A stretch of DNA of 57,401 nucleotides, taken from positions 1 through 57,401 of the IMG/VR virus record IMGVR_UViG_3300035704_000010; one strand, given 5' to 3'. Positions 1-57,401 of this stretch are shown here, in pieces (position 1 is the stretch's first letter; every line of letters starts with the position of its first letter). Position numbers and translations under genes: made by a program. Source of the stretch: a virus (lineage: Duplodnaviria; Caudoviricetes). The notes below the pieces were generated by a model. That model was given only the letters and a program-made list of their open reading frames with translations. It was not told where the DNA came from and searched no databases.

Positions 1-127
1 CTAGAATTGTTCATACATCACGTCGTAGTTGCCTGCCGTTATCGCCGTGCTCGCCTTGATGCAGAGCGCCTTGTTATTGTTCGACGCCGCCATGACTTGG
101 CCGACGCCGTTTCCGACGGTAAGCGTC
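1..127. repeat. 127-bp terminal direct repeat (copy 1), circular-contig overlap
   Basis: Identical to 57275-57401; 127 is a common assembler k-mer length. Confidence 0.95.
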
Positions 128-2058
128 GCGGGGAATGTCGAGCTCGCAAGGAAGTCGACCGCGAGTCCGGCACTCGTCGGCGACAGGCACGTCGTGGGTG
201 CGCCGAAGCTAAAGGCGGCGTTCCCGCTGGCTGCGCCCGCGACGACCGAAAACGAATAGGAGCAAACGTAGATTCGCTTCGCCGAGACGGCTGCGACGAC
301 AACGGTTGCGGCCGTCGAAATCGTGCCCGAAACCTCTTGTGTGCAGATGATCGGGGCGGCGGCTCCGGCGGCGTTGAAGCCCGATGCCATGAGGTTCGCA
401 GGGGCCGGCGACGCCGCAGTCGTCGGCATCGTAACGGGCATCGGCGACGCGCCCGTAAAGGCTGTTCCTCCGGTATCCGTCGGCGCCGCCTTGAGCACGT
501 TGCCAGAAAACGACTGATAGGGTATCGGAGTCATGCCTGGCGCGGGCGAAGCGATGTTCACCGATTGCGCGGAAGGAAACGTGACTTGCTCGACACCCGG
601 CGCGGACGTGCACGTCAAGATCATCGTCACCGATCCGCTTCCTGCAAAGCTATTAACATTTAGCTTCATCAAGTCGCCGACGACGTAGGTCGCGGTGACG
701 AGCTGGAACGTGGCCGTGTTCGGCGTGGTCGTCGCGGAATAGGGACCGGCGAATACAACGCCGCTGGAATCGGAGACGTTTACGTTCGCGGTCACGCCGA
801 CGGATGCGGTCATGCGCAGTCGACAACTCGCCTGGCCATCGAGTAACGTGACGGCCGCCACTCCATTTGCCGTAGCGATAACGGTCGTTTCGATCTGCGG
901 ATTTGACGTAAGTATGGATCCGTCGCTATTAGCCTGGCACAGCATGGCATTCCCGATGCTTGGCGCAGGCGTCGCGCCGCCGACTAAAGCGTCGTTCCCG
1001 TTGTATTGGCACGCCGGGAACGCACCGACGACGGGAGCCGAAACCGGTGGCGCGACTCCCGCCGAAGCCGTTGGCAATGGCAGCGGCGTCGGCGTGTTCA
1101 TCACGTTGACGCCGGGCGTGTTTTGAACCGTTACGCCGGGGGTGTTTTGGACGTTGACTCCAGGCGTGTTCTGCACGTTTACTGGTTGCGCGCTCGGGAA
1201 CGTCGCCAGCGTGTAGCCGTTGACGTCGCACCGGCGCTGGAAACCGTTTCCGCTTGAAAGCGACACGGCGCCCGTCGTGTAGAAGCACGGGTCGGTTACC
1301 GGTAGCGCGGCGGCGCCGAGGGCTGCTCCAGCCGAAGGCGTCGGATAAGGCGTCGGCGGCGCGCAGAGCGTCGCGATTGGGTTACATGGGATGATATTCA
1401 GCGCGTTGCGCGACGATCCGGCGGCGTTGCTTCCGGATCCGGATGCAGGGCACCATAGGCCCGCCGTTCCGCACTGGATTCCGAGATATGCCCAGACCGG
1501 CGAGGCGGTGCCGGCGGCAATCGGCGTCGCCGTCGGGATAACGCTCGGCAGCGTCGGGATCGGCGTCGGGAAGGTTACGCCAGGCAGCGTGACCGGTTGC
1601 GCCGACGGGAACGTAACGCTCTCGTTGCCCAGCGCGTCGCGTTTCGGCGGCGGCCCGCCAGCGGGCGAGCAGTTGACGGTGACGTTCATCCCGCCATTCG
1701 ACCAGGTCGCGATTGCGATCTCGATCGTGCCGGCCGACTTGGGATACAGCGTGTAATATCCGCCAGCCGAAGTGACCGTCGTTACTGGCAGGCCGTTGTC
1801 GTCGTAGAGCGCCATGCCCTGAAACGAAGAGTCGCCGACTGCTTCAATTCCGGCGGTGAGTGTCCCAACAAAACCGCCGGTCGGCACGAGCGATGCGCGG
1901 CAAGTCGTTTGCCCCCCGAGGTCGAGCGTTAACGTCTGCCCGAGGCCGCTGAGCGTTCCGCCGGCGAACACCGTCGGCGCGGTCTGCGGCTTCGCTGGCA
2001 ACGCAACCGCGAAGACCATGGCGCACGCGAGCAACGCCGGGAAGAGCCGTTTTAGCAT
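1..2058 (-). CDS. Large Pro/Thr/Ala-rich putative tail-fibre/surface protein with N-terminal signal peptide
   Basis: 685-aa ORF at the end of the tail module; MLKRLFPALLACAMVFAVALPA leader; TFPSAQ x3 and V(N/T)V(Q/M)NTP x4 repeats. Confidence 0.6.
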   Translation of the reverse strand: MLKRLFPALLACAMVFAVALPAKPQTAPTVFAGGTLSGLGQTLTLDLGGQTTCRASLVPTGGFVGTLTAGIEAVGDSSFQGMALYDDNGLPVTTVTSAGGYYTLYPKSAGTIEIAIATWSNGGMNVTVNCSPAGGPPPKRDALGNESVTFPSAQPVTLPGVTFPTPIPTLPSVIPTATPIAAGTASPVWAYLGIQCGTAGLWCPASGSGSNAAGSSRNALNIIPCNPIATLCAPPTPYPTPSAGAALGAAALPVTDPCFYTTGAVSLSSGNGFQRRCDVNGYTLATFPSAQPVNVQNTPGVNVQNTPGVTVQNTPGVNVMNTPTPLPLPTASAGVAPPVSAPVVGAFPACQYNGNDALVGGATPAPSIGNAMLCQANSDGSILTSNPQIETTVIATANGVAAVTLLDGQASCRLRMTASVGVTANVNVSDSSGVVFAGPYSATTTPNTATFQLVTATYVVGDLMKLNVNSFAGSGSVTMILTCTSAPGVEQVTFPSAQSVNIASPAPGMTPIPYQSFSGNVLKAAPTDTGGTAFTGASPMPVTMPTTAASPAPANLMASGFNAAGAAAPIICTQEVSGTISTAATVVVAAVSAKRIYVCSYSFSVVAGAASGNAAFSFGAPTTCLSPTSAGLAVDFLASSTFPATLTVGNGVGQVMAASNNNKALCIKASTAITAGNYDVMYEQF
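1091..1182 (-). repeat. 24-bp-period coding tandem repeat (VNVQNTPG x4)
   Basis: Visible in the translation; synonymous positions diverged. Confidence 0.85.
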
Positions 2059-2095
2059 GTAGGACTAGACCTCCGGTTTTGGAAAAGAACAAAAC

Positions 2096-2638
2096 GTGAC
2101 CAGGAAAGACGACCCCAAAGCCGTCGCCGCTCGCGAACGTGCGGCGCGCTATTACCGACTCAACAGAGAAGCGGTTTTGGCTAAGCGTGCCAAATGGCGC
2201 GAAGGCCACCGAGAATCAGCGCGCTCACTCGCATCGCGGCATTACCGACTCAACCGAGACGCAGCCCTAGAGCGGCATGCCAAATGGCGTGAAACCAACC
2301 GAGAAGCGATTTCGGAATACCGGAAAAAATACTACTACGCGAATAAAGACGCCGAAGTCAAGCGGCATGCAAAATGGCGAATGGCTAACCCTGAAAAGGT
2401 CGCTCGACTAAATCGGGTTCGTCTCGATCGCAAGGCGAATGCTCCCGGTTCACATACCACCCAGGAATGGAGCGCCATAGTAAAGCGGCAGGGTGGGCGT
2501 TGCGCGACCTGCCATCTAAAAGTGAAGTTAGAGCGCGACCACATCGTTCCGCTAAGCCGTGGAGGAACCGACTTTGCGTCGAACCTACAAGGCTTATGCA
2601 AACCCTGTAACGCGTCGAAGAAGGCGAAAACCGCCTAA
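2096..2638 (+). CDS. HNH endonuclease with three ~30-aa N-terminal helical repeats
   Basis: CATC...DHIVPLSRGGTDFASNLQGLCKPCNASK; antisense to the late operon. Confidence 0.9.
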   Translation: MTRKDDPKAVAARERAARYYRLNREAVLAKRAKWREGHRESARSLASRHYRLNRDAALERHAKWRETNREAISEYRKKYYYANKDAEVKRHAKWRMANPEKVARLNRVRLDRKANAPGSHTTQEWSAIVKRQGGRCATCHLKVKLERDHIVPLSRGGTDFASNLQGLCKPCNASKKAKTA

Positions 2639-2883
2639 ACTTCCGTGACTTGAGCGCGGCCAGTTGCAGCGTCCCAGATGCAGTAAAGAATTCCGGTGTA
2701 CTTGATGGGTAGCACCCAGCGTTTTTGCGGGCCGATCACGATCGGCGCGTTCGCCTTCGCGAATCCGGTGATCGTGCTGACGTAAACCGTGGCGGGGCTT
2801 TGGTTGAAGACCGTCAGCCCTTTGCGCGCGGAGTTTACGTTCACGAGCACCTGCTGAGTCATGAGCGCCGAGATTGCGGTCAT
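2635..2883 (-). CDS. Small beta-rich virion protein, paralogous to the C-terminal domain of the upstream tail protein
   Basis: ATG at 2883 overlaps the upstream stop (ATGA); RKGLTVFNQS...GPQKRWVLPIKYTGILYCIW aligns with RIGVIITNRA...GPGQTWTMPVSYTGAIWLCW. Confidence 0.7.
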   Translation of the reverse strand: MTAISALMTQQVLVNVNSARKGLTVFNQSPATVYVSTITGFAKANAPIVIGPQKRWVLPIKYTGILYCIWDAATGRAQVTEV

Positions 2884-5800
2884 GACGGGAACGCCGCGAT
2901 ATTCGCCTGCGCGCCGGCGTTGGAATCGGCGGCAGCCCAGCACAGCCAGATCGCGCCCGTATAACTGACCGGCATTGTCCACGTCTGCCCGGGGCCGACT
3001 TCGTCCCAAAACAGCGTCGGGGTAAGCGTTCCGTCCGTGCCGATGAACATCGGAGAATTCGCCCGGTTCGTAATGATGACGCCGATACGCCCGGCGCTTG
3101 CTGCGAGAACCTGCGTCGCGGCAGTTACCACGGCTTGCGTCGACTCGGTTGCCGAGTTCACCGATCCGCTGCTCATCGCTGGCAGCGAGAAGTTAGTGAC
3201 GAGCGCCGTCACCGCGGTCTCGCCGTTCGTCCCCGAGTACGACGCCCCGATATCGACGGCGACGCCCAGCGGAATGTTCGAAAATGGGGCAGTGTCGTTA
3301 AGGGTTATGTCCGACGGCAGCGGCAGCCCGGGGATCTTGCGCGTGAACTTGTGCGACCAGTTCGTCGTTCCGTTGGTGCGCATATAGTATTTGATCTCGT
3401 GCGTCGCGCCGTCTTGCGGGATATTCGAGAACGCCACGAGCAGCGCGAGGTCGCACGCAATGCCGCTGGTTAGCGCCGCCGCCGATGGCGTCGCCGACGA
3501 AACCGTTGGCGCCGGCGGCAGAGTGATCGACGGCAGATTCCCGAGGTTTACTCCGCTCGTTGCGAACAGCGGCCAAATGCCTTGGATGACGCCGCCACGG
3601 CACTCGACGCGCCAGAGCGGAACGCCCAGAAACGAATCGATCTCGGTCGGGCCAGCATCATCGGTGACCGTGAAGATCGCCTCGGCATAGACCGATCGGC
3701 CGTTGATGACCGTCGACGGTAGCAGCCCGATCACCGGGGAAGCTGGGTTCGAGAGATCCGCGCCCCACATGGACTCGCCCTCGGGAGCGACGCCCGAGAA
3801 AGCCGGCACCTGGTACGGCACGCCGCCATGCTTGACGGTCGCCGCGGCGATCGTGAACGTATTGTCGGCGTTCGGAAGAATCGATCCGCCGCCCATGTGC
3901 CCGCTCTCATTGTGGGGACGCTTGCGCGGATTCTTGTGCTGCAGCCGGACCGAGTGCTGCCCGTTGATTTCCTTGATCGTCGCGCCGGCGGTGCTTTTGA
4001 GCACGCCGGATTGAATCGACGCGGTGACGTTCTGCTGAGCCGCGAGCCACTGATACTGTATTTGCGAGACGTTTCGGAACAGCGGAATGCCATTGCTGAA
4101 TCCGGGGATCTCCAGCAGGTCGCGACCCGTTATCCGACATGACGCGACGTCAAGATCGATGGCGTCGTTCGCGAGCGGCCACGCCGAGATTCTGATTTGC
4201 TGGTTGCCCCAGGTTTTGAGGCCCGTCTTCGTCGCAATGTCCGGGCTCGAGAGCGTGCCTTCGAACCAGCCGAGATCGTCGATCGAGTCGGTCTGCAGAA
4301 TGATGATGCGCGGGCCGGCGCCGCCGCTCGTGTCGAGCTCGATCGTCTCGCCTATCTTGTGGTCTTTCGTGCTCGGGCTCGTCGTCGTGATCGTATTGCC
4401 GCTGATCGCACCGATCGTCAACGTTTCAGCGCGGACCGGGCCTCCGAGTTGGCCGGAGTTCGGCGATAGGATGACGTCGTCGCCGACCTGGAACGGCATC
4501 GCCGCGAGCGGGAAGACCGTATTGCCTGCGAGGACGGTGGTCGCAAAGGTCGTTTGCTCGGTGCCGTTCTGCTGGATCGTCGTCCCGGTCACGACCGCGG
4601 CGTTGATCAGCTGCGAGCCGTCCATGTCGGTCGTCTGAATTTTATTGATCGTGTCGCCGAAGCCCGAGCCGTTGTCCGAGAGCGACATCGTGAAGGTCGG
4701 CGTCACGTCGTACATTGCGACGACGACGTCGCCTTTTAGATGCGCGAACGTCGACACGGGGGACGTTTCGAACGAGTTAAACGCCGGGTGCACGGCCGTA
4801 ATGAGTAGCGAGTCGGTGCCGGCAGCGCCGGCGATGAATACGCGGCGGCCGACCTTGATCTGCGCCATCGAGGCGACCTTGAAGGGGTTGCCGGCGGTCC
4901 CGAACCCGGCCGCAGCATCCTGCGTGAGCTTCGTCTCGCCGACGTGCGGCGGCGTGCTATTGATGACGCCGTGGTGGACCTGGCGCAGCGCGTCGACCCA
5001 GGCGGCGTAGGTGATCGGGTCGTTCTGCGAGCCGGTTTCCTGGCGCACGACGGTCGCGATGATCGTCGACAGGGCCGTATCGGTGGCTTGGATATTGACC
5101 GGGAACGAACTGTCGACCAGCAGCGCCTTGTCGGCGACGATCGCCGAGAGGTTCGGCGCCGTCGAAACGCCCTTCGGCACGACGATGTCGCCCTTATGAT
5201 GGACCTTCGCCGAGGCGTGGTTCACCGTGAACGTGCCGGCGCCGCCGTTGATCACGGTGATCGTGAAGAATTCGGCCTCGCCGGATCCGTACGTCCCGAT
5301 TCGGACCTGCTCGCCGACGGCCAACGCGATCGTGTCGCTGCATCCGAAGACGGTCGTACCTATCGGCCAATCGCCGCCGCCGCCCGAGCCTGTCGTGAGC
5401 GACGGTTCGCCGGCAATCGAGAGGAGCGCGCTCTGCAGCCAGTGCGCGCCATCTTTGCCTTGGACGTTCGAGTTCCCGAAGATGCCGGCGTAACGGTTGA
5501 AAAAGCCGTTGCTGTTGATGGAGAACTGATTGTCGAACGCCGTCGAGCGCAGCCGCTGCGTAATGTAGCCCTGCCACTGCAGGCGCACGATCGTCGCGCC
5601 GGCGGCGTAGCTATTGAGCAGCACCGCGGGCAGGTCGAGCACTTCGCCGCCCGGCGAATTGAGCGTCATCGTCCACGTCGGCCCGATTCCCGAGATCGCA
5701 CCGACCTGGAAAAACTCGGTATTCTTCCCGTCGGTGATCAGGATCACGTCGCCGGCGATGACATCGCGGAACGAGAACGGTCCTTGATTCAGCAGGTTCG

Positions 5801-6071
5801 AGACGGTGAGCGACGATGCGCCGGCGCTCGCGGGCGAACTGAGCTCGCATCCGAGCGTGCCCCAGATGACGTAATTCCCGAAGACGAGGTCGAGGATATC
5901 CTCGTACGGTTGCCGGCAATCGAACTGCGCGGTCGCCAGACCGCCCTGCGTCATGTCGGTCCACTGCGCTTGATAGACGATGTTCGAGAGGTCTAACAAG
6001 AAATTCGGGGTCCCAGCATCGCTGGTGACCCCGGGAGGACTGAAGACCTGGAGAACGCTGTATGCGCCCAA
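2880..6071 (-). CDS. Tail tip/hub (central fibre-like) protein
   Basis: 1063 aa downstream of the tape measure; beta-rich, with four copies of an inserted small beta module. Confidence 0.7.
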   Translation of the reverse strand: MGAYSVLQVFSPPGVTSDAGTPNFLLDLSNIVYQAQWTDMTQGGLATAQFDCRQPYEDILDLVFGNYVIWGTLGCELSSPASAGASSLTVSNLLNQGPFSFRDVIAGDVILITDGKNTEFFQVGAISGIGPTWTMTLNSPGGEVLDLPAVLLNSYAAGATIVRLQWQGYITQRLRSTAFDNQFSINSNGFFNRYAGIFGNSNVQGKDGAHWLQSALLSIAGEPSLTTGSGGGGDWPIGTTVFGCSDTIALAVGEQVRIGTYGSGEAEFFTITVINGGAGTFTVNHASAKVHHKGDIVVPKGVSTAPNLSAIVADKALLVDSSFPVNIQATDTALSTIIATVVRQETGSQNDPITYAAWVDALRQVHHGVINSTPPHVGETKLTQDAAAGFGTAGNPFKVASMAQIKVGRRVFIAGAAGTDSLLITAVHPAFNSFETSPVSTFAHLKGDVVVAMYDVTPTFTMSLSDNGSGFGDTINKIQTTDMDGSQLINAAVVTGTTIQQNGTEQTTFATTVLAGNTVFPLAAMPFQVGDDVILSPNSGQLGGPVRAETLTIGAISGNTITTTSPSTKDHKIGETIELDTSGGAGPRIIILQTDSIDDLGWFEGTLSSPDIATKTGLKTWGNQQIRISAWPLANDAIDLDVASCRITGRDLLEIPGFSNGIPLFRNVSQIQYQWLAAQQNVTASIQSGVLKSTAGATIKEINGQHSVRLQHKNPRKRPHNESGHMGGGSILPNADNTFTIAAATVKHGGVPYQVPAFSGVAPEGESMWGADLSNPASPVIGLLPSTVINGRSVYAEAIFTVTDDAGPTEIDSFLGVPLWRVECRGGVIQGIWPLFATSGVNLGNLPSITLPPAPTVSSATPSAAALTSGIACDLALLVAFSNIPQDGATHEIKYYMRTNGTTNWSHKFTRKIPGLPLPSDITLNDTAPFSNIPLGVAVDIGASYSGTNGETAVTALVTNFSLPAMSSGSVNSATESTQAVVTAATQVLAASAGRIGVIITNRANSPMFIGTDGTLTPTLFWDEVGPGQTWTMPVSYTGAIWLCWAAADSNAGAQANIAAFPS

Positions 6072-6293
6072 CTAGAGGTATTCCAGCGCTCTGCGCACGG
6101 CGTTGGCGAACAGATCGATGCGGCAATACCCCGGGAGCTTCCCGAGGCCATAGCCGGTGTAGCGCACAAAGCGCACGCCGTTGACGGTGCGCTCGAACGT
6201 CACGCGCGCGGTCGTAACGATTCCCGGCGCGAGTTCGAACGGATAGGTACGATCGACGATGACGTCGTCCTCTGAAAACTCGGGCGACATCAT
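6072..6293 (-). CDS. Hypothetical protein
   Basis: 73 aa; ATGA-coupled to the tape measure and abutting the next gene. Confidence 0.55.
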   Translation of the reverse strand: MMSPEFSEDDVIVDRTYPFELAPGIVTTARVTFERTVNGVRFVRYTGYGLGKLPGYCRIDLFANAVRRALEYL

Positions 6294-9200
6294 CGAACGT
6301 TTAGATCCTCGAGCAGCGACGGCAGCGCCGTTCCGAATGCGTCGCGCAGACCGCGCTCGAGCGTCGCGGTATCGGCCAGCGTCGAGCTGTTGCGCACGTT
6401 GATATTGATCGCGACGCTTTGCGACAGGCGCTGCGCGAGGCTTCCGGCGAGACGACCTGGGCCACCCGAAGCGATCGCGTTGGAGTTGCCGCCGCCACCT
6501 GGCGCCTGAAGCGCGAATGGGCTACTGAAGCCGCCGCCGCCAGGGCTCGGGGTCGAGCTGCCGCCGCTGTGCATCCCTCCGCTCAGCGACGACAGATAAA
6601 TGTCGGTCGGCGTGAACGTTTGCATGAGCTGCGAAATCTCTTGACCGTGCGCCTGCACGACGCCCCAGAAGTCGCTCCACAACGCGCGCTTACCGCTGCC
6701 GATGTCGAGGTAACCATCTTTGCCGTCGGGGTTGAAGAACTGCTTGTCGGTCGCGCCGCCCCAGAGCTGCTCGATCTGCGGAAAGACGCCCTGAAGATCC
6801 GACGGAAGCGCGGCTTGGCTGCCGCGGAACTTCGAAACGAACTGCTCCATCAACAGATTCCAGCCTTTGCCGCTGGTCGCCGCTGACGTCTGACTGTCCA
6901 TGACGTACTGTTTGCCGCTGGCGTTCATCGGGTTCGCCGACGTCATGCCTTGCATGTCGGCGTTCGCGATGCCCCACGCGTCTTGCGTCGAGCCTTGGTC
7001 GGGTTCGTTGGCCGGATTGAAGTGATCGCCGAACATCGAGCCCGCGAATGCGCCGAGCAGTATCGATCCGGCGAGCACGCCCCAGCCGAGCGGTCCGGAC
7101 GCAAGCAGCGCCGGTAGCGCGCCGGCCAGACTCGTTCCGCCGAAGAGCGCTTCGAGCCCGAGAATTCCCGCACCGCCGAGCGCGCCGCCCAGAGCGCTGT
7201 ATCCCTTGCCGCCGAAGGCGAGACCGCCGACCATCGCGCCGCCGCCGGCGACGCCCAGGATGCTACCCAGACCGCTGCGCGCGAGCACCGCTGCGAGTCC
7301 CGTCATCGCTGGCGAACCACCGCCTCCCGGCCCGAAATGATAGCCCGAAGAGCCGTAGCCGCCGCCGCTCGCGCCGCCAGACGATGACGGTGCGCCGCCG
7401 CCGCCCGGCCCGAGGCCACCGCCCGACATGCTGAAGTCGGGCGACATGCTGCCGCCGCCACCGCCGTAGCCGCCGCCGTAACCACCGCCGGCGCCGCCGC
7501 CGAATGCGTACGATCCGCTTCCGACACTGCCGCCGCCGCCGGACGGCGACATCGCGCGCGAGATCGCGGCGCCCAGCGTCGACGATGCCCCGGCAGACAC
7601 CGCCGACGAACCAAGTGAACCTGGGCCGCCGGCGCCGAGCTGCACGTCCGTGCTCGCCGTTGCCGGGTCTACGACGCCACCCCCGAACAGCGCTTGAATC
7701 CACGGGATCGCCATGATCGCATTAGCGACCATTTTTGCAAGCATGCTTTCGAACGACTGAAGAATGTTTCCGTAGATGCTCTTTAGAGCATCCGCCATCG
7801 ACCTATTTTGGCCGATAAACCCGTCGACAAACTGAGCCGTATCTTGCCCTACTTCATTGGCGAAAGTCAGCTCCGATTGATAACGGTCCTTCGCTTCGCC
7901 CTCGTACGCTTGCGTTTGTTTTCGGTATAAGGCCTCCAGCTTTGCTTCGCCGCCATTTTGCAGGTCGGTAATAGCATCTATGGAGATCTGGAAGTATGCG
8001 ACCTTCTGTTCATTCGTTAGTTTGAAGGTTTGGAGATCCTCGTCCGTGTCCGCATTCGTTGTGCGGTAAAACTCATTCCACTTTTTCTGTAAAGCAGCGA
8101 TCGCCTCGGCTGGAGCGTTGCTTAAATCGTTATACGCGTTTGTCGTGCTAACGAGAGCCTGTTTGTGGTTACCTAGCGCGGCATTGAGCGAGTCAACAGC
8201 CCTTTTTGCGTCATCCATCGCGCTCTTGGCGTTGGCGACGGCGGCAGTCATGCTCTCGTTTTCCGTCTTGTCTCCAAGCTCTAGGGCCTTTTTGCCTTGG
8301 AGCGACTGCTGGTATCCATCGAGCGACGTCTTCGCCTTATTGTAGGCAATCGTACTCCGTTCGAGCGCCGTCTGGTCCTGGTCTCGTAGCGACGTCTCTT
8401 TGCCGATTGCTTCCGTGAGTATCCCCATCTGCTGATGCAAATCGGCGAGCTTTTGTTTGTTTAGGTCGAGGGCAGCAGCGTTCTCCTCGGCAGCGGTTGT
8501 CGAGAGCTTAATCTTGGTCGTTAGCGCATCTTCGATGACGCTCGCGCTTTGCTTGGCCTGAGCCAAAGCGTTGGTTACGCTTGTCTCTTCCTTTTGCGCG
8601 GCGGTCTGAAGTTCGGTCTGCTGGACTTCCATCGAGCTGGCGGGCGCAACGAATCCGGTCCCACTCCCGGGGCCCTTCATCCCGAGGTGTGGATCTTTTT
8701 GGAGAGTCCCAATATCGCCGAGGTGGTCTTTGATGTTTTTTAGGACAATATCGTATCCGCGAGCAGCCGCATCGGGTCCCAGAAACGCCTGACGAAGCGT
8801 CGTTCCAACGTCCTGACCCGTGACAGTCAGCTCCCGCATCCCGGAGGTACCGTCTTTTATCGTCTTCTCGAAATTTCTTACGGCTCCTGAGAAGTTACCG
8901 CTAAACAGATCCTCGGATCCGGCGGCGAAATCTTTTAAGTATTTGCCTGCGTCAGCTATTACGATCCCGATATCGTGAAAGACATGGTACATATCTTCCC
9001 CAAGCGTATCGGCATTTGCGATTGCGCCGATCATGGAGTAGCTGACTTGCGTTAGGATCGGGAGAAACGTGTCGCCGATCGCGCGGGACGTGTTGTCCCA
9101 AGCGACCTTTTCTCGGGCTTTTGCCTGCTCGAGAGAGCTGGTGTCGTCGAGTTGATCGGCGTTGTCTTTGTGGAGAACTTTCAGAACTTGGCTAAGCGTA

Positions 9201-10006
9201 CCGTGGCTCTGGATGATCGCCTTGATCTGCGGGTCGAGCTTCGCGAGCCCGATGCCGCGGCCGGCTTCGGCGTCGATCAGCAGATCCACGACCGTCAAAA
9301 CGTCCGTGTGCTTTGCCACTGCCGTCTCTTCGGCGACACTGAGGATTGTCTCCGAATCGGATACGCTGATATTGCTGGTCACCAGCCGATTGAGCGCCTG
9401 CGCCAGTTCGCCTTGCGTGAATCCGCTGGCTAAAGACTCTACGTCGAGAAACTTTTTGATTGAAGCTCCGGCCTTGTCCCACGAAGCTCCCTGAGTGTTG
9501 ACCGACGACTCCAGCGTCGACATAGACGCCTGGAGCGCTTCCGCAGACTCTATACCACTCTTGAGTAGATTAAACGTCCCGAAGACGGCAATCATGCCCG
9601 CGCTGATTGCGAGGAAGGCGGGAGCAGCGGCCTTTAGCTCTTCGATCGCGCCCGCAAGGCCCTGAACGCGAGCCGCAGCTGCGCCGGCGTCGACGCCGAG
9701 TGCAGAGAAGCCGCGAGCCAGCGTGCCCGCGGATCCGGCGACCTGCTCTTCGACGTCCTTGGTCTCTTTGAGCGCCGCCGTGTGAGCAACGACTCCACCT
9801 GTAGCCCCAACGGCGGCCGCACCCGTCTTCGTGAGCGCGCCCTCGACGCCACTGAGCGACGAGTTGAGAATTGCGTTTTGCGCGATGAGCTGCTGGACGG
9901 AGGCGTCGAGCTTGGCAAAGGCGTCGTCGCTAACTTTTAGCGCCGATACGGCACTGTCTGCGTTACCAGTTATATCGACGTTGAGTGACATATCCTGATC
10001 GGACAC
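6290..10006 (-). CDS. Tail tape measure protein
   Basis: 1238 aa, Ala-rich helical/coiled-coil with a Gly-rich hydrophobic C-terminal part; follows the TAC. Confidence 0.9.
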   Translation of the reverse strand: MSDQDMSLNVDITGNADSAVSALKVSDDAFAKLDASVQQLIAQNAILNSSLSGVEGALTKTGAAAVGATGGVVAHTAALKETKDVEEQVAGSAGTLARGFSALGVDAGAAAARVQGLAGAIEELKAAAPAFLAISAGMIAVFGTFNLLKSGIESAEALQASMSTLESSVNTQGASWDKAGASIKKFLDVESLASGFTQGELAQALNRLVTSNISVSDSETILSVAEETAVAKHTDVLTVVDLLIDAEAGRGIGLAKLDPQIKAIIQSHGTLSQVLKVLHKDNADQLDDTSSLEQAKAREKVAWDNTSRAIGDTFLPILTQVSYSMIGAIANADTLGEDMYHVFHDIGIVIADAGKYLKDFAAGSEDLFSGNFSGAVRNFEKTIKDGTSGMRELTVTGQDVGTTLRQAFLGPDAAARGYDIVLKNIKDHLGDIGTLQKDPHLGMKGPGSGTGFVAPASSMEVQQTELQTAAQKEETSVTNALAQAKQSASVIEDALTTKIKLSTTAAEENAAALDLNKQKLADLHQQMGILTEAIGKETSLRDQDQTALERSTIAYNKAKTSLDGYQQSLQGKKALELGDKTENESMTAAVANAKSAMDDAKRAVDSLNAALGNHKQALVSTTNAYNDLSNAPAEAIAALQKKWNEFYRTTNADTDEDLQTFKLTNEQKVAYFQISIDAITDLQNGGEAKLEALYRKQTQAYEGEAKDRYQSELTFANEVGQDTAQFVDGFIGQNRSMADALKSIYGNILQSFESMLAKMVANAIMAIPWIQALFGGGVVDPATASTDVQLGAGGPGSLGSSAVSAGASSTLGAAISRAMSPSGGGGSVGSGSYAFGGGAGGGYGGGYGGGGGSMSPDFSMSGGGLGPGGGGAPSSSGGASGGGYGSSGYHFGPGGGGSPAMTGLAAVLARSGLGSILGVAGGGAMVGGLAFGGKGYSALGGALGGAGILGLEALFGGTSLAGALPALLASGPLGWGVLAGSILLGAFAGSMFGDHFNPANEPDQGSTQDAWGIANADMQGMTSANPMNASGKQYVMDSQTSAATSGKGWNLLMEQFVSKFRGSQAALPSDLQGVFPQIEQLWGGATDKQFFNPDGKDGYLDIGSGKRALWSDFWGVVQAHGQEISQLMQTFTPTDIYLSSLSGGMHSGGSSTPSPGGGGFSSPFALQAPGGGGNSNAIASGGPGRLAGSLAQRLSQSVAININVRNSSTLADTATLERGLRDAFGTALPSLLEDLNVR

Positions 10007-10071
10007 GGTTCGACTACCTCCTTCCTGAAATAATGGAAGCGCCGTGCCTAGATTGGCGCGGCGCTAGGGGA

Positions 10072-10284
10072 CTATCCAGCGATGACTTTGGCGATCTTGT
10101 ACGCGATGAGATTCGCCTGGTAATCAATCATGCGTTTATCCTCGCGGTCCAAAAAGTATTTTTCGAGCGACACCTGATCGAAAGTAAATGTCGACTCGAC
10201 CTGACTTCGCGTTAGCCCGTTCCGCCTTGCGATCGACGAGACTACCTCGTTAATACTCAGCAGATACGGGTCGGCTAGTTTTTT
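10072..10284 (-). CDS. Tail assembly chaperone -1 frameshift extension (gpT-like)
   Basis: Slippery A AAA AAC (10278-10284) just before the TAC stop; the -1 frame is open for ~68 codons (LADPYLLSINEVVSS...KIAKVIAG*). Confidence 0.8.
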   Translation of the reverse strand, partial: KKLADPYLLSINEVVSSIARRNGLTRSQVESTFTFDQVSLEKYFLDREDKRMIDYQANLIAYKIAKVIAG

Positions 10285-10826
10285 CTTTCTGCGACCTTGA
10301 ACGGATTGAAGTGAACCGCGTCGCAGAGTTTTGCAAAAATCACGGCGATATCGTCCGCATTTGCCTGCGATGAAATTTCCTCGGCAATCTCCGATGCGGC
10401 TTTCGCATCGACGGCTCCGGGCTTGCCGCAGAGATAGGCGGCATATAGCAACACGTCAGATTCGATGGCTGGTCGCTCTGTAATCACGGAGGCAATTCGC
10501 AGCGATAGGAGCGTCATCGGTCCGCCCGACGATACCGCGTCAGCGAACACACGCGAAATGAATCCGGAGATGCGACGAGACATCGCGACAGAGGGCGGGA
10601 ACAGTCTAGCGGTTCCGTACGAAAGCTCGACGTCCGTGCCGTCCGGGTGAAGGATACGCTCCTGGGTGGCGTGATCGTCAAGATCCGGCCCCTTCTCGTC
10701 TTCTGGCTTCGGCTTTTCTTCCGGTGCCGCAGCGTCGACGCCGTCACCGCGCTGGCGGTGCTTCAGGTGGTTCGCGGAGATCCGCTCGAGTTCGAGTTCG
10801 CGGGGGGTCTTTTCGCTTCCGTGCAT
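10275..10826 (-). CDS. Tail assembly chaperone (gpG-like)
   Basis: Lies between tail tube and tape measure; ends ...ERKN* on a slippery heptamer. Confidence 0.8.
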   Translation of the reverse strand: MHGSEKTPRELELERISANHLKHRQRGDGVDAAAPEEKPKPEDEKGPDLDDHATQERILHPDGTDVELSYGTARLFPPSVAMSRRISGFISRVFADAVSSGGPMTLLSLRIASVITERPAIESDVLLYAAYLCGKPGAVDAKAASEIAEEISSQANADDIAVIFAKLCDAVHFNPFKVAERKN

Positions 10827-10900
10827 GGCTCCTCAAGAAAGGCTGAAGCCGGCCGGCGCAATCATCTGCGCGAGCCGGCAACGCCGAAGGGTCGAGATCG

Positions 10901-12250
10901 TTAGAACTTGGTGGTGCCGACGCCCGGACAGTACGCCGTGATCGTGTCGTTGGCGCCCGGCGTCGACTCGCCGCATGCGATCGGGATCGTCTGGCTGAGC
11001 GTCTTGCTCGTGTCGTCACCGGCCGTCCAGCTCGGCAAGAAGATTTTCGGCAGCACCAGCACGATGAAGATCGGGTCGCCGGGCGACATCGGGTCGATGC
11101 CTTGCATCGGCAGGATCAGCGAACCCAGCGGCAGCGGGCCACCGCCGGCGGCTGCCTGCGAGGCAATCAGTTCGTTTGCCGACTCGAACCCGAGCGACAA
11201 CGAACCGCTCAGCGTGCGGATGCCCTCCGGGAAGTTGTAGACCTTGTTCCCGCCGCCGCCGACGAAGTTGTCCTTTTGAAGGTTATTGCTGATCGTCAGA
11301 TCGATGCCGGCCAGCGACGAGTTGATACCGTTGCTGAAGTCGTTCCCGAAGAAGTTCGGTTTGACGAACAGCTGCTCCATGATGTACGGATTTTTCGCCG
11401 AGAGCACCGCCGTCGTCGGAGACCCGTCGGTGACCATGTCGGCGAAGACGATCGACGCCTTGGCCGTCAATCCTTGCTTCGGCTTCCAGCTCAGCGCGAG
11501 CGAATCGATTTTGCAGCCGAGGTAGTCGGTGCAGCTCGAGCCCGGACGATTGATCTGCTGCGAGAACGTCGGCAACGGCGAGCCCGGCCCCATGGTATTG
11601 AGCGGGTGCGAGTTGGTTCCGACGACGCCGGTTCCCGAGGAATGCGTCTTGGTGAATCCAGACCCCGGCGAGCCGACGTATCCGGTAATGAGCGTCTTAG
11701 CCGCGCCGGCCGGAAACCACGTGTCGACGGCGGTGACGACGAACGTTTCCTTGTTGCCTGCCGTGTCGACGTCGAGCGACATGCCCGGGAAGATGAAAAT
11801 CGGCAGCCCGAGATTCGGGGCGACCTGAGGAGTGATATGGAACGTCTTGTCGCCGATCGCGATCGCGGCAGTTGCCGTATTCCCGGTGTAGAGCTGAGCG
11901 CCGGTGGTCAGCGTCTGCTTGCCGAGCGTGTACGCCAAGACCATCGGGAAGGTATCGGCCGTCGTTTCGACGTCGAGCGAACCCGATCCGGTGCGCCCGC
12001 CGGGCGCCGGCACTGGAACGAACAGCGAGCCGCGCGGCGCGCGCGCGACCTGGTTCGTCGCGATCACGCCGCTCCAGCTGCGGAACGCGTGCCAGACCGT
12101 CGGAGCCACGAACGACGCGAAGGTCGTCTCTTTACCCCAGCCGAGGGTTTCCAGTTCGCCCTGCGGCGAGTACGGCTCTGCATGCAGTTGCAGATCGAAG
12201 TTAGGCCACGCACCGGGCTTTTTGTAGATCCGGCTTGCACGCGTCTTCAT
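10901..12250 (-). CDS. Major tail tube protein
   Basis: GWGKETTF, YLGCKIDSLALS and DLTISNNL...EGIRTLSGSLSL resemble tail-tube motifs; synteny. Start is ATG 12250 or TTG 12262. Confidence 0.8.
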   Translation of the reverse strand: MKTRASRIYKKPGAWPNFDLQLHAEPYSPQGELETLGWGKETTFASFVAPTVWHAFRSWSGVIATNQVARAPRGSLFVPVPAPGGRTGSGSLDVETTADTFPMVLAYTLGKQTLTTGAQLYTGNTATAAIAIGDKTFHITPQVAPNLGLPIFIFPGMSLDVDTAGNKETFVVTAVDTWFPAGAAKTLITGYVGSPGSGFTKTHSSGTGVVGTNSHPLNTMGPGSPLPTFSQQINRPGSSCTDYLGCKIDSLALSWKPKQGLTAKASIVFADMVTDGSPTTAVLSAKNPYIMEQLFVKPNFFGNDFSNGINSSLAGIDLTISNNLQKDNFVGGGGNKVYNFPEGIRTLSGSLSLGFESANELIASQAAAGGGPLPLGSLILPMQGIDPMSPGDPIFIVLVLPKIFLPSWTAGDDTSKTLSQTIPIACGESTPGANDTITAYCPGVGTTKF

Positions 12251-12260
12251 TGTGGTCTCC

Positions 12261-12297
12261 AAATAGAAAAAGAGCCGCCGTCAGAAGACGAGAGCTC
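12261..12297 (-). terminator. Putative intrinsic terminator upstream of the tail tube gene
   Basis: GAGCTCTCGTC-TTCT-GACGGCGGCTC followed by TTTTTCTATTT. Confidence 0.5.
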
Positions 12298-12350
12298 GGG
12301 AACTATGCGCGCGCGTTAGCGCGTCGGGGGTGTGTGTCTACGCTAACGCG

Positions 12351-12647
12351 TTATTCGGTGGGCTTCGCGGCCGCCGGCACCGGAATCGGGACGGAAGAGT
12401 TCGGCGCCTGCGCGGGTGCCGCCGCGGCACTCGGTGCCGGCGTCGGCGCCTTTGCGGGCTCGGCTTCGGCTTGCGCCTTCTGGAAGGGCGTCATCGTATC
12501 GCTGGCCAGCCGAAAGTGCGAGTTTCGCAGCACGATCTCTGCGTCCTCATCGGAAAGCACGCGCTCTTCGCCGTTGTTGAACTGTTTGCCGATCTCGGGA
12601 ACCGATCCCGGATTAACCCATGGGTTGTCGTAAACTACGGTTTTCAT
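12351..12647 (-). CDS. Small hypothetical virion-associated protein
   Basis: MKTVVYDNPW... with an upstream GGAG; Ala/Pro-rich tail. Confidence 0.6.
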   Translation of the reverse strand: MKTVVYDNPWVNPGSVPEIGKQFNNGEERVLSDEDAEIVLRNSHFRLASDTMTPFQKAQAEAEPAKAPTPAPSAAAAPAQAPNSSVPIPVPAAAKPTE

Positions 12648-12661
12648 CGAGGCGAGCTCCC

Positions 12662-13192
12662 TTACGAGACGGTTAAAATGGTGACGAGTGCTTCTGCGGT
12701 GACCGTGATCGCGGCGTAGGCCCAAATCTGTGCACCGGCGCCTGGACCGATTTCCCAGTCGAATCCGCCGCTGCTTACAATGGCTTTGTACGCCGATCCA
12801 GCGAGCGTGTAGTTTGCGCCGTCGTTGAGAACGGCAAGCAATCCGTTCCCGTCGCCAGGGATGACCAGCTGGCGTAGCCGATTCATGGCGTCCTCGCCAT
12901 TGGCCGGCGTGTTCTCGCCCATGCTCGCGGCAGCGCTCTCGTCGGTAGACTGCATGCCCATCACGATATTGAAGATCGAGATTAACTTGCGTTGCATGTT
13001 TGCCACGGGCCCGAGATTGAAGTCGCGCAGCTGCACGCCGATCGCCGGCGATTTCTTGGTCCAGAGCGTGTAGGCTTTGCCGACGTACTGGATGCCGTCG
13101 AGGCGTTTGCTGGGTCCGACCTCAGCCTCGATCTCGGCGACGAGCGCGTCCCACTGGTTTGCCAGGGTGAGGTCGACGGTGGTTATCGGCAC
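12662..13192 (-). CDS. Putative tail terminator/completion protein
   Basis: 176 aa just upstream of the tail tube; PAIGV...beta-strand pattern; synteny. Confidence 0.6.
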   Translation of the reverse strand: MPITTVDLTLANQWDALVAEIEAEVGPSKRLDGIQYVGKAYTLWTKKSPAIGVQLRDFNLGPVANMQRKLISIFNIVMGMQSTDESAAASMGENTPANGEDAMNRLRQLVIPGDGNGLLAVLNDGANYTLAGSAYKAIVSSGGFDWEIGPGAGAQIWAYAAITVTAEALVTILTVS

Positions 13193-14085
13193 TAGACTCC
13201 GGCCGTGGCCCCGTTAGGGTTGCTCGGCAGGCTGATCTTCCACGGCGCCGAGATCGAAATGCTCGGGATGACCAGGACGTACGGATCCGGACCAGTCACG
13301 GGCACGTAGATATTGCCGTCCGCGCCGCGCGACGTCCATTTGGTTTCGGCCGTGGCTTCGAGGTTGCGAAGCGTGCGCGTGCTCCAGGTCGGCGCGTTGT
13401 ACGTCTCGACCGTGTGGACCGCCGAGACGATCAGATTTCCGCGCGCGTCGATGGCGATCGCCGACGGGCCGGCACCGGTAACCTGAAGCCGGGTCCAAGC
13501 GCCGTTGATGAACTCCTCGACGAAGTTGTACGGCGACGCGTAGACCGCGGCGTAAACGTGGCCGGCGTGATCGGCCGCGACGCTGTAAACCGCGTAAGGC
13601 TCTGGGATCGGGAACGACGCAAAGCGCTTCTCGGCGCCGGGCCGGTACTCGCTGACCCCGGCTCCAGACTTTCCGTCGCGGGCCACCAGCAGGTTGTCGT
13701 TATCGTCGACGGCGATGCCGTACGGATGCTCGGCTCCCAGGTTGATGACGCGCAGCAGTTTGGTCGCTCCGCTCGAGAAAACTTCGATCGACGAGGCGCC
13801 CCACAGCGCGACGTAGACGTTTCCCTGACTATCCGAAGCGACGCTGATTGCCGGCACCGGCAGATCGACCGTGCGGATTGGCGTCCCGACGAGGCTTGCG
13901 TGGGCTGGAAGGACGATCAGATGCGCAGCCTGGTCGACGACGTAGACGTACGCCGGCCGGACGATGGTGTCTGCGCCTTGAGGCGGCGCGGGGACCCCAG
14001 CCGTCGACTGGATCGCCGGCGGGTGCGTATTGCATCCAGCCTGCGAGATTAGCACGGACACGGCTAAAATCAGCGCGAGCTTCAT
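13192..14085 (-). CDS. Lipoprotein with NHL-like beta-propeller repeats
   Basis: Lipobox-like ISQAG-C; repeats VASDSQGNVYVA, IAVDDNDNLLVA, VAADHAGHVYAA, IAIDARGNLIVS. Confidence 0.8.
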   Translation of the reverse strand: MKLALILAVSVLISQAGCNTHPPAIQSTAGVPAPPQGADTIVRPAYVYVVDQAAHLIVLPAHASLVGTPIRTVDLPVPAISVASDSQGNVYVALWGASSIEVFSSGATKLLRVINLGAEHPYGIAVDDNDNLLVARDGKSGAGVSEYRPGAEKRFASFPIPEPYAVYSVAADHAGHVYAAVYASPYNFVEEFINGAWTRLQVTGAGPSAIAIDARGNLIVSAVHTVETYNAPTWSTRTLRNLEATAETKWTSRGADGNIYVPVTGPDPYVLVIPSISISAPWKISLPSNPNGATAGV

Positions 14086-14140
14086 TGTTCGATGCTCCCT
14101 ATTCGGAAACGAAAGAGGTTCGGTCGCCGCCCTACGACGT

Positions 14141-14156
14141 CTGATATAATTCGCGT
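14141..14156 (+). promoter_or_regulatory. Extended -10 promoter, probably leaderless HNH mRNA
   Basis: TGaTATAAT, then 6 nt, then ATG 14157. Confidence 0.6.
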
Positions 14157-14615
14157 ATGTGGGGCAAAATCGGAATCCCTGAAGGCGTACTCGTCGACGA
14201 CGATGTCGAGGTTTGGGCGTCGAAGTTTCGGTGGCGAATCATGAAGTCAACCAAGACGTCGTACGTCAGGCGCCACGTCTCGGGAGAAACGCGATCGGAG
14301 TTCCTTCATCGAGAGGTCCTCGGTCTGGAACCGGGTGACGGCCGAAAGGTCGACCACATCAACGGTAACGGCCTCGACAACCGGCGCGCGAACCTCCGAA
14401 TCGTCGACCACGCGCTGAATCAATTGAACCGAATCGGGATAGACGCGAAGAATACGAGCGGCTTCCGCGGCGTTTACTTTCGCAATGGTAAATGGTTCGC
14501 CAAATGCTCCGTGTCCAAACGCCAGCACTACCTCGGAACCTACGATACGCGCGAGGCTGCAGCCGAGGCGGTTAGAGTCTTTCTCGAACCTTATGACCCC
14601 GCGAAGGACTCCTGA
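14157..14615 (+). CDS. HNH endonuclease with C-terminal AP2-like domain
   Basis: LHR...VDHINGNGLDNRRANLR; NTSGFRGVY...YLGTYDTREAAA. Confidence 0.9.
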   Translation: MWGKIGIPEGVLVDDDVEVWASKFRWRIMKSTKTSYVRRHVSGETRSEFLHREVLGLEPGDGRKVDHINGNGLDNRRANLRIVDHALNQLNRIGIDAKNTSGFRGVYFRNGKWFAKCSVSKRQHYLGTYDTREAAAEAVRVFLEPYDPAKDS

Positions 14616-15139
14616 CCGCGGATATACTGCTCGAAGATGCCGACGCTGCGTTTGGCGTCGTCGTCGGAAATGAAGAGGAACGGCCGCGGCGGTGCGCCCT
14701 TGACGCTGCGAGCAAAAATGCGCTGGCCGTTGATGACGAAGACTAAAAACTTACCGTTTTTCGGCGTGATCGGAGCGCCGCGGGGGCCGTAGATGCCCGT
14801 TCCCTCTTGCATAAGGCGACCCACGTTGTAGCCGTCGCCGGTCGTGAGATTCGTTCCGACGCGTAGGCCGTGTGGGATATCTTGCCAGAGGTTGCCCGAT
14901 CCGCCGCGCGTCAGCGATCGGAGCAGCGCGCCGTTGCGATTAAGCGACGTACCTTTGGACGACTCGAGCGTCGGCGCCCAATTCCCGTCGCCGCCCGTTT
15001 CGATGCGACCCTGAGCCGATGCGAGAACGAGGACCGAAGAGCGCTGGATCGGCGGATTGAGATCGCGCAGCCGGTTGTAATAGGCGGTCGCCTGGGTGCG
15101 CGTTTCCGCCAGCCCTTTGACCGTGATCTTGAACTCCAT
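14591..15139 (-). CDS. Virion morphogenesis/tail completion protein (Mu gpG / HK97 gp10-like)
   Basis: W.P...L.R.G.L..S, VGTN, QEGTG, PPRPFL motifs. Confidence 0.8.
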   Translation of the reverse strand: MEFKITVKGLAETRTQATAYYNRLRDLNPPIQRSSVLVLASAQGRIETGGDGNWAPTLESSKGTSLNRNGALLRSLTRGGSGNLWQDIPHGLRVGTNLTTGDGYNVGRLMQEGTGIYGPRGAPITPKNGKFLVFVINGQRIFARSVKGAPPRPFLFISDDDAKRSVGIFEQYIRGQESFAGS

Positions 15140-15167
15140 GGGCTAGAACCGTGCCGCTCCGAGAATC

Positions 15168-17651
15168 CTAGTTATAGATAACGCGCGCACTCAAATATCC
15201 GTAAAGCGTAACGCTGGTCGCGGTGTTTCCATCAACCCATGCGCGCAGCGTTGTCGTCGAGTTCGCTGAGACACTGATTAGGCAACGGATCGCCTGGGAG
15301 TCTCCGCCCCCCGTTCCGGCCGTCGCATTACCAAACGGGGTGCTTCCGCAGATTCGTTGTCCGAGCGGGACTCCGGTTCCGCGACAGATGCCCGTCGCGC
15401 CATCTACGGGAGCGCCGCCAGGCAGCGACCATGTCGACGGTGAGGTAATACAAAGCGTCGCGTTTTCTGCCGTGAACGCGGTGGCTGTATTCGCGTACTC
15501 GTCGACCTCGATCATCGGGCTTCCAGCTCCGGCCGAAATCGTTACGTCAGAACCGAGTTGTACGTAAGTACTCGGAGTCGTCCCGGTTGAAGCGTTGACG
15601 TTACCGGTCGATTGCAGATTTGGCGTCGCGTTGGGGCACGGCGTTGCGAGACCGCCGGTCGTCGCGCAATAGGCGCTTCCCGAAGGAATGTCTGCGTCCG
15701 TAACGTGGCTGACGACAACTCCAGCCCCGTTATAGTTCCCGTTCCCCGTAATGACCGCTCGTGCAGATCCGCTACCGGGACTGAACCATGCCATAATGTT
15801 CCCGGAATTGGCCGACGTAAAGACGTACGCGGAAGAAGCGCCGGTGTAACCCGAGGTAAAGAATGCTTGCGCGTTCCCGGGGAACCCGATGGCGTTCGTT
15901 GGGATATTGAAAATGGTCGCGAGGACCTGCTCCGCGAGCGTTCCGCCGATCGTGGTCTCGAGCGCGTTAGTCGACGGGTTGTAAGCCGTCTTTTCGGTGC
16001 CGACGTTCGTAAATGCCGCGAAGTGACCACTCGCTCCGGTTGGCGCGGTATTCGTCGCGTTCCAATTTATCGAGTCGCCGCCTTTCATAACAAGGTCGGA
16101 CGTCGGCGCAGAACCCGCGTTCCTGATCGATGAAAAGTCGATGCCGATCGGCGTCATCGCGGTCGCCATTAAGATAGCGTTGACCGGCACCGTCATCGTG
16201 CCTTGCGCGCGAATATACTCCCACGATTCGTGATAGGCTGCCGTATTATTCGTGCGGTTTAGGTTGTAAGCGACGCCGACGCACTCGGCATCCCAACCCT
16301 GGTCTGTGCAATTGACGTCACCGCCGGGATGCAAATAAACGTGATCCGCTCCGGCGAGAACCTGAATCGCGATTCCTGCGCCAGCTGAGCTACCTAGCCA
16401 ATCCGTAGGACTGTAAGGCGGAAGTGGCGCTGAATCAAAAACGCTTATGTAGAGGCCGGGGTTATCGCCTTGCGCCGCCGTGCTGACGCTAAGAGCAGCG
16501 CATGGAAGCATCGTTCGCCCAACGCCGCGTACGCCGGCGGAACCGGATTGATAACCGGCGTTTGCTCCCCATTTGCAGACGCCCACAATCCCTTCGGTAT
16601 TTGGGCTGACCGCGTATGCCGACGACGGGCAACTTGGAATGCACCCGCTCGAATTGTTTATCAACGATTCGAAGGCAAGAGCTATATGCGACGTATCGCC
16701 GTTGAAGCCGGTAATCGGGTCGAACGGTTGCGTTCCGTTGAACGTCGGCGCGCTGAGCATGACGATATTCGTCGGAGCGCGCAGGTTCCATAGACTGCTA
16801 TCAAACGACGCCAAGAGCCCAGGGCCGCTAGTGGTTCCGTCCTTAAGACTCGTCCAGCCCTGCTGCAGTCTACAGGTTCTCCCGAACGGGATGACGAGCT
16901 GCGAGGGCGCGGCGGCGAACGCTGTCGCGTCGTTCGTCGAGTTATCGCAGACCATCGCGTTTAGCATCGCGTTATTGCCACGATCTGGAATCTGTAGGCC
17001 CGTTCCGCCCTGCCCGGTCGGCAACGGATTAGGGACTGGTGGCGGGGTCGGGCAGCCGGACGTCGTCAGGGTCTTCTGCGAATCGGTGCAGACGCTCGAC
17101 GATGCCGAGAGCGAAGCGAGATTCAGCGCCGAGACTTTCAGCATGGTCAGCAACGGAAACGTGACGCCCGTTATGCCCGACCCGTCGGCGACGACCGTGT
17201 ATTCGAGGACCGACGACGCCGTCGGTGGCGTGTTCGTCAGGCTGCGCGTGAACGCCGGCGGGGAGACTTTCGGGTCGACGAACCAGTAGCTCGTCGCGCT
17301 GGCCGGCGCCGTAAGCGATGCGGTCGCCGTGTGGATCCGGTTACCGCCGGCAATCCAGTCGAGCGCCGGAATCGTGAAGGCGTACGAGCTGCCGGAGTAC
17401 GAAAAAACGGGGTTCTCGATCGCGCCGTCGGTGTAGAAGTCGCCGACCTGGCCCGGGCACGTCTCAGCGTGACTAAAAATGCGCATGATCGTCGGGGCGT
17501 CGACGGGATTGTGGGGGCCGTTGGCCAGGATGACCGGTGGCGTGCAGTAGGCAGGCGTTGCCGTGCCGACTGCGGGCGCCCGGTGAGGAGCAATCCCGAA
17601 GAACGACGCAACGAAAAAGAGCGCGACGAGCACGCCTTTACGATTGTGCAC
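15168..17651 (-). CDS. Large tailspike/fibre-like protein with N-terminal signal peptide
   Basis: 827 aa; hydrophobic leader; LPTGQGGTG and CDNSTNDATAFAAA...LVIPFGRTC resemble the start of pectate-lyase-like spike domains. Confidence 0.55.
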   Translation of the reverse strand: MHNRKGVLVALFFVASFFGIAPHRAPAVGTATPAYCTPPVILANGPHNPVDAPTIMRIFSHAETCPGQVGDFYTDGAIENPVFSYSGSSYAFTIPALDWIAGGNRIHTATASLTAPASATSYWFVDPKVSPPAFTRSLTNTPPTASSVLEYTVVADGSGITGVTFPLLTMLKVSALNLASLSASSSVCTDSQKTLTTSGCPTPPPVPNPLPTGQGGTGLQIPDRGNNAMLNAMVCDNSTNDATAFAAAPSQLVIPFGRTCRLQQGWTSLKDGTTSGPGLLASFDSSLWNLRAPTNIVMLSAPTFNGTQPFDPITGFNGDTSHIALAFESLINNSSGCIPSCPSSAYAVSPNTEGIVGVCKWGANAGYQSGSAGVRGVGRTMLPCAALSVSTAAQGDNPGLYISVFDSAPLPPYSPTDWLGSSAGAGIAIQVLAGADHVYLHPGGDVNCTDQGWDAECVGVAYNLNRTNNTAAYHESWEYIRAQGTMTVPVNAILMATAMTPIGIDFSSIRNAGSAPTSDLVMKGGDSINWNATNTAPTGASGHFAAFTNVGTEKTAYNPSTNALETTIGGTLAEQVLATIFNIPTNAIGFPGNAQAFFTSGYTGASSAYVFTSANSGNIMAWFSPGSGSARAVITGNGNYNGAGVVVSHVTDADIPSGSAYCATTGGLATPCPNATPNLQSTGNVNASTGTTPSTYVQLGSDVTISAGAGSPMIEVDEYANTATAFTAENATLCITSPSTWSLPGGAPVDGATGICRGTGVPLGQRICGSTPFGNATAGTGGGDSQAIRCLISVSANSTTTLRAWVDGNTATSVTLYGYLSARVIYN

Positions 17652-17664
17652 GCTCGGAATCTCC

Positions 17665-18096
17665 TTACTTTTGAACCATCGACTGCGGGCCGATCTTTAG
17701 TTTGATCTCGAGGTGCGGTAAAAGTGACGTGCGGCTCGACGTCGACACGACGAGAAACCGTTTACTGTCGGCCTCACGAACGACGAAATCTCCGACTTCG
17801 ATCGGCGGCAGTAGGACCGTGCTTCCCGAGAAGTAGCTGTCCCCGTAGTCCTTGCCGTCGCCCCAGGTCTGCGGGTTCGTGTTCGAAATGATCAGCAACG
17901 CATCGGCGACCTCGACGTTGCCGGCCGGGTTGAAGTACGTGGATCCGCCGCCTTCTTGCAGCGATCCGTTGCCGACGTAGATCGTGTCGACCGTCGGTGC
18001 GATGCCCTTGCCGACGCGCGTCACGGTGACCTGATCGGTCTCGAGCATGGCGTTTATCGCGGCGATTGATCTGCTCTGAAAGATCGGGTTAAGCAA
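17665..18096 (-). CDS. Putative head closure (stopper) protein
   Basis: 143 aa after the adaptor; ...IEVGDFVV...FLVV pattern. Confidence 0.6.
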   Translation of the reverse strand: MLNPIFQSRSIAAINAMLETDQVTVTRVGKGIAPTVDTIYVGNGSLQEGGGSTYFNPAGNVEVADALLIISNTNPQTWGDGKDYGDSYFSGSTVLLPPIEVGDFVVREADSKRFLVVSTSSRTSLLPHLEIKLKIGPQSMVQK

Positions 18097-19276
18097 AATA
18101 GAGCCCGTTCTCGGCGTACGCGTCCAAGAGCGACTCGGCTTGCTGCACCATCAACGGCTTGCCGGTGCCGGACATGCCATCGGTCTGCTTCCAGGCGATG
18201 CGGTTCGTGTTCTCGCCCATTTGATAAATGCCGCGGTTTGCGAGGTTGTTCTGCTCGTAGATCCGCTGGAGGATCAGCAGCCGGTTCGCCTCGAGGATGC
18301 CGTCGGCAACCTGCGGCGAGCTCGTGTCGACGGTCGGCAGCGTGTCCTGCCAGATATTCGCCGGCGCGCTGAGCGAGTTTACGGTGATCTGTAGCGTCGT
18401 GCTTCCGTAAGCCACGAAGGGCGACTCGCCGACGAGAATCGGCACGGGGATGAACGCCTCGCCGATAGCGTGCGCGAACTGCAGCCCGGCCGCGAGGGTG
18501 ACATTTGAGCCGGCGACGCTGGCGATCGTCACGACCTCTGCGGTCGCTCCAGCCCCGAGCAGCCACTGCGCATTCGGCGTCATGCCGGTCGACCCGGCGA
18601 CGGCGAGCGCGGTTGCTCCGGCGGCCGGCGCTGCGGTCAGCGTCGTATTGTTCGCTGCGGGCGATGCGTACGCGCGGAAAAGGTAGACGCCCAAGCCCGG
18701 CGCTGGCGTGATCACGAAGACGCCCGACGTCGTCGTGTATTGCTGCACTGGCGAGCTGGTCTCGCCGTAAAATGTCTTCGCCGTGACCGCCACGTTGTAG
18801 GCGCCCGGCGTCAGCCCGGTGCCTTGGCTCTCGGCGATCGTGATCGCCGGCGGCTTGGCCACCGAATATCCGCATCCCCAAGCCTGTGTGACGTCGACGG
18901 GCACGTTGCGCGGGAAAACGTACCCGCGGACTCCCTGCCAATACATCGGGGTGTACGAGAGCATCGCACCGGCTTCGTAGTCGATCAGCAGCTGGCTGGT
19001 CGGGAGAATCGCGCCCTGCGTCGCCGGGATGGCCAGCTGCACGCGCTTGACGTACAGCAGCGGCTTCTCTTCGAGCTGAAGGAAGCTCTCGCCCGATCCG
19101 TAGTACCGGATCGTGCGCTCCTGCGCGCGGTACGATCGGCGCATATACGAGTCCGCGTACCCGGTCGCGGCGACGCACATGCTATCCAGTTGCGCGTCGG
19201 TGTAGCCTGAAAGATCGTAGTCGCTGGGCAGCGCCTTCAATTGCGTCGCCGTGAGATAGGACGTCGCGAGGAACAT
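18089..19276 (-). CDS. Head-tail adaptor with inserted accessory domains
   Basis: SYLTATQLK...AATGYADSYMRR N-terminus typical of gp6/gp15-type adaptors; unusually long (395 aa). Confidence 0.7.
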   Translation of the reverse strand: MFLATSYLTATQLKALPSDYDLSGYTDAQLDSMCVAATGYADSYMRRSYRAQERTIRYYGSGESFLQLEEKPLLYVKRVQLAIPATQGAILPTSQLLIDYEAGAMLSYTPMYWQGVRGYVFPRNVPVDVTQAWGCGYSVAKPPAITIAESQGTGLTPGAYNVAVTAKTFYGETSSPVQQYTTTSGVFVITPAPGLGVYLFRAYASPAANNTTLTAAPAAGATALAVAGSTGMTPNAQWLLGAGATAEVVTIASVAGSNVTLAAGLQFAHAIGEAFIPVPILVGESPFVAYGSTTLQITVNSLSAPANIWQDTLPTVDTSSPQVADGILEANRLLILQRIYEQNNLANRGIYQMGENTNRIAWKQTDGMSGTGKPLMVQQAESLLDAYAENGLYFA

Positions 19277-19288
19277 CGGGCGACCTCC

Positions 19289-20260
19289 TTACAGGCTGCG
19301 AATGAGCGGCTCGAGGGACCAGCGGAAGCGTTTTGAAACGGCGGCCGCGTCTTCGGCCGCTTTGATTGCCAGCGCCTCTGGCTCGGTGTCCGCAAACTGC
19401 AGGAGTTCGGCGATCTCGCCGGAGTGGATCTCGTGCCACGTGCCGCCGGTCGCGCCGCGAACCTCGCGGCTCATGGCAATAAGTCCGAGGTTGGCGAAGT
19501 CTGCCATCCCGGTCTTGCCGGAATGAATCGCCGGCGTGCCGCACGCCATCGCCTCGAGCGCTTCGAAGCCGAACGCTTCGGACTGCGAGGAGTAGATCAG
19601 GACGTCGGCCGACCGGTACAGTTTTGCGAGCTCCGCTGGCGTCATATTGCCGAAGGCGAAGCGAAGCCGGACGTCGTCCTTCTCGAGATTGCCGCGCACG
19701 AGCGAGCGGATGACCAGCTCGACGTCGTCGCGGTTCCCGAATGCGGTCTTGAACCCGTCGACGGCTTGGCCCAGCCCCTTGCGCGAATCGCTTGCGTCTT
19801 CGGCGACGAACAGCACGCGGAACTTCGGACGCTCGGGCTTCGGCTCGTAACGGAAGGCTGAGTCGATTCCGAACGGCAGCAGCTGAGCCTTGGATCCGAT
19901 CACGTTCGCCGCCCACTTGCTCGGGGCGAAGATACGATCGGCGAAACGCAGCGGGTCGTGCCACGACGCCGGCGCGGTGTCGACTGGTTCGTTGACGATG
20001 CCCAGCAATCGCTTTGCCGGGTCGTAGCGCCACGTCCACGGCGCCGCCAGCGAGACGACGGCGTCGAAGTTTTCGGGAGCTGCCGGCGGGATTGAATATC
20101 CGGTCGGTTCGGGAACGCCGATGACGCCCGCCGGCACTTTCGCACGGGCGAGCGCATCGATGATTCCGAGGGCGATCTTCCCGGTCTCGGAGTTGCATCC
20201 GAAGACTGGGGTTGCGAGGCCCACCGAAGCGGGCCTCACCTTGATTGCCGTTTTGCTCAC
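19289..20260 (-). CDS. GT4-family (GT-B) glycosyltransferase
   Basis: RKGL...LYRSADVLIYSSQSEAFGFEALEAMACGTPAI (E-x7-E); GTG start at 20260 just after the MCP stop. Confidence 0.85.
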   Translation of the reverse strand: MSKTAIKVRPASVGLATPVFGCNSETGKIALGIIDALARAKVPAGVIGVPEPTGYSIPPAAPENFDAVVSLAAPWTWRYDPAKRLLGIVNEPVDTAPASWHDPLRFADRIFAPSKWAANVIGSKAQLLPFGIDSAFRYEPKPERPKFRVLFVAEDASDSRKGLGQAVDGFKTAFGNRDDVELVIRSLVRGNLEKDDVRLRFAFGNMTPAELAKLYRSADVLIYSSQSEAFGFEALEAMACGTPAIHSGKTGMADFANLGLIAMSREVRGATGGTWHEIHSGEIAELLQFADTEPEALAIKAAEDAAAVSKRFRWSLEPLIRSL

Positions 20261-20265
20261 GCCGG

Positions 20266-21300
20266 TTAGGTGATCGCCGATTTGACGTTCGAGCCGATGT
20301 AGACGTGCTTCGCGACGCTGTGCTCCTGCGCCATCACGCAGTTGACCAGCTTCGAAATGCCCGTGGTCGTGACGGCGAGCGGCTTGGTGCCGAGCGCGAT
20401 CAGGTCGGCCTGGCGGATCTGCGACTTGCGGTACGCAACGAACGCCGCTTGCGCGAACGCCGAATTGTACGCCGGCGAGAGGTAGGGTTGAACCTCGACG
20501 TTTAACGCGGCGAAACCGTCGTTGTAGATCCCGACTTGGTGGCCGCCGACCAGGCCGGCGTTGGCACCCGAGGCGTTGATCACGATCGGGCGGCCGGCGC
20601 CGTTGGCCACGTACGAGTTGATGTCCGGAACGATTTCCGGAGCGATCGCCAGCGTATCGGGGTGCAGCGTCGGGAACGTCAGCGCCTGGCCGCGCGCGCC
20701 GTCCTTGATGAACGCCTCGGCCATATTGACCGGCGTGGTGGTCGTTCCGCCGGTGACGACTTGGAAGCCGCCCGCCGAGAACTTGATCAGCCCGTCGGTT
20801 TCGCCGCCTTCCATCGTGGCGACGGTGTGGTCGCCGGTGACGTGCATCCACTCGATCTGATTCAGGACCTCGACCGTCACCAGGGCGACGGCGAAGTCGA
20901 GAGCGTCTTGGATGCCGCGCTCCATTTCGCCCTCGGCGAGCTTGAGCTGCGTGTGACCGTTGCCGCCGTTGAAGGCGGCCATTTCGTTGTCCGACACGGA
21001 CGCGAGTCGACCGATGTTGCACGTCGGATTAGTCTTGCGACCTGGCGTCTTCTGCGTCGCGTTCGGCAAGCCGTTCTCGGGGTAGGTTGCGCCGCCGCCG
21101 GCAACGTTGACGCGACCGGCCGCGTTAAGGCCGATTTCGTTCCATTGGTGGGCAGCGGGGTTGGTTGCGAGGACGTGCTTCATCGATTGCGACATCGGAC
21201 GGCTCGGGCCGTCGGTGATGTACATCGTGTCGGAGAGGTCTTCGCGGTTAGCGTTGGCCAGCACAACCGAATCGGCGATGGCCTTATCTACGAACTCCAT
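20266..21300 (-). CDS. Major capsid protein (SU10/DUF5309-like)
   Basis: NREDLSD...HQWNE...N.CNI...SVS motifs; follows the scaffold gene. Confidence 0.8.
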   Translation of the reverse strand: MEFVDKAIADSVVLANANREDLSDTMYITDGPSRPMSQSMKHVLATNPAAHQWNEIGLNAAGRVNVAGGGATYPENGLPNATQKTPGRKTNPTCNIGRLASVSDNEMAAFNGGNGHTQLKLAEGEMERGIQDALDFAVALVTVEVLNQIEWMHVTGDHTVATMEGGETDGLIKFSAGGFQVVTGGTTTTPVNMAEAFIKDGARGQALTFPTLHPDTLAIAPEIVPDINSYVANGAGRPIVINASGANAGLVGGHQVGIYNDGFAALNVEVQPYLSPAYNSAFAQAAFVAYRKSQIRQADLIALGTKPLAVTTTGISKLVNCVMAQEHSVAKHVYIGSNVKSAIT

Positions 21301-21429
21301 TGTTCAATCCCCATAGGGAAAAGAGAACCGCCCGGGAGGCGTCCTCAAAGAGAAAACCATCCCGGCCGGATGGTGCTAGGGTGTGGTCATCGGAGGATCG
21401 ACGCGCGAACGCGATCGATCAGGGGTGTG

Positions 21430-22698
21430 CTAGAACTTGGTCGGTTCCGGATTGGCGCCCAGCGCGGCCTTGACCGCGTTGAAAAGCGAATCTTTGCGCG
21501 CCTTGCGCGCATCTTCGGAAACCGTTTCGCCAGACGATCCGAGCGTGGCGCGCGCGGTGGCGACGCCGGCCTTCTCGGCGGCTGCCTGCGCTGCTTTCGC
21601 GACATCGGCGTCGTTCTTGGCCGTCTCGGCATCGGCTTTCGCTTTTTCGGCGTCGGCCTTTGCGGTGTCGGCTTCGGCCTTCGCGGCATCGATCTGCGGT
21701 TGCAACTCGGCCTTCACGGCTTCGGCGGTCGCCTTGGCGGTGTCGGCGACGAGGGCCGCGATTTCTTCCTTGGTCATGTCGAACTCCTCGGCCGGTGCGG
21801 CCTTCGAATCGCTGATATCGATGCCGAACTTCTCACACGCGGCCTTGATCTTGCCTTTTACTTTGGCGAGATCATCGGCTGAGTATTCGTTGGCATTCTT
21901 TTCCTGGTTGATGTAGCTCCACGCCGCCTTGGCGTGCTCTTCCGTGTCGATCGGATACTTGCCGTTCTCGGGATCGGCGTACTCGACGTCGCCGTACGGC
22001 TTCTTGTCGTCGGCTTTTGCTTTGCCGGTTCCGCCGGCGTCGCCGTCATTCGTTTTCGGGTCGTCGGTCGGCATGAGCTGGTCGAGGTGATCCCCGATCG
22101 CATCGTGCGCCTTCGTCGCTGCGACGACGGCTTTGCCGAGCTTGCCGTGAGCCTCGGAGATCGCGTCGAGGTGCGCTTTGTCGGCCGCGCTCGTGCGCGC
22201 TCCCGCTTTTTCGGCGCACTTACCCGCCAGCGTCGCGAGGTCGTATTCCCCCAGGAACAGCGGCAGCACTTTGGCCATTTCGGCGGTGAAGCCGTCGAAG
22301 ACCGTCGTTGCCGCTGCTTTCTTCTGTTCGGGCGTGAACGCGTCTCCGGTTGCGAAGATCGCGTATAGGTCCCACTGCAGCTGATTGGTCATCGACCACA
22401 GCACGTCGTACGAGGCACACGCGAGCGCGCCCTGAATCGCGTCTTCTGCTGCGCCCTTCCCGGCGGGCGTCACGACGGCACCCTTGATCGCTCCGGTCAC
22501 GCTGTCCCACAGCTTGCCGAGGAACGATTTGGACTTGCGCGATTCGTCGATCTGCGGAGCCGTAATCTCGCCGGCTTTCGTCCCGAGCACGATCGACTCT
22601 GGATTGCGCGGTCCCCACGCTTTGCCGTCGTACTCCCGGAAGACGAGGGTCATTTCGCTAACCGCCGGATCGCTGAGCTGCGTCGCTTTATTCGCCAC
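21430..22698 (-). CDS. Scaffold-like head protein with DUF6582-like domain
   Basis: KKPYGDVEYADP..GKYPIDTEEHAKAAWSYIN; Ala/Lys/Glu coiled-coil C-terminus. Confidence 0.65.
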   Translation of the reverse strand: MANKATQLSDPAVSEMTLVFREYDGKAWGPRNPESIVLGTKAGEITAPQIDESRKSKSFLGKLWDSVTGAIKGAVVTPAGKGAAEDAIQGALACASYDVLWSMTNQLQWDLYAIFATGDAFTPEQKKAAATTVFDGFTAEMAKVLPLFLGEYDLATLAGKCAEKAGARTSAADKAHLDAISEAHGKLGKAVVAATKAHDAIGDHLDQLMPTDDPKTNDGDAGGTGKAKADDKKPYGDVEYADPENGKYPIDTEEHAKAAWSYINQEKNANEYSADDLAKVKGKIKAACEKFGIDISDSKAAPAEEFDMTKEEIAALVADTAKATAEAVKAELQPQIDAAKAEADTAKADAEKAKADAETAKNDADVAKAAQAAAEKAGVATARATLGSSGETVSEDARKARKDSLFNAVKAALGANPEPTKF

Positions 22699-22700
22699 GA

Positions 22701-23246
22701 TTAGACCTCCGTCTTAGAAACGAGCGCGCCCCACGATCCGCCGGCGATGCCGCCGGCCTTCGCGATCTCGACGACTTCGGGATCCTCCGGCCGCACCGAC
22801 ATGAACCAGTGGCTGCCGTTGCCCTTCTCGATGTTGATGCCGACGACGTCCATGTCTTTAGTGAGCGTCTCGTCGGCTTTGAGGGTCCGCATGCCGTCGC
22901 CAGCCTTGATGATCGGCGCGCCTACCCACGTCTCGACCAGCGCGCAGCCGATCGGCTCGGAATGGTTTGCCTTGAACGTTCGACCGGTATCCGAGCAGAA
23001 GTCGAACGCCATCTTCGTCAGGTCGGCCTTCGAGAGAAACTCGCCGTCGAGATCGAGCTTGACGGGGCTGCCCGCGGCGCCACCGATGAACGTCACGACG
23101 CCCAACTCATCGTAGCCGACGGCTTTGAGCGCGATCTGCGGTCCGGCCGACTGAGCGGCTAACTCCGCAGCTTTGGCGCGCGCTTCGCGGCCAGCTTTGA
23201 GGGACTGCTGTACGGATTCGACGATGGAAGGCTTTTGCTCGAGCAT
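22701..23246 (-). CDS. Prohead maturation protease, XkdF-like
   Basis: DLDGE...MAFDF...NH...VETW...G.HW...GGIAGGSWG matches the XkdF-type pattern. Confidence 0.7.
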   Translation of the reverse strand: MLEQKPSIVESVQQSLKAGREARAKAAELAAQSAGPQIALKAVGYDELGVVTFIGGAAGSPVKLDLDGEFLSKADLTKMAFDFCSDTGRTFKANHSEPIGCALVETWVGAPIIKAGDGMRTLKADETLTKDMDVVGINIEKGNGSHWFMSVRPEDPEVVEIAKAGGIAGGSWGALVSKTEV

Positions 23247-23252
23247 CGAGAT

Positions 23253-23615
23253 TCAGCTCCGCGGAGAAGCGGCCGCGCCGCCTGGTGAAATCAGATCGGT
23301 GATCGGCGACGTCCCGATCGGCAGGTCGATCTGCATGGACTTAACCGTGTAGCGCTCGACGTTGGGCGAGCAGTTGCAGTTGTAGCGCTGTACGTCGGAT
23401 GCGACGACGACGATCTTGCCGCAACCGTTGCAGCAGATCGGGATGCAGGTACGCCCGTCGTCGGTGAGTGCGGTGGCATAGAGGCGGCGAACCGCTTCCC
23501 AATGCTCTTTTTGCGCCTGCTCGGCGGTCAGGACGCGATGCCCGACGAGATTGAGCAGCCGCACGCGCAGCTCTTTTAACTCTTTGACGGCCGTCTCGTG
23601 AAGTCGATACCCCAC
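23253..23615 (-). CDS. Small zinc-ribbon protein
   Basis: GTG start overlapping the MuF stop; CNGCG...YNCNCSP. Confidence 0.6.
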   Translation of the reverse strand: MGYRLHETAVKELKELRVRLLNLVGHRVLTAEQAQKEHWEAVRRLYATALTDDGRTCIPICCNGCGKIVVVASDVQRYNCNCSPNVERYTVKSMQIDLPIGTSPITDLISPGGAAASPRS

Positions 23616-24565
23616 TAAGCGGCTTCCTTGTCGTCGATCATTTCCTGCACTCCTGGATACATGACGTCCTCGTCGGCGGGTAGCAGATTGCAACAGCAAT
23701 TCGGATGAAGCGGCGGCCCGTCGGTGCCGGCGCCGGGGAAGTCGTCGCCGAGTTCCACGACCGTACCGTCGAGTTCGTCGCAGTCGTCGCACACGGTCGC
23801 CCCGTGATTGCTCATCCAGACGACCTTTTGGATGCCGGCATCGGTGTAGACGGCCATCTGCCCGAAGGTCTGCGCGCGATTGAGCTCGGTGCGCGCGACC
23901 ATTTCGGACCACGAGTCCGTCGGGATGCGCTGCACGACGTCGCCGTCGCTGTTCGTGACGTGGTAACCCTCGGCGAACGAATCTTTGACTGCGCCGGCGA
24001 GATCCCCGATGGTCTGCCCGTCGGCGATCGCGCCATCGATCAGCGAATACAGCTGCTGCTGCTCGCGCTCGTTGACCAGGAAGGCGAACTTGTCGGCCTG
24101 ATCCTTGATCGCTGCCAGCGTCTCGGCCGGCACGACATCGAAGCTCGCCTCGATCGTCGACGCCTCTTTGATGATCTCGCCGCCGCTGATATAGCCGGCT
24201 TCGAGCGCGAGGCTCATTTCGTCGTACAGCGCCTGGGCGTATCCGTTGCCCGTGAGCGCGGCGACGATCTTCTTCAGCGCCGCGGCTTCTTCGACGGTGA
24301 TCGCGACGCCGGCATCGTCTTCGTAAACCGGCTGGTCGCCATCATCGCCACCGTCGCCCGTATCGTCGGTGCTCGACTTCTTGGTGTCGGCGATCCCCGA
24401 ATCGCTCCAGAATTGCTTAAGCCACGCTTTGCGGGCGGCGTTTAGCTTTTTCTCGAGGTCTGGGGCCTGTTCGTCGATGCGGGCGACGTGTGCATCGCCC
24501 AGCGCGCGGGCTTTATTGGGCTTCGGTTTGGCCTTGGCGGTTTTTGCGATGCCACGCGCGGGCAC
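23615..24565 (-). CDS. MuF / SPP1 gp7-like minor head protein
   Basis: MVARTELNRA...W...CDDCDELDG...PPLHPNCCC; start uncertain because it overlaps the HNH 3' end. Confidence 0.85.
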   Translation of the reverse strand: MPARGIAKTAKAKPKPNKARALGDAHVARIDEQAPDLEKKLNAARKAWLKQFWSDSGIADTKKSSTDDTGDGGDDGDQPVYEDDAGVAITVEEAAALKKIVAALTGNGYAQALYDEMSLALEAGYISGGEIIKEASTIEASFDVVPAETLAAIKDQADKFAFLVNEREQQQLYSLIDGAIADGQTIGDLAGAVKDSFAEGYHVTNSDGDVVQRIPTDSWSEMVARTELNRAQTFGQMAVYTDAGIQKVVWMSNHGATVCDDCDELDGTVVELGDDFPGAGTDGPPLHPNCCCNLLPADEDVMYPGVQEMIDDKEAA

Positions 24566-24959
24566 GTATCCGCTTGCATGTCGTGCAGTATCGATGCTTG
24601 CTTTGGCTACGGCTTTGATTCCGTAGCGGCTCACCGTCGAGCGGATGCCCCCACTTACAACGCGTCTGGGCATAAGTTTGATGGCGCCCCTTATTGAGCT
24701 TGTCGACGACATTGTCGTAGTTCGTTCCGAGGAACAGGTGCGAGGGATTGATGCATGGTGGATTGTCGCAGTGATGGAGGACGTGTGCGCCTTCGGGAAT
24801 ATCGCCGAAGGTAAGCTCCCACGCTAGGCGGTGGCCCTTGACGCTGCGGCCATCGATCGTGACCGTACAATAGTCGCCCGACGTTCGGCTCAATCGAGTC
24901 CAGCACGCATCCTCGTCGGTGCGATCAACTCCGCTCCAAAATCTTTCGGCCACAGTCAT
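24513..24959 (-). CDS. HNH endonuclease
   Basis: ERFW..VD...CW...HRLAWEL..G.IP...VLHHCDNPPCINPSHLFLGT..DN. Confidence 0.9.
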   Translation of the reverse strand: MTVAERFWSGVDRTDEDACWTRLSRTSGDYCTVTIDGRSVKGHRLAWELTFGDIPEGAHVLHHCDNPPCINPSHLFLGTNYDNVVDKLNKGRHQTYAQTRCKWGHPLDGEPLRNQSRSQSKHRYCTTCKRIRARAWHRKNRQGQTEAQ

Positions 24960-24979
24960 GACCGTTTTATTTTATCAGG

Positions 24980-26440
24980 TCAATACCACTGGCGACCGAA
25001 CCTCCCGGCCTTTTTCGCACCCGTTTTATTGCCCGGCTGGTTCTCGTCGTTCATGTCAGCCGGATCGGTGACGTCGGCGTTGCCGGGCGCCGGCTGCTGC
25101 GGATCTGTCGGCGGGTCGATCTCGTCGCTGGAAACGCCGGCCTGACCGGTCGCTCCGAGGAACAGCGGGATATCCATGTTCGGGTCGTCGATCTTCGGCA
25201 GGCCGACCAGGTCGCGCGCGTCGTTGCCGGTGCCGCCGAACTTCACGAGCTGCACCGCGGCCGCGAACCGATCGAGCCGGACTTTGCTGCGGCGCTTTGG
25301 CGCGAACGAGAAGTATTCGATGCCGAACTCTTTTTGCAGCAGTTCGATCGTGAGCGTCTCGTAAAAGTTTTCCTCGATCGGCAAGATGCACTCTTGCTCG
25401 AAGGTGTCGTCGTCCTCGCCCTTGCCGGCTTGGCCCATGGATCCCGACACGTCGCGCAGCTTGCTCGGCGGAACGCCGTAGACGGCGCAGACCTCTTCGA
25501 TCGTGAGTTCGGAGCCCTTGATGAAGTCGAAGTCGCGGCCGCCGGACTGCAGCAGGCTGAGCAGCTTCCACTTGCCCGAGATCGCGATGTTTCGGAAGGC
25601 GTTGTTCGAACCGGCTTGCAGCTTGAGCTTTTTCTGAGCGTCGCGGACGTCTTCGTCCTTGCCCTCCTCGAGGGTGAGCACGTTGCCGGTCGTCGTTCCG
25701 CTGGAGAAGAACTTGCGCCGATGCTCGCGTACGCCAAAGTCGGTCGCCGCGGTCTGGTCGAGCGCCTCGAGCGGCGAGGGCGACGGCAGAATGTCGTCGC
25801 CGCCCTCGTCGGCGGTGAAGACGACCATTTCCTCGGCTGGGATTCGGATGGCGTCGCGGCTGTCGACCGGCGTCGCCTGCTGGGCCGCCTGAGCCACAAT
25901 GCTGTCGATGGCACTCGTCGACTTCTTGATCGCGTAATAGTCGATTGCCGTCTTGTCGGCATTTAGGTGCGGCGTGATTCGCAGCGGGTTCATCCGCTCG
26001 AGCCCGACCAGCGTCTTGACGCCCTTTACCTGGGCGAACTTCTTGTGCGCGTAGGCGACGGAATATATCTCGCCGTCCATCACGATCGACTTGCGGAACT
26101 TCCGAAACGTATTGCATTTGCCGATGAACGCCACACGCAGGAAGGTCTGCATGAGCTGCACGTTCTCGTCGTTCTTGTCGAGCGGATCGTCGTCGTCGTT
26201 CGGAACGAAGTCGTGGCCCTCTTGGGCGACGGCGTTGCCCTTGATGCGAACACAGGCGCGAACCCAGGGGTGCTTCTTGAACAGCCACCAGTACGCTTCG
26301 TTGTTCGTCATCTTCCTCGCCGAAGCGTCGGCGAGATTGCCGCCGATGACGTCGGCGTCGGTCAGGCCACCGCCGCCGGCGCCTGCCTTCGCGGAATCGT
26401 AGCGGTCGCCGCCGCCTCTACCCCTACGACCACGTGACAT
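24980..26440 (-). CDS. Portal protein (HK97-like)
   Basis: PWVRACV, SPLEA, FFSSG, EEVCAVYGVPP..L, TGNDARDLVGLPKI. Confidence 0.9.
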   Translation of the reverse strand: MSRGRRGRGGGDRYDSAKAGAGGGGLTDADVIGGNLADASARKMTNNEAYWWLFKKHPWVRACVRIKGNAVAQEGHDFVPNDDDDPLDKNDENVQLMQTFLRVAFIGKCNTFRKFRKSIVMDGEIYSVAYAHKKFAQVKGVKTLVGLERMNPLRITPHLNADKTAIDYYAIKKSTSAIDSIVAQAAQQATPVDSRDAIRIPAEEMVVFTADEGGDDILPSPSPLEALDQTAATDFGVREHRRKFFSSGTTTGNVLTLEEGKDEDVRDAQKKLKLQAGSNNAFRNIAISGKWKLLSLLQSGGRDFDFIKGSELTIEEVCAVYGVPPSKLRDVSGSMGQAGKGEDDDTFEQECILPIEENFYETLTIELLQKEFGIEYFSFAPKRRSKVRLDRFAAAVQLVKFGGTGNDARDLVGLPKIDDPNMDIPLFLGATGQAGVSSDEIDPPTDPQQPAPGNADVTDPADMNDENQPGNKTGAKKAGRFGRQWY

Positions 26441-26450
26441 TCAGCGCTCC

Positions 26451-27923
26451 TCAAAACTCGAAAGCGAAAGATGCCGTCTTGCGTCGGCCGAAGTGGACGG
26501 CGCCGGCGAGCGCCATGACCGTGTCTTGGACGAGATCCTTGTCGTCGCGCTCGTAGAATTTGCACTCGTCGTATTGGACGGGAAGCATCGGGTACTCGAG
26601 CTCGCGCATCGATAGCGCCGACTGCAGCCCGCTGAGGATCTCGTCCTTGCTGCTTTTCGTGAACATCAAGCCCTCTGGCTCGATGTCTTTGATCGCATCT
26701 GCGACCACGTCGCCCACCCCGGTAAGGTCGAGATACGTCTTGCTCGAGCCGACGATGCCGTCGACGTCGGTTGCTCCCATTCCGTACCGGTTGTGCCGAT
26801 CTCGGATGCGGGCGTATACGTGCGACCAGTCGGCCTTATTGAATCGCTCGAACTCGACTTCTTTGAGCTTGTCGCCGGACGTGTCGAGCGTGATCCCGAC
26901 GACGAAGTCTTTCTTGCGCGCAAGGTCCCAGAAGTGAACGTACCGGTGCGTCGGGTAGCGCGCATGCCATGGAACGCCGTTCGATAGCTCGATCCCGCTC
27001 TCGGTCCGGTCGCAGTAGACCTCGGCGTGAGCGATCGCGTCCTGATCGTCGACGAGGTGGATCCGCAGGTTCCGAGTGAGGTCTGGGTTTTCACACGCCT
27101 CGAGGTCTTCGATCGAAAAGAAGCCGCCTCCAGCGTCGACGATCTCTCCGCCGATATTCTGCCGTCGCATCCGGTCGGGCATCCGACGCGCGTTCTTTTC
27201 GAGCCAATCGCGCGGAAGGTACGGATTGTCGAACGACGTTCCGGCCTGACTGTAAAGATCGGGGTCTTTGTCTTTGCCGGGGAGCCCGGTGAGGAAATAT
27301 TTGCCGTAGTCGTTGCGGCCGTTGCCTGTCGTCGTGTAGTCCAGCATCCCTCGACGAGCGACGAGACGCATCCGCAACACGTCGTCGCGGATCTTCTCGA
27401 ACTTCTTTTCGCGCGCGGCTTCGTCCCAGTTGACGAAGTCGAGCGTGTGCCCGAGCAGCCCTTCGCCGTTGTTATCGGTTGTGCGCGCCTGGATCTTCGC
27501 CCCGTTGAAGAGCGTGATCATCGGGAACGGCGTGTATTTGACGTCCTTGACCAGCCACTGCGCGCGCCGCGCTTTTAGGAAGGCTTCGCCCTTTCGCCAA
27601 ACGATCTGCGACTGGTCCGCGCTCGGACCGAGGTTCATGCCTTCCCAGTCTTGGCCGACCTTGGTCGCCATCGCGGTTATCGCGTCGGTCCATCCCTTGC
27701 GGTAGGACGCTCTCCAGATGAACTTCAGCGCCGCGATGAACGACTTGCCGAACTGGTTGCCCGTCGTGAGCGCGTTTTCGGTCGCGGTGCTGTTTAGCAG
27801 CCACTTCTGCTGGCCGTCGTGCGGGTCGATCTCGAGAATGCGGCGCGCGAACTCGACGGGCCGGTAGCGGTACGGTCGAAACTCTTTTTCGAAGAACCGC
27901 TGCAGAATCGGGTTATAGGGCAC
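26451..27923 (-). CDS. terL: Terminase large subunit
   Basis: Walker A GNQFGKS, Walker B VNWDEAA, DNPYL; nuclease acidic residues WDLARKKD, DLTGVGD, DTVMALA. Confidence 0.9.
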   Translation of the reverse strand: MPYNPILQRFFEKEFRPYRYRPVEFARRILEIDPHDGQQKWLLNSTATENALTTGNQFGKSFIAALKFIWRASYRKGWTDAITAMATKVGQDWEGMNLGPSADQSQIVWRKGEAFLKARRAQWLVKDVKYTPFPMITLFNGAKIQARTTDNNGEGLLGHTLDFVNWDEAAREKKFEKIRDDVLRMRLVARRGMLDYTTTGNGRNDYGKYFLTGLPGKDKDPDLYSQAGTSFDNPYLPRDWLEKNARRMPDRMRRQNIGGEIVDAGGGFFSIEDLEACENPDLTRNLRIHLVDDQDAIAHAEVYCDRTESGIELSNGVPWHARYPTHRYVHFWDLARKKDFVVGITLDTSGDKLKEVEFERFNKADWSHVYARIRDRHNRYGMGATDVDGIVGSSKTYLDLTGVGDVVADAIKDIEPEGLMFTKSSKDEILSGLQSALSMRELEYPMLPVQYDECKFYERDDKDLVQDTVMALAGAVHFGRRKTASFAFEF

Positions 27924-27926
27924 GGC

Positions 27927-28322
27927 CTATGGGGGCGCACTCTCGGTGATTTCACCGGCGGCGCGGGCGCCCGGTGCTTCGGTTACGGCCGGAACTTCGG
28001 CTTGGTCGGCCACCGAACGCGTGAACTCTTCAGCGCGACGCTTGGCAAAGATTTCCGCCGCGTCCTGCTCGGCCGATTTGTACTCCGACGCGTAGGCGCG
28101 GTCGACGTCTGGGTGGATCTGAATATCGAACTCGCAGCCGAGCGCATTGGCCAGGTCGGTCACCGATCGCGTCAGGTGCGATTGCGAGTTTGCCGACGGC
28201 ACGACGAAGATCAGCTTGTCGTTTGGCCCCAGCGCAACCTGAGCCGGAAACGGAATCTCGACGGTCTCGCGCGGATTCTCGGGGTTCTTGACGACGCGAA
28301 CGACGCCCATGACGACTCCCAC
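27927..28322 (-). CDS. Hypothetical protein
   Basis: GTG start with AGGAG RBS; 131 aa. Confidence 0.6.
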   Translation of the reverse strand: MGVVMGVVRVVKNPENPRETVEIPFPAQVALGPNDKLIFVVPSANSQSHLTRSVTDLANALGCEFDIQIHPDVDRAYASEYKSAEQDAAEIFAKRRAEEFTRSVADQAEVPAVTEAPGARAAGEITESAPP

Positions 28323-28324
28323 GG

Positions 28325-28468
28325 TTATCTCCTCTCGAATCGGCGCGCATTGGCCGACTGCGGCTTTTTGTTCTTTTTTTCGCGATCGTGCTCGCGCAGA
28401 ATGTCGCTGTAGATCGACTGGGCGCGCCGGCGGATCTGCTCGTCGCTCAGCCCGATGTCGAGTCTCAC
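28325..28468 (-). CDS. Small basic hypothetical protein (47 aa, absent from the ORF track)
   Basis: GTGA-coupled to the GT2-like gene; MRLDIGLSDEQIRRRAQSIYSDIL... Confidence 0.5.
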   Translation of the reverse strand: MRLDIGLSDEQIRRRAQSIYSDILREHDREKKNKKPQSANARRFERR

Positions 28469-29304
28469 GTCGCGACTGCCTCGAGTCCGTACTCGCGCGT
28501 CGACGCGGCCTTGCGTAGGTGCGAACCGACGACTTCCATCGGGCCTTCACCTGGCAGGTAGGCGACGCCATCGTCGTCGACGTGGGCGACTTGCGCTCCG
28601 GTGTGAACCCACAGCCGTTTGCCGGCGGCACGTGCACGCGCGCAAAATGCGAGGTCTTCGCCTGGCTCGCCGGATCCGTCGACGGTGAACGGGTTGTCGC
28701 CGAGCTCCTCGAGCAACGCGAGCCGGTGCATGACGAAATGAAATCCGAAGCTGTGAACCTCGACGACGTCGCCGTCTTCGCAGTCGCCGGGCTGGCCAGG
28801 TCGCGGCCACGTGCCGTCTTCGCGATAGCACTTCGGTCCGGCGAACGCCGATCGACCGCCGAACCAGCCGGCGAGGACGTCGACATTCGGCGCCAGCACG
28901 AGCGATTGAAGCATCCGCATCACCGTGCCGGGACGCCAGAAGGCGTCGTCGTCGACCCAGAGTGCGTACCATCCGAGCTCCGATGCGTACGGTGAGACCT
29001 TCGGAACTTTGAGCGCCGTCGCAGCAAGCTGGTTGCGCGCGTCGATAACGGTTTTACGCGGGATCGGGATCACGACCGATGGCAGCCCGTCGAGGTGACC
29101 GAGTGCTGTGAGCGTTTCGACTGTCGGCCGGCCGCGCGTCGGCAGCAGCACGATAATACCGGGGCCTTGGACTTCCGGCCGCCGCTGCATGTCGACGAGC
29201 TTGGGTGCGGACGCCGGCAGTTCCGGCGCGACGTAGCAGCACAGCTTGAACTTCTTGCCCGATCCACACGGGCACGGTTGATTGCGGCGGGCGCCTAAAC
29301 TCAT
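28465..29304 (-). CDS. GT2-like (GT-A) glycosyltransferase with N-terminal SEC-C motif
   Basis: RNQPCPCGSGKKFKLCC; IDARNQL, LWVDDD (DxD), GEDLAFCARA. Confidence 0.8.
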   Translation of the reverse strand: MSLGARRNQPCPCGSGKKFKLCCYVAPELPASAPKLVDMQRRPEVQGPGIIVLLPTRGRPTVETLTALGHLDGLPSVVIPIPRKTVIDARNQLAATALKVPKVSPYASELGWYALWVDDDAFWRPGTVMRMLQSLVLAPNVDVLAGWFGGRSAFAGPKCYREDGTWPRPGQPGDCEDGDVVEVHSFGFHFVMHRLALLEELGDNPFTVDGSGEPGEDLAFCARARAAGKRLWVHTGAQVAHVDDDGVAYLPGEGPMEVVGSHLRKAASTREYGLEAVAT

Positions 29305-29409
29305 TCCGTCGACTACGGAAGGCTGGGCGGAACGATCGACGGGATGACCTGGCACAGAAGGTGCAGGGCGTGCATCAAAACGTGAATCATGGGGTGCTCC
29401 TTTGCTGGG

Positions 29410-29880
29410 TTATGAAAGCGGGGCGTCTGGATCGTCGGACTCTTTGAGCGAGTCGACGAGATTTTGCAGGGTGACGTCGACCTTCGAAGGCGCGTCGAGG
29501 CCGAGCAGCTTTGCGCGCAACTCGATCGATTTGGCCGCCGCACCGAAGGCACCGGTCCCTGGGAAGAGGCGCGCGTCGAGCGATTTGCGTCGGAGATCCT
29601 CGACCATCGCCAGCTGGATGCCGATCTGCACGTCGCGGTCTTCAGCGATCGCCTCGGCGCGGCGGGCCGTTTCGGCCTTCAGGTCGGCAGCGATCGTCGC
29701 CGAGCTGTGCCCGGTCTCGACCGTGATTTCGTCGTACGTTTTGCCGTCGACGTAGAACATCGTAAAGACCATCAACTGCCGGCGTTGGCGCTCGATCAGG
29801 GCGGTTTTGCCCTTCTTCGGACCCTTACGTGTGGCGGCTTTACGTTGCTTCGTCGGGGTGCTTTTCTTGCGAGGTGCCAT
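29410..29880 (-). CDS. terS: Terminase small subunit (HTH type)
   Basis: GKTYDEI...SSATIAADL HTH and RAKLLGLDAPSKVDV; upstream of TerL. Confidence 0.7.
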   Translation of the reverse strand: MAPRKKSTPTKQRKAATRKGPKKGKTALIERQRRQLMVFTMFYVDGKTYDEITVETGHSSATIAADLKAETARRAEAIAEDRDVQIGIQLAMVEDLRRKSLDARLFPGTGAFGAAAKSIELRAKLLGLDAPSKVDVTLQNLVDSLKESDDPDAPLS

Positions 29881-29888
29881 CGAAGTGC

Positions 29889-30437
29889 CTACGCTGCGAG
29901 CCTCACGGGCATGCCGACGGCGGTGTAGACGACCGTGTTTCCGGCGCGGTTGGCGTCGAGCCAGTCGGCGAACTCGCGCCATTCCCGATTGAACATGCGC
30001 GTGCAGCCGTAGGTGCGGCAGAGTTTTTGATAATCGTCGTACGGATCCGGCGCGCTGCTTCCGCCGCAGTGGGCGAAGATGGCGCTGCGCCCGTAGCGTG
30101 CGAGTTGCCCGGTGCGCTCAGCGATGCCGCCGATGACGAGCAGATTGCCCGACCAGGTGGCTTTGCCGGCGCCGACGAGCGCGTTGGCGATGTCCTGGCT
30201 CATGTCGAGCACGGGAATCTGCCCGTAACCCTCCGAGGCGATCGGCGGATCAAAACGCTGCGTCGGGCCGAGAACGAAGTGACCTTCCGGCATCCAGCCG
30301 TCGTGCTGAAACGGCGCCTCGGGCGTGTATCCCCAGGCGTCGCCTTCGCCGCGGTAGGCGGTTACGAGAGCGCCGGCGGCGTCGTTGCACTTGATGATCT
30401 GCGACGGCCGATTGAAGACGACGTGTAAGATTTGCGG
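29889..30437 (-). CDS. L,D-transpeptidase (YkuD/Tlde1)-fold peptidoglycan enzyme, endolysin candidate; start codon unclear
   Basis: GRSAIFAHCGG...TYGCTRMFN catalytic His/Cys motif; frame open 48 codons upstream of ATG 30293 with no ATG/GTG/TTG. Confidence 0.65.
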   Translation of the reverse strand, partial: PQILHVVFNRPSQIIKCNDAAGALVTAYRGEGDAWGYTPEAPFQHDGWMPEGHFVLGPTQRFDPPIASEGYGQIPVLDMSQDIANALVGAGKATWSGNLLVIGGIAERTGQLARYGRSAIFAHCGGSSAPDPYDDYQKLCRTYGCTRMFNREWREFADWLDANRAGNTVVYTAVGMPVRLAA

Positions 30438-30647
30438 TCACTCCTGAAGGTGGCGGATGCCGTTGGCGAGTTGTGCGGAATCGGGACGCTCGGGAAGTTC
30501 CGGCCGGTCGCGGAAGCTCACGATCGCGAGTTGCCACCGGTCACCGATGCGCTGCCGAACGAGATAGCCGTCGGCGAACTTGTCATAGACGGCAAAGCCG
30601 GCGCGAACCGCGTCGCGCAGCGACCGAAAGACGAGCAGACCCGGCAT
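30438..30647 (-). CDS. Small hypothetical protein
   Basis: Strong AGGAGG RBS; MPGLLVFRSLRDAVRAGFAVYDK... Confidence 0.7.
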   Translation of the reverse strand: MPGLLVFRSLRDAVRAGFAVYDKFADGYLVRQRIGDRWQLAIVSFRDRPELPERPDSAQLANGIRHLQE

Positions 30648-30870
30648 TTGACCGACCTCCTAAGCGCGGATCGGGTGAAGTGCGGCGTTTGCCGCTCGGG
30701 CCATCTCGATAGGATCGCGGTGATCGTCGGCGACTGCGGAGACTCGAGGAACGCGGCCGGTAATGGCCGCTCGTTTCAGACTGCTCTCAATACTGTCCCG
30801 AATAATCGCGCCGCAGATGTCGCGGCCGATCTTCGCTCGGTTCCGTCGTTTTACGGCGTTCGCTCCAACG

Positions 30871-30897
30871 AAAAACGCCCCGCCGAAGGCGAAGCGC
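30871..30897 (-). terminator. tR'-like intrinsic terminator
   Basis: CGCTTCGCC-TTCG-GCGGGGCG followed by TTTTT. Confidence 0.7.
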
Positions 30898-30952
30898 TTG
30901 ATTCTGTGTCACAAAATGCAGAGGCCAGCTAGAAGCCGGCCTTGCGAAACGA

Positions 30953-30981
30953 GATATACCACGACGAGGGATTCTTGGCAA
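30953..30981 (-). promoter_or_regulatory. Putative late promoter (pR'-like)
   Basis: TTGCCA-17 bp-TATATC with TG extension, ~55 nt upstream of a terminator. Confidence 0.55.
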
Positions 30982-31248
30982 GCATTCGTCGCGTTGGCGG
31001 TTGCTCGTGGCGCCCAGCCCACGGCTGCCGTCGGCGCAGGGCCGCGCCTCCGAAAAGGTAGAGCTTCGCCCTTCCGTTGGTTTCCCGCCGAACGGTTTCG
31101 CGTCGCTGCGCGCACGTCGTTCTCGCGTCTCTTTCAGCCGTTTTGCGTCGGCGTGCGCGAGGTTCGGCGGCTCGATCGGGTCCCGGTAGCAGAGGCCCTA
31201 CTTCGCGTAGCGTGTTCGGCCGGGACGGGAGATCGAGACTTCGGGGGA

Positions 31249-31971
31249 CTATGCCGCCGGCTGGCTCGCCGCGCTCTTACGAGCTCGGAAATCGGCCAGC
31301 ACGTCGCGGAAAGGTCGGGCAGTCTCTAGCGCGATCGCTACGACTTCGAGAGCGTCTGAGGTCGAAAGTTTTTCCGCCGCGAGAGTGGCGCTCGTCTTTG
31401 CGGATTTGCGGCCGGTGACGTGGATCGGGCGGTTCACCGTCGCGCGCCGGCCGGGGCCAGCCGATCGCACGGGGCGATGCTCGCAGAATTCGAGGTGACA
31501 CTCGCGGCAGATCCAGGTTCCGGCTTTGCCGGTGCGTCGCCGTCCGGACTTCGAGCCGCTGTGCTTCGCCGGCTTCTTACCGACGTCCATGAGCTGCTCG
31601 GTCTCGCGGGTGCGCCGCTCTTCGGCTGACATGCGCGGCCGCTTGCCCTTGGGCACGGCCGCCTCTTTGGCGACGAACTCCTCGGCTTGACTTCGGGTCC
31701 ATCCCGGTCGGCTGCGCATCAAGGCGCCGACGCGCTTTTCCCGATCGGCGGTTTCGTTGGCCGCGATCAGCTCGCGGTCGGCGACGTCCTTGCGCTGGAT
31801 CCCGCCGGCGAAATGGGCGACCGGGTCGCCCCCGCGAGCCTTCGCCGCGGCGGCGTGCGAAAGCCCAATAGCCGCTGACGAGTCGTCAAAGTACGACTCC
31901 CGATTCTTTGTCAGCCCGTCGCTCAAAGCGTTCTCCGACGAGATATTCGAGGCTACTAACCGCCGGGACAT
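31249..31971 (-). CDS. Basic hypothetical protein in the late-regulator position
   Basis: 240 aa with CRECHLEFCEH; last early gene before the late promoter. Confidence 0.6.
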   Translation of the reverse strand: MSRRLVASNISSENALSDGLTKNRESYFDDSSAAIGLSHAAAAKARGGDPVAHFAGGIQRKDVADRELIAANETADREKRVGALMRSRPGWTRSQAEEFVAKEAAVPKGKRPRMSAEERRTRETEQLMDVGKKPAKHSGSKSGRRRTGKAGTWICRECHLEFCEHRPVRSAGPGRRATVNRPIHVTGRKSAKTSATLAAEKLSTSDALEVVAIALETARPFRDVLADFRARKSAASQPAA

Positions 31972-32061
31972 TTAGGGGGCGGCCGTATCGGCGGGAGACT
32001 CTTGGCGACGGCCGGGTCCGGTTCCTTGCGCGCAGTTGGGCGTGAACGTTGGCTCGTAAAT

Positions 32062-32095
32062 AGAAAACGCCCGCGGGCGCATCCCCCGCGAGCGT
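32062..32095 (-). terminator. Putative intrinsic terminator
   Basis: ACGCTCGCGGG...CCCGCGGGCGT followed by TTTCT. Confidence 0.65.
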
Positions 32096-32099
32096 CGGT

Positions 32100-32295
32100 C
32101 CCAATGCCGTCTAAACGTTCCTTGTTCTACCGCGGGCCGCTTGCGAGGCGGTCCTTTTGAACTACGCGCTTCGTCGGGTGACCGGCGCCGGGCACTTGCC
32201 CAACTCCTCGCGCGGCGGGACTCGAACCCGCAACCTCTTGCCCGCGTTGCCGCGGAAATCTTTGACTGACCCTTCGTCGTGCGCCGGCCGATGCC
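32100..32295 (-). ncRNA. Candidate structured RNA containing a tRNA-like T-arm
   Basis: GCGGG-TTCGAGT-CCCGC, CCGCG-GCAA-CGCGG and GGGC-AAGT-GCCC hairpins in an intergenic gap. Confidence 0.35.
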
Positions 32296-32308
32296 CCATC
32301 CACCGAGC

Positions 32309-32704
32309 TCAGCGCTGCCGCTCCTCGCGAAGCGGACGCTCGGGTTGGTAGTCGGTACAGAAAATGCCCGTGTCCTCGATCGCCGGATAACGCGACCCGG
32401 GCACGTCAGGGTACCGCGCATCGTACGAGCAGTTTTGGCAGCCGCCCTCGCTGGCAAAGCTCGAGCACATAAACGGGCGCTTCTCATAGGTCGTGCAGCT
32501 CCGATTCACTCGATCGAAGGCTTCGCACTCATACGTCCCCCACTCCCAAGTCGCAGGCCAAACGAGACGAATCAGTTTCTCGGCTTCGTCGGGATCGAAG
32601 TTGTACTGCTTTGGCGTTGTGGTGACGAGCGACTCGATGACATGCTCGAGGCGAGGTTGAAGATGAATGACGCGGCAGCAGTCGCCCGGGCAGGTTTTGA
32701 TCAC
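32309..32704 (-). CDS. YkgJ-like Cys-cluster protein
   Basis: CPGDCC...C..FD.....CTTYEKRPFMC. Confidence 0.65.
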   Translation of the reverse strand: MIKTCPGDCCRVIHLQPRLEHVIESLVTTTPKQYNFDPDEAEKLIRLVWPATWEWGTYECEAFDRVNRSCTTYEKRPFMCSSFASEGGCQNCSYDARYPDVPGSRYPAIEDTGIFCTDYQPERPLREERQR

Positions 32705-32708
32705 GCGG

Positions 32709-32927
32709 CTACCGATCGACCCAGCGGATGCACTCGGGCCGGTTCGTCAGCTCGCGCCCGACGAAATGCTCGTACGGCAGGCTGTAGGCGACGCACCGAT
32801 GCGTCAGGTCGAAAGCGATCGTTCCGAATAGCCCGCACAATGCGATGATGGTGAGAATGACCAGCGGGATGAAGACCACCAGCAGAATCGGATCGGAGCG
32901 AACGCCTTCGCGTAACTCTCTCAGCAC
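32709..32927 (-). CDS. Small membrane protein
   Basis: One long hydrophobic segment. Confidence 0.55.
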   Translation of the reverse strand: MLRELREGVRSDPILLVVFIPLVILTIIALCGLFGTIAFDLTHRCVAYSLPYEHFVGRELTNRPECIRWVDR

Positions 32928-33397
32928 GAATCGCCGACTTCGCCGTCGTAGTAAACCATCACGTCAACGCTTTGACCGAGTAGTTTGGCTACATTACCCG
33001 GTACGAGCCGATCGATCTCCGCTTCAAGTCGTCGGCTCGCTTCGCCGAGCTTGTCGTACTTCTCGCCTAAAGCGACGACCTCGAAACTTACCTGCTCGTA
33101 ATGAACGTCCGCGAGCTCCGAATCGGTCATTCCGCAGTCGCGGCAGCGCGCCATCGTAACATCGTGATTACGATGCCGGCAAACAACGACCGGCTTCCCG
33201 CGCCAATGGCGAAATCCCAACCACGGGTTGCCGTATATCCCTTCGCTTCGCTCAAGGTACGAGCGATGCTCGCCCCAATATCGCTGCAGCTGCTGGTGCG
33301 TTGCGCGCTGCACGGGAATAGCTCGTCGGAATCCATTCGGCTCGCGAACGGCGATCATTCGGCATAGGCGGCCGACCTTGCGGCGAAGTCCCTTCAT
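32921..33397 (-). CDS. Hypothetical protein
   Basis: 158-aa ORF in the coupled early operon. Confidence 0.55.
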   Translation of the reverse strand: MKGLRRKVGRLCRMIAVREPNGFRRAIPVQRATHQQLQRYWGEHRSYLERSEGIYGNPWLGFRHWRGKPVVVCRHRNHDVTMARCRDCGMTDSELADVHYEQVSFEVVALGEKYDKLGEASRRLEAEIDRLVPGNVAKLLGQSVDVMVYYDGEVGDSC

Positions 33398-33539
33398 CCT
33401 GACGCCGCCTTTGCGATTCGATCAGCCCATTTCAAGTAACCACCGTCGCCTAAGAGTCCGTGCTCGCCGCACGTGCACGGCATCTTCTTTAACACTCGAA
33501 TGACCGGCATAAGGCTGCGCCGCCGACGATGGAGCTTAA

Positions 33540-33950
33540 TCATGCTTCGCGCGTATTTGCGGGCGGCCTTAAGCGAGGCGAAACAGCCGTTCTCATCGCG
33601 ATGCCGGGATTCGACTCTGAAGAACTCCTCGTGTCAGTTAGTTCATCCGTTACCGCGCTCTCTGCTGCTGCGGGGGTTGATAGGCGCTCAACTTCTTTAC
33701 GCAAGTCGCGGAGTTCTTGCGCTTCAGCCGCCATCCTCGAAACGGGGGGACTTACTCGGGCCTGCATTTCCAGTGCCCAATCGAGCGAAACGCGGTCTAA
33801 CGCATCTCGCACCGTGTCATTCTCAGTGGATAGGCGCTCTAGGGCATCGGCGATAGCAGCCTTCTCTGAGTTGCGTAACACTTTGAGCGGGTCGCGCAGG
33901 TCCGCGACTATCTCGGATACCGGCCTGCCTACTTTGGCGTCGTTACTCAT
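33540..33950 (-). CDS. Hypothetical protein
   Basis: ATGA-coupled; coiled-coil-like. Confidence 0.55.
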   Translation of the reverse strand: MSNDAKVGRPVSEIVADLRDPLKVLRNSEKAAIADALERLSTENDTVRDALDRVSLDWALEMQARVSPPVSRMAAEAQELRDLRKEVERLSTPAAAESAVTDELTDTRSSSESNPGIAMRTAVSPRLRPPANTREA

Positions 33951-34183
33951 TTTATAGTTCTTTCAGTGAGGCGCTCTGCGGCCAAGCGCAGCGTGGGCCC
34001 GATGCCCCTGTCAGGGCATTCGCTGTTGTCGATTCGGATTAGGTCAGCGGCCAGTTCCGCATTAGAAACTCTTGGAATCGGAGGCTTGGGACACGGACCG
34101 CTATAACCGTGATACACAAACATTTCTTCGCCCGGCGGCATAGGCTCACCGCAGATTTGGCAGGCTTTGGCGTCGTCGCTCAT
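33947..34183 (-). CDS. Hypothetical protein with CxxC
   Basis: ATGA-coupled; CQICGEPMPPGEEMF.YHG.SGPCP. Confidence 0.6.
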   Translation of the reverse strand: MSDDAKACQICGEPMPPGEEMFVYHGYSGPCPKPPIPRVSNAELAADLIRIDNSECPDRGIGPTLRLAAERLTERTIK

Positions 34184-34557
34184 GGCTGTTCTCTCCCTCT
34201 TTGCGTTTCTGTGACGGTCGCAATATCGGGCGATTCTCCGGGGCGCATGGAGTCGATGAGGCGCTCCAGGTCATCAGCCGTTTTGTAAATCTTGGGATGC
34301 TGTTTAACCTTAGCTTTGGCGTACTCTAAGGCTTTCGCATGCGTGAGTGTTATGAAATATCGTTCACCCGTGCCGGGCTGATAGTCCGGCAAGTATTGGT
34401 CGCGTTGCCAATCAACGTGCGACATTACCTTGCCGGTCCTTGAAAGCACCGTGAAAGGCGTGACGCCATCGCGACTATTCCAAATCCACTCTTGGTCGGC
34501 TCCATCGTCGCTGCGGTAAAGCATACGCATAAAGGCTTCACCATGTTGGTGTTTCAT
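34180..34557 (-). CDS. Hypothetical phage protein
   Basis: ATG 34557 (ATGA); HGEAF..M.Y...WIWNSRDGVTPF. Confidence 0.65.
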   Translation of the reverse strand: MKHQHGEAFMRMLYRSDDGADQEWIWNSRDGVTPFTVLSRTGKVMSHVDWQRDQYLPDYQPGTGERYFITLTHAKALEYAKAKVKQHPKIYKTADDLERLIDSMRPGESPDIATVTETQRGREQP

Positions 34558-34881
34558 TTCGTTTCTGCTTTCGGTGACGGCGTAGCTCCGTCTAGCGGGC
34601 GATCGGAGAGCGGCGGCAATCCCATCGCGGCGCATTTGCGGCGCAGTAGTTCGCCAGCTTCGCGAAGGTCGACCTCGACAGCCCCGTGTCGAACCGCCAA
34701 CGCTCGCTTCGCCTTACAAATGTCGAAGTGTTCGTAATATGTTCCGGCTCGTTGAATCCACTTACGCTTGACTCCGATACGGTCCGCCATCGCGAGCAAC
34801 TCCTCCGTCGTGGTCGGCGTTTATATGGCACATAATCATGCGGCCAAACCTCGCCTTCATCGAATCGACGTAGGCGCTCAC
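34554..34881 (-). pseudogene. DUF4031-family gene with a +1 frameshift
   Basis: MSAYVDSMKARFGRMIMCHINAD then TTEELLAMADRIGVKRKW...HFDI in another frame; one extra base at ~34812. Confidence 0.7.
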
Positions 34882-35207
34882 TTACCATCGCCATCGCCGT
34901 CGGCGGTTTCGGCGGTCTCGCCTTCTGCGGCCGGCGGCGATTCCGGCTGCCGTAACCCGGGCGCTCCCTCGCCGAAAATGACGTGCCGCATGGCTTCGCC
35001 GACGTTGGCCGTGACGTCGGACGGCCCGAACGGCTCAGCTTGCGTCCACACCCGCACGGCGCGCTCTTTGATTGCGCTCAGTTCCTCGATCTTCGTCGCC
35101 GAAGTCTCGATCAGGTTTTTGATCCGATCGAAATACGCTTCGCCAAGCTGTGAGTAGACCTGGCGAAGCTCTTCCGCGATTTGACGGTTTTGACTAGATT
35201 CGTTCAT
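34878..35207 (-). CDS. Hypothetical protein
   Basis: 109 aa in the coupled operon. Confidence 0.55.
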   Translation of the reverse strand: MNESSQNRQIAEELRQVYSQLGEAYFDRIKNLIETSATKIEELSAIKERAVRVWTQAEPFGPSDVTANVGEAMRHVIFGEGAPGLRQPESPPAAEGETAETADGDGDGK

Positions 35208-35464
35208 CTATCCCCTTTCGGTTGTGGTGTGGGCGTTGGCGGCGGCGTCGGAACGTATAGATCCGAAGGCTTGCGTGGGCAGCCGGTATGTTTCGGGTTG
35301 TGGTAGCAGTAGTTAGGCCGCGTGTACCAGCATAGCGCGGCCGTCGTGCAGTGCTGGGGCGGGACGACGCACTTCTGCCCGAGGATACTGGCGACTTCGT
35401 CGCACGGGATCGGCGTCGCCGGCGCCAGGATGGCGGCCAACACGATCGCGATGACTTTAACCAT
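35204..35464 (-). CDS. Small secreted Cys-rich protein
   Basis: Signal peptide-like leader, six Cys, PT tail. Confidence 0.55.
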   Translation of the reverse strand: MVKVIAIVLAAILAPATPIPCDEVASILGQKCVVPPQHCTTAALCWYTRPNYCYHNPKHTGCPRKPSDLYVPTPPPTPTPQPKGDR

Positions 35465-35693
35465 CGTCCTCGCTCCCTTCGTCGCTTTCTTCTACGTCAG
35501 CCAGGACGGTATGATCGAAAATAGAATACACGTCGCCGCAACATTCTGCGCTCCACGAGTTGCCATCGGCATCAAAGTCGGCTTCCCATTCTAGTGAATG
35601 CCCGTTTTTGCACGTACCCCGATTCAGGGCAGCACTAAGGTCGTAAATCGCACCCTTAGTGATAACAAAGGGCTCTTGATTTGTCTCGGCCAC
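35457..35693 (-). CDS. Small acidic Cys-containing protein
   Basis: Probable GTG start at 35693 (MAETNQEPF...). Confidence 0.45.
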   Translation of the reverse strand: MAETNQEPFVITKGAIYDLSAALNRGTCKNGHSLEWEADFDADGNSWSAECCGDVYSIFDHTVLADVEESDEGSEDDG

Positions 35694-35694
35694 T

Positions 35695-35895
35695 TCAGTT
35701 ATTGCCTTTCGTCGGATCGGGAAGCTGCTGTTTATCGGCCGGCATGTGAAAGGCGCGCCAAGTCCATAGGGCGCCCATCGCAACATAGACTAATCCGAAA
35801 ACAGCCAGCTTTTCTCCGGCGCCCATAATCGCTAGACCGAGATAGAAGCCACCGAATAGACACCATCCCATTGCACCGAAGACGAAGAATCTCAA
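35695..35895 (-). CDS. Small two-TM membrane protein
   Basis: Two hydrophobic segments; start overlaps the RusA stop. Confidence 0.55.
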   Translation of the reverse strand: MRFFVFGAMGWCLFGGFYLGLAIMGAGEKLAVFGLVYVAMGALWTWRAFHMPADKQQLPDPTKGNN

Positions 35896-36428
35896 AGCAG
35901 CGCTCCTTGACTGACGCCGGCGGCGTCACGGATGAAGATCTCCACGCGGGGGGTCCGATCGATCGCGAACCTCTTGTCGACGATCATCCGCACGATGCGC
36001 GCGTCGTCGGCGATCGATCCCGACTTCGTGAGACAGTCGAAGACGGCGCGGGTGAGCTTGTCGATATCGGGCTTCCGATTCGGGCGCGTTACGCGCCGCG
36101 GCGTCGACGGCGGCTTCGGCAGAAAGAAGGCGAGCTCGACGATCAGCGCTTCCTCATCGCGCACAACGCGGCGGTTTACGGCCTGGTATGCTACGGCCGC
36201 CGCTGTCACCGAGCGGCACCAGCGCTCGTAACGCTGCCGACCGTCCGACCTCGTCCCGTCCTTGCGCTTACGGTTTAGCCCGGGAACGAGAACGGCGCGG
36301 CCGCCGCGCACGATCGCCGTCAGCGAGCCCTTAGGTTCAGGAATGCCTTCGACGGCGAACGCAGCGAGCAGCGGCGCCCGCGACTCCGGCGAGCCCATGT
36401 CGCTCGCCACGAATGCGTCGCAGGTCAT
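35892..36428 (-). CDS. rusA: RusA-family Holliday junction resolvase
   Basis: G.PEPKGS; KPDIDKLTRAVFDCL...DDARIV...KRF. Confidence 0.9.
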   Translation of the reverse strand: MTCDAFVASDMGSPESRAPLLAAFAVEGIPEPKGSLTAIVRGGRAVLVPGLNRKRKDGTRSDGRQRYERWCRSVTAAAVAYQAVNRRVVRDEEALIVELAFFLPKPPSTPRRVTRPNRKPDIDKLTRAVFDCLTKSGSIADDARIVRMIVDKRFAIDRTPRVEIFIRDAAGVSQGALL

Positions 36429-36820
36429 AGGGCGTGGTGCTCGCAGCATGGATCTCCGGTATTATGCACGACGCGGACCGCGCGGTCGTCCCACAGCGCG
36501 ACCATGCCATAATCCTTGCGTGCGGTAACCGGTAGCGCGGTGCCGACATGCTCGACGCACCAGGCTTGAATCGCCAGCGTGATCGCCTCGACGTCGCGGT
36601 GCTCGGCGCCCAACGGCTCGCCCATTGCCAGCGCGACGTCGCCGCCGTCGACGCGCGCCGTAAATACTTTCACGAGTTGGCCTTCGGCTATCCACGCGCG
36701 CACGCGCTCGACCATCCGAGGAATCGGCGCGCCGATCCGCAGCGTTTCGTATGGACCCTTTTCGGGCCAGTAGTGCTCGGCGAGCGTACCGTCGAGGTCG
36801 ACGCCAATCCAGCTCTGCAC
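36425..36820 (-). CDS. HAD-superfamily phosphatase (phage PNK-phosphatase-like)
   Basis: IGVDLDGTLA, FTAR, K....LWDDRA. Confidence 0.8.
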   Translation of the reverse strand: MQSWIGVDLDGTLAEHYWPEKGPYETLRIGAPIPRMVERVRAWIAEGQLVKVFTARVDGGDVALAMGEPLGAEHRDVEAITLAIQAWCVEHVGTALPVTARKDYGMVALWDDRAVRVVHNTGDPCCEHHAL

Positions 36821-36821
36821 G

Positions 36822-37223
36822 CTATCGCGGCCTCGGTCCCGGCATCGTCAGCTGCACGCCACGGCCCGGGTCGCCCTGGATCAGCGCCTGCATGATGACG
36901 ATCACCTTCGTCGGCGCGAAGTGCAGCGTCGCAGAGGTTCCCGCGTAGATCTGAATCGGCGATCCCTGCGACTTCGACACCCAGACGTTAAGCGGCGAAT
37001 ACACGAGCTCGTTGTCGATCGTGACGCTCGAATACTCGATGTCGGAGCGCTCTTTGATCGGCGGGGTGAACTTCGGCGACCCTTGGTAGAGCCGGCTCTC
37101 GGGAACGAAGCGCACGTCGCCAGCAGCGTACTGAAGCGAGGACGGATTCAGATGCGCCGTCGCCGGCACCGCGGCGCTCGCCGAGCTGCACGCCGCGAGC
37201 AGTAATAACAGCAGCGCTCTCAT
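36822..37223 (-). CDS. Putative lipoprotein
   Basis: [12 protein letters not shown] lipobox; ATGA-coupled. Confidence 0.6.
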
Positions 37224-38173
37224 GGCGTCGTTATTACGAAATCGGTGAAGCGTTGCGTCTTGGTGGTCATCGATGAGCCGCCACCTTGGGGTGGGGAAAC
37301 GCCCCAACGATACGGGTATTCGCCGAAGTTGAACCACGACTGATTCGTTTTCGTGCAGCAGTAGTTTGCGCCGTCCCAATGGCCTTGCAGCAAACCGTTG
37401 CGGTACAACTCCGTCCACCCGTCGCTGCCCATCGAGGGAGCCAGGCGTATCTTCCACTGGTCCGTCTCGCCTGGAGTGTACGCACCGCTCCAGACAATCC
37501 CCGCGCACGTTGTAAAGCCATACATCTGCGGCTTACTCAAGTTGTTCGGGCCGTTGATGAACGTTAGCCCCGTACACGGCGAGCTTGTCTGCACGTTGCC
37601 GTGCAACTGCGCGATGACTTGGCGCGCGTCGTTATCGGGACCCATCCCAGGAGAGGGTCCATCCAACTCCGTCCACGACACGGTGTACGCCTGCCCGTTG
37701 ACGAGCAATAGCGCGTTCCCGTTTGCGTCGAGGAGTTGAATCTGATTGCGGATGCAACTCTGCCCGTTCTGCGAAACGGAGAAGTCGATCTGCGTTCCGG
37801 TTATGACAGGTGTTCCGCATTGTCCATCGGTTGCTGGCTTCCACTTGCCGTACTTCGAGTCGCCGGCTTTCCAAACGACGGTCGCCGGCGGCGTTGGCGT
37901 ATCGGTCGGCGCCGGGCTCGGGGTTTCCGTGGGTGCGGGCGACGGTGAATCTGTCGGCGACGCGGTTGGCGCCGGCGACGGGGATTCAGTTGGCTCGGGT
38001 GTCGACGTGGGCGCGATCGTGGGCGTCGACGTTGGTGCGACCGTAGGCGAGGGCGAAGGGGACGGGCTCGACTTGGCCTTCGCGCACGTCACTTTCATCG
38101 TCGGGCCGTTAGGCGTAATCGTCACCTTCGCGCATTGCTGCGTGGCGACGGCGAGCAGTAGGGCGGCTATCAT
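37220..38173 (-). CDS. Secreted polysaccharide-lyase-like (beta-jelly-roll) protein with Pro/Thr linker
   Basis: Signal peptide, SPSPTP linker; IRNQI, IAQLHG and WFNFGEY resemble the R.E / Q.H / YFK.G.Y motifs. Confidence 0.55.
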
Positions 38174-38667
38174 TCTGCGTCCTTTCGTGGCGCCGGTAGC
38201 GCGAGAATAGAAGACGGCATCATCCCCGAACGGTACGCTTCGTCTATCTGCGGCTGAATGAACGAGCTAACCGTCTCGCCGTTCGGAAGAACTGTGTGCG
38301 CGAGAAACTCGTCCTCGAAGGTCGTGATCTCGGATTCGACGGCTTCGAGCTTTGATTTAATGATCAGCGCTAGGGCGCGCCAGCGTGAACGGGTAGCTTG
38401 CTCTAGCGCAACCTTCTGTTGGCTCTCGGTTCGAATCCCGGACCACTGCGACTGATTTAGTTTAACGAACTTTATTGCTTTATCCGAAAGCTGCGGCAGC
38501 GGAAGGATAAATCGAACGTAGCGATCTTTCGCCTTGAACTGAACTAAGGCGCGGGCGCCTTCGGTCGCATACCCGAACGACGAGGCTCCATAGCGCGTAA
38601 GGATGCGCTCGATCTCGGCCTTGGACTTCTCGACCGACACTTCAGTGGACGCAGCATAACGGGTCAC
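38170..38667 (-). CDS. Conserved phage hypothetical protein
   Basis: [20 protein letters not shown]...[17 protein letters not shown]...FEDEFLAH. Confidence 0.75.
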
Positions 38668-39059
38668 AACGGCAGCGGTTGCTCCCCGTTGACGCGACGT
38701 GTTAGCTCAGCGACGAGCGAGTTTAGACGGTCCTGCCCCTCTTTGTGCTCGAGCGCGGCCTCGTCTTTAGCGTCTTTCAGCGATACGAGATTGCCGTATG
38801 CCGACGCGATCGACCGCTCCAACTCCGGCAAGGAGCCGTGAATCATCGGAGCCGGGTCTTCGGTGACTTCACCGGTCTTTTTGTCGATTGTAGCGCGAGT
38901 TTTTGCCATAGCACTCCCTTTAGATTTAGCTTCAGTAATTCGCACGAACGGGCCACCGTTGATGGACATCGAAACTCCGAGCCCAGTGGCGTCCATTTTT
39001 TGGCGAAAGGTTTCCACGATGCCACGAAGGCGGCGCGGCTTACCCGTTAGGTGGCTCAC
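38664..39059 (-). CDS. Hypothetical protein
   Basis: Coupled operon; start uncertain. Confidence 0.5.
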   Translation of the reverse strand: MSHLTGKPRRLRGIVETFRQKMDATGLGVSMSINGGPFVRITEAKSKGSAMAKTRATIDKKTGEVTEDPAPMIHGSLPELERSIASAYGNLVSLKDAKDEAALEHKEGQDRLNSLVAELTRRVNGEQPLPL

Positions 39060-39238
39060 GCGATCGCCCGATCGCGCAGATCGGACATGAGACTCGGAAC
39101 GCTGGCCTTACCCGTCGCGCCGCAACGGTTACAGCGCAAAAACACGCAGTCGTAAACGACCTCGAGCATCATGCGCGACCCGCACTCGCAGATCGATGGC
39201 TTGCGCCAGCGCGGCATCTGAGACGTTCCTGACTTCAA
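39056..39238 (-). CDS. Small Zn-ribbon protein
   Basis: CECG...CNRCG. Confidence 0.5.
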   Translation of the reverse strand: MKSGTSQMPRWRKPSICECGSRMMLEVVYDCVFLRCNRCGATGKASVPSLMSDLRDRAIA

Positions 39239-39540
39239 TTGAGCCTCCAGACTACGGCGGTACGGCCGCTGCGGTTTAGCTGGCGTTCTTGCGACTCGAC
39301 GATCTTGCCGAGGCGCGCGAGCGGGCGGAAGCGCGGACTGACTGAGACGAGGCTCAGGCCAGTGTGGTCGGCGACGGCCTCGATCGTCGCGGCGCCCCCG
39401 AGATCGCGGATAGCCTCCAGCACGACGGCCATCAAGTGCGTCACCCGCTCCGGCTCGAGGCTCGCAGCTGCGGCCTTACTTGTCGGCGGGTCGGCGCGGC
39501 GAGATACCGCGAAGTCGAAAAGTGTCGGCGATTCAGGCAC
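39235..39540 (-). CDS. Winged-helix DNA-binding protein
   Basis: RRADPPTSKAAA...VSPRFRPLARLGKI...SGR.A.VW. Confidence 0.7.
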   Translation of the reverse strand: MPESPTLFDFAVSRRADPPTSKAAAASLEPERVTHLMAVVLEAIRDLGGAATIEAVADHTGLSLVSVSPRFRPLARLGKIVESQERQLNRSGRTAVVWRLN

Positions 39541-39721
39541 GAGCGGCCCCTATGCACTCGCGTGAATGCTGCATACAGAATTCGGCGGCGTCGACAGCCG
39601 ATTCGATGCACTGGACGGCGTCGAAGGTTTGGCCGCATACGGAGCACCGAAACCGCATTAGGCCCGGCTTGATCTCGTCGGCGGTGACGCCAACCATCGC
39701 TTCGTTCTCTCTCAGGTTCAC
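39533..39721 (-). CDS. Small Zn-finger-like protein
   Basis: GTGA-coupled; FRCSVCGQ...H..EC. Confidence 0.45.
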   Translation of the reverse strand: MNLRENEAMVGVTADEIKPGLMRFRCSVCGQTFDAVQCIESAVDAAEFCMQHSRECIGAARA

Positions 39722-39990
39722 GCCGCCACCGCCAGCCGCAGGACCGCGAGTACTTCGTCGATCGGCAGCCGCTCGTGCGGCGTAATGCTCCGAACCTTCG
39801 GGCCGCCGAAAGACTTGCCGTATTCCTTGCAGCTCGAGCACGGATTGTGAACCGTGCACAAGGCTTTGCACTTGACGCACCACAGCATGAACTGCGGCTT
39901 TTGCATCGGCTCGCGCGCATCGTACTCGGCCAGCAGCGCCACCGGATCAGCCTTCAGCTTATGGCCGGCGATCGTGACGGTTATCGCCAT
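39718..39990 (-). CDS. Small Cys-rich protein
   Basis: CVKC...CSSC. Confidence 0.55.
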   Translation of the reverse strand: MAITVTIAGHKLKADPVALLAEYDAREPMQKPQFMLWCVKCKALCTVHNPCSSCKEYGKSFGGPKVRSITPHERLPIDEVLAVLRLAVAA

Positions 39991-40205
39991 TTGCCGTTGT
40001 CCTTTAAGCAGCTTTGACTGTCTGGCGTGTATTTTTCGTGCGAGCCGATGCGAACGACGAGGCCCAGCGATCCGTCGCTTCGGAATCCATCAAACGGATC
40101 CAGAAATTCAACCGTGTCCCACTTGGCGAGGTCGGGGTTCCAAATAGAAACCTCCGCTTGCGGATCCTCGACGCCCAGTTTTTCAATCAGCTGCGCGACG
40201 GTCAT
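39981..40205 (-). CDS. Hypothetical protein
   Basis: MTVAQLIEKL...DPQAEV, a common phage small-protein start. Confidence 0.6.
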   Translation of the reverse strand: MTVAQLIEKLGVEDPQAEVSIWNPDLAKWDTVEFLDPFDGFRSDGSLGLVVRIGSHEKYTPDSQSCLKDNGKWR

Positions 40206-40495
40206 CGCTGTACGAGCCTCATGCCGTCAACGAATCGTATGCCATTGCGTAGCGTGTACGTCCACACGTACTCCCAGCCGTCGCGCGATGCCGCCATTAG
40301 CGCCGCCGCATTCGGGTGGCCGGCGAGCTGCTCGCTAAGCTCCGTGAACTCGCCGCGCGCGAACTGATGCGTTAGCGGCGCAGCGCCCTCTTCAGCCCGC
40401 GCGGTTTCACCGACTGCACCGGGACCGAAAAGGCGCATCAAGGATGCGGATCCGGCGGCGATTCCAACGCGCGCGAGTAGATCCTTGCGTTTCAT
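40202..40495 (-). CDS. Hypothetical protein with Tat-like leader
   Basis: MKRKDLLARVGIAAG...ARA. Confidence 0.5.
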   Translation of the reverse strand: MKRKDLLARVGIAAGSASLMRLFGPGAVGETARAEEGAAPLTHQFARGEFTELSEQLAGHPNAAALMAASRDGWEYVWTYTLRNGIRFVDGMRLVQR

Positions 40496-41070
40496 GCCGT
40501 AAGCCTTCGATCGTCACCGCCCAGCGGGATCTCCAAGCAGTGCTCGGCCAGCCGCGAAATCGCGCGCTCGCCGTAACGCTTGCGGATATCGTCGCTCGCG
40601 AGGTTCGTAGTGATCCAAAGCGGCAGGTCCATGCCCGTGCGCCGGTTCACGAACTGGTCGAATAGCGACTCGGTCTCGCCGGCACGATAGCCCGACTCGA
40701 CCGCCTGCTCTTGCCCGACGTCGTCGACGAACAGCGGCCCACGCCAGAAGCACAGTCGGCGCATCGGGTCGAACTTCTCGCGATCGTCGCCGCGCATCGC
40801 CCGCCAGCGGTCGACGTCGCCGGTAAACTCCGGCCAATCGACAAACATCGCGGCGTCCTCAAACTGACGCGTCGACGGTTCGCGCATCGCCGCGACGAGC
40901 GTGTAGGTTTTACCCGTGCCAGTCGGCCCCGAAATCAGGCCGCCGCGGTAGTCCGTGATCGCGGCGACGACGGCGCGCTGCAGCCGTATTTCCAGCTTCG
41001 GCACGATCGCCGTCGAGCAGCGGAACGGGATCTGATATTGCAGCGGGGCGCCGGCATTCGAGGTGATCAT
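40492..41070 (-). CDS. DnaC/IstB-like helicase loader ATPase
   Basis: GPTGTGKT, LFVDDVGQE, ITTNL, RYGERAISRL; ATGA-coupled to the initiator. Confidence 0.9.
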   Translation of the reverse strand: MITSNAGAPLQYQIPFRCSTAIVPKLEIRLQRAVVAAITDYRGGLISGPTGTGKTYTLVAAMREPSTRQFEDAAMFVDWPEFTGDVDRWRAMRGDDREKFDPMRRLCFWRGPLFVDDVGQEQAVESGYRAGETESLFDQFVNRRTGMDLPLWITTNLASDDIRKRYGERAISRLAEHCLEIPLGGDDRRLTA

Positions 41071-42329
41071 GCCTCGATACGCTCCCGGCGTTTGCGCTGC
41101 AGATCGTCGGCCTGCTGGGAGAGCGCGGCACCGCGGTCGTTTGCGTGCGCCGGCCGCTCCTTGGGCGCCGACCCTCGGCCCTGCAGGTAGTTTAGCGCAG
41201 CCTTCGGCTCGTTTCCGAGCAGCGGCTTGTAGCGACGCACGGCTATGGCGTTTTCGAACGCCTGCCATGCCTGCGCCGTCGTCGCTCCCCGCGATCGCAT
41301 CGCGCCGAGAACATCGGCGACGATCGGGACGTTGCGATAGACCGCGGTCTTGGCCCGACAGTTCCCAAACGCGTCGAGGAACTGCTTGGCGAGAGGAGTG
41401 AGCGCTTTGGTGTCGCCAGGAAGGGCGCGCGTTCGAAGAACAGCCTCGCGTATCGGATTCGTTCTTTCGGTCCATCGAGCGCGAAGAGCGCTCAATTCCG
41501 TATCCGTATCCATACCCGTACCCGTATCCATACCCGAGGGCATCTGGGTACTCGCTGGGGAATCGTTGGGGGATCCATGTTCGCCGCGTGGGGAATCGTT
41601 GGGGGATCCATGTTCGCCGCGTGGGGAATCATCGGTTTTCGCGTGGGCACCCGTTGGGGGAATAGACGATAGGCTTTTATTCTTTTTACGGCTGCAAGGC
41701 CGGCAGAGAAGCTGAATGTTTTTCTCGTCGTTGGTACCACCTAAAATCTCTTGCCGGATATGATCCCACTCGAGACCATCAAGCGTAAGATCGAAGCGGC
41801 CGCCGCCGGGACGACGTAAGTAAACCATCTGCCCTGGAGAGCCGCAGTCGGCGCAAGCCGTGTCGAATCTTTCCGCGATCATGTCGAACCCGAGCCGTAG
41901 CGCAACCGCCTTTTTCACTGCATCCGGTATTCTGCGCTTCCTGAAATCGTCTGACGTTGGTTCCTCGGGCGACGCGCTCTGAAGTAGATCCGGCGGTGGC
42001 GATGGCAGGCGGCTGGTGGTCGGCCGACTTACAACTTGATACTTCCGCCATTTTTCGTGGACCGCGTACGTTTTTTTGCCGACCAAATAGGTCCGCATGA
42101 GACCCTTTTTAGCGATCTCGCCCATCCACTTTTGAACGTCTGGGATCTCCACGTTTTCGCGCGCCGGGAAAACGCGAGCCCATAGCTGCCGCGCGCTCCA
42201 CTCGAGGCGACCCTCGTCGTCAGCAAGCGAAATGCACGCGATGTAAAAGAGGCATGCACCCACGTCGTTAAGTGCCGAGAACTTCTCGTCGGTCCAAATG
42301 TCCGGATCGATGGAGCGCTTGCGAGCCAA
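41067..42329 (-). CDS. Replication initiator with inserted HNH domain
   Basis: ARKRSIDPDIWTDEK...ADDEGR N-terminus; CADCG...DHI...GGTND..NIQLLCRPC; TTG start at 42329. Confidence 0.8.
   Translation of the reverse strand: MARKRSIDPDIWTDEKFSALNDVGACLFYIACISLADDEGRLEWSARQLWARVFPARENVEIPDVQKWMGEIAKKGLMRTYLVGKKTYAVHEKWRKYQVVSRPTTSRLPSPPPDLLQSASPEEPTSDDFRKRRIPDAVKKAVALRLGFDMIAERFDTACADCGSPGQMVYLRRPGGGRFDLTLDGLEWDHIRQEILGGTNDEKNIQLLCRPCSRKKNKSLSSIPPTGAHAKTDDSPRGEHGSPNDSPRGEHGSPNDSPASTQMPSGMDTGTGMDTDTELSALRARWTERTNPIREAVLRTRALPGDTKALTPLAKQFLDAFGNCRAKTAVYRNVPIVADVLGAMRSRGATTAQAWQAFENAIAVRRYKPLLGNEPKAALNYLQGRGSAPKERPAHANDRGAALSQQADDLQRKRRERIEA
41497..41630. repeat. Iteron-like repeats, probable replication origin
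   Basis: 33-bp unit TGGGGAATCGTTGGGGGATCCATGTTCGCCGCG x2.3 (41556-41630) plus 6-bp CCGTAT/CCATAC-type repeats inside the initiator gene. Confidence 0.7.
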
Positions 42330-42342
42330 TTCGTATTCTCTC

Positions 42343-42573
42343 TTATCTCGAGTAGAAAAACAGTTTTTCGAGCACGAGCTCGAGCCAGGTGGGTTTGCGG
42401 GCATCTGAGCGGTGCGCAGGCCGCACGTAGATCTCGCGCACCGAGTCGATCGGGAGCGCCACGCGCGCATCGCGGTGGCCTGTCATGAGCGCGACACCCT
42501 CGCGACGAAAGCGACGCCGATTGGCAGCCATCTCAGTGCGCGTGCGGTCTGCTGACGATACGAGCTCCGTCAC
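42343..42573 (-). CDS. Hypothetical protein
   Basis: 76 aa, fills the operon gap. Confidence 0.5.
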   Translation of the reverse strand: MTELVSSADRTRTEMAANRRRFRREGVALMTGHRDARVALPIDSVREIYVRPAHRSDARKPTWLELVLEKLFFYSR

Positions 42574-42579
42574 GCCCGA

Positions 42580-42851
42580 CTACGCAGCCTCCGGTTCGGA
42601 CCCGTAGCGTTGCGTGAGGTACGACAGGACGCGATCGTACGCGCCGGCGTCGAGATTTTCGTTCGCGATCTCCGCGTCGAACCGCCCCGCGACGTCGTCG
42701 AGAAACTCGCGCTCACGATCTTGAACCGGGGGGGGGTCTTTGACTTTTTCTTTCGCGCGGCTTTCCGCGCGGCAGCGTGCGCCTTTGAGGCGTGTCCGTT
42801 AAGAGCGCCGAGAGTCGGTGCTGTAAACTCGCACCGAGAGCATTTGGGCAC
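42580..42851 (-). CDS. C2H2 zinc-finger protein split by a G9/C9 tract
   Basis: AAGGAG RBS; CSRC...H...AH; protein-like continuation in the -1 frame after 42728-42736. Confidence 0.55.
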
Positions 42852-42864
42852 TGATTTAGACTCC

Positions 42865-43593
42865 TTATGCGGCGCGAAGCCGCTGCAACGTGTAGCGCAT
42901 GTCGGGCGACAGATCGGCCATCTTGTTGAGCGCCCAATCGACGTACGACCGAGGCGCTACGTTGATTGGCTGGCCACGATATTGACCGAATGGCCAAGTC
43001 TTGAAGATGATTGGTGACTGCGCGTGCGCGATCGCCTGATCGACGAGCTCGATGCCCGTCGCGCGAAACTCTTCCGACGCGATCTCGTCGCGGAGCAAGG
43101 CGCCCGTTACGAGCGCGTCCCCGAGCGCGCGATGCGCTTCAACGCCATAGGTATCGACCTGCAGCTGCCGGCGAAAGCGCAGCGATTGATTCTTGTATGC
43201 CGGATAGTCCGGCCAGAGGTGCTGAGCCAGGCGGCGCGTGCAAAGCCACGGCGACGGATCCTCGGCCTGCTGGATGAACGCCCGATCGAATTCCGCGTTG
43301 TGCGCTGCCAGGACATTATCGCTATCGACGAGATGCCGGTTTAAAAACTCGGCAAGCAGAGCGTATGCGGCTTCGCGGTTCGGTGCCCCGGCGACGTCAG
43401 CGTCGACGATCCCATGGATCGCGGAGATTTCGGGCGGGATCAGGATGCCCGGATTCACTAGGGTCGACCACATGCCGAGCACTCGCGTGGCGGTCGTGGC
43501 GACGGCGGCGATTTCGACGAGCTGGTCGACCTTGGGGTCGAGCCCCGTTGTCTCGGTGTCGATGACGACGAAGATGGCATCGGCAATCTTCAT
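42865..43593 (-). CDS. DEDDh 3'-5' exonuclease (ExoX/DnaQ-like)
   Basis: IDTETTG, AHNAEFD, HRALGD; C-terminal FGQYRG. Confidence 0.9.
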   Translation of the reverse strand: MKIADAIFVVIDTETTGLDPKVDQLVEIAAVATTATRVLGMWSTLVNPGILIPPEISAIHGIVDADVAGAPNREAAYALLAEFLNRHLVDSDNVLAAHNAEFDRAFIQQAEDPSPWLCTRRLAQHLWPDYPAYKNQSLRFRRQLQVDTYGVEAHRALGDALVTGALLRDEIASEEFRATGIELVDQAIAHAQSPIIFKTWPFGQYRGQPINVAPRSYVDWALNKMADLSPDMRYTLQRLRAA

Positions 43594-43817
43594 TGCGGCG
43601 CCATCCACTGATTGCCAATCGCGAAGTTGACCATGGCGACGATGCATGCCGCGCACGCCTTGTCTGCCGTCATCGGGAAGTCGCCGCGGTCACTACTCCG
43701 ACTCGGCTTGGCGCCGCAAAGCGTCTCAGCTTCGCGGACGTGGAAGACGTGCTCCGTCCCGCCTCGGCCCGAGGAGACGACACACAGCATCCCATTATTC
43801 AGTGCATTTCCGTTCAT
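43590..43817 (-). CDS. Small Cys/His protein
   Basis: ATGA-coupled at both ends; H...TLCG...CAAC. Confidence 0.5.
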   Translation of the reverse strand: MNGNALNNGMLCVVSSGRGGTEHVFHVREAETLCGAKPSRSSDRGDFPMTADKACAACIVAMVNFAIGNQWMAPQ

Positions 43818-44236
43818 GCCGCGCGCCCTCTTGATGGCCGCCAGAACTGGCTGTCGCAAGTGCGGCAGTAGCGTTGGCGTTTCATCTGTCCGTCAAGCGG
43901 GTGGCCACGCTTGCAAGTCGCCCGCTTTGTATAGTGGTGACGGCCCTTTGCCGTCTTGTCGCGGTTGTTGTCGGCCAGCGTTCCGAGGAACAGGTGAGCC
44001 GGATTAACGCACGGAGGGTTGTCGCAACGGTGCAGAATGAACAGGCCATCCGGGATTGGGCCGAAGTGAATCTCGTATGAGATACGGTGCGCGCGTAACC
44101 GTTTCGGACCGGACATGAGTATGCCGTAGCCCTTGCGGTCGCGCATCGCATCCCACTCCCAGCACCCTCGATCGTCCATGATCGGAGCGACTTTCAGCCA
44201 AAAGCGTGGCGCGATCGGCTCCCGGGGTAGCGTCAC
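43814..44236 (-). CDS. HNH endonuclease
   Basis: RFWLKV...CWEW...AHRISYE...LHRCDNPPCVNPAHLFLGT. Confidence 0.9.
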   Translation of the reverse strand: MTLPREPIAPRFWLKVAPIMDDRGCWEWDAMRDRKGYGILMSGPKRLRAHRISYEIHFGPIPDGLFILHRCDNPPCVNPAHLFLGTLADNNRDKTAKGRHHYTKRATCKRGHPLDGQMKRQRYCRTCDSQFWRPSRGRAA

Positions 44237-45447
44237 TCGGCCGCGCCACCGTTATCGACCGCGGGCTTCACCGGCAACGCGGCGAGCAGCTGGGGCGTTT
44301 TGGCCAGGAAGTCTTCGAGCTGCGCGACGTTCAGACTGAGGAGATCGCTCTTGGCGTACTCGCGCGTTAGCGCAGCTGTGCGCTCCGCGTCGCGGTCTTT
44401 CCACTGCGACAAAATCGCCGTCCGCAGCGAGCGTGCTTTTTGCTTGTCGTCGGCGGGCGTGGAGACTGCGGCCGGTTTCTCCGCATCCGCGCCTGGGGTC
44501 GCGTCGCCGGCGGGCGTTTCCTGAGCCGTTGCGGACTCGGGGGCCGCCTTCGCGGCGTCGTCGCCGGCAGCCGCGGCGACCTGGTTCTTCTTCGCCAGTT
44601 TCTCCGCCAGCGCGTCCGTGCGCGTGCGACCCGGCGCGTCGGCGTTCTGATCTTCCTCGAGGTGGAAGTGATCGCTCACCGCCGCCATGCCGTCCTCGAT
44701 CGCGTTGAATATCTTGCCGAGCTGGACGACCAGCGCCGGCGTCACGGCTTCGATGCGCCGCTGGATCTTGGCTTCGAGAACGCGCCGAGAGACGCCGATG
44801 CTCGCAAATTTGTCGAGCAGCGACTGAATCAGCTCGTCGGTTATCTTGACCTTGGTCCGAAGTGTGAGCTCAGCTTGCTGGACGGCCGCCTCGGTGATAT
44901 CGCTCGGCACGATCTGCAGGATGCAGGACCGTAACCGGCGCGCTCCTTGATTGGCGACGAGCTCGTAAATGTCGCGCGGATCCTCGAGGCGGGTCTGGCT
45001 ATTCCGCGTGTGGCGGATATGCGCGACCTGGAAGATTTTCGCCGAGCGGACATTCGTCTGCACGTCCCAGCAGAAAGCTTCGACCGTGCTGACGCCCGGG
45101 CGCTGCTCGAGTTCGCGCACGCCGAATTGCAAGTTGCCGTATTCGAGCGCGATGGCCTCAGCGGCGCGAATCGAGGGACCGGTGATATTCGTCCCGCCGC
45201 GGGCATACGCGTACATCGCCTTTTCGGCGAGGGTCGGGCGCGTAAATGCCTGCAGGATGCGGTCGACGGCTTCCGCCTGATTGCGCGGGAATCGCTGGGC
45301 GATTACCATCGCCGCTTGGGTTTCGGCTATCGCGCGTGCGCTTTCGACCTCGACGGCCGCAGTCGACGCCTTGCGCTTGTCGTTGAACGGATTCAGGCTA
45401 GTTTCTGGGGCGGCGGCGCCGTTTGCCGGCGCAAGTGAGGTAGTCAT
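44233..45447 (-). CDS. Putative single-strand annealing protein (recombinase partner of YqaJ)
   Basis: Adjacent to YqaJ; A.RFPR...Y.Y.RGG..ITGPSIR.AE conserved-looking block. Confidence 0.55.
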   Translation of the reverse strand: MTTSLAPANGAAAPETSLNPFNDKRKASTAAVEVESARAIAETQAAMVIAQRFPRNQAEAVDRILQAFTRPTLAEKAMYAYARGGTNITGPSIRAAEAIALEYGNLQFGVRELEQRPGVSTVEAFCWDVQTNVRSAKIFQVAHIRHTRNSQTRLEDPRDIYELVANQGARRLRSCILQIVPSDITEAAVQQAELTLRTKVKITDELIQSLLDKFASIGVSRRVLEAKIQRRIEAVTPALVVQLGKIFNAIEDGMAAVSDHFHLEEDQNADAPGRTRTDALAEKLAKKNQVAAAAGDDAAKAAPESATAQETPAGDATPGADAEKPAAVSTPADDKQKARSLRTAILSQWKDRDAERTAALTREYAKSDLLSLNVAQLEDFLAKTPQLLAALPVKPAVDNGGAAE

Positions 45448-46421
45448 GAAGACGCTTCTTTCTGGCTGTCAATGCGGAACTGACGGCTGGATGACGGCCC
45501 GACGCTGTACGCGCCGCGCTCGACGGTTTTGTAGGTGAGTAGACGCTGGTTGCCGTGCATGAGCGTATCGGCGTCGGCCATGAAGCCGGCGACTTGCCCT
45601 TGCAACGCATCGATGCGCGCCTTCGCAGATTTCTCGTCGCCCTTGGCATCGCGCAGCTGGGCAACGCAGGCCACGATCTCTGCGCTGGCCTGGCATTCTA
45701 CCGATCGCGACTTTGGAAATGCGCGCCGCGCGTCGGCCAGCGACATCACAGGCGGCGCGTCTCCCTTGACGATCCGGCGCCACATGTCGCGGGTTCCCTC
45801 GATGACCGCATCCGCGATCGTCTCGTTGAGCGGGATCGAATAGACGTTGATGCGCGGGCCGGCAAGCAACGCCGGCACGTACGCCGGCGCGCTGCCATCG
45901 ACGATCATTTGATGCGTGACCTGGAGGATGATGTACTCAGGCGCGTCGGCCGAGCCGTCCTCGCCCCAGAGATCCGAAAACAGCGCCATGCGTCCGAGCG
46001 ACGTTTTGCACTCGACGATCTGAGGCACGTCGCCATTGTCGGCGACGGTGCGGCGGTCGAGATTGGCGATCATCCACGGAAACTGCGGATTCCGGCGGAT
46101 GAAGTTGTCGCGCCGTACCTTCTTGCCGGTGCGCTCGCTAAACTTTTGCGCGCAGTATTCCTCGAGATCGTTGCCGACCTCGACGGCAATCTTGTCGGAG
46201 ATATCCTGCGGCTCCCATTCGCCGCGCTTCTCTTGGTAGAGCGCAAACGGCGTCTTTCCGAACGGATCCTCGCCGAGACAGGCGGCGACGTCGGACGAGC
46301 CGATACCCGTGCGCCGAATGGCAAGCCACTGCTCGCGCGTCAGTCCTTTGGTTGGGATCCTCGAGGCGTTTAGATCGATGCCTTCCGGCAGATCGACGCC
46401 GAGGTCAAGAGCGGTGCTCAT
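45444..46421 (-). CDS. YqaJ-like viral recombinase/exonuclease
   Basis: WLAIRRTGIGSSD, GNDLE, ANLDR, VECKT, Y..QVTHQM. Confidence 0.9.
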   Translation of the reverse strand: MSTALDLGVDLPEGIDLNASRIPTKGLTREQWLAIRRTGIGSSDVAACLGEDPFGKTPFALYQEKRGEWEPQDISDKIAVEVGNDLEEYCAQKFSERTGKKVRRDNFIRRNPQFPWMIANLDRRTVADNGDVPQIVECKTSLGRMALFSDLWGEDGSADAPEYIILQVTHQMIVDGSAPAYVPALLAGPRINVYSIPLNETIADAVIEGTRDMWRRIVKGDAPPVMSLADARRAFPKSRSVECQASAEIVACVAQLRDAKGDEKSAKARIDALQGQVAGFMADADTLMHGNQRLLTYKTVERGAYSVGPSSSRQFRIDSQKEASS

Positions 46422-47197
46422 CCGGTCGCTCCGGGCATGTTCTCGAATCGCCATACGTGCGCGATGTGCGCAGCCTCGTCGGCCGTCGCGTAATAGCCGA
46501 GGAAGTGATGCTTGCCGCCGAGGAACACTTGGGCTTTCCATGGGCGCTCCGCCAAATGCCCGTAGTAATAAACGTTTCTGAGCTTGGTCGTGCTGCGACG
46601 ACTGACGCGAGTAAGGTTTTGCGAGTTTAGACTCTCGTTTGCGATCCGGAGATTTGAGCGTCGATTGTCGTGTTTAACGCCGTTAATGTGGTCGACGAGC
46701 TCGCATTGTTTCGGCTGGAGGATAATGCGGTGGAGGCTAAGCCGCTTTCCGGTAACCGGTTCGCGCCGGAACACATATCCACGATCGCCGACGCGCCAGA
46801 TGAATTCCCTGAGTAGCCAGCTATCCTGTTCGTCGACAAGGATGCCGCGCTCCAGGTTCTCCTGATAAAGGTTGCGCGCTCCGCCTTGTCGGCTTGTCAG
46901 ACCCGGCTTAGGCGGAGCGCTATCCCGACCGCGCGATGCGCTTACTGCTTCTCGTAGCACCGACAAGGAGCGTGGCGGGAATAAGGGGAGCGCCTCGCCG
47001 TCAACATGAGGGACTGACGGCGAGACGCGTTCCGTCGGCGGGACGGAATTCAGAAGCCGGCCACGGACAGTGCGGAGGCTTAGGTCTCCGCGTGAAGCGA
47101 GCCGCATCGCGACCATTGCGGTCGACCGGCAGATCACGCTTCCTGGCGCCGCGGCTGTTGTAGACCACGGCGCGGCCGGCGAGTAGGAGAGCATCAT
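46418..47197 (-). CDS. HNH endonuclease with AP2-like domain (true start probably near 46845)
   Basis: LHRIIL...VDHINGVKHDNRRSNLR...LGYYATADEAA; the first ~110 codons look non-coding. Confidence 0.8.
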   Translation of the reverse strand: MMLSYSPAAPWSTTAAAPGSVICRSTAMVAMRLASRGDLSLRTVRGRLLNSVPPTERVSPSVPHVDGEALPLFPPRSLSVLREAVSASRGRDSAPPKPGLTSRQGGARNLYQENLERGILVDEQDSWLLREFIWRVGDRGYVFRREPVTGKRLSLHRIILQPKQCELVDHINGVKHDNRRSNLRIANESLNSQNLTRVSRRSTTKLRNVYYYGHLAERPWKAQVFLGGKHHFLGYYATADEAAHIAHVWRFENMPGATG

Positions 47198-47685
47198 GGG
47201 CGCGCAGCCGCCATGTCGGCGCGGAAACGGCGCCCGATAACTGCGGGGTACGCGCCTCCCTCAAACGTCGCTTGATAGTAAGTCTCGAGAAGCGACCATA
47301 GCGCTTCTTCGCCGTCGTCGGTGAAAACGTCGAAGGCGTCGGCTGCGTTTAGTCCGGAGCCGTCGTAGTAGCACTTCCCGCCATCGACATACCCGCATTC
47401 GCGTTGCGGCTGGCCTTCATATTGTGGTGCAAGCGCATGATATCCGAGGTCCGCCGGCTGAGGCGAAACGTTGTCGTTACGCCGAATGCCATCAGTACAG
47501 TGTAGACCGCCGTGCCGCGCTTCGAATCGATCTCCTGACGTAAGCCAGTTCGTGTAAAGGACGAACTGAACGGCTCCAGCCGCGCCCTTCAACACGAAGC
47601 GGACCTCCATCCCGTGGCGGCCGTAGCCCTCGGAAATCTTGTTATATGCGGGCGCCCATTCAGTGAGACGAGTGAACGGCGTCAT
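47194..47685 (-). CDS. Hypothetical phage protein
   Basis: 163 aa, ATGA-coupled; DLGYHA...CYYDGSGLNA. Confidence 0.7.
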   Translation of the reverse strand: MTPFTRLTEWAPAYNKISEGYGRHGMEVRFVLKGAAGAVQFVLYTNWLTSGDRFEARHGGLHCTDGIRRNDNVSPQPADLGYHALAPQYEGQPQRECGYVDGGKCYYDGSGLNAADAFDVFTDDGEEALWSLLETYYQATFEGGAYPAVIGRRFRADMAAARP

Positions 47686-47762
47686 ACGTCGTCACACTGC
47701 CCAAGCAGATGCATCCACACGACGACCATCAGCACGAGAATCGTGCCTGCGGCGTAGATCAT
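47682..47762 (-). CDS. 26-aa single-TM microprotein
   Basis: ATGA overlaps at both ends; MIYAAGTILVLMVVVWMHLLG. Confidence 0.5.
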   Translation of the reverse strand: MIYAAGTILVLMVVVWMHLLGQCDDV

Positions 47763-47884
47763 TCCAACGGGCTCCGCGTTAGCGTGACGTCGATCGCCAT
47801 GAAGACGACCAAGACGGTGAACACGACGGCCATGAAGAACGCGATTGGTTCCGTAGCCGCAAAATTTTGAATGGCGTCGATCAT
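47759..47884 (-). CDS. 41-aa single-TM microprotein
   Basis: ATGA overlaps; IAFFMAVVFTVLVVFMAI. Confidence 0.55.
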   Translation of the reverse strand: MIDAIQNFAATEPIAFFMAVVFTVLVVFMAIDVTLTRSPLE

Positions 47885-48276
47885 TCGGGGATCCCCGCGA
47901 GACGCCGATTCACCGTTTGAATCTGCCGCATCGCGTCCTCGATAGGCATGCCTACCGTCTGCGCAAGGTGCCGCGCGTCGAATAGTAGCGCGTCGAGCGC
48001 AGCACAGTGCGGGCACAACCCTTGCTCGGCACACGCCGGGTGTACGAGGCAGTCAGTGCAATCGCTGCACGGGACCAGCTGATCAGACGGAACGGCGACG
48101 CTCTTGGTGCCGTCGTAGCTGCCGTCGCCGGTATCTTCTTCCCATACGCCGCACTCGGCGCAGCGGTGGCCCGGGATCGCGCCGATATAGTCCGGCGCAT
48201 CGAGATCGTCCTCGCCCGAAACTTTGACGGCGGCTTGAATCTCGGCGTCGGTGGGCTTGAGTAGCGTTGTGTTCAT
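47881..48276 (-). CDS. Cys-rich zinc-binding protein
   Basis: ATG 48276 (ATGA); CAEC, CSDC, HPAC, CPHC. Confidence 0.6.
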   Translation of the reverse strand: MNTTLLKPTDAEIQAAVKVSGEDDLDAPDYIGAIPGHRCAECGVWEEDTGDGSYDGTKSVAVPSDQLVPCSDCTDCLVHPACAEQGLCPHCAALDALLFDARHLAQTVGMPIEDAMRQIQTVNRRLAGIPE

Positions 48277-48434
48277 AGCGTCTCCAGCCGCAGCATGATC
48301 TCGCGGCGAATCTCGTCTTTGAAGGGAATCTTGACGAGCGCCGACGTGACGTCGTCGAGCGCGCGTCGGCGTCCGTAGGAGAACGCGACGTCGAAAGTGA
48401 TCGCCAGCAGGACGACGATGAGCAGATAGTTCAT
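48273..48434 (-). CDS. Small single-TM protein
   Basis: ATGA overlaps; MNYLLIVVLLAITFDVAFSYG. Confidence 0.55.
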   Translation of the reverse strand: MNYLLIVVLLAITFDVAFSYGRRRALDDVTSALVKIPFKDEIRREIMLRLETL

Positions 48435-48610
48435 CGCGTCGCTGGCTCCGTGTGCTCGGCGCGCCGCGCGCGCTCGTTCTCGAGTTCGTACTTGCAGTAA
48501 CGCTGCAGCTGGTTTTGCTCTTGCCGGCGGCGCTCAAGGCGGCGCCCCGCCGATAGACCCGCGGCAAACGTCAGCCACGAAACGAAGGCGACTACGACGA
48601 CGGTCATCAT
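48431..48610 (-). CDS. Small single-TM protein
   Basis: ATGA overlaps; MMTVVVVAFVSWLTFAAGL. Confidence 0.55.
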   Translation of the reverse strand: MMTVVVVAFVSWLTFAAGLSAGRRLERRRQEQNQLQRYCKYELENERARRAEHTEPATR

Positions 48611-48729
48611 GACGCGCGCTCCGCGACTTCGGCCAGCTTGCGCCGGCGCAGCTTACTGAGCAGCGCCAAAAGCTCCATCGCCGCCGGCGACGCCTTGACG
48701 ATCAGCGGCTTGCGGGTAGTCGCGGTCAC
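48607..48729 (-). CDS. 40-aa hypothetical protein
   Basis: GTGA/ATGA coupling. Confidence 0.45.
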   Translation of the reverse strand: MTATTRKPLIVKASPAAMELLALLSKLRRRKLAEVAERAS

Positions 48730-48908
48730 TTGACGCTCTGCCCATCCAAATGATTGAACGCACTCTTTAATGACTCACGGACAATGCGCTCAAGATGGGG
48801 CTCTAAGGACTCGCAGCGAGTGACGCGAACGCTGATCGTGACGGGGACTTTGCGCTCGATGCGATTGGCGAGCGCGCGCAACCACCGCGCGATGGAGGTT
48901 TTGATCAT
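48726..48908 (-). CDS. 60-aa hypothetical protein
   Basis: ATGA-coupled to the Cas7-like gene. Confidence 0.55.
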   Translation of the reverse strand: MIKTSIARWLRALANRIERKVPVTISVRVTRCESLEPHLERIVRESLKSAFNHLDGQSVK

Positions 48909-49525
48909 TCCGAAACCTCGAACGCGACAATATCGAACCGGCCGTAGGTTGGCCTGAAATCGCAGAGACCCACGAGGCGGCCGGCGCTCTGAATCAGCGA
49001 GCGCAGGAGTGCACCGTCGATATATTCCGGAGTCGTAACAGTTAAATCAAACGCGATACGCCAACCAGCGCGCATCGCGGGCCGCTCTCGCGTAATCCCC
49101 GCTCGCTGCACCGTGACTCGGCGGCGATCGATGAAGTCCCACTCGTCTGTACCTGGGAGAAACGGCGCGACGTCGGCCGAAGGGACGATCCCCGCTTTTG
49201 CAAGGTCTCGTGCGCATTTTCTAGGCGAGCGCGGGTCTTGAACGTACTTCGCCGCCTCAGTTATCGCCGAATGAAAGTTTACGGTCGGAATGCCGAGGCG
49301 GCGGTCCGTCTCGCTTACGCGATAGACGTAACTTTCGATATCGTCGGATTTCTTGGCCTTGGAATTCTTTGCGGCTTTCGCTTTTTCGGCTACGCTATCG
49401 ACGTTCCACGAATGGAACAGCAGCGGAGCCGTGCCTTCGATGACGATGCGCGCCGTGTAGGGCTTTAGGAATTCGATCTGATCTATTGCGCCGTTCGAGG
49501 CGCCATTCAACGCGGCAGTTTTCAT
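48905..49525 (-). CDS. Stand-alone Cas7/RAMP-like protein (putative RNA-guided effector, Vipr-like)
   Basis: 206 aa; N-terminal strand IVIEGTAPLLFH, IP...FHSAI..AA helix, C-terminal Gly-rich loop AGRLVGLCDFRPTYGRF; preceded by GGY-NN arrays. Confidence 0.7.
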   Translation of the reverse strand: MKTAALNGASNGAIDQIEFLKPYTARIVIEGTAPLLFHSWNVDSVAEKAKAAKNSKAKKSDDIESYVYRVSETDRRLGIPTVNFHSAITEAAKYVQDPRSPRKCARDLAKAGIVPSADVAPFLPGTDEWDFIDRRRVTVQRAGITRERPAMRAGWRIAFDLTVTTPEYIDGALLRSLIQSAGRLVGLCDFRPTYGRFDIVAFEVSE

Positions 49526-49536
49526 GCGTTGAACCC

Positions 49537-49601
49537 TCGCCGTGCCATGCCCCGCCCCGCCTGGCCTGGGCTTGCCACGCCATACCCCGCCTCGGCAGGC
49601 C
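49537..49601 (-). repeat. GGY-NN pentamer array 2 (13 units), candidate guide RNA
   Basis: GGCCT GCCGA GGCGG GGTAT GGCGT GGCAA GCCCA GGCCA GGCGG GGCGG GGCAT GGCAC GGCGA. Confidence 0.85.
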
Positions 49602-49620
49602 GCGCATAAAATACTTTTCC

Positions 49621-49680
49621 ATGCCATGCCTCGCCGCGCCGAGCCTGACCTCGCCCAGCCTTAGCTCGCCACGCCGCGGC
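49621..49680 (-). repeat. GGY-NN pentamer array 1 (12 units), candidate guide RNA
   Basis: GCCGC GGCGT GGCGA GCTAA GGCTG GGCGA GGTCA GGCTC GGCGC GGCGA GGCAT GGCAT. Confidence 0.85.
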
Positions 49681-49694
49681 ACAATTGATGCTCG

Positions 49695-50102
49695 TCATGA
49701 TCCGCACTCTCGCATCGCCAACTCGCAGTCGAAGATGCCGGCGATGCGGCGCTCCTCTGGAATCGCGCAATTGCGGAGGCGATCGGCGCGCTCGCGCAAG
49801 TGGGCCACGACGTCAGCGAGGTGCTTGTTGCAGGCCCACAGCACGCGATTGTCCGCGTCGGTAAGCGTCCGCATCGCGCGCATCCGGGAGATCGTCATGG
49901 CTTGAAGGGAGCCGGCGCGCTGAATCTCGAGCAGGCCATCGGACATCGCCTTGGCGTCGTCGCTCTCGGCCACGAGGGCGTCAAACGCGGCCTCGAATCC
50001 GAGAATCTTTAGGTCGGTGGGCCGGTGCGACGGGTTCGGAAGATGGCGAACGCCTGAGCGCTTCGGTCGCGCAGTCGCGCGTGGTGTTAGGGTGGCGGAC
50101 AT
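49695..50102 (-). CDS. Hypothetical protein (CII position)
   Basis: 135 aa directly after cro. Confidence 0.6.
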   Translation of the reverse strand: MSATLTPRATARPKRSGVRHLPNPSHRPTDLKILGFEAAFDALVAESDDAKAMSDGLLEIQRAGSLQAMTISRMRAMRTLTDADNRVLWACNKHLADVVAHLRERADRLRNCAIPEERRIAGIFDCELAMRECGS

Positions 50103-50106
50103 GCGT

Positions 50107-50310
50107 TTAAGCGACCGCTTTGCCGTCGACGAGATCGGCGAATCCCGGCAGTTCTTGCCGGAGAGTCTGATAGTCAGACGCGCCCATCTCCGCTGCGCCT
50201 TTGAGCCATGCCCGAGCGCTGGCTTCAGACTTACCGACGGTGGCCGCGATCTTCGTGGGCGACCATCCTGCGCGCTCGGCAGCTATGGCAAGGGCTTCGT
50301 CAATCTCCAT
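50107..50310 (-). CDS. cro: Cro-like HTH protein
   Basis: 67 aa; SPTKIAATVGKSEASARAWLKG; divergent from the repressor. Confidence 0.75.
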   Translation of the reverse strand: MEIDEALAIAAERAGWSPTKIAATVGKSEASARAWLKGAAEMGASDYQTLRQELPGFADLVDGKAVA

Positions 50311-50381
50311 GCCGGTATAGTAGCATACTGTCGCGCCATCCGCAATACCATACTGTGAGAGATTCTGCTTACCATGCTGCT
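50311..50381. promoter_or_regulatory. Divergent promoters with three operator-like sites
   Basis: TA(G/C)CAT(A/G)CTG(T/C) at 50321, 50346 and 50370; TACTAT-6nt-ATG (cro) and TACCAT-6nt-ATG (cI). Confidence 0.7.
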
Positions 50382-50897
50382 ATGGGCCCAGACACCGATG
50401 ACAGCACATTCGCCGGTCGATTGAGACGCAAGAGGCTCGAACACAACCTTACCCCGGGTCAGCTTGCGACCGCCGTTGGCGTCACGGAAGGCGCCATCCG
50501 CCAAATGGAGTCAGGGCAAACCAAAAGCGCGAGCTTCCCCGTTGGCGTCGCGCTGGCTTTGATGCTTAATTGCAGCTCGCATTGGCTCGCGACCGGGCGT
50601 CCAAAGCCGTGGGCCGCATCGCTCCCGCGTGACCCAAATATCACCCGTCTCCTAAGAAGCGGATCGGTTGGCGAGGCTATGCCGCTGGTGGCTTACGAGG
50701 GCGGAGGGGAACCTGCTTGGCCGACGAGATCCGAGTTTCAAAGTCTTCGAAACGCCGTTCTGGCTCTAGGTCACAAGCTTGGTATTGCGGCTGAGCTTGA
50801 GGGTCTACTGCTTCAAGAAATTCGGGCGACCGAAGCCACGCCGCCAGGGAAAGCCACGCGGTCTCCGCGCGAGTCCGGGAATCGAAAAGCTCGATGA
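50382..50897 (+). CDS. cI: CI-like XRE-family repressor
   Basis: RLRRKRLEHNLTPGQLATAVGVTEGAIRQMESG...WLATG; no S24 peptidase domain evident. Confidence 0.85.
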   Translation: MGPDTDDSTFAGRLRRKRLEHNLTPGQLATAVGVTEGAIRQMESGQTKSASFPVGVALALMLNCSSHWLATGRPKPWAASLPRDPNITRLLRSGSVGEAMPLVAYEGGGEPAWPTRSEFQSLRNAVLALGHKLGIAAELEGLLLQEIRATEATPPGKATRSPRESGNRKAR

Positions 50898-51065
50898 CTT
50901 TATCGTCCATTTTACCTCATAGTGCCCGCGGGCGCCCCTTCTGGTGGAGACGACGGCGGCGACCGGGGCTAGGTCGCCGAAATCGAGTGATAGTCCAAAC
51001 AGCCTATGCCTAGCGAGTGACACCAGGGTGGCCTTAAGCCAACCGCTCGTTCGCTATTTTTTGGA

Positions 51066-51479
51066 GTGTGGAAAATGTGGATAACGAGGATGCTTACAGC
51101 CGCGGCGCTTTTGGCGTTGGCGGCCTGTGCGACGGAATCAGGTCTCGCTCCGGTGCGCTCGCCGTCGATGGCGACCCAAAAGCGTGTTTTGATACTGAGA
51201 ATCGAGCCCACGAAGATGGTTTTTAAGTCGCCGCGTTCGAAGTCGCTCTATCTAATCGCCAATAATTATCTTCCTAACGGCCAGTTCTCCGAAGACTGCT
51301 CGACGCTCGGAGTTGCGACGATCGTGTACGCTGGCTCCCAGGGAACGCGCGGCGAGGGAACGCGTGGCGTATTCCAGGTTACGCCGCGAGGCAAGGGGCA
51401 ATGTAAGGCCCTTTTCTGGCTTACCGTTCCGCCCTACACAAAACGGAATCTAACCGTTTTCGTAAAGCACCCAAAGTGA
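51066..51479 (+). CDS. Putative lipoprotein (lysogenic conversion)
   Basis: AAALLALAA-C lipobox. Confidence 0.65.
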   Translation: MWKMWITRMLTAAALLALAACATESGLAPVRSPSMATQKRVLILRIEPTKMVFKSPRSKSLYLIANNYLPNGQFSEDCSTLGVATIVYAGSQGTRGEGTRGVFQVTPRGKGQCKALFWLTVPPYTKRNLTVFVKHPK

Positions 51480-51546
51480 TGGGTTCGGTCGCTTTGCGCT
51501 CGCTTGCCGTATAGTGGAGGCATGATCACACATAGGAAGCGGTTCC

Positions 51547-52266
51547 GTGCAACAGCCGAGTAATCCAAATAGCGGCTGTGGGCGAACCTTTGCCATCGGG
51601 GGCGGAGGATTCATCGCCGTCCTGCTTGTTCTCGGGATGATCTCTTCGTGCGCTCAATATGTTAGCCACGAGGGAGCGTACTCGAAGTCAATAGCCAAGG
51701 ATTCCAAAGGCTTCGACAAAAAGGCCGTCGCCAGCATTTCTCGAGCCGAAACAATCGTCGGTGGCTTCTCGGACGCCGATCGCGCCTTCTACCGGCGCGG
51801 AATCCAGCACATATTAAACGTTCATCGCAAGCCAGGCTCGTACACGATCGGGGAGGTCGTATGGGATGAACAGAGCCGCGAGCATGCGGGAGCGTACGGC
51901 CCAAGCGCCGCGGCCGTTAATTATTGCGACAGAGCCGACACCTACGAACGCCAGGCGGTGGCGGACGATACCGCCGGTGAGCGCCGAAGCGCCTATAACA
52001 ACGCCGTTTCAGGCCTTAAGGCAAACGACCAGTGCACTGACGAGAGCGAACACCTCGTCAACGAGGGGTATCTTCTCTCGCTGAAGGGACTGGCAGAGCA
52101 TTACCTATCGGAAGGCGACTCCAGAACCGATCTCAATCAGGCGAATATGCTGCTGGTGCAATGCCAGACGAAGCCGGGCTTGTACGGGACGAGTGAAGGC
52201 GCCGGATGCGAAACGCAAGAGCAAAATAACATCCACGCGCAAACGACGTGGGATATCTATCAGTAG
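51547..52266 (+). CDS. Membrane-anchored protein (possible superinfection exclusion)
   Basis: N-terminal TM segment and helical Cys-containing C-terminal domain; in the lysogeny cassette. Confidence 0.6.
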   Translation: MQQPSNPNSGCGRTFAIGGGGFIAVLLVLGMISSCAQYVSHEGAYSKSIAKDSKGFDKKAVASISRAETIVGGFSDADRAFYRRGIQHILNVHRKPGSYTIGEVVWDEQSREHAGAYGPSAAAVNYCDRADTYERQAVADDTAGERRSAYNNAVSGLKANDQCTDESEHLVNEGYLLSLKGLAEHYLSEGDSRTDLNQANMLLVQCQTKPGLYGTSEGAGCETQEQNNIHAQTTWDIYQ

Positions 52267-52611
52267 GTGCCCGACGACGAGAAGCGCCGCGTCCTGCTTT
52301 CCGCTGCGTACTCGCCGCGGGGGATGGCCGAATATCTGGCGTACCGCGACGATCTCGACGAGCGCGTACGCAAGGGTTGGCTAAACGAAACGGAAGCGCA
52401 CATACTCAGCTCGATTCGAATGCAGGGAATCATCCTCGAAGGTGGCGGCGACCAGGCGATTCGGCGCCCCAAGTGCGAGAAGTGCGGCGAGTTGGCGGCG
52501 ATCATTGGCCGCGCCGCTCAAACGTTCCGCTGCCCGTGCTCGCCGGATCTCGAGCAATCGATCACCGATAGGGTGCGAGCGGCAAAGGACGAAGCCTCCC
52601 GGCCATCGTGA
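52267..52611 (+). CDS. Small zinc-ribbon protein coupled to the integrase
   Basis: CEKCG...FRCPCSP; GTGA overlap with the integrase. Confidence 0.65.
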   Translation: MPDDEKRRVLLSAAYSPRGMAEYLAYRDDLDERVRKGWLNETEAHILSSIRMQGIILEGGGDQAIRRPKCEKCGELAAIIGRAAQTFRCPCSPDLEQSITDRVRAAKDEASRPS

Positions 52612-54116
52612 ACGGAACCGCCTGGGGATACTACGCCGTCAGCTCGAGCCCGCAGGAAGCGACCTTGGCCGATCAGGAGGCGTGGGCTAAGGACGTCGCG
52701 CGCGCGCGCGGCTGGGAGATTACGCGCTCTTTCAGCGGCACGGCGTCGGGCCGGCTGGGCGTTCGAACGATCCTCGAGCAGCTGATCGCCGAACTGACGG
52801 CTATCCCAAAAACGCAACGCCCCGATCGCATCCTGCTGATCCGCCTCGATCGCACCGGCCGCGTCGCGCTCGAGACGATCGCCGCGCTGGCCCGAATCAA
52901 GAAGCTGGGGGTCATTCTGCACACGCGGACCGACGGCGACGTGAAACTCGAGACGGCGCTCGATACGCTGCGCCCGATCTTCGAGCTGGTATCGGCCGAG
53001 ATCGAGAATTCCGGCCGCAGCGACAAGATGCGCGCGGTGCACGCGCGGTGGCGGGAAGCCGGCAAACACCTCGGGCCGCCACCCTACGGCACCGAAAAGG
53101 ACGCCGAGCGTCGGCTGATCGCCAAAGAGCCGCAGGCGAGCTTCGTGCGCCGCGCGTTCGAAATGCGCGCCACCGGTGCCGGGTTCAAGCGGATCGCACG
53201 CGACGTCGGCCGGTTCGCGCCGCCGCAGGGCACGTACGCCGGCCGGCCGCACGCGTCGGCCTGGCACCCGAATACCGTCGACAAGCTGCTATCATGCCGC
53301 AGCTATCGCGGCCTGGTCGTCGACGCGGATCTATGGGACCTCGTGCAGACGGTCCACAATCCGGACTTCCGGACGCTGCGCGCGAGCCGTGTCTATCCGT
53401 GGCCGCTCAGCGGCGTCCTGCACTGCTGGTGCGGGTGGACAATGGGCGGTGTCGCGTCGGGCAAGGAAGGGCGGCGCGTCCGATACTACAGCTGCCGGCA
53501 TCCGCGATATCACGGCGACGACGCCCGGCCCAGCATCCGCGCCGATCGTGCCGAGGGTTGGTTCGTCGACGGCGTGCGCCGGCTGGCCGGCGACCCCCAG
53601 GTTTTGCGCGACTATCGTGCGAGCGCGGCGCGCGCGACCATGGGCGTTCAACGTGAAACGCTCGCCGCGGCGCGCGCCGAGCTGGCCGACGTCGATCAAA
53701 AGCGCCAGGCCGCCTGGAACCTGCAATCGGACGGCCGGATCGCCGCCGCCGAGCTGGCGCTTCGACTCGACGAACTGCAGCGCCGGCGGAGCGAACTTCT
53801 CGCGCGCATCGTCGACGCCGAGCGCGAAGTGGCCGTGGCCGCCGCACACGACGTGATCGCGGACGACGCCGAGACCCTGTTCGCTGCGGCCGCGGATCTT
53901 TGGGCGACGTCAACGTGGGAGGAGCAGAAAGAATTGAGCCGGCTGGTCGCGCTGGCCGCGGGCGGCATCTCGATGGCACCTGACGGCGAATTGCGCTTTG
54001 GCGCCGACGATCCGCAAGGGCTGCCGTTAGGCGAGACTTCTTCGACAAGGCGGGTGGTCTATCGGCCGCTGGTACTTGGGGCGGGCGGCGTGATCGAAAG
54101 CAGCCTGCGGCCTTAA
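52608..54116 (+). CDS. int: Large serine recombinase (integrase)
   Basis: YYAVSS...Q, SG, RLDRTGR, GPPPYG, recombinase domain, LSGVLHC.CG..M, YYSC zinc ribbon, coiled coil. Confidence 0.9.
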   Translation: MNGTAWGYYAVSSSPQEATLADQEAWAKDVARARGWEITRSFSGTASGRLGVRTILEQLIAELTAIPKTQRPDRILLIRLDRTGRVALETIAALARIKKLGVILHTRTDGDVKLETALDTLRPIFELVSAEIENSGRSDKMRAVHARWREAGKHLGPPPYGTEKDAERRLIAKEPQASFVRRAFEMRATGAGFKRIARDVGRFAPPQGTYAGRPHASAWHPNTVDKLLSCRSYRGLVVDADLWDLVQTVHNPDFRTLRASRVYPWPLSGVLHCWCGWTMGGVASGKEGRRVRYYSCRHPRYHGDDARPSIRADRAEGWFVDGVRRLAGDPQVLRDYRASAARATMGVQRETLAAARAELADVDQKRQAAWNLQSDGRIAAAELALRLDELQRRRSELLARIVDAEREVAVAAAHDVIADDAETLFAAAADLWATSTWEEQKELSRLVALAAGGISMAPDGELRFGADDPQGLPLGETSSTRRVVYRPLVLGAGGVIESSLRP

Positions 54117-54212
54117 AACGTCGCTGCGGCTTCCTTATAGGACGCGGCGCCCGGCTGGAATTGAACGAGGACCGCCTTGCGACGATCCTCGTGGTAGCCC
54201 TTCGCTTAGGGC

Positions 54213-54241
54213 AGGACCCTAACGTATCTTGACTTTAGCAC
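54213..54241. repeat. 29-bp imperfect direct repeat, copy 1
   Basis: AGGACCCTAACGTATCTTGACTTTAGCAC; 22/29 identical to 54532-54560. Confidence 0.6.
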
Positions 54242-54277
54242 GGGTAACGACTCCGTATCAAGGCCGCTGGGTCGACA

Positions 54278-54351
54278 CGCGCCGGGCGGGACTCGAACCC
54301 GCACCTGAGACTTCGTTAGGGTCCCGCTCTATCCGATTGAGCTACCGGCGC
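54278..54351 (-). tRNA. tRNA-like gene: Arg-type body with AAC anticodon, no encoded CCA
   Basis: GCGCCGG/CCGGCGC acceptor, GCTC/GAGC D-arm with GGA(20), GCGGG-TTCGAGT-CCCGC T-arm, loop CT-AAC-GA, C31-A39 mismatch. Confidence 0.8.
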
Positions 54352-54427
54352 TCACCTTGGTTACATCATACCGCGCCATCATGCCATATGGGTGGCACGA
54401 ACGTTTGCGATGCTGAAAAGTTTTTGC

Positions 54428-54466
54428 AAAAACGAAAGAGGATCGGGGGCCTATTCCCCGATCCTC
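54428..54466 (-). terminator. Intrinsic terminator
   Basis: GAGGATCGGGG-AATAGGC-CCCCGATCCTC followed by TTTCGTTTTT. Confidence 0.7.
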
Positions 54467-54531
54467 ATCCCGTGGCTCCGGGAGCCCCCAGCCTGCTAAG
54501 TCATGTCATCGTCTGATCTCCGTACAGTAAG

Positions 54532-54560
54532 AGGATCCTAACGTGACTCGGTCTTAGCAC
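54532..54560. repeat. 29-bp imperfect direct repeat, copy 2
   Basis: AGGATCCTAACGTGACTCGGTCTTAGCAC. Confidence 0.6.
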
Positions 54561-54578
54561 CCGTTTCCCGGAAACCGG

Positions 54579-54617
54579 AAAAGCAAAACGCCCCGCCGGG
54601 CATGCCAGCGGGGCGTC
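54579..54617 (-). terminator. Terminator at the end of the late/lysis operon
   Basis: ACGCCCCGCTGG...CCGGCGGGGCGT followed by TTTGCTTTT. Confidence 0.75.
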
Positions 54618-54654
54618 GCGTAGGCGTGCGCACTTGTGCGCACCGAGCGGGAGT

Positions 54655-54966
54655 CTACAGCCCGAGCAGCTGCTTCGCCAACGGCGACGACTCGCGCAGG
54701 GCGAGCACGACCACCTTGTCGGCCTGGCCGTCGAAATCCGCGGCGACGGTTCCGACCAGCGCGGCCTGGTCATTCACGAGGTTGGCGTAGGACGCTTCGA
54801 TCTTCGTCAGCGTCTGGAGTACGCCGCCGGCGAGCGCCAAGCCGGGATCGACGGTTTCGATGGCCGCGAGAACGGCGATGCCGTCGGCGATGTCGTTCGT
54901 GATCGAGTCGGTGGGCTTCCACTGGGAAACGAGCACCGCGAGGGCAGCGATAATTTGCGCAATCAT
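54655..54966 (-). CDS. Hypothetical protein (lysis cassette)
   Basis: 103 aa with AAGGAAAGG RBS. Confidence 0.6.
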   Translation of the reverse strand: MIAQIIAALAVLVSQWKPTDSITNDIADGIAVLAAIETVDPGLALAGGVLQTLTKIEASYANLVNDQAALVGTVAADFDGQADKVVVLALRESSPLAKQLLGL

Positions 54967-55017
54967 GATTTGCGTCGGACCTTTCCTTGATGGAGGGTGT
55001 ATTTTGCTCGAACTAGA

Positions 55018-55329
55018 CTACGTTTTTTGAGGGGCGACGATCGGTTCCGTCGACGTGGTCGTGACGACGGTTGCGCCAGTCAGCGTGCCGTCGGGATGCG
55101 CAACGGCCACGTTTCCGGTCTTCGGATTGATCGCAACCGAAGGCGCCGGTGAATTGAGCAGGTCGTAATACGTCTTGACTAAGCCGGCGATCGCGACGAG
55201 AACCGACAGGACGCCGGCGATCCAGGTCGCGTACTGCGGCAGAAGGCTGCCCAGCGCCGTTGCAACGCCCGCGAGCGCACCCGACGCAATAAGCGTCACG
55301 ATAAGGTAGATCGGCGGTTTCTGATTCAT
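55018..55329 (-). CDS. Putative holin (2 TM)
   Basis: MNQKPP followed by two hydrophobic helices; end of the late operon. Confidence 0.6.
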   Translation of the reverse strand: MNQKPPIYLIVTLIASGALAGVATALGSLLPQYATWIAGVLSVLVAIAGLVKTYYDLLNSPAPSVAINPKTGNVAVAHPDGTLTGATVVTTTSTEPIVAPQKT

Positions 55330-55565
55330 GGGGATTGTGGTCCTTGCAAGGGATGCCGGCATCCGGCCGGTGCGGTCGCCGGCGAGAACGCCGGAAAGTG
55401 AAAGCGCGGGCGGTAGAGAGCGCGCTGCATTGCCCGCGCCTCGCGGCGGATCGCGTCGACGCGAATGACGCGGACGGCAATGGTGACCGGATGCGGCAAT
55501 GCGCAGCGCGGCAACTGCGGTGGCGCAGCGAGGCTCAAAGCCGTCGCCAGGATGATCGCGAGCAA
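55326..55565 (-). CDS. Small exported protein (spanin-like?)
   Basis: Signal peptide-like leader; GAGGAGG RBS. Confidence 0.4.
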   Translation of the reverse strand: MLAIILATALSLAAPPQLPRCALPHPVTIAVRVIRVDAIRREARAMQRALYRPRFHFPAFSPATAPAGCRHPLQGPQSP

Positions 55566-55575
55566 TGCGCCTCCT

Positions 55576-55899
55576 CTACGGGTGGTGGAAGATCAAGGCC
55601 AGCGTGACCGTCGTTGCTAACGAGAGCGCGGCGATGACGATGCTGACTATCGCGATTGCACTTTGCCGGTGCGCCGGTTTTGTCAACGCAGCGGTTTGCG
55701 CGTCGACCTGCTCGGCATCTTCGCGGTCGGATTCGTTCTTTGTAAGGGAATCGACTTTGCCTTCGAGCGTGCGCGTGCGGTCGTACAGTCCTTTTAGATC
55801 GCCAACTTCGCGGGTCAAGCGCTCGATCAGCACCGTATTCGCCGCAGTTATTTTCCCGTGCTCGATCAGCTTATCCAGATACCATTGTTCGTTGTTCAC
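55576..55899 (-). CDS. Coiled-coil protein with C-terminal TM (holin/hemolysin-XhlA-like)
   Basis: Heptad pattern followed by a hydrophobic C-terminus. Confidence 0.55.
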   Translation of the reverse strand: MNNEQWYLDKLIEHGKITAANTVLIERLTREVGDLKGLYDRTRTLEGKVDSLTKNESDREDAEQVDAQTAALTKPAHRQSAIAIVSIVIAALSLATTVTLALIFHHP

Positions 55900-56281
55900 C
55901 CGCCGCGACCCCCGTCCTGAAAAACGTGCAATAAATCCGGGTGGGATGCTCGAGCGGAATGATCGATCGCCCGTCTTGAGCTGCCGACAAGACGAAAAAC
56001 TTTCGGCCTACGAGAGTCGACGTGTTTCCCGATTCGATTCTGACCGAACCCTCGAGTACGGCGACGACGACCTCCGTGTTTACCGGGGGAAGGAATGGAA
56101 TATGGTCGCCGTCCTTTGAGCGGGCGACCATGATGACGAGGTCCTCCGTCAGCTCAGATACCGACGGTTGCCCGATTGTCCACCCAGGGATGTCAACGTC
56201 GGCGATCTGCTCGCGCATCCTATTGAGGTCGTCGAGATACCGTCCGATTTGCTCAGCTGGGTCTAATTGTTTGTCGGTCAT
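55871..56281 (-). CDS. Cupin-like protein
   Basis: EVVVAVLEGSVRI pattern; ATG 56281. Confidence 0.5.
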   Translation of the reverse strand: MTDKQLDPAEQIGRYLDDLNRMREQIADVDIPGWTIGQPSVSELTEDLVIMVARSKDGDHIPFLPPVNTEVVVAVLEGSVRIESGNTSTLVGRKFFVLSAAQDGRSIIPLEHPTRIYCTFFRTGVAAGEQRTMVSG

Positions 56282-56781
56282 TTGTCCGTCCCGCGCGCGC
56301 AAGGCGCCAGCACCGAGAGTACGATCAGTTGCGAAATACTAAGGCGGCGATCGATAAACTCGATCAGCTTGACGAGGTCGGCATTCTGCACCCGAATGCC
56401 GCGATCACTTGGGGTAAGCGGCTGGAACCTGGAGAGCGCGAGTGACGTGGCCATCGTCTCGCCGCCGCCGTGAATCGACTTCTCTGAGCACCGGCCTAGC
56501 GGCAGCGACGGGATCCCTTCGATCTTGACGCGATCGTCGAAAAAGACTTCGGCCTTCTCTGCGACCACGAGAGATTGCACGTCGCGCTGCGTGAGCTCGT
56601 CGATGAAGATGCGTCCGGGTCCGTAATGACGCGTCGACGGCACAAGCCGTTCGGTCATCGGGACGCGATAATGGCCGGCGGCGAGCACGGCGTTCGCGGA
56701 CTTCACTGAAATGCGCTCGCGCCCCGAGTCGAGCACGCGAATCGTTCCGGCGTCGACGATTAGATGGTACACGGCTGCCAC
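56278..56781 (-). CDS. L,D-transpeptidase-fold paralogue lacking the catalytic Cys
   Basis: SIHGGG...QPLTPSDRGIRVQNADL; collinear with the 29889-30437 product. Confidence 0.6.
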   Translation of the reverse strand: MAAVYHLIVDAGTIRVLDSGRERISVKSANAVLAAGHYRVPMTERLVPSTRHYGPGRIFIDELTQRDVQSLVVAEKAEVFFDDRVKIEGIPSLPLGRCSEKSIHGGGETMATSLALSRFQPLTPSDRGIRVQNADLVKLIEFIDRRLSISQLIVLSVLAPCARGTDK

Positions 56782-56828
56782 CGCCTCATTGAACGGGGAG
56801 GGCTCATTCTGCCGGCGAAACTTCCGGG

Positions 56829-57278
56829 ATGACCGAGCAGGCTTTTTGGCAGAGCGTCGACCGTCACCCGACAGGATGCTGGATTTGGCAAAAATGCCTC
56901 GTGCGCGGCTACGGCGTGGCGAGATTTGAGAATCGGCGGCAGCAGGCGCATCGAATCGCCTACAAGCTGACTCAAAACGCGATACCGGCTGGTTTGCAGG
57001 TGTGCCATCAATGCGACAATCCGAGCTGCGTTAGGCCGTCGCACTTGTTTATCGGAACGCGGTCCGACAATATGCGAGACATGCTTAGCAAGGATCGAGC
57101 AAACAGGCCTCGCGGTGAACGCATCAACACGGCCAAACTGACCTCCCAAGAAGTCCTGGAAATACGGGCGCTCTACAATAGCGGGACGATTACGCAAACC
57201 GCACTCGGCAAACGATTTGGTATTAGTCAATACGCGGTTTCGTGCATCGTTAGGCTTCGGCACTGGAAGCACTTCTAG
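56829..57278 (+). CDS. HNH endonuclease
   Basis: GCWIW...AHRIAY...CHQCDNPSCVRPSHLFIGT..DN, C-terminal HTH; stop overlaps the stop of ORF 1-2058 across the junction (CTAG). Confidence 0.9.
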   Translation: MTEQAFWQSVDRHPTGCWIWQKCLVRGYGVARFENRRQQAHRIAYKLTQNAIPAGLQVCHQCDNPSCVRPSHLFIGTRSDNMRDMLSKDRANRPRGERINTAKLTSQEVLEIRALYNSGTITQTALGKRFGISQYAVSCIVRLRHWKHF

Positions 57279-57401
57279 AATTGTTCATACATCACGTCGT
57301 AGTTGCCTGCCGTTATCGCCGTGCTCGCCTTGATGCAGAGCGCCTTGTTATTGTTCGACGCCGCCATGACTTGGCCGACGCCGTTTCCGACGGTAAGCGT
57401 C
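57275..57401. repeat. 127-bp terminal direct repeat (copy 2)
   Basis: Identical to 1-127. Confidence 0.95.

What the first reader, a model, noticed from the sequence alone, without database searches (positions are those of the whole stretch)
54145..54560. tRNA-like RNA flanked upstream and downstream by repeats antisense to its own anticodon arm
Seen: two 29-bp direct repeats (54213-54241 and 54532-54560; 22/29 identical; both CTAA-N12-TTAG) bracket the tRNA. On the tRNA strand they contain CGUUAGG(G/A)UCCU, complementary to the anticodon arm GGGACCCUAACG. The downstream copy can form 16 of 17 pairs with AGAGCGGGACCCUAACG. The downstream region also folds into several stems (ACGAGGAUCGUC-GCAA-GGCGGUCCUCGU; GCCCU/AGGGC) and ends in a second T-loop/acceptor-like string, UUCAAUUCCAGCCGGGCGC. 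Established: P4 CI RNA and P1 C4 RNA are processed, structured antisense RNAs with complementary targets on both sides in their own transcript. Inference: a real tRNA scaffold has been repurposed as an antisense/switch RNA, convergent with the integrase. Alternatively the repeats are DNA sites (attP arms or operators).
Basis: partly seen in the sequence, partly recalled or inferred. Interest (0 to 1): 0.7.

Follow-up and report, generated by a model that had tools for sequence, protein, structure and literature searches.

The report
tRNA-like gene with cognate antisense sRNAs
A soil phage carries an odd extra tRNA-like gene flanked by two small-RNA genes whose first bases are antisense to that tRNA's anticodon arm, and the same co-varying trio-type module turns out to be conserved in the chromosomes of its likely hosts, pointing to an undescribed RNA-against-tRNA control system.

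Summary
In detail: two 29-bp repeats (22/29) flank a tRNA gene and are antisense to its anticodon arm; nothing like them occurs elsewhere in the 57-kb phage genome. The repeats are not passive targets or att/operator sites. Each is the -10 box, start site and 5' seed of a small-RNA gene on the tRNA strand (promoter, seed, hairpin, terminator hairpin). The decisive evidence came from host genomes: in a clade of Eremiobacterota, 25 of 81 tRNAs examined have a 9-17 nt exact complement 52-66 nt downstream, behind a sigma-70-type promoter whose key bases are invariant. The seed co-varies with each genome's own anticodon arm (19-pair intermolecular helix: 90.8% paired, 14 pairs with double changes, 0/500 shuffles; cognate duplex -33.7 vs -21.5 kcal/mol, 0/10,000 permutations). 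The tRNAs concerned are extra, non-canonical genes (tRNA-Arg-like body, Val/Ala/Ser-type anticodons); one host genome holds a full canonical set besides. Best reading: an antisense sRNA that sequesters or destroys a tRNA-like RNA; the phage carries its own orthogonal copy (AAC/GUU) beside the integrase. Expression and physiological role are untested. No Rfam family and no paper found describes it.

The parts
52608..54116 (+). large serine recombinase (integrase), convergent with the RNA module; context, not shown to act on the module
   Evidence: Pfam Resolvase 2.2e-12, Zn_ribbon_recom 6.1e-7, Recombinase 9e-4
54145..54168 (-). remnant of the 3' end (T loop + 3' acceptor strand) of a tRNA-like gene; overlaps the tail of sRNA-down
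   Evidence: up to 18 of 23 identical to 3' ends of host module tRNAs; 3 of 2000 random window 24-mers reach this
54151..54263 (-). sRNA-down gene: -35 TTGATA 54261-54256, 18-nt spacer, -10 TAAAGT 54237-54232, predicted start about 54225, seed 54224-54202 antisense to tRNA positions about 21-37, hairpin 54212-54197, GCUAC 54198-54194, 12-bp GCAA-loop terminator-like hairpin 54192-54165 with a poor U tail. First-reader repeat 54213-54241 = -10 box + start + seed
   Evidence: promoter scan; model R1 50.5 bits, E 1.5e-14; alignment with host sRNA genes; fold; duplex with the tRNA-like RNA -49.6 kcal/mol, cofold -83.7 vs -66.3 apart
54278..54351 (-). non-canonical tRNA-like gene, anticodon loop CUAACGA (AAC), C31-A39 mismatch, tRNA-Arg-like D arm and acceptor, G73, no encoded CCA
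   Evidence: closest host genes are module 'Val(GAC)' tRNA-likes, best 87%
54432..54568 (-). sRNA-up gene (weaker paralogue): -10-like TAAGAC 54556-54551 behind TG, no -35, predicted start about 54544, seed 54543-54532 (10 Watson-Crick + 1 G-U of 12 with the anticodon arm), hairpin 54486-54474, intrinsic terminator 54466-54438 + U run. First-reader repeat 54532-54560 = -10 box + start + seed
   Evidence: model R1 24.1 bits, E 2.5e-6, model positions 17-115 only; terminator scan; fold; cofold gain only -2.5 kcal/mol
54587..54617 (-). intrinsic terminator of the upstream minus-strand gene block (54655-56781), which separates that operon from the RNA module
   Evidence: terminator scan: 13 pairs, 10 G-C, U-rich tail

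Best explanation
The locus is a three-gene RNA module on the minus strand: a non-canonical tRNA-like gene flanked by two small-RNA genes (sRNA-up, sRNA-down). Each sRNA starts, a few bases after its own -10 box, with a seed that is antisense to the anticodon loop and stem of the tRNA-like RNA; sRNA-down goes on to match the D stem and positions 7-13. Shown: the architecture, its homology to a chromosomal module of Eremiobacterota, and co-variation of seed and anticodon arm. Inferred: the exposed anticodon loop meets the unstructured 5' seed, pairing spreads into the stems to a duplex of about 19-26 pairs that is more stable than the cloverleaf, and the tRNA-like RNA is thereby kept from folding and working, and probably handed to a double-strand RNase. 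So the sRNA is a dedicated negative regulator (antidote) of an extra tRNA-like RNA. The phage carries a private, orthogonal version (anticodon AAC, both seeds GUU, against GAC/GUC in most hosts) in the accessory-gene position between integrase and the end of the late/lysis block. What the tRNA-like RNA does when free is not known.
For: (1) Architecture in the phage: promoter-like site TTGATA-18-TAAAGT with TG on the minus strand ending 7 nt before the seed; two minus-strand terminators; both copies match a model built from host sRNA genes, and nothing else in the window does. (2) Host homologues: in 57 loci from the phylum, 25 of 81 tRNAs have an exact complement of 9-17 nt to their own anticodon arm starting 52-66 nt downstream on the same strand; of the other 56 only 3 reach 9 nt, at other distances. 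(3) Co-variation: on 15 aligned modules a 19-pair tRNA x sRNA helix is 90.8% paired (shuffled 75.5%, 0/500), 14 pairs change on both sides, 49 such cells against 14.2, partners slid by 1-3 columns give 32-43%. Alignment-free: own arm against own downstream region -33.7 kcal/mol, against others' -21.5 (sd 4.6); cognate ranks first in 18 of 27 and in the top three in 26 of 27; 0 of 10,000 permutations; opposite strand -18.1. Anticodon changes are tracked: GAC/GUC, CAC/GUG, AAC/GUU. (4) Separate transcription unit: promoter-like site in 25 of 27, terminator-like in 22 of 27; TTGA of -35 and positions 1, 2, 6 of -10 invariant in 15 of 15 while the rest vary. (5) Strand: the tRNA strand folds better than its complement in 25 of 27, mean -7.75 kcal/mol; the phage 12-bp hairpin needs two G-U pairs that are C-A on the other strand. 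(6) The tRNA-like RNA keeps a cloverleaf: 94% paired, double changes in all four helices, yet is extra: genome G205 has 45 tRNAs with canonical Val GAC/TAC/CAC, Ala and Ser, and the module tRNA has the lowest score over cut-off, 47.8 bits. (7) Specificity: the 14-nt seed target occurs once in 3.2 Mb of G205, plus its own sRNA gene; in the phage the exact 11-mer occurs only at the three sites; both phage sRNAs prefer the phage arm to all 26 host arms (-30.7 vs -18.3; -17.4 vs -13.2) and cofolding with sRNA-down gains 17.4 kcal/mol.
Against: No expression data: the one run holding this DNA is a DNA run kept as contigs. All host loci come from metagenome bins of one clade, so rows are related and shuffle controls overstate significance. 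Counts use 15 of 27 modules, those that align. A fair test for RNA-level pairing is weak: in fixed windows of 8 positions either side of the exact core, G-U 65 against A-C 45, p 0.07; the 51 vs 10 is biased by its stopping rule. Short-tract gene conversion between close inverted repeats could keep copies alike without function. sRNA-up has no -35, its -10 lacks the final T, and pairing gains only 2.5 kcal/mol. sRNA-down's hairpin has a poor U tail, so its 3' end is open. No terminator lies between the tRNA-like gene and sRNA-down, so both may also be made as one precursor. Which partner controls which, and any cleavage, is inference only.
Confidence: 0.68

Rival explanations
1. One transcript, acting in cis: the antisense segments are leader and trailer of the tRNA-like precursor. 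They fold back on its 5' half and control its maturation or termination; no free sRNA matters. This also covers the first reader's version, in which the tRNA-like RNA is the regulator and the flanking copies are its targets, as with P4 CI or P1 C4.
For: No terminator between the tRNA-like gene and the downstream segment; the minimum-energy fold of tRNA plus trailer is the long fold-back, z -5.15; complementary copies lie on both sides on the same strand; in sRNA-up the region after the seed can pair with the 5' arm of its own terminator (14 nt, 79%, pair I5), which would allow an anti-terminator switch.
Against: A promoter with invariant key bases sits between tRNA and seed in 25 of 27 modules; sRNA copies occur without a tRNA-like gene in front (L040 second copy, L043:1315-1427, L064:69-177); two terminators separate sRNA-up from both neighbours; no gene lies downstream on that strand in the phage; no match to any Rfam family.
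Confidence: 0.14
2. Neutral relics: inverted partial duplications of a tRNA gene, kept alike by gene conversion or recent origin, without function.
For: The antisense segment is formally an inverted copy of tRNA positions 7-41; further tRNA debris lies in the same genome (54145-54168; 32207-32291); the fixed-window G-U excess is not significant.
Against: The copy is conserved with promoter, hairpin and terminator across at least 27 loci whose anticodon arms differ; identity is confined to 9-17 nt tracts while the D-loop part in between has diverged and keeps its own hairpin by double changes (GCUC/GAGC, GUUC/GAAC, GCCC/GGGC), a pattern selection explains better than conversion.
Confidence: 0.1
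3. DNA sites: the repeats are bound as DNA, as attP arms of the serine integrase or as operators of the phage repressor.
For: They lie within 100-450 bp of the integrase stop; each has CTAA-N12-TTAG symmetry; relatives of the integrase sit next to tRNA-Ile genes in 8 of 13 host loci.
Against: The same element is conserved in host chromosomes beside a Dus gene (12 of 24 loci) with no integrase in view, and follows each genome's tRNA-like sequence, which a protein site would not; no copy lies in the repressor/early region or anywhere else in the phage; no 48-bp imperfect palindrome of the kind serine integrases use stands out (best 14 of 24 in the locus, 17 elsewhere); the CTAA/TTAG symmetry is simply -10 box TAAAGT/TAAGAC plus the codon-like part of the seed.
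Confidence: 0.05

Closest known systems
P4 CI RNA (seqA/seqB/seqC) and P1/P7 C4 antisense RNA (recalled; one search gave only listings that mention P4 CI RNA)
   Same: A small structured phage RNA with a tRNA-like look whose exposed sequence is complementary to segments on both sides on the same strand; specificity lies in a short co-evolving pairing.
   Different: There the flanking copies are targets within one transcript and pairing blocks expression of downstream replication or antirepressor genes. Here the flanking copies carry their own promoters and terminators, nothing lies downstream, the central RNA is a full cloverleaf, and the module is chromosomal in the hosts. No Rfam match.
Base-pairing bacterial sRNAs with a 5' seed and an intrinsic terminator (recalled class, e.g. 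RybB/MicC type), and cis-adjacent antisense antidotes of type I toxin-antitoxin loci
   Same: Own promoter, seed at the very 5' end, internal hairpin, terminator hairpin with U run; one dedicated partner encoded next door.
   Different: The partner is not an mRNA but a tRNA-shaped RNA, and the seed meets its anticodon loop; the complement extends to 19-26 pairs.
T-box riboswitch (recalled)
   Same: An RNA reads a tRNA through codon-like pairing with the anticodon; the seed contains the matching codon (GUC, GUG, GUU, GCU).
   Different: T-box pairs with 3-4 bases of a folded tRNA and senses its 3' end to control a downstream gene. Here pairing runs through loop and stems, must unfold the tRNA, and no gene follows. 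No T-box hit.
RNA-only toxin-antitoxin pairs (type VIII; CreT, an RNA said to sequester a rare tRNA; recalled, reviews seen only as listings)
   Same: Two adjacent non-coding RNAs, one able to neutralise the other; tRNA supply as the point of attack.
   Different: No toxicity shown here; in CreTA the antidote works through Cascade on a promoter, not by pairing with a tRNA.
Non-canonical or mistranslating extra tRNAs (review PMC7609411, listing and abstract start only)
   Same: An extra tRNA gene whose body and anticodon belong to different amino-acid families.
   Different: None is reported, as far as my five searches show, with a dedicated co-varying antisense sRNA gene.

Membership tests
tRNA (Rfam RF00005) | Cloverleaf scoring above the family's gathering score | tested here: met
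   57.9 bits against 29; on 15 module genes 94% of cells paired with double changes in all four helices
tRNA (canonical decoding isoacceptor) | Anticodon loop closed by a 31-39 pair, U33, purine 37; body and identity elements fitting the anticodon; needed to complete the genome's set | tested here: not met
   Phage: C31-A39 mismatch. Hosts: pair 31-39 unpaired in 6 of 15; C at 33 and U at 37 in many; 'Ala' members lack G3-U70, 'Ser' members lack the long arm; all share a tRNA-Arg-like acceptor and D loop (identity rules recalled). G205 has canonical Val, Ala and Ser tRNAs besides
Independent base-pairing sRNA gene | Own promoter at a fixed distance before the seed | tested here: met
   25 of 27 modules; TTGA and T,A,T of the -10 invariant in 15 of 15; phage sRNA-down TTGATA-18-TAAAGT. 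sRNA-up has only an imperfect extended -10
Independent base-pairing sRNA gene | Intrinsic terminator at the 3' end | tested here: inconclusive
   Terminator-like in 22 of 27 by a crude rule; clear for sRNA-up; sRNA-down has the homologous hairpin but tail UUCAAUUCC
Independent base-pairing sRNA gene | The RNA is made and pairs with its partner in cells | not testable with these tools
   No RNA run holds the locus
P4 CI / P1 C4 immunity RNAs | Targets lie in the same transcript and pairing controls downstream genes | tested here: not met
   Terminators and promoters separate the parts; the only thing downstream on the minus strand is the antisense of the integrase gene
P4 CI / P1 C4 immunity RNAs | Sequence and structure match to the described RNA family | tested here: not met
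   No hit up to E 10 in 53500-55200 other than tRNA and chance matches elsewhere; whole window: tRNA only
T-box riboswitch | Stem I specifier, T-box bulge and a regulated downstream gene | tested here: not met
   No Rfam T-box hit in phage or 5 host loci; no downstream gene
Serine-integrase attP or repressor operator | Imperfect palindrome of about 40-50 bp, or repeated sites in the control region; sequence independent of neighbouring RNA genes | tested here: not met
   No outstanding palindrome; no further copies; the element follows the tRNA-like sequence in hosts. The true attP was not located
RNA-RNA toxin-antitoxin pair | One RNA toxic alone, neutralised by the other; antidote less stable | not testable with these tools
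   Only hints: every non-canonical tRNA-like gene seen has a cognate sRNA (28 of 28, counting L047 and L059), while sRNA copies occur alone

The most novel reading that the evidence does not exclude
An RNA-only toxin-antidote or immunity system in which the harmful partner is a tRNA mimic: a tRNA-Arg-bodied RNA with a valine-type anticodon that, when free, enters ribosomes at abundant GUN codons uncharged or wrongly charged (stalling, alarm signalling or misreading), and is held in check by a short-lived antisense sRNA that unfolds it. Hypervariable, co-evolving seed/anticodon-arm pairs would then be specificity groups, and the phage's private AAC/GUU pair a lysogen-borne addiction, exclusion or abortive-infection device.
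Probability: 0.15. Interest if true: 0.92.

Novelty: new variant of a known kind. Interest (0 to 1): 0.8.

Why it matters
Antisense RNAs are known to control mRNAs, plasmid primers and phage immunity transcripts, and T-box leaders read tRNA anticodons, but a dedicated, separately promoted small RNA that co-evolves with, and can fully unfold, a tRNA-shaped RNA has not been described in anything my searches reached (Rfam). It would add tRNA-like RNAs to the targets of bacterial riboregulation, give a purpose to a family of 'wrong' tRNA genes that annotation pipelines call Val, Ala or Ser, and offer naturally orthogonal RNA pairs. Its presence in a temperate phage next to the integrase suggests a role in phage-host conflict. 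The module is small (about 300 bp) and the prediction is sharp, so it can be tested directly with transcripts and compensatory mutants.

Tried and rejected
Relatives of the phage: none in IMG/VR by integrase, by the neighbouring 103-aa protein, or by DNA patterns of the tRNA, the repeats or the sRNA promoter; in GenBank phages only tRNA-level matches, 8 records, none covering 80%. Closer integrase homologues (55-63%) lie on contigs I could not fetch. Loci found through the integrase (27 loci) share no DNA with the intergenic region. Sequencing runs: one holder, DNA, kept as contigs, possibly the source; no RNA holder listed; contigs show no alternative joint in the locus, so neither expression nor attP could be read. 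First idea, a tRNA-Arg(ACG) derivative with an inserted base, came from 77% matches in 5 genomes; the wider search showed closer 'Val(GAC)'-type module genes, though the Arg-like body remains. Inversion switch joining the plus-strand half-copy to the tRNA 3' half: rejected by hand, the acceptor strands would not pair. attP as a palindrome: nothing stands out. Short matches to host coding DNA are chance. Relaxed ARAGORN calls at 54146-54219 are too weak to count. RNAalifold found no consensus pairs on alignment A2, so model R1 is sequence-only and misses the second module subtype (L038, L041, L044, L047, L059, L068). Search outside the phylum failed for lack of a handle. No supplementary files were consulted.

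Full report
WHAT THE WINDOW IS. The window is one whole virus record of 57,401 bases with direct terminal repeats. It encodes a large terminase subunit, a portal, a replication initiator, a RecE-like exonuclease and a repressor (PHROGs), and a large serine recombinase at 52608-54116 (+) (Pfam). Relatives of that integrase (38-62% identity) were found in 13 genome loci, 11 of them titled Eremiobacterota, Vulcanimicrobiota or Cybelea, so the host is most likely of that phylum. The finding lies in the 538-bp gap between the integrase and a block of five small minus-strand genes (54655-56781).

ARAGORN calls a tRNA-Val(AAC) at 54278-54351 (-) and Rfam gives 57.9 bits. The two 29-bp repeats are 22/29 identical. 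Their consensus, with up to three mismatches, is found nowhere else in the window, with none expected by chance. The 11-mer GGAYCCTAACG occurs exactly three times, twice on the plus strand and once on the minus strand inside the anticodon arm. The downstream copy belongs to a longer inverted repeat, 23 nt at 83%. A fold of the tRNA with its trailer prefers that long pairing to the cloverleaf (z -5.15, 0 of 200 shuffles).

NO HELP FROM PHAGE RELATIVES. I found no related phage. Integrase and neighbour-protein searches of IMG/VR gave nothing, DNA patterns gave nothing, and GenBank phages matched only at tRNA level. The 27 loci reached through the integrase share no DNA with the gap. In 8 of the 13 genome loci a tRNA-Ile(GAT) gene follows the integrase gene on the same strand. 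That concerns the integrase family, not this module.

THE TURN: HOST GENOMES. A DNA search of 401 genomes of the phylum with the gap gave tRNA matches of up to 87% identity. In several genomes the match ran about 50 bases beyond the tRNA's 3' end. Read out, these loci share one layout on the tRNA strand:
- the tRNA gene, then about 20 bases;
- a sigma-70-type promoter (TTGACG, 17-18 bases, TAnnnT);
- six or seven bases, then a segment exactly complementary to that genome's own anticodon arm;
- a small hairpin, the bases GCUAC, and a terminator hairpin with a U run.

The phage's downstream repeat is this promoter's -10 box plus the start site and the complementary segment. The scan tool had already marked TTGATA-18-TAAAGT there. 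The upstream repeat is a second, poorer copy of the same element, followed by its own hairpin and a clear terminator. A sequence model built from 21 host and the 2 phage copies hits the window only at 54151-54263 (50.5 bits) and 54432-54568 (24.1 bits), both on the minus strand. The same model also finds small-RNA copies with no tRNA in front of them. One host locus (L043) has the phage's order: sRNA, tRNA, sRNA.

HOW GENERAL AND HOW SPECIFIC. I examined 57 host loci (L038-L095 without L042, which comes from a genome flagged as unpublished). ARAGORN finds 81 tRNAs in them.
- 25 have an exact complement of 9-17 nt to their anticodon arm starting 52-66 nt downstream.
- Of the other 56, three reach 9 nt, at other distances.

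For the following counts I used 27 modules: the phage, those 25 without L065 (identical to L063), and L047 and L059. L067, a canonical Arg tRNA without the promoter, was dropped.
- A promoter-like site lies before the seed in 25 of 27, and a terminator-like site after it in 22 of 27.
- In the 15 modules that align well, TTGA of the -35 and the first, second and sixth bases of the -10 never vary while the bases between do.
- The model finds the element in 22 of 151 genomes sampled from the phylum. It does not detect a second subtype (-10 TACCAT, terminator directly after the seed), so this is a lower bound.

CO-VARIATION.
- On the 15 aligned modules I wrote a 19-pair helix between tRNA columns and small-RNA columns. 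90.8% of cells pair, against 75.5% after shuffling (0 of 500). 14 of 19 pairs change on both sides, with 49 such cells against 14.2. Sliding the partner by one to three columns drops pairing to 32-43%.
- Without any alignment, each arm binds its own downstream region at -33.7 kcal/mol on average and other genomes' regions at -21.5. The cognate is best in 18 of 27 and among the best three in 26 of 27. No permutation out of 10,000 does as well.
- The anticodon itself is tracked: GAC with GUC, CAC with GUG, and in the phage AAC with GUU in both small RNAs.
- Caveats: the rows are related genomes, so these controls overstate independence. An unbiased count of G-U against A-C mismatches beside the core is only 65 to 45 (p 0.07).

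WHICH STRAND, AND WHAT KIND OF tRNA. The tRNA strand of the small-RNA region folds better than its complement in 25 of 27 modules. The phage's 12-bp hairpin is perfect only on the minus strand, where two pairs are G-U. The tRNA genes keep a cloverleaf with double changes in every helix, so they are made to fold as tRNAs. They are not ordinary isoacceptors, however.
- All share a tRNA-Arg-like acceptor stem and D loop whatever their anticodon.
- Many have C at position 33 or U at 37, and pair 31-39 is open in 6 of 15.
- The 'Ala' members lack G3-U70 and the 'Ser' members lack the long arm (the identity rules are recalled).
- Genome G205 has 45 tRNAs, including canonical Val GAC, TAC and CAC and the Ala and Ser sets. 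The module gene is an extra one with the lowest score over cut-off.
- Its 14-base seed target occurs nowhere else in that genome.

MECHANISM. Shown: the architecture, the homology and the co-variation. Inferred: the unstructured 5' seed meets the exposed anticodon loop, and pairing spreads into the anticodon and D stems.
- For the phage, the tRNA-like RNA alone folds at -32.7 kcal/mol.
- With sRNA-down the pair reaches -83.7, against -66.3 for the two apart.
- sRNA-up gains only 2.5 kcal/mol.

Such a duplex abolishes the cloverleaf and is long enough for a double-strand RNase. I therefore read the small RNA as a dedicated brake or antidote for an extra tRNA-like RNA. Both phage small RNAs prefer the phage arm to every host arm in the sample, so the phage pair is orthogonal. 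Its place, between the integrase and the end of the late block and behind two terminators, is where temperate phages usually keep accessory genes (recalled).

RIVALS.
It does not fit the conserved promoter or the orphan small-RNA copies.
- Neutral debris kept alike by gene conversion cannot be excluded outright. It does not explain a promoter, hairpin and terminator kept across loci whose arms differ.
- DNA sites for the integrase or the repressor are unlikely. The element follows the tRNA-like sequence in host chromosomes, 12 of 24 times beside a Dus gene and without an integrase in view. No suitable palindrome or further copy exists in the phage.
- The true attP was not found. The 3'-end remnant at 54145-54168, 29 bases after the integrase stop, is a candidate worth mapping.

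KNOWN OR NEW. Rfam has no family for the small RNA. Five full-text searches returned nothing that describes a small RNA aimed at a tRNA-like gene's anticodon arm. I saw listings and abstract openings only and read no paper. I file it as a new variant of antisense riboregulation with a new class of target. The boldest reading left open is an RNA-only toxin-antidote or immunity pair built on a tRNA mimic.

LIMITS. There are no expression data. All host evidence comes from metagenome bins. The function of the free tRNA-like RNA is unknown. Locus L042, from a genome flagged as unpublished, shows the same layout, but no count or claim rests on it.

Noticed in passing
window 32207-32291 (-), in the 340-bp gap between minus-strand genes 31249-31971 and 32309-32704: A second tRNA-like remnant: 19 bases (32214-32232) identical to the T arm of the tRNA-like gene; ARAGORN at 80% threshold draws a weak 'SeC(tca)' with a long extra arm. 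Model R1 finds no sRNA beside it.
   Followed up: partly
L004, L005, L006, L007, L008, L010, L011, L012 (also L020): Relatives of the serine integrase (about 40% identity) lie directly upstream of a tRNA-Ile(GAT) gene on the same strand in 8 of 13 genome loci, as close as 59 bases, which suggests that this integrase family targets the tRNA-Ile promoter region. No antisense element follows those tRNAs.
   Followed up: partly
L040:1843-1905 and 2143-2260: About 60 bases of the 3' end of the Dus gene are present twice, flanking the second tRNA-like + sRNA module, as if that module had been inserted with a copy of its target; modules also stand in tandem (L040, L064).
   Followed up: no
module loci L039-L075: A tRNA-dihydrouridine synthase (Dus) gene is the neighbour in 12 of 24 module loci, 11 times convergent downstream and once divergent upstream; whether this is mere synteny or a link to D-loop modification is open.
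   Followed up: partly
L015:3001-4471: The closest integrase relative in a genome (62% in the best segment) is split over at least two frames, so it looks like a decayed prophage remnant; no tRNA beside it.
   Followed up: no
window 53935-53962: The only run holding this DNA has two contigs that overlap by 28 bases here, inside the integrase gene, at a GC-rich internal repeat (53940-53966 vs 54063-54089); probably an assembly-graph branch, not biology.
   Followed up: no
window 55018-55362, 55576-55899 (-): Small membrane-type proteins (no Pfam match) just upstream of the module on the minus strand look like a lysis cassette by composition only.
   Followed up: no
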